Assembly (NCBI GenBank): GCA_965287045.1
Contig: OZ336892.1
Location: 24,490,001-24,554,000 of the forward strand
Length of the DNA: 64,000 nucleotides
Direction of reading: 5' to 3'
From: Carcharhinus amblyrhynchos
Lineage: Eukaryota
Shown here: in pieces, positions 1 to 64,000 of the stretch
Position numbering within the stretch: the stretch's first letter is position 1
Layout of the letters: each line of letters opens with the position of its first letter
The notes under the pieces: generated by a model
The model's database searches: none
What the model was told of the DNA's origin: nothing
The model's input: the letters and a program-made list of their open reading frames with translations, nothing else
Position numbers and translations under genes: made by a program

Positions 1-632
1 GCAATAAGTCCAATATGTATCAGTTTTTTCATGTTTGGAGGTCAGTTTGCATTTGGAAGCAGAATTCTTTCAACAGTTGCTGTCTTAAGCATCACTAAGG
101 GGGTCGTGTTGTTTATCGACTTCGCTGAAAGACAATCGCTTGCTAGTCAACATCTCCTATCCTATCGTGTGTGCATCCCTCATTTCCTCTTTTACCTTTA
201 TTTTAAAGGACACATGGGAATATCCATACAGAGTCCAACAGTAATGGTTCTATGAAAGAAGCCTGAGAAGCACAATATTTTCCTGTTGGAAGTATTGAAA
301 GGAAGCTTGCAGAATTGATTTTTAATTGCACAACTGAGTAGGTAGATGGTTCAATGCCAGTAAAAATTCAAACCCTATCAATCCATCCACTTGTTTGACA
401 TGCTCTGAAGGTACTTATCCCTCTTTTTGACATGCTTTAATTTAACCAGGTACAATTCCTGGAACAGGACCGTTAACTCCAATTACCTTGTCATTTTCAT
501 ACAAGCACCACTACAGGGGCAGCTGGATTTTCTATCAGCAGCCAGCTGGTCAGAACTGACTGCATTTCAGCAGGCATAAGTGTCACATTTTATGAGGGAT
601 ACTTACCAACCAGTTCTGGTCATGTTAATCAT

Positions 633-697
633 TTTATTGCATTCTGAAATTCACAACAAATTCCACTTGTAATTATAAAAATTATTTAAGCTTTAAT
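633..697 (-). terminator. Candidate PRPF8 polyadenylation signals (AATAAA at 633-638, ATTAAA at 692-697)
   Basis: Hexamers on the minus strand about 250-315 nt after the stop codon; usage not demonstrated. Confidence 0.45.
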
Positions 698-948
698 CCC
701 TTCTACAGTGCACACTGCACAACAGAAAATTACAGATACACTAAACGTTTAAAACTGTTCCGTTCTCATGTATAGATGCCACAGTTGCAGGCAATTATTT
801 AACACAAAGCTATTATGTTGCACAGGTATCGCACAAAATTTGGTGTTGACGTATACTACAGACAAATTAAAAGACCATAAACTGAATTTAAATCCATTTG
901 TTGAATATCAACAGTACAGAAGTTCCATTGTAAGTTTCTCTTTGTTTT

Positions 949-43558
<42,610 letters not shown>

Positions 43559-44674
43559 GTTTGTAGATCCTGAGGAAAAAGACAGATTTCATTTAATTAT
43601 CTACAAATCCATGTGAAAAATTATAATGTCCAGATGGATTAACGCGAGTTTCTAATTTTGTCAAGTTGTTATAAATGAGGTCGTTCCTAATTAAAATGAT
43701 TTGGCCGATATCCATTCAACATCCATACATTTGATTGCCTAAAGGTTTAAAAATGTTCTGTAAATACGTTAACTGGAGTAATAAAATGATTGCTGCATGA
43801 GATGCAATGTGCGTTGATGCAAGTATAGTCCTTAGTCCTGACTTTTATTCCAAACCAGTGGCAACATAAAGAACAATGTGAATTAAACTGGTTCAGATTA
43901 AACGTCAACATAGTGACATCCAGTTCATTTCATCCAAATCAGGTTGGCAATCCACCACACACAAACTGTAACTGCAGATCTAAGGGTCTGCAAAATTTAT
44001 AATTACAACAAAAAGAATTCTTCTGACACATTAAGTTTCTTCCTAGACAAATGCAGAGTATAGTAGAAGTTCTGATTTTCTTTTTACTCAGCCATGAATA
44101 TGTAACACATGCTTTAATAATTTTCTGAACACCTATATTTGCAATTGCTAACACTTGAAATATGTTTTAAAATATTCTTCTCATGTTTTTGAGTGTGCAA
44201 ATTGAAGTTTTGAATAATATTTTAGAAAAAAAGGTAATCGGCATTTTATATGTAACACTCAGATTTCAAGTTACATCTAGTTCAGTTGCTTGTATTTTGA
44301 CATGAGCCAAAAGGTTTGACTTCCAAAATAGAATGGGAGTTCTTAAACTCCTCTGACAGTAGTGCAAAATTCCAGTGTGCTGCACTGTCCCTAAAGCTGG
44401 GGAAAATATCACACCCAAAACAATTCGAAGAAACAGGTACAGTTCTTTTGGTGCCTGGACAACAGATCCCTATCCACCAATGTGTCCAAAAAAAGTGAAC
44501 TGGTCATTCATATAACTGCTATTTGTTTTAACATTTTTGAGCGGAATGGCTGATCCATTTGTTTACATAACATACACTCCAAAGAATTGGTTTTATATAT
44601 GACTTTTCAATATTGTACAGTGGTATCTAAAGCTAATAGATAGCAGCTAGATTATTTTGCCCAGCGCCCCCAAA

Positions 44675-44972
44675 AGCAGCACTGCTGCCTCACAGCACCT
44701 GAGACCCAGGTTTGATCCTGGCTCGGGTCATTGTCAGTGTGGAGGTTGCACATTCTCTCTGTGTCTGCTATGGTTTCCTCCCAGTGCTCCGTTTCCTCCC
44801 ACACTCCAAAGATGTATGGATTAGGTAGATTGGCAATGCTAAACTGCCCCTTAGTGTCGGGGGACTAGCTGGCATAAACATGTGGGGTTACAGGATAGGG
44901 CCTGGGTGGGATTGTGATTGGTGCACACTCTGATGGGCCAAATGGCCTCCTTCTGCACTGTAGGATTCAATT
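44675..44972 (+). mobile_element. HE1-type tRNA-derived SINE
   Basis: agcactgctgcctcacagc...ggtttcctcc...gctaaactgccccttagtgtc...gggccaaatggcctccttctgcactgtagg. Confidence 0.85.
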
Positions 44973-45429
44973 CTAAGTATGTGCATCAAAACCCAAGCTG
45001 TGCTTACTGAAATGTTAATTCTGCTTCTTTCTTTACAAACACTGCCTGAATATTTCCAGCATTTTCTGTTATTTCAGATTTCTAACATCTGCAGTATTGT
45101 GTTATTAACTCACACCGAGGGAAAAATTTCTTTCCATTTTCCACCAAGTAAAACATTCATACCAAAAATCCCACTGCTATCACCTTTACATGGTTGCAAG
45201 TTTTTCCATGCCATGCATCAGTGATTTAAAACCACAAACTCACTAAGAGCCCAGTGTAACCCTGACAGTTGAAAATTTTCAGTACGCTAGAGGCATTGGA
45301 GGAGCAATTGTCTTGTGTTGTTATTCTACATCTTCCTAACATTCAGAAGACACGGTAAAATTTTCAGCCATATCAGGGGGAGGTTTTATAATGTAAGGAC
45401 TTGGTTCAATTTTACTTAGAATCCCGACG

Positions 45430-45608
45430 TTGTAGAAGGAGACCATTCAGCCCATCGAGTTTGCACCAACATTTACCCAGGTTTACCTTGTAACCCCGCT
45501 AATCTTGGGGGATTTAGCATTAGCAATTTAGCATCGCCAATCCATTTAATCTGCACAATTTGGGGCTGCGGACGGAAACTGGGAACACCCGGAGGAAAGA
45601 ATGTGCAA
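45430..45608 (-). mobile_element. HE1-type SINE fragment
   Basis: agaaggagaccattcagcccatcgag...atttagcatcgccaatcc...ggaaactgggaacacccggaggaaa. Confidence 0.75.
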
Positions 45609-45779
45609 GTGATGCAAGGAAAAAGAGAACAAAAGGGGGTGGGGGTTAAGGACTAAACAACTGCACCTCTCTCTCTAGCTCCCCCAGAGTTGGCAGTGAG
45701 ATCCTGGAGCTGCTCGAGACCCTTTCTGCAGGAACTCCTACAATGCAAACCAACTAGGCCGCAACCCAAGCCCAGCTAA

Positions 45780-46090
45780 AAGATGGGCCACGCTCGCCCT
45801 CCATTCACTTCAACCCACCCATCCCGCGGACCCAACTCACAGAATAAACGGCGATCGGCCCACTCAAACCCACCGGTGCGGTGAGAAGCCAAGCAGCTGT
45901 TTATTCCCTCATCCGCCACTAGGCCTCAGGCTCCACTCACTCCGCCCGCCCGCGAGCGAGGCTGCAACGCACGGCACCCGGATGCCCAGGGGCGGGACTT
46001 CCGGCGACACAAGCGCACCTTTCCATTGGCCCACTGTTCCTGATTGACAGCCGTTCCATCCAATCAGAATGCGGCAGCCTCGACCCCACC
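45780..46090. promoter_or_regulatory. CpG-rich PRPF8 promoter and non-coding exon 1, possibly bidirectional
   Basis: Only non-repeat CpG-dense patch in the window. GC box GGGGCGGGA 45989-45997, ETS/GABP motif ACTTCCGG 45997-46004, CCAAT boxes at 46025-46029 (ATTGG) and 46060-46064, and minus-strand GTGAGT donors at 45840 and 45940. Confidence 0.8.
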
Positions 46091-46307
46091 AAGTCACACC
46101 AGTGCTGAGGGAAAACACATCACATTTCTCCAAAAAAACAAGTATTTTTTACAAGTGAAGTTTGCAATAGATCTGCCAGCGTCTGAAATATTTAAAAAAA
46201 AACAAGCCACTGATTCACAGTTAGACATTCTTTGCCAACATTTGGTGATAAGCTATTCAGCTAAATTTCGTGCATCTTTGTGTCTGTCGAAGGAAATTGG
46301 CATTTTC

Positions 46308-46648
46308 GTAGAATCCCTACAGTGCAGAAAGAGGCCATTTGGCCCATCAAGTATGCACCAATTTGCCAACAGAGCATCTCATCTAGTCTTGCCCTATCCC
46401 AGTAACCCCATACATTTACACCCTAATTCCATCTGACCTACACATCTTGGGACACTAAGGGGCAATTTAGCCTGGCCAATCCACCTAACCTGCACATCTT
46501 TGGACTGTGGGAGGAAACCGGAGCACCTGGAGGAAACACAAGGAGATTGTGCAAGATCCACACACACTGTCACCAAAGACTGGAATTGAACCCAATTCAA
46601 TTCTTGGTGCTGTGAGACAGCAGTGCTAACCATAACACTGCCACCATA
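46308..46648 (-). mobile_element. HE1-type SINE, near full length
   Basis: tagaatccctacagtgcag...gacactaaggggcaatttagc...gctgtgagacagcagtgctaacc. Confidence 0.87.
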
Positions 46649-47344
46649 ACAAAAAAAAACCCCAAGTTGCTTCACATGGGTACAATCAACGTTTAGTCAA
46701 AGAAGGTTGTGTTAGCAGGGTTGGCCAAAACCCTGATGAAAGTGGTGGGTCATTAATATTGGGTCTTGAGTAAAGAGAAGTGAAGAGGTTCAAGGAGAGC
46801 ATGCTAGAGTGTAGCAGATGAATAGCTGAAAGCACAAGCGCCTTTGTTGGGTCCAAGGGTAGAGCAATGCGCAAAAGTCCAGAATCAAAGGAGTAGGAAT
46901 TCTAGGGAATTTGTCGGACCGGAAGAGGTTACAGAGAATGAAATGGGCAAAGTGGGGATGAGCTTTGATGAGAACTTTATGCATTGAAGGACGCTGTTTG
47001 ATTGGCAAATGGAAGCAGAGTTTCGCATGAGGTGAAGTTTACTGAGACTGAAGAATAGGAGGCTACTCCGGAGAGCCATAACAACAGCTCACATACTATA
47101 TTTATCTTAGGAAGCTTAATACAACAAAGTTTACACTGGAACAAAGAAGAGGGAAGAATTAGAATTCCTAACTAAAACCTTGGCTAAAGAGGGTCTTCAA
47201 AGACAAGTGAGGTGGAGTCGTGGAGGGGTAGGAAGGGACAGAAAAGTCTTAAGTTTATGTTGGATGGACGATGGTAAGCCAGCCAAGTGACCAGTGACAT
47301 GAAAACAAATAACGCTGGGAATGCTAAATGCTCATGGAGGTAAC

Positions 47345-47645
47345 TGGTAGTACAGTGGTTAGCACTGCTGCCTCACAAAGTCAGGAACACGGTTTCAATT
47401 CCAGCCTCAGGTCACTGTCTGTGTGGAGTTCTGTGTGTTCTCCATGGGTCTGCTTGGGTTTCCTCTGGGTGCTCTGGTTTCCCCCACAGTCCAAAGGTAT
47501 GTGGATTAGGTGAATTGGCCATGCTAAATTGCCCCTTAGTGTCAGGCTAGTGTAAATACATGGGGATAAGCCTGGGTGGGATTATGGTCAGTGCAGATGT
47601 GATGGGCCAAATGGCCTTGTTCTGTACTGTAGAGATTCTATGATG
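47345..47645 (+). mobile_element. HE1-type SINE, near full length
   Basis: acagtggttagcactgctgcctcac...ggccatgctaaattgccccttagtgtc...gattctatgat. Confidence 0.87.
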
Positions 47646-48774
47646 AATTTTTAAAAATCAAAACTACATTTCCACAATGAAGTAATAAGAATGGCAGAAG
47701 CGTAAAAGTAGATAGTTGGAAATATAGCAAACTTTACACAGGTGGAGAACGAGATGCCTTTTGTATTTGGTATTTCATTAACTTGCTGGAGAAATGTAGA
47801 GGGTCATCTGACTTGGAAGAAGTTGATGGCTGGAATGGGTGCTAAAATTGAAAACAAAAATCCATTTGCCAACGTAGATACATATAAATGTTCAAAAATA
47901 TATAATGTAAGTAAAAAATGTGATGAATGAGTGATGTAATATCTTTATCGAAACTTATAGCTCTCAGTTCCATTATTTTCATCTTTCGTTTTAGTAACAA
48001 AGCATAATGCAGACTTGAACCTATTGAATCAAGGAATTACCTTAAGATGATTTATTGTCATCATGTACATATCTACAAACGTATTATTAATGTTGCCTGA
48101 AACCACAGCCAAGCCTAAACTAAACTGTTCAGTTTGCCAACTGTTATCTGATAACGGGAGTTATATTGTTAGAAGAAACAAATATCTAGGTTTATTAAAT
48201 ATTCAATTCAAGTTTATTTGAACTTCCAGGAAAATGCAATCGATTAAGTGGGTAGTCCTGTGTGGTATCGCTTTAACATTAAAATTATGGTACTTTGATC
48301 CGGTGCAAATCCAGAAAGAGTCTTGCTTAGAAGAACCTGATGATACTTATGGAAAATCTGGGGACTTGCAGCACATTTGTTAGGTTTAACTGCTCATCTG
48401 GTTCAGTCTCTCCTCTCACACAGAGCAAAATTCCCTTCAGCATGCATCATTTCTAATCTCCTTTAAAAACAGCGACTGTTGCAAGGCTTCAGGTTAAAGG
48501 GCTCATTGCAATGAACCACTTTGGGCACTAAGTGTCTGAATTAAGATTCTTTTTGAAGGGGTCACTCAGACAGATTTACACAGTGCTTCCAACAACAAAC
48601 AAAATGAGTTACAAATACCCTCCCGAGAGGAGGGCATTTTTTTTCCAGCATGTATCATCTCATAGCAACAAAGGAAATTGATCACAGTTTACTGAGAATC
48701 CTGTTGAATATCTTATGACTACCTAAATAACAGGTGTTATTGTGAAGATCCTGCAAGACCTCAGCCACTGCTGA

Positions 48775-49062
48775 ATGGGGAATAGTTGCTCGTGTACCCA
48801 CACTACTGTAACTCAAATTCACTTCTTGCAAGGTGATGGCTCTCCACCCTCGCAAAGAGAATATAAAGACCAGATACAGGTGGAAGTGAAAGCAGGGGGC
48901 AAACATGAAGTGGCAGAAGTAAAAGAACAATATGAAAAATGGAATATGCTCGCTGGAGAAGTCAAAGCACTACTCGACATTCGTCCAAGAGAAGGCAACG
49001 TGGAGGAGCTAATGTATCAACTGAATGAAACCTTTAAAGCTGACAGCCTGGTCATGACATCG
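48775..49062 (+). CDS. Calpain-like gene coding exon 1 (96-aa N-terminal extension)
   Basis: Acceptor aacag| at 48733, true ATG at 48775, MGNSCSC...LVMTS, phase-0 donor TCG|gtaatc compatible with the next exon. The link to the calpain exons is inferred. Confidence 0.72.
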
Positions 49063-52000
49063 GTAATCAGATTTATGTGTTATATATATTGCATACTGCC
49101 AAGCACTTTGATAAGCATGGGTCTGCTGCTTTTGTCAATTTACTTATAATTTGTGCCCGAAATATTTTACTGAAATCTTCATTAGTAGCTCATTATTTTA
49201 ATTGCATTGTACAATTTAGATGAAAAAAATCTTAAATGTATGTTTTTAAAAAAATTGAAGTTGGAGACTGGAATCTAAAATTCCTTGCCATTATAGTGTT
49301 AAGTGGGCTGCACCTTCCAGATTCCTTAATATTTACAAATCTGTAATGAGATTGGACTGCAGTATTTGCTTTGGCCCCATGTTGTGTTAGGAGCATCTAT
49401 TTAATACTCAGAACATCACATTCTTCGTAGTATCTTTAGAAAGTGAAATGTAATTGTACATTAATGTTCAGATTCAAGGGAATTCTGATGGAGATGGTGC
49501 TATTTTTACAATGTGCTATCTTTGTCATGTATCTGAATTTCAGAATCTTGTGAAAGAATACTTTTATGCCTTTGATTATAATATATAATTAAACAAGTGT
49601 TTATCTAACATTTCAGGCCCCACTTTATCTGTGCACTGATATTTGTGGGAAGTAGTACTATAGTACTCAAAGTATTAAAATAAGGCTGTTGCTTAGTAAC
49701 TAGTTCGATATTTTTCATTATGTCAGTTTGTTTAGCTTGTAAAAATGCTACATTTTAATCCTTTCTGTCAGACCAATAGGGATGTTGATTGTTGCTTGGC
49801 AAATTAAGGGACCAAATGTGAATGACAATTTTGTATACAATTAAAAGGAGTCAAAACTGTTTTAACAAAAAAGATGATGTGATTAATGGGCATTATAGAC
49901 TCTGTCCAATTAAGTATTTTATGTAATTAGGTGGGGAGAACTGTCTAAACATATCTTTCATCAGTCATACTGCAATTTACAAATAATTGTCATTTCGTGC
50001 ATGTTTGACTTTTAACATGCTGGATATCAGCATTAGTATTCATTTTGGATCAATTCTGCTGCTGAATTCCTTTTTAATTAGGCTTTTCTTCCTGCACTAC
50101 AAAGTTCAAGACAAAAGTTTGACCATCTAATTCTATATTTTACTCTAAAACTGCCACCAACAGTAGTAGATGTCACACTGCAGACAACATAATCCCACTA
50201 AATATAGAAACATACGAAATAGGTGCAGGAGTAAGCCATTCGGCCCTTCAAGCCTGGACCACCATTCAATATGGTCATGGCTGATCATGCACTTTGCGTA
50301 TCCCACTCCTGCTTCTCCATACTTCTTGATCCCTTTAGCCGCAAGGGCCATGTCTGGTGTCTTCTCGAACATATCTAATGCATAATAACTATGTAGTTAT
50401 ACTCTCCATCTGTGGGAATGGTAGCATGTGCTCAAAATCTAGAAAGCAGGACTTGCACTGGCAAGTTCCTGCTTTTTCCTCTGGGATTTTGCAGATTGGA
50501 GCTTGAATGGGATGATTGGCAGGTATGGTCTTACACTGAATATTCAAGCACAGATGCTGCTTTTTGAGTTAAGAGAGAGCAGCGTCTCTCTCTTCTTGCC
50601 TTCGAAGTTGGAGACTGGAATCAGCCAGAAGATAAATTTCTTTCTTGGAAATTCTGCTGTCTGAGAGCTGCTGTTTTGAAAATTGCTGTCTGATCTCTAT
50701 TAAAAAGCTGAAAATCCAGCATCATGTGAGCATGCTTATTTTTGTGCTAACTAATTCTTAAGAAGAGTGTATGTCCTGTAACCAAGACATCGTCCAGGCA
50801 CACTACTACCTGAGGTAACCCTTGGAGTATGTAAATCATGCCGTTAATATTCAAATCCATCCCACCGGCAAAACAGCGCCAGTAACTCTGCACACGGCAT
50901 GAAACTGATCACAAACCCGATTTCTGGCCTTGTATGCAATCCTATCGGTTCGCTGTGCTGATCGACTGGCACAGCAAGCTGGTAAGATTGTAGCCAAAAT
51001 TGGCGTGAGTGGAGCCAATTTGTTTTAAACCTCCCCCTGCACCTTCCCTATTGGGCAAGCCTCCAATCGCCTAATAGGGGAGCTTGTGTTCAATGTGGCT
51101 CATGGGGAGATCTATTGATGATCCTCCGTGGTCCTCTTAACAAACTCCCAACATCTTATCAACCCCAGCTCTCCACATATCCTGCCACTGGCTCGAGCAG
51201 AAAATCCAACCCCATCTTTCAGGTTAATAGCCTTTCAATTGCACAGCCTTTCCTGCTTTTTGTTCTTATTTCAGATTTTCAGCAGCCACAATATTTCACT
51301 TTTGGTATAGTTAGAGGAGGAATGCTGTTTGAGTACGTGATCTGTTAGATCATTAATATTACCAGCAGTCATTCCTAGCTTGTAATATTTACATGATACA
51401 TATTATTTTTAATACACAGAAAAAGATATTATTCCATCGTAACCGTCAGACCTATTTTATTTTTATTCAGAACTATCAGAAAATTATAGAAGAGCTTGAG
51501 CTGACTGGTAAACTCTGGGAAGACCCCGAATTTCTCCCTGAACCTTCATCATTAACTTATGAGGACATAGCCCCAGAAGGAATCAAATGGATGCGCACCT
51601 TGGTAACTGCAATGATTACATACCGATCAGCCTTAGATATAGCTTGCTCCACTTGAAACAAACAACTATCCTAAACTATTCTGGAAGCTTAAGTATCTAT
51701 CGAGGATAAAATGATTGGGAATATATGCCACAGCATGAAAGGTAGATATTGTGAAAAAATGTAAGGATAGAAATTTGTTTTGGATAAACGTGCAGGTTAG
51801 GTGGATTGGCCATGCTAAATTGCCCCTTACTGTTGGGGGACTAGCTAGAGTAAATGCATCGGGTTGTGGAGGTGGGGCTTGGGTGGGATTGTGGTTGCTG
51901 CAGATCGATGGGTCGAATGGCCTCCTTCTGCACTGTTGGGATTCTATGATTCTATAGATTCTATGATAATAGAGCAAAACAAGCAGTTATTATACAACAG

Positions 52001-55000
52001 CTCCCACATCCACTATATATATAGTTCCTTTAATAGTGGAAAATATCAGGAGGTGAGGACTAAAATCAGGAGACGCATTGCAGATTAAAAATTATTGCCC
52101 ATGACTAATTTTGACTCTGTACTCTCTTACAAATGATTTAAGGCATTATTTCCCATGGACAATTTCAATGAGAAACAAGCAGCTCCAGCACAGCAGGCAG
52201 CACTTGCTGTAGTTTTACTTTAGTTTCTTAAAGCTGTCAGGGATAAGTGACAGATTGTAACATAATCCAATAAGAGGAAAACCGAAAATGCTGGAACTTC
52301 ACATTGAGTCAGCCAATCTGCAAAAGAGAAAAGATAGGTTAGCATTTCAGGTGTGTTAATGAGAGTATATTTCAAGAAACATTTCCTTAAATCAAGATTC
52401 ATTGATGTATAAAGCTATCTGCCTAAAATCTTAAGGCTACCATCCCTTCTCCACAGATGATGGCTGATCTATGACCATTTCCAGCATTTTCTCTTCAAAT
52501 TCACATATATTTACTTAATAGCTGTGCTTTCAATGAATTTCCTTAAAATCTGAGCTGATCTGTGTGTTTTTTTTTGTAAGCTATGTGTCATGAGGAATTT
52601 TGTATTGAAGATGGTGTGCAAATTGAATAAACAATTAAAGAGGAAAGAATTTACAGGGCTTATGGGAAAAGGGCAAGGGAATGGCATCAAATAAGTAGTT
52701 CCACCAAAGAACTGGAACAGCTGTGATGGGCCGAATGGCGTCTTTTGTGCAGTTTTGCTACATGATTCCATGAAATGCAAGTTGTTGATTAGAGTTGAAA
52801 TGGTGAACAGGAGAAGAATACTCCTCTTTGTAAATTATTTATTTCTTTGTTCTTAGGATCTGCATGAAAATGCTTTCTTTGTAACAGATGGGGTTAGCAA
52901 AAGTGACATTATCCAGGGAGAGTTGGGAGACTGCTGGTTCTGGGCCTCCGTGGCTACAATAGCCAATTCCAGAAGACTGATTGAGTGGGTTATTCCAACT
53001 GGTGAGAATTTATATTTTTAAAATTGAGATTTCAGGCTACCATACTAAAGTTTTCTGTTCACAATGTTTAAAACAAAATATAGAGAAGCTTAAGCTTTGC
53101 AGATCTGTAGAGACATAATGAGTAACTTGACCTGATAAATTATTGCAAAGGGAGCCTTGTCGTATGATTCTGCTTGCCATGATGTTAGAATTTTCAATGC
53201 TTATGTAACAAAATGCTGTAATATTTTCCCACTTAAGTCTCACCCAGGGTACACTGCACTTATATTCAGTGTCACTGACCTCTGATAATGGAACAAATCA
53301 AATTTAATTTTCAATGCGTGGGATCTAGGATTCTTACTAACATTTTGGAGATCACATCCCATGATTCCATCCACATTAACCATGCATATCTATAAACTTT
53401 GGGGACTTTTAAAAACAGAGTCGCCCTTTGGGATGCAGCTAGAGGCTTTTAGATAGTCTTTGGAATTGAATAAACTTCACATTCAAGTCAATCTTGACAT
53501 TTAGCTTATGATGTCTCCTGGGCTAGGTTTCAGCCTTGTTTTTCAACTCAAAAAACTATTACATTTTCCAATTGCGGTTCAAATATGAATCTTATAACAC
53601 TCCTTTATCTCTGCAGTATTTTTAATTAAAATTTTAATTCATTTTAAAGCCTGTTTTAAAATAGCACATATCGGAAATTAATAGTGAAACACCAAGGGTT
53701 GAATGTTTTGGACTCTTTGGAACATCGGGAAGGCAGGGGGGCTGGCAGAATTGAAGCAGAAGATGTTGGAAGAAGAGACTGATGTTTTCTTGCCAATGTG
53801 ATATTTTATTGGAAAAGAAGAAAGTTTGAATAGTCACCGTGCGGCCAATTGAACCACTTAAGCGCAAACTGGCAGCCTTCCCAGAGGCTCTGGAGGGGTA
53901 GGGTGGGGGCCTGTCTTTTTGGGCAATCTAGGGCTTACAAAAGGGCTCCCAGGGCAATGACTAACCTGACAGCAACAGCATTGCCAATACTTCACAACCT
54001 ATTCCCCCATCCCCAATCACATGGGCCTGACTGCCTGGTTCAGCTTCCTCCCGCACAGCTTCAACACTCTTTAAGAGTGCCTGACAATTGAGGCATCCTT
54101 TTCCTGTATTGTTGCCTCCATCTGATTGGTCCAACAGCTCCCGAGGTGGGTTGCCATCCTTAATTAGTTGGTGGCCCAGCCAACGTCTGTTCATTGGCTG
54201 TCTCTGGCAAAATGTCAGCATGGGTCCTGCCGCCTGCTGAAGTGTGATTGTTTCTCACTTTCAGCTTTGGCAATGGGACTTGCTGGCAATCAGCAATCTG
54301 ATGATATTGCCTTGAAAAGATGGTGGTGGATGTTCTTGAATTGCTGTTGTGTTAATGTTGTTAATGGGGAATCCCAGTGTTTGATTCAGCAACAATGAAA
54401 TAATGGCAAAGTTGCTTAGAAAGGAACTAGACATTGATGGTGTTCCCTTTACATGCATATCTTTGTCTTCCTCTGGGGCAGGTGACATGGAGCTAGGAAA
54501 TGCTGTTGAACTAAACTTGCAATGTTGCTGCAAAGCATTTTGTAATGAATGCAAAACAGTGGTAGAGAAAGTTTTGGTAGGAGCACCAATCAAGAATACT
54601 GTATTCACCTGGACTTTGTTAGTTGCTGCTTTTGGTTTATACCATTGGTAGGATTTTGCGGTCCTACCTGCTGCAAGACCGAAAATATTTATCTGAGGTT
54701 AACAGATCTTTCAATAGTTCATCAAATTGTCTGTCCTGCCCCCAGTGATTTCTGTGGCGGGGTGGAGGGGGGCTGGTTTGTAATGGAGATGTGAGTGATC
54801 CACCTGGCTATGATGGTGCATGATTTCAAAATTGATCGCCCACTGTTCCACATGGATTCCCAGCGTTCTAATGTTAGACTTGTACTTAATCTATCCCATT
54901 AGCAATGAAGTGGAACCACACTATGCAATGGAGGGTGGCAAATTAAGGATGTCAAAATTCAGGAAATGCATCCAACACAGCTAGCAGAGGGAAGAAAATG

Positions 55001-58000
55001 AATAGTTGTAATAAGAGATGTCCTCAGAATTGGTGACAGGTCAGATTAAGTGATAGGTCTAGAGAAATGTGGATGATATTTACTTTTACCTCTAATCAGT
55101 TCATTTCTAATTTTTCCTTCAAGTGTTCACCTGCAGTTCATTTATTGACGACACAATTCGTCATTATTGCAATTTTGGTTCTGTTCTAATGAGGACCTTT
55201 AGATCTCTTTCTCTCTCTCTTTCCAGTCAATTATCTCCTGTTCCTTCCTTTTCTGAAGAGATTGATTCATGATGGGGTTGTTCCACAAGCATGCTTCAGT
55301 AGCTTGATTAGCGGAACATCATTCATGTGTTGTTCTTGATAGTTGTTCTTCGTAGCGAGGGGGATTGAATATAAAAGTAGGGAGGTCTTGCTGCGGCTAT
55401 ATAGGGCATTGGTGAGGCCGCAGCTGGAGTACTGTGTGCAGTTTTGGGCGCCGTACTTACGCAAGGATATTTTGGCCTTGGAGGGAGTGCAGAGGAGGTT
55501 TACTAGGCTGATGCCGGAGTTGAGGGGGTTGAGCTATGAGGAGAGGCTGAATAAACTAGGCTTGTACTCGTTAGAGTTTAGAAGAATGAGGGGAGATCTC
55601 ATTGAGATGTATAAGATGATGAATGGGATGGATAGGATAGAGGTGGAGAGACTCTTCCCGCTCAGAAAGGACAGTAGGACTAGGGGGCACAGCCTCAAGA
55701 TAAACGGGGGGCGGTTTAGAACGGAGTTGAGGAGGAACTTCTTCACTCAAAGAGTGGTGAATCTCTGGAATTCTCTGCCCGTTGAAGTGGTGAAGGCTAC
55801 CTCGCTAAATATTTTTAAGACGCGGGTTGATGGGTTTTTGATAAGAGAGGGGATTAAGGGTTATGGGGAGAGGGCGGGAATGTGGAACTGAGCCATGACA
55901 GATCAGCCATGATCTTATTGAATGGCGGGGCAGGCTCGAAGGGCTAGATGGCCTATTCCTGCTCCTATTTCTTATGTTCTTATGTTCTCATGTGAGTATT
56001 GAAAAAACATCTACTGGACCTTCACTCAATGCTCACACTTAAATTTCCAACAAGGATCACTAGGGCAATTAAGATTGGGAAGGTTGGCTAATCTTTACCC
56101 CTCCCTAAGCCAGAAATTGTAACGGCACCATCCACATGAAATTAATTAACTTGAGACCAAGCGACTGGGAGAACCATGTAGATAGAACAGTTGTCTTAAC
56201 CTTTACCTCTTTGAACCTAGATATAGCTATGCAATGGGTACTTATCAATAAATTAACAAGCGGAAACCAGCATGCATTCCAATATTTATATGTAGACAGC
56301 TTTCAGTAAGTATAAAAATTAGATAAATGTCTTTCCGAAAAGGCCGCAGCAAAGCTGGTTTGAGATGTTTATCAAGTACAGAATCACCCCCAGAGTTCAA
56401 GGAGAAAACCAAACAAGGAAGAGTTCTTGATGCTAGAAAAGGTAGTTACTAAAGCGATGCTTTAGTGCATTCAGGAATCACTGGTACCAAAATGAAAAGT
56501 GCTGGTTTGGATTGGTGCCAGCAATGTAACAAAATATCATCATCCCATTTCACTGAGTTTATACCGAATAAAATATTCATACTGTTGAATTCATGGCAAC
56601 AGCAGATAACATGATTACCTGTGAATTATATCATGCTGTTTAAATAGGCCAAATGAAATAAGAAATATGCTGATTAGGAATTCTGTCAACAAGCGTTTCA
56701 AATCACAACTTATGTGTAAATCCCTCACTCGCGGATGTGCTGTAGACTAACGTTCAATTTGTCTTTTGAACACAAATATGAGTGCATGCAATTTATTAAT
56801 CATTAACACCATGATAACCATATGGAACCACTGTAGGAGGCCATTCTGCCCATCACACCTATGTCAGCTTGCAGAAAAAGCAATCTGCTCAGTCCCTTTC
56901 CTCTGCTCTTTCCCCAAAACTTCTAAAACATTCATATTTGAAATATTTATCTGCTTCCCTTGTAAAATCTTGCATGGATTTTGCCTCTATTGCTGTTTCT
57001 GATGGGGCATTCTGTACCCCCAAATCCCTCTTTCTAAAATATAACCATCAATCAGTTCTTCCATTCAGCCTTCACTCGTTTGGCAATCTTAATTTGAAGT
57101 GCCGACTCACTGACAAGTGGGAATGCTTTGTTTCAAATTTACTTCATCAGCCACTTTCTAATTTTGATCATTATAATCAAATCTTATCTAACTCTGTTCT
57201 GGAGAAAAATGCTTCAGCTTCTCTAGTCTCTTTCTATAAATAATTCTCCCACAGGATATCTTCTGTACCATTTCCAATGTCTCGACATCCTTCCCAAAAC
57301 AAGGTACCTAAAACTAAACACGATAATCCTACTAAGTACAAGCTTAGTATTCTCTCTTTTTATTCTTTTTAACCCTTTGTCCTTGTTTAAGATTACTCTA
57401 TGGCTTACCATAATTCCCTTTACAACTTATATTCAATATATCATTTGAAATGAGCTGCTTTGAAGATACAGATTGTCTGAGAATAAATATATCTTGTATT
57501 TGTGGCATGTATATGGTGGCACAGTGGTTAGCATTGCTTCCTCACAGCGCCAGGGAGTTGAGTTCAATTCCAGACTTTGGTAGCTGTCTGTGTGGAGTGT
57601 GTAAATTCTCCTCATGTCTGCGTGGGGTTCCTCCAGATGGTCCAGTTTCCTCCCAAAGCCTAAAGATGTGCAGGTTGGGTTGATTGGCCATGTTAAATTG
57701 TCCCAGAGTATGAAGGGGGTTAGTAGGGTAAATACATGGGTTACGAGGATAGGGCCTGTGTGGGATTGTTATCAGTGCGGACTCAATGGGCCGAATGGCC
57801 TCTGCACTATAGAGATTCTATGATCCGAGTATTCTTCTGAGATGCTAGGCTTCATTTCTGGAGATGCAGGCAGAGAGTGGGTGGTTGATTTTTCTGGAGC
57901 ATTACAACTCTGATAACAGGACAATATGAGGGTCCTGACCCTGTTATGATCAGGTGAGAAGGAGTGAACTGGCTCCTTCTATTCAACCTCCTTGGTTTGT

Positions 58001-61000
58001 CACAATAAAGGTTTAGGTTTCTTTTTCATGAAGATATGCCTTTTCCAAATCAAAATGTATTTATATATTTATGCAGTAAGCAATGAGGAGCAAATCCAAC
58101 AAGGCTTGTTTGAGTCAAAGAAAGAACAAGTTTAATAATCACTAAACCGTTATTTTGGACCAAATCTTACATCTCATTAAAGAGATTTTGTGCACATGAG
58201 AATCACATGAACCTTTGGCGTGTTCCCTCTGATTCGCCCATTCCGCACCAACTTAATCCCTGCAATCAATAGAAGCTCTATATAAATGGCTCCCCACCAC
58301 TTGTTCCGGAACAACTGCAGGGGATGGCAGCCAAGAAGTCTGCACTTTACTTTTAGGATGGAGCCCTCACCAGGATGCTGGATGGATTGGAGCAAAGGCG
58401 GCCACTCGAGCTGGTCTCTGAGGTGGAAGAGTGTGTCTAAACTGCTGTGAAGTGAGGGCAGCAGATAGATGTGAAAATCCCAAGACACACTGTGATTTCC
58501 CCAAGTCTCAAGTGAGTAATCAATGATCCCTCCATCTCCCCTGTAATGCACTGATGCCATCTCCCTTCTTTTGCAGACTTACCAGCTGAACAGTCTAGCT
58601 CATCCTCACTCCCCCGGACCCACTAGACAAGCAGCTATGAGGGGGACTTCTCCTGTCCCACCATTGAAAATGCGTCACCACCATCACCCACACCTCGTAC
58701 CAGCGCAGATACTTGCACTTCTATGGGATCACTAAGTAAACAAGCTTCTGGGCCACACACTGGTGATGGCCTCACAGTTGAAGATCCACAGCAGTTGGAG
58801 GCAGGGATGTCCCAGGAAATTGGCACACAGAAGTGTGTCAGTGCTCAGGACTCTGCTGAGCCTCTGGCTAATGACGTGTCCCTGGGCCCTGTTGCCCCAC
58901 AGCTGCTGGAGTGCAAAGGCATCAGGAAGGGATGACAGCATCCCTCCTCTGACTGCAAGGCCAACTGGAGGAGTCCCATTGCCTTCTGTCAGGCGAGTTG
59001 GTGCCAGCACTGCATCACACCAAGACCAACACTGTCAGGGTGGCGTCTGTAGTGGAGACCTTGGCATAGCATGAGCACTCGATGAGCAGGAGACGTCCAC
59101 ATCACGACTCAGCTCGTGACCCTGTCTGAGGGCATGAGCTCCATGATGCAGTGCTTTGACTGCATGGTGCAGGCACTGGTGGGAATCGACAAGTGTCAGT
59201 GCCCGAAGACGGTGGAGTTCTAGCTCTCACTCCAGCTGCCCTCTTCTATTCCATGGAGGAGCACAGGGAGCCGCCCCAGGACCCCAAACAGAAAAGGATT
59301 CAAGAAGGCAGCTCACCACCACCTTCTCTCTAGGGATGGGCAATAAATGCTGGCTAGCCAGTGATGCCCCTGTGCCATGAATGAACAAAAATAAAGGATT
59401 GGCAGGAATACCGCCCAGGGCACTCCTGCCAGGGGACCCTAGGCATCTCCAGCCCATCTGACATTCTCCCTTCCCTGTGAGCAACACATTTCCAGCCCCT
59501 GAAACTGAGGACAGCAAATATCCATGCTGCCCAAAAGCAGGCCAGCTCCTGGCTCACCCCCCATGGGTCGCCCACCAAGGTCATCTCAGGCAGTCCTTGC
59601 CATGTGTGGAAGTCAGCAGGCCGCCTCAACCTTAACTGTGGATCCTGAGGATACACCTAGATGTAGCGTGAGGATGAGGAAAATTAAGAAACTGTAGGTA
59701 CTAAGTAGGCACAGGTAAATATGGGCACTAGTGTAGATGGGTCACCATTGTATTGAATGCTTGTCATTCAAATTCACTTTGTTCACCCACATAGCTTCCA
59801 CCCCTGTCTGTTCTTGTCACCAAGTTTGGGGAAGCACTGCGCTCACCTGCTGCCTTGTCCATGTGGAGTGTGAGAATGGCAGTGCATTGTCCCTCCCACA
59901 CCGACAGGAAGGTTGCAGTAGTGGGGCACTGCTGCTGGCAGCCCCTCCCCATCCCCGAGTCCATCCCTCAATCCCCATCTGTAAAAGGGTGAGCCCCCTT
60001 TACTCCCCCATCAAAGCTCAACCCCTTTTATATCTGGCACTATTCCCTAATGATCACATGGCCTTAGTCCTGTTATGCAATTGAAGTACTGTTGCAGAGG
60101 TAAAAGGAACTATTAGGAGCAATTAGGAGTAAATTGCTAAAGGAAATTTTTCAGATAGTAAGGGGAGTGTCTAACAAATATATCCTAATGCTCACAGGCC
60201 AGTATATTACTGGGAAAACTCCTTACTATGGAATCTTTCGCTTCCGATTCTGGCAATTTGGAAAATGGGTGGAAATTCTGGTGGATGATTACTTGCCAAC
60301 AAGAGATGGACAACTTATTTATGCCAGATCAGAAGCTGACAATGAATTCTGGCCGTCGCTTTTTGAAAAGGCCTTTGCAAAGTAAGTGTAATCAATTCCT
60401 TGTCAGATTTATGTTTCACTGTTACATAACATGCCTGTACCAAACACACTGTGGTGTGGCGATATGAACAGCTGATATTCTGCTGAACAGGATCCTCTAT
60501 TTATACAAATACCCGGTGAAAATGTTCAACAATTTCATTGTTTGATTAATATTGTGTTTGATATATCATATATCCATATCTATTCTCCTGTCATCTAGTT
60601 GGATTCCTATATCCATGCTTACAGTAGAAATTTCCCATGTAAATGCACCATTCTGCAATTAAGAGTTCCTATCACTAAGGCAGCACTGAGATGAGGGGTG
60701 AGGTTCTATGTATCATAAAAGGAAGTCTGTTTACAGCAACATCATAGAATTGAAGAATGGTTACAGCACAGAAGGAGGCCATTCAGCCGCTCATGGCTAT
60801 GCTAGCTAATAGCACGATGAACTCAGCTAGTTGCAGTCCTCTGTCTTTTCTCTGAAATCTTGCAATTTCTTTCTCTCCAGGATCAATTTCCTTTTGAAAG
60901 CCATTACTGGATGTGCCTTCATCACACTCTAAGTCCCAACCACTCCCTGTGTAAAATGATTTTTCCTCATTCCATCTTTGATTCTTTTGCCATTCACCTT

Positions 61001-63946
61001 AATGAATCAATGTCCTCTGGTTCTCATACCCACATCTCAAACCTGTTGCCAATGTGAAGAGATTTTCCCTGTCTACTCTGTCTATATCCCTCATGATTTT
61101 GAAAATTTCTATAAAATCTCCCCCCAGCTTCTGTTTTCTCTGGAGACCAATTCAATTTCTCCAATCTATCTTTAAAATTTAAACTGCCGCTTACTTGGCA
61201 TGTGACCAAGATATCTGGGTGATAACAATTTGGAAACAAGGGCCCATGAGTTAGTTATCAGGATAAGTAGACTGTGAGTGCAGCTCTGCTCTCAAACAAG
61301 GTTATAGATTTTAGTTTTAGAACAAGCTAAGTGCAGGACACATCTCTTTCAAGCAGGATTCAGTTGAAATTCTGTGCATTGGCTACAAAGAATTAAAACC
61401 TCTTGTTAATTGTAAGACTCCTGGCAATGAGTTGGACTTCTAGGAAAAGCCAAGCAGGGAGAGAGAGTTTTAGATGCAAAACTCCAAAGTTAAGGAATAT
61501 TAAAATTAGAAAGGTTTTGACCTGAAATGGCTCTGCTCAAGAAGCTAATGATGCCACTGTGAGCTGGAAGTCTCCAAATATGGGACCTTGGAGGAGATTA
61601 AATGGGGCAACCTTTCTAGTAAAAAGCCCAAGAAATCTCAGTTTTCACTTGAAACTTTGAAACAGTACTGAGGCCAGGTTTAATCTTCCAATTTCTGATA
61701 AGTATCTGACTTGTGTTTTTGAGGTGTAAGTCAAATAAGTGCAGAAGGCAAGTTGAGCTGGGGGAATTCTCCAGTCGTATCAGATGGCCGGTCGAAATCT
61801 TGTTGGCCTACAGAAAAGAGTGTTGGCCAAAAATTTTACAATTAGTGGGTTTGATGACCCATTTACTGGCCCCCTGCCATTAACCTGTCCCTTCAGCAGG
61901 AAATACACGAGGTGGGCTTTGATGCTGGCAATGACCAACCTGGACCTGGTGTGCTGGACCCTGAGGGTTCAGGGAGCAACACCAGCTCGCCAGCCAGCAA
62001 ATGCAAGAGGCATTCATCCCTCCACCACTGAAATAACAACACAATGCAGACATGAGGGTGACCCAACTCAAACTCCCTCAACCCCCTTTCACCCTCAGAA
62101 CCCCACTCAGTCTCTTCCCCCGCAGACCCTCATTCAGGGCCCTTTCAGGCCATGAACCATGGCAGTGTTAATAATGCACTGCATTATTGGTAATACACCT
62201 TGACCTAGCACATTGGGCCCCAAGGTATGTCCAATGCCAGGCCAGGCTGCAAAGGAAGGGTCCCTCAAGCATACTAGAGCTGGTTGGCTGGGGGCAAGGT
62301 GTTGATTTCATCCCTCTCCCCTGAGATTGGGGGGCATGGTTGGATGGCCCTTTCTAGCCCTGGCAGACCTGAAGATCGCCCCCAGCATGATGATTTCAGG
62401 CAGCTCTGTGATTAATAACTACATTCCTGCCTGTCAACTGTGAAACTTTGAAGTGGTCTAGTCAATTTAATGTCCATGCCCCCTCAACAGCTGGAAGACT
62501 CTTAAATTACAGCAGACTTCATTCTGCAGCAGAGATTTCTCTTTCTCTCTGTCAAAAGCTGAGCTGAGACCCCTTTGAAATCTTCTGACAGAGAGATGTC
62601 AATTTCACTGTGGATGGGTGGCGGGGGGGGGGGTTCCTTCTCCGCAGCTGTTCACTCAACTCCAATGTATTCCCACTGCTTTGATTTGAAATCTCTGAGC
62701 CTTCCTAGAAAGCTGAGACCTTTGAAAACTTTTGATCTCTTTCAATTTCATAGCACATACTATGAAATAGGCTTTAATTCATAGCTTAATGGATTTCTAC
62801 TCAGCCTTCAGTCATCTTATTTACCTTTCCCTTCACGCTTGAATGCATCTCAAGCACCCCCATTTTTCCTAACCACAATGTTTACAAGACAAACCTGATT
62901 GATAGCTGTGGTTTCTTCAAAGGGAATAAATGGTTTCACTTCCTATTTTGAAGACAAATATCTGTGTTAACAACATTGTCATTTGTATTCACATTCTTTG
63001 ATTTTTTTGTGTTGTAAAATTATTGAATTTTGTGTTGTAAAATTATTTGAATTTTCAAAAGAAAAAGAATATAAATAAAAATGGTGCAAGTCTTTGCTTT
63101 AATTTAGATTAAATAATATAAAATGAAAGCAGAAAATGGTAGAAGAACACTGAATAAGTCTGTTCGCATCCGTGGAGAAAAAAACACAGTTAATGTTTTG
63201 AGTTCATGTGACTTCTTTCAAGCTGAAGAATTCGGATCTCATGGATGGAATCTCTACAGTGCAGAAGGAGGCAATTCAGACCATTCAGCCTGCACCGACA
63301 ACAATCCCACACATGCCCTAATCCTGTAACGCCACACATTTACCCTGCTACTCCCCGTCATCAGTAAGGGTCAATTTAGCATAGCCAATCAACCTAACTC
63401 AGACATCTTTGGATGTGGGAGGAAAGCAGGGCAGCCAGGGGAAACCCATACAGATATAGGGAGAATGTGCAAGCTCCATATAGACATCACCTAAGGCTGG
63501 AATCAAACCGGGTCCCTGGCGCTGTGAGGCAGCCACCATGCCACTCTGTTTCTCTCTCCACAGATGCTCCTGGACCCCTTGAGAGTTCTTCCAACATTTT
63601 CTGTCTTTTAATTTCAGATTTCCAGCATCCACAGTATGTTGCTTTTAACACGTTATTTTATTTTGCCACTCCATTGTCTTCTCAACCATCAAATCAGTAT
63701 TCAATGATTGTCCTGTGCAGTTATTTGCCTACTTCTTTTGCATCAGCATTGGATTTTACCTGCAGGTTGCACGGGTCATATAAGGCGATTGAAGGAGGGT
63801 GGACACTGGATGCTCTGACAGACCTCACTGGCGGTGTTGGTGAGATCTACAGGTTTTCAGAATTTGCAGATAGGTATGAGGAACTGTACAACCATCTTGC
63901 TGCTGCTTCTCGGAAGAATGCTTTGATGGCCTGTGGAACAGGAAAG
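48775..63946 (+). CDS. Calpain-family (peptidase C2, CysPc) cysteine protease, 5' part; continues beyond the window
   Basis: Five phase-compatible exons give WEDPEF, WMR, DIIQGELGDCWF (catalytic Cys), GIFRFRFWQFGKWVEILVDDYLP, NEFWPSLFEKAFAK, LHGSYKAIEGG and DLTGG. Confidence 0.93.
50205..50380 (-). mobile_element. CR1 3' end fragment
   Basis: tagaaacatacgaaataggtgcaggagtaagccattcggcccttcaagcc...catggctgatc. Confidence 0.8.
51471..51602 (+). CDS. Calpain-like gene coding exon 2
   Basis: ttcag|NYQKIIEELELTGKLWEDPEFLPEPSSLTYEDIAPEGIKWMRTL|gtaac. Confidence 0.92.
51788..51968 (+). mobile_element. HE1-type SINE, 3' half
   Basis: gtgcaggttaggtggattggccatgctaaattgcccctt...(gattctat)n. Confidence 0.85.
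52857..53001 (+). CDS. Calpain-like gene coding exon 3 (catalytic Cys codon 52932-52934)
   Basis: cttag|DLHENAFFVTDGVSKSDIIQGELGDCWFWASVATIANSRRLIEWVIPT G|gtgag (absent from the ORF track). Confidence 0.94.
55347..55992 (+). mobile_element. Young 5'-truncated CR1 copy (third copy of the subfamily)
   Basis: Near-identical to about 5770-6410; 182-aa ORF; (TTCTTATG)n tail. Confidence 0.96.
57515..57825 (+). mobile_element. HE1-type SINE, near full length
   Basis: ggtggcacagtggttagcattgc...cacagcgccaggga...gattctatgat. Confidence 0.85.
58150..60060 (+). mobile_element. Decayed GC-rich DNA transposon, probably PIF/Harbinger (Myb/SANT-like ORF remnant)
   Basis: TATA-like ctatataaa at about 58277, then ATG at 58323 reading MAAKKSALYF*DGALTRMLDGLEQRR, resembling Harbinger Myb-like proteins; abrupt rise in GC content. 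Confidence 0.5.
60198..60381 (+). CDS. Calpain-like gene coding exon 4
   Basis: cacag|(G)QYITGKTPYYGIFRFRFWQFGKWVEILVDDYLPTRDGQLIYARSEADNEFWPSLFEKAFA AA|gtaagt. Confidence 0.95.
60745..61185 (-). mobile_element. Old CR1 3' fragment
   Basis: acagcacagaaggaggccattcagcc tail; ORF 61024-61239 (DRLEKLN...) resembles the CR1 ORF2 end. Confidence 0.7.
63004..63055. repeat. Two-copy tandem duplication of about 23 nt
   Basis: ttttgtgttgtaaaattattgaa followed by ttttgtgttgtaaaattatttgaa. Confidence 0.8.
63240..63543 (-). mobile_element. HE1-type SINE inserted into a palindromic repeat
   Basis: gaatctctacagtgcagaaggagg...ggtccctggcgctgtgaggcagc. Confidence 0.85.
63766..63946 (+). CDS. Calpain-like gene coding exon 5
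   Basis: tgcag|(K)LHGSYKAIEGGWTLDALTDLTGGVGEIYRFSEFADRYEELYNHLAAASRKNALMACGTGK|gttaga. Confidence 0.92.
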
Positions 63947-64000
63947 GTTAGACCGGTGATATTCTGTAGAAGACTCATACGAAACGTTAACTCTGTTTCT

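What the first reader, a model, noticed from the sequence alone, without database searches (positions are those of the whole stretch)
48775..49062. Calpain N-terminus carries a predicted dual-acylation membrane anchor (MGNSCSC) on a novel 96-aa extension
Seen: the exon starts ATG GGG AAT AGT TGC TCG TGT (Gly2, Cys5, Ser6, Cys7), continues into a charged, helix-like segment (EVAEVKEQYEKWNMLAGEVKALL...VEELMYQLNE) and splices in phase 0 to the CysPc exons. Established: MGxxxS is the N-myristoyltransferase consensus and nearby Cys residues are typical palmitoylation sites (Src-family SH4 type). Dual N-terminal acylation is known in trypanosomatid calpain-like proteins such as CAP5.5, but is not a feature of the classical vertebrate calpains, which have a short anchor helix. 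Inference: a lipid-anchored, membrane-resident protease.
Basis: partly seen in the sequence, partly recalled or inferred. Interest (0 to 1): 0.72.

Follow-up and report, generated by a model that had tools for sequence, protein, structure and literature searches.

The report
Lipid-anchored calpain of ancient fishes
This shark gene encodes a calcium-activated protease whose first few amino acids look like a tag for two kinds of fatty-acid anchor; the tag is kept in sharks, rays, sturgeons, bichirs and many invertebrates, so it seems to mark an old, still unnamed membrane-tethered branch of the calpain family.

Summary
ATG 48775 reads MGNSCSC, an in-frame TGA lies directly before it, and exon 48775-49062 joins in phase 0 to 51471. 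Five exons give 310 open codons, 84% identical to a bamboo-shark protein with one gap. Residues 1-16 match shark, skate, sturgeon, paddlefish and bichir orthologues at 14-16 of 16 positions; the next 39 match at only 3-5 in the bony fishes. The gene is not a classical calpain. Full-length orthologues are CysPc + CBSW with no PEF or C2 domain, an intact catalytic triad and a PDFDGDG loop. They group (100/100) with single-copy invertebrate calpains, most likely the 'bilaterian Truncated' family of Hastings 2017, of which 19 of 23 also start Met-Gly, against 1 of 14 classical ones. No teleost or tetrapod member appeared in two searches. Best reading: an N-myristoylated, probably S-palmitoylated, membrane-tethered protease on a flexible linker. 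Acylation is inferred, not shown. The 96 residues are not a folded domain in the model. Three of nine orthologue models with an N-terminus lack the tag. The His and Asn exons lie beyond the window. Dual acylation is known in protist calpains.

The parts
48775..48795 (+). Codons 1-7, MGNSCSC: predicted N-myristoylation site (Gly2, Ser6) with candidate S-palmitoylation sites Cys5 and Cys7
   Evidence: G2, C5, S6 and C7 invariant in 6 of 6 orthologue records that carry this start
48775..48822 (+). Codons 1-16, conserved tip including HTTVTQIH after the acylation motif
   Evidence: 14-16 of 16 identical to shark, skate, sturgeon, paddlefish and bichir orthologues
48823..48939 (+). Codons 17-55, variable linker, probably disordered
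   Evidence: 3-5 of 39 identical to bony-fish orthologues, 10 of 39 to skate, 21 of 39 to bamboo shark; pLDDT about 24-30 in the skate model
48940..48990 (+). Codons 56-72, moderately conserved segment (WNMLAGEVKALLDIRPR), role unknown
   Evidence: 14-15 of 17 identical in shark and skate, 5-9 of 17 in bony fishes; no confident structure
48775..49062 (+). First coding exon, 96 codons, phase-0 donor
   Evidence: no Pfam family above its cut-off, no PDB match below E 0.5
48772..48774 (+). In-frame TGA directly before the start codon
48649..48774 (+). Probable 5' untranslated part of the exon, behind a strong-looking acceptor (TTTTTTTTCCAG ending 48648), with two short upstream ORFs (48650-48718, 48715-48726). 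Inferred, no transcript evidence
49063..51470 (+). Intron, GT-AG, phase 0
51471..51602 (+). Coding exon 2, start of CysPc
   Evidence: weak Peptidase_C2 match, E 0.071
52857..53001 (+). Coding exon 3, with catalytic Cys166 (codon 52932-52934) and calcium-site-1 Gly152 and Asp157
   Evidence: Peptidase_C2 E 1.8e-12; residue mapping
60198..60381 (+). Coding exon 4, with calcium-site-1 Glu238
   Evidence: Peptidase_C2 E 2.6e-22
63766..63946 (+). Coding exon 5, last exon inside the window; the His and Asn exons and CBSW lie beyond the window end
   Evidence: Peptidase_C2 E 9.4e-10; tblastn of full-length orthologues finds nothing past skate residue 305
45800..46100 (.). CpG-rich stretch with GC box and CCAAT boxes between the head-to-head PRPF8 and calpain genes; candidate shared promoter (inferred)
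   Evidence: GC 0.62, CpG observed/expected 0.87 against at most 0.59 in the other 18 bins; boxes

Best explanation
The gene is the shark member of a single-copy bilaterian calpain lineage built as acylation tag, flexible linker, CysPc protease core and one CBSW domain, without PEF or C2. Shown here: the exon structure, the conserved tag, the domain plan and intact triad of orthologues, and the grouping with invertebrate truncated calpains. Inferred from established lipidation biology: Met1 is removed and N-myristoyltransferase acylates Gly2 during translation; the myristate gives weak membrane binding; a zDHHC enzyme then palmitoylates Cys5 and/or Cys7 and traps the protein on a membrane. The 80-90 residue linker lets the core reach membrane-proximal substrates. 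Calcium binding at the two conserved non-EF-hand sites of CysPc aligns the active site. Without PEF the enzyme should work as a monomer with no small subunit. The lipid tag does the targeting job that the PEF/small-subunit system does for classical calpains and the C2 domain plus S-acylation does for CAPN5. Depalmitoylation or cleavage in the linker could release it.
For: Tip conserved at 14-16 of 16 residues against 3-5 of 39 in the adjoining linker between shark and bony fishes. Invertebrate members: 19 of 23 start Met-Gly, 18 of 23 fit the myristoylation pattern and 12 of 23 have Met-Gly plus a Cys at 3-10, although the rest of their N-termini do not resemble each other; classical calpains 1 of 14 (Fisher p 1.4e-5 for Met-Gly, rows not phylogenetically independent). 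Full-length orthologues are Peptidase_C2 + Calpain_III only. Cys-His-Asn and the side-chain ligands of both calcium sites are kept in the orthologues (numbering from PMC4631099). Tree of 51 rows: 13 vertebrate rows form one group at 100/100, and these plus 23 invertebrate rows split from 15 classical-type rows at 100/100; inside, the branching broadly follows the species. The PDFDxDG-type loop after CysPc is present in 21 of 23 invertebrate rows and 9 of 13 vertebrate rows (the other 4 stop before it or skip it), and in 0 of 14 classical rows. The skate protein scores 400-439 bits against the best invertebrate truncated calpains and at most 339 against any solved human or rat calpain. Precedent: Plasmodium calpain is myristoylated at Gly2 and palmitoylated at Cys3 and Cys22 (PMC2746569).
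Against: No acylation, localisation or activity data, and no acylation predictor was available. 3 of 9 orthologue models that have an N-terminal region lack the tag (Heptranchias, Narcine isoform X2, Hemitrygon), and 3 more are fragments. 7 of the 19 Met-Gly invertebrate members have no Cys at 3-10, so palmitoylation is not family-wide. The catalytic His and Asn of this copy are outside the window. The tree has no CAPN5/6, CAPN7, CAPN10 or SOL rows, is midpoint-rooted, holds vertebrate classical calpains only as two halves of one sturgeon record, and the vertebrate stem is long (1.09), so the 36 rows are one side of a branch, not a proven clade. The Kozak context is middling (T at -3, G at +4).
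Confidence: 0.72

Rival explanations
1. Gly2 is myristoylated but Cys5 and Cys7 are not palmitoylated; residues 5-16 are conserved as a protein-binding or self-docking strand, and membrane binding is weak or carrier-mediated.
For: Conservation runs to residue 16, further than an acylation signal needs. 7 of 19 Met-Gly invertebrate members lack a nearby Cys.
Against: Cys within a few residues of a myristoylated Gly2 is the usual palmitoylation setting (established knowledge; Plasmodium case). The tip has no basic cluster to serve as second signal (net charge 0 over residues 1-19). The model shows no docking of the tip, though at pLDDT under 30 this says little.
Confidence: 0.12
2. A second transcript form skips the tag through an acceptor near codon 19/20 or a later start, giving a soluble protease; the tagged form is one of two isoforms, or the minor one.
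For: The Heptranchias and Narcine X2 models both join the conserved sequence at about the position after Gln19, and the Hemitrygon model starts at a Met near codon 38.
Against: In this window Gln19 is CAA, so no phase-0 CAG acceptor exists; only a weaker AAG one base further on. The alternative starts of Heptranchias and Narcine are unrelated to each other, as prediction artefacts would be. The tip is under strong constraint.
Confidence: 0.12
3. This shark's copy is truncated or decaying and makes no active protease.
For: The Chiloscyllium and Hemitrygon models both end just after the exon-5 equivalent. Only 5 cartilaginous-fish records were found. The rest of the gene is outside the window.
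Against: 930 bases over five exons with no stop or frameshift, canonical GT-AG sites and 84% identity to two sharks; short terminal branch of 0.031. Heptranchias, Amblyraja, Narcine, Acipenser and Polyodon have complete models with the triad.
Confidence: 0.08
4. The gene is not an orthologue of the invertebrate truncated calpains but a fast-evolving offshoot of a named vertebrate family (a CAPN5/6 that lost C2, a CAPN10 relative with one CBSW, or a classical calpain that lost PEF) that gained the tag on its own.
For: Long vertebrate stem and missing outgroups in the tree. Hastings 2017 found CAPN10 weakly tied to the Truncated family (bootstrap 36). CAPN5 is S-acylated at Cys4 (bioRxiv abstract).
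Against: Three shared characters with the invertebrate set: Met-Gly tag, PDFDxDG loop, no PEF or C2. The CAPN5 core scores lower (229 bits) than CAPN1 cores (252-259) against the skate protein. No named vertebrate calpain family appears among the 120 best hits.
Confidence: 0.15

Closest known systems
Bilaterian 'Truncated' calpain family (AplTRUNC1; Hastings et al. 2017, PMC5650170)
   Same: CysPc plus one C2L/CBSW domain only. Reported from molluscs, a chelicerate, a sea urchin and amphioxus, which matches the phyla of the invertebrate set found here, including an Aplysia protein.
   Different: The paper names no vertebrate member, sampled only human, frog, zebrafish and pufferfish among vertebrates, has 0 occurrences of 'myrist' or 'palmit', and calls the activity and function of truncated calpains an open question. 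That the Aplysia record P0032 is AplTRUNC1 is likely but its accession could not be seen.
Plasmodium falciparum calpain (PMC2746569)
   Same: Gly2 myristoylation plus cysteine palmitoylation on a long N-terminal extension ahead of CysPc and domain III, shown by experiment.
   Different: A protist protein with a far longer extension that holds a nuclear/nucleolar signal; no such basic signal is seen in this exon. Relationship not tested; probably independent.
Trypanosome CAP5.5
   Same: N-terminal dual acylation motif on a calpain-type protein (PMC13317235).
   Different: Most kinetoplastid homologues lack the catalytic residues, whereas orthologues of this gene keep the triad. CAP5.5 is tied to the microtubule corset.
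Vertebrate CAPN5 (TRA-3 type)
   Same: No PEF domain; membrane association through S-acylation, including Cys4 near the N-terminus (bioRxiv 10.1101/2022.01.25.477766, abstract).
   Different: CAPN5 has a C-terminal C2 domain, which the orthologues here lack. The abstract mentions no myristoylation. The core is not closer to CAPN5 than to CAPN1.
Classical vertebrate calpains (CAPN1, 2, 3, 8, 9, 11-14, 17)
   Same: CysPc-CBSW fold (best Foldseek matches are m-calpain structures, 32-35% identity), triad and both core calcium sites.
   Different: No PEF domain, an acylation tag instead of the short anchor helix, an acidic PDFDGDG loop after CysPc, and a separate side of the tree.

Membership tests
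Calpain (Peptidase_C2) | CysPc domain | tested here: met
   Exons 3-5 match PF00648 at E 1.8e-12, 2.6e-22 and 9.4e-10
Calpain (Peptidase_C2) | Cys-His-Asn triad | tested here: inconclusive
   Cys166 is in the window; His and Asn lie beyond it. All three are present in the five complete vertebrate models and in Latimeria
Calpain (Peptidase_C2) | Two calcium sites in the protease core | tested here: met
   Site-1 Gly, Asp, Glu in the window copy; site-2 Glu, Asp, Glu in orthologues (positions from PMC4631099). The first site-1 position is Thr or Glu rather than an aliphatic residue
Classical calpains | C-terminal penta-EF-hand domain | tested here: not met
   Complete orthologues of 569-604 residues carry PF00648 + PF01067 only; the window's own 3' end was not visible
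TRA-3 / CAPN5-6 | C-terminal C2 domain after CBSW | tested here: not met
   Heptranchias and Amblyraja proteins end about 19 residues after CBSW
CAPN10 / PalB type | Tandem CBSW domains (and MIT in CAPN7) | tested here: not met
   One Calpain_III stretch and no MIT. A deeper kinship with CAPN10 was not tested
Bilaterian Truncated calpains (Hastings 2017) | CysPc + one C2L/CBSW only | tested here: met
   (orthologues)
Bilaterian Truncated calpains (Hastings 2017) | Groups with truncated calpains of molluscs, chelicerates, echinoderms and amphioxus | tested here: met
   100/100 split from classical rows; non-classical outgroups absent, so monophyly against them is untested
Bilaterian Truncated calpains (Hastings 2017) | Includes the paper's own reference sequence AplTRUNC1 (XP_005105403.1) | not testable with these tools
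   The supplement gives accessions only and the accession of P0032 could not be looked up
Dually acylated (SH4-type) proteins | Met-Gly start with small residue at position 6 and no exclusion residue at 3 or 7 | tested here: met
   Recalled PROSITE-type pattern matched; true N-terminus supported by the upstream stop
Dually acylated (SH4-type) proteins | Conserved Cys within the first ten residues | tested here: met
   Cys5 and Cys7 in 7 of 7 vertebrate sequences with this start, window included
Dually acylated (SH4-type) proteins | Myristate and palmitate attached; membrane localisation depends on Gly2 and Cys | not testable with these tools
   Needs labelling and mutants

The most novel reading that the evidence does not exclude
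Jawed vertebrates inherited an additional, unnamed calpain family: the single descendant of a bilaterian N-myristoylated calpain. Sharks, rays, bichirs, sturgeons, coelacanth and lungfish kept it; neopterygian fishes and tetrapods lost it independently. It is an active, dually acylated, monomeric membrane protease in which the acidic PDFDGDG loop acts as an extra calcium sensor in place of the penta-EF-hand, the invariant HTTVTQIH strand binds a conserved partner, and an alternative start switches between tethered and soluble forms.
Probability: 0.45. Interest if true: 0.7.

Novelty: new variant of a known kind. Interest (0 to 1): 0.55.

Why it matters
If right, the vertebrate calpain catalogue, built on human, frog and teleost genomes, misses a whole family. 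It would be a catalytically intact animal calpain targeted by N-myristoylation, a mode so far shown for protist calpains in the papers I could read. It also gives a handle on the 'Truncated' calpains of molluscs, arthropods and echinoderms, whose activity and function Hastings 2017 called an open question: they are predicted to be membrane-tethered, and G2A and Cys mutants test this at once. The limits: the family and the acylation mode are each known separately, no human or zebrafish copy was found, and no substrate or phenotype is in sight.

Tried and rejected
An upstream in-frame coding exon: excluded by the TGA at 48772. A known domain in residues 1-96: Pfam gave only YkuI_C at E 0.032, under its cut-off, and the PDB only UvrB at E 0.5; both rejected as chance. 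A folded N-terminal domain: AlphaFold2 on the skate orthologue with a 36-row alignment gave pLDDT under 50 for residues 1-90 and for the acidic loop 409-416; the alignment is thin there, so this does not prove disorder. My first boundaries for exons 4 and 5 were off by one base and gave stops; corrected. The high-ranking sturgeon hit P0272 is two classical calpains fused in one model and was used only as outgroup. The midge protein P0093 lacks PEF but groups with classical calpains and was counted with them; it was still one of the 36 rows of the folding alignment. The Atlas search with the skate protein returned only generic calpain clusters; no Atlas result exists for the window's N-terminus. 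Isoform lists and accessions of the orthologues stayed unseen. The search of 50% representatives cannot show loss in teleosts or tetrapods, because close relatives hide inside clusters. Crustacean calpain-M, recalled as lacking PEF, was searched for without a usable paper; its relation to this family is untested. C-terminal cysteines of the bony-fish orthologues do not sit in a CaaX position. No complex was predicted.

Full report
Observation. Bases 48775-49062 translate to 96 residues beginning MGNSCSCTHTTVTQIH. An in-frame TGA occupies 48772-48774 and the bases before the ATG are GA, so the Met is not internal to a longer frame. Five exons (48775-49062, 51471-51602, 52857-53001, 60198-60381, 63766-63946) have GT-AG boundaries, phases 0, 0, 1, 2, 0, and give 930 bases, 310 codons, no stop (a first try with two boundaries off by one base gave stops). 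Exons 3-5 match Peptidase_C2 above its cut-off; exon 1 matches nothing credible. The catalytic Cys is residue 166; the His and Asn exons lie beyond the window end. Of 1603 ATGs in the window followed by ten open codons, 20 fit the recalled myristoylation pattern and 1 has two Cys as well.

Orthologues. A search with the 96 residues among longer proteins gave 3 hits of 25 candidates: bamboo shark, sevengill shark and thorny skate. Searching with the skate protein (283 of 8000 candidates at E 1e-30 or better, 120 listed) and with a vertebrate alignment (2327 of 7999 at 1e-40, 120 listed) gave 12 vertebrate records: Chiloscyllium, Heptranchias, Amblyraja, Narcine, Hemitrygon, two Acipenser, Polyodon, Polypterus, Erpetoichthys, Latimeria and Protopterus. 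Most are labelled only 'calpain-A-like'. The window's protein is 83.6% identical to Chiloscyllium over 1-310 with one gap, 84.2% to Heptranchias over 21-310, and 54-55% to the sturgeons, paddlefish and bichir; the window is therefore from a shark (inference). No named teleost, gar, bowfin, chimaera, lamprey or tetrapod member was listed in either search. Both searches score only candidates that share words, so this suggests loss but does not show it.

The tag. Of the 12 records, 6 begin MG[NS]SCSCxHTTVTQIH, 3 are fragments that do not reach the N-terminus, and 3 have other starts. Against the window, residues 1-16 are identical at 16 (bamboo shark), 14 (skate), 15, 15, 14 and 15 (two sturgeons, paddlefish, bichir) of 16 positions. 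Residues 17-55 match at 21, 10, and 3-5 of 39; residues 56-72 at 14-15 of 17 in shark and skate and 5-9 in bony fishes. So the extension is a strongly constrained tip, a free linker and a second, weaker segment. Against my reading: the Heptranchias and Narcine X2 models join the common sequence at about Gln19/20 with unrelated starts, and Hemitrygon starts at an inner Met. This may be misprediction at a Phe-Leu-Gln(CAG) pseudo-acceptor or a real tag-less isoform. In the window Gln19 is CAA, so that acceptor is absent in phase.

What kind of calpain. Complete orthologues are 569-604 residues with Peptidase_C2 and one Calpain_III domain, no EF-hand and no C2. They keep Cys-His-Asn and the Gly/Asp/Glu and Glu/Asp/Glu ligands of the two core calcium sites (mapped through a sturgeon classical calpain numbered like m-calpain; positions from PMC4631099). 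After the vertebrates, the best hits are PEF-less calpains of hemichordates, amphioxus, tunicates, a sea star, molluscs, annelids, bryozoans, crustaceans and ticks at 38-44% identity, the top ones at 400-439 bits, above the 339 bits of the best solved human or rat calpain. I built a tree from named records only: 13 vertebrate rows with the window, 23 invertebrate PEF-less rows, and 15 rows of classical type (12 PEF-bearing invertebrate proteins chosen one per genus from many, one PEF-less midge protein, two halves of one sturgeon record). Unnamed hits were left out. The vertebrate rows form one group (100/100); with the 23 invertebrate rows they split from the classical rows at 100/100, and inner branching broadly follows the species, as a single-copy orthologue would. 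Limits: no CAPN5/6, 7, 10 or SOL rows, midpoint root, a long vertebrate stem (1.09), and weak order among amphioxus, tunicates and vertebrates. Two characters agree with the tree. A PDFDxDG-type loop after CysPc is in 21 of 23 invertebrate and 9 of 13 vertebrate rows and 0 of 14 classical records. A Met-Gly start is in 19 of 23 invertebrate rows (18 fit the pattern, 12 have a Cys at 3-10, often MGCGxS) and 1 of 14 classical records. A nineteenth-type start also sits at residue 23 of the Dermacentor model.

Structure. AlphaFold2 on the skate protein (36 rows; mean pLDDT 74.9, pTM 0.77) gives a confident core from about residue 91 and under 50 for 1-90 and for the loop at 409-416. Foldseek's best matches are m-calpain structures (E 3.9e-47, 35% identity). 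The extension has no credible PDB relative.

How it most likely works. Shown: tag, linker, core, domain plan, lineage. Inferred from established lipidation biology: Met removal, myristoylation of Gly2, palmitoylation of Cys5/Cys7 at a membrane, and stable tethering; the tip has no basic cluster, so palmitate is the likely second signal. Calcium binding to the core sites activates the enzyme next to membrane substrates, with no small subunit because there is no PEF. More speculative: the acidic loop resembles a DxDxDG calcium loop (recalled motif; in vertebrates it varies, e.g. DFDCDG and DFNGDG), and the invariant HTTVTQIH strand may bind a partner. My odds: myristoylation about 0.85, palmitoylation 0.75, active protease in this species 0.8; the whole statement 0.72.

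Literature. Hastings 2017 (PMC5650170; seen: abstract, passages, part 3 of 9 of the text, the phylogeny methods, the supplement list and S1 Table) defines a weakly supported bilaterian Truncated family, names no vertebrate member and does not mention acylation; its tree figure S2 was not read. Macqueen and Wilcox 2014 (PMC4043111; part 1 of 5 and passages) covers classical calpains only. Russo 2009 (PMC2746569; passages) shows dual acylation of Plasmodium calpain and says Drosophila Sol was the only other calpain in which they recognised a myristoylation signal. CAP5.5 acylation: PMC13317235 (passages). CAPN5 S-acylation: bioRxiv 10.1101/2022.01.25.477766 (abstract and outline only). Zhao 2012 (PMC3563603; passages) treats CysPc-C2L as an ancient, paraphyletic plan. 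A 2026 teleost survey (PMC13664112; three passages) lists only the named families, and a 2026 review (PMC13413365; passages) has no occurrence of 'myrist', 'palmit' or 'acyl'. Ten searches (listings of 2-25 papers each) showed no paper on this vertebrate gene or on acylation of the Truncated family. The library lacks most subscription journals, where much calpain work is published, so this is a limited negative.

Verdict. A real and well-conserved feature. It works like a dually acylated, membrane-tethered protease; it is very probably a vertebrate member of the Truncated calpains and is not a classical, TRA or CAPN10-type calpain by domain plan. New are the vertebrate branch and the family-wide tag; the family and the acylation mode are each known. 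Novelty: new variant of a known kind. Interest 0.55.

Noticed in passing
window 43558 (minus strand) down to about 15500: PRPF8 lies head to head with the calpain; its ATG is at 43558 and three exons match PRO8NT. The two start codons are 5.2 kb apart with one CpG-rich stretch between them. From recall, human PRPF8 has no calpain neighbour; not checked.
   Followed up: partly
window 48650-48718 and 48715-48726: Two short upstream ORFs (22 and 3 codons) before the calpain ATG, behind a strong-looking acceptor at 48647-48648; they may damp translation.
   Followed up: partly
orthologues P0007/P0008 residues about 400-415 (beyond the window): A PDFDGDGxxD loop at the CysPc-CBSW linker marks the whole lineage and resembles a DxDxDG calcium loop; low confidence in the model.
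   Followed up: partly
window 48799-48822 (codons 9-16): HTTVTQIH is invariant from shark to bichir and sturgeon, beyond what acylation needs; it is not seen in the invertebrate N-termini printed. Unexplained.
   Followed up: no
window 63946-64000; P0006 and P0127: The Chiloscyllium and Hemitrygon models both stop just after the exon-5 equivalent, reading into the intron; a long or poorly assembled intron may follow.
   Followed up: no
window 4793-6313, 17078-17731, 55343-55891: LINE-type retroelement pieces, one with a 506-codon open frame that looks like a reverse transcriptase; the 55343 piece sits in calpain intron 3. The family label CR1-like is recalled; Pfam gave no match for the 55343 piece.
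   Followed up: no
P0111 (Cyprideis torosa): One classical PEF calpain of an ostracod also starts Met-Gly with a Cys at 7, so the tag may have arisen again among classical calpains.
   Followed up: no
P0010, P0011, P0012, P0014, P0128 C-termini: Bony-fish orthologues end with a Cys in the last few residues, not in a CaaX position; a possible further S-acylation site.
   Followed up: no
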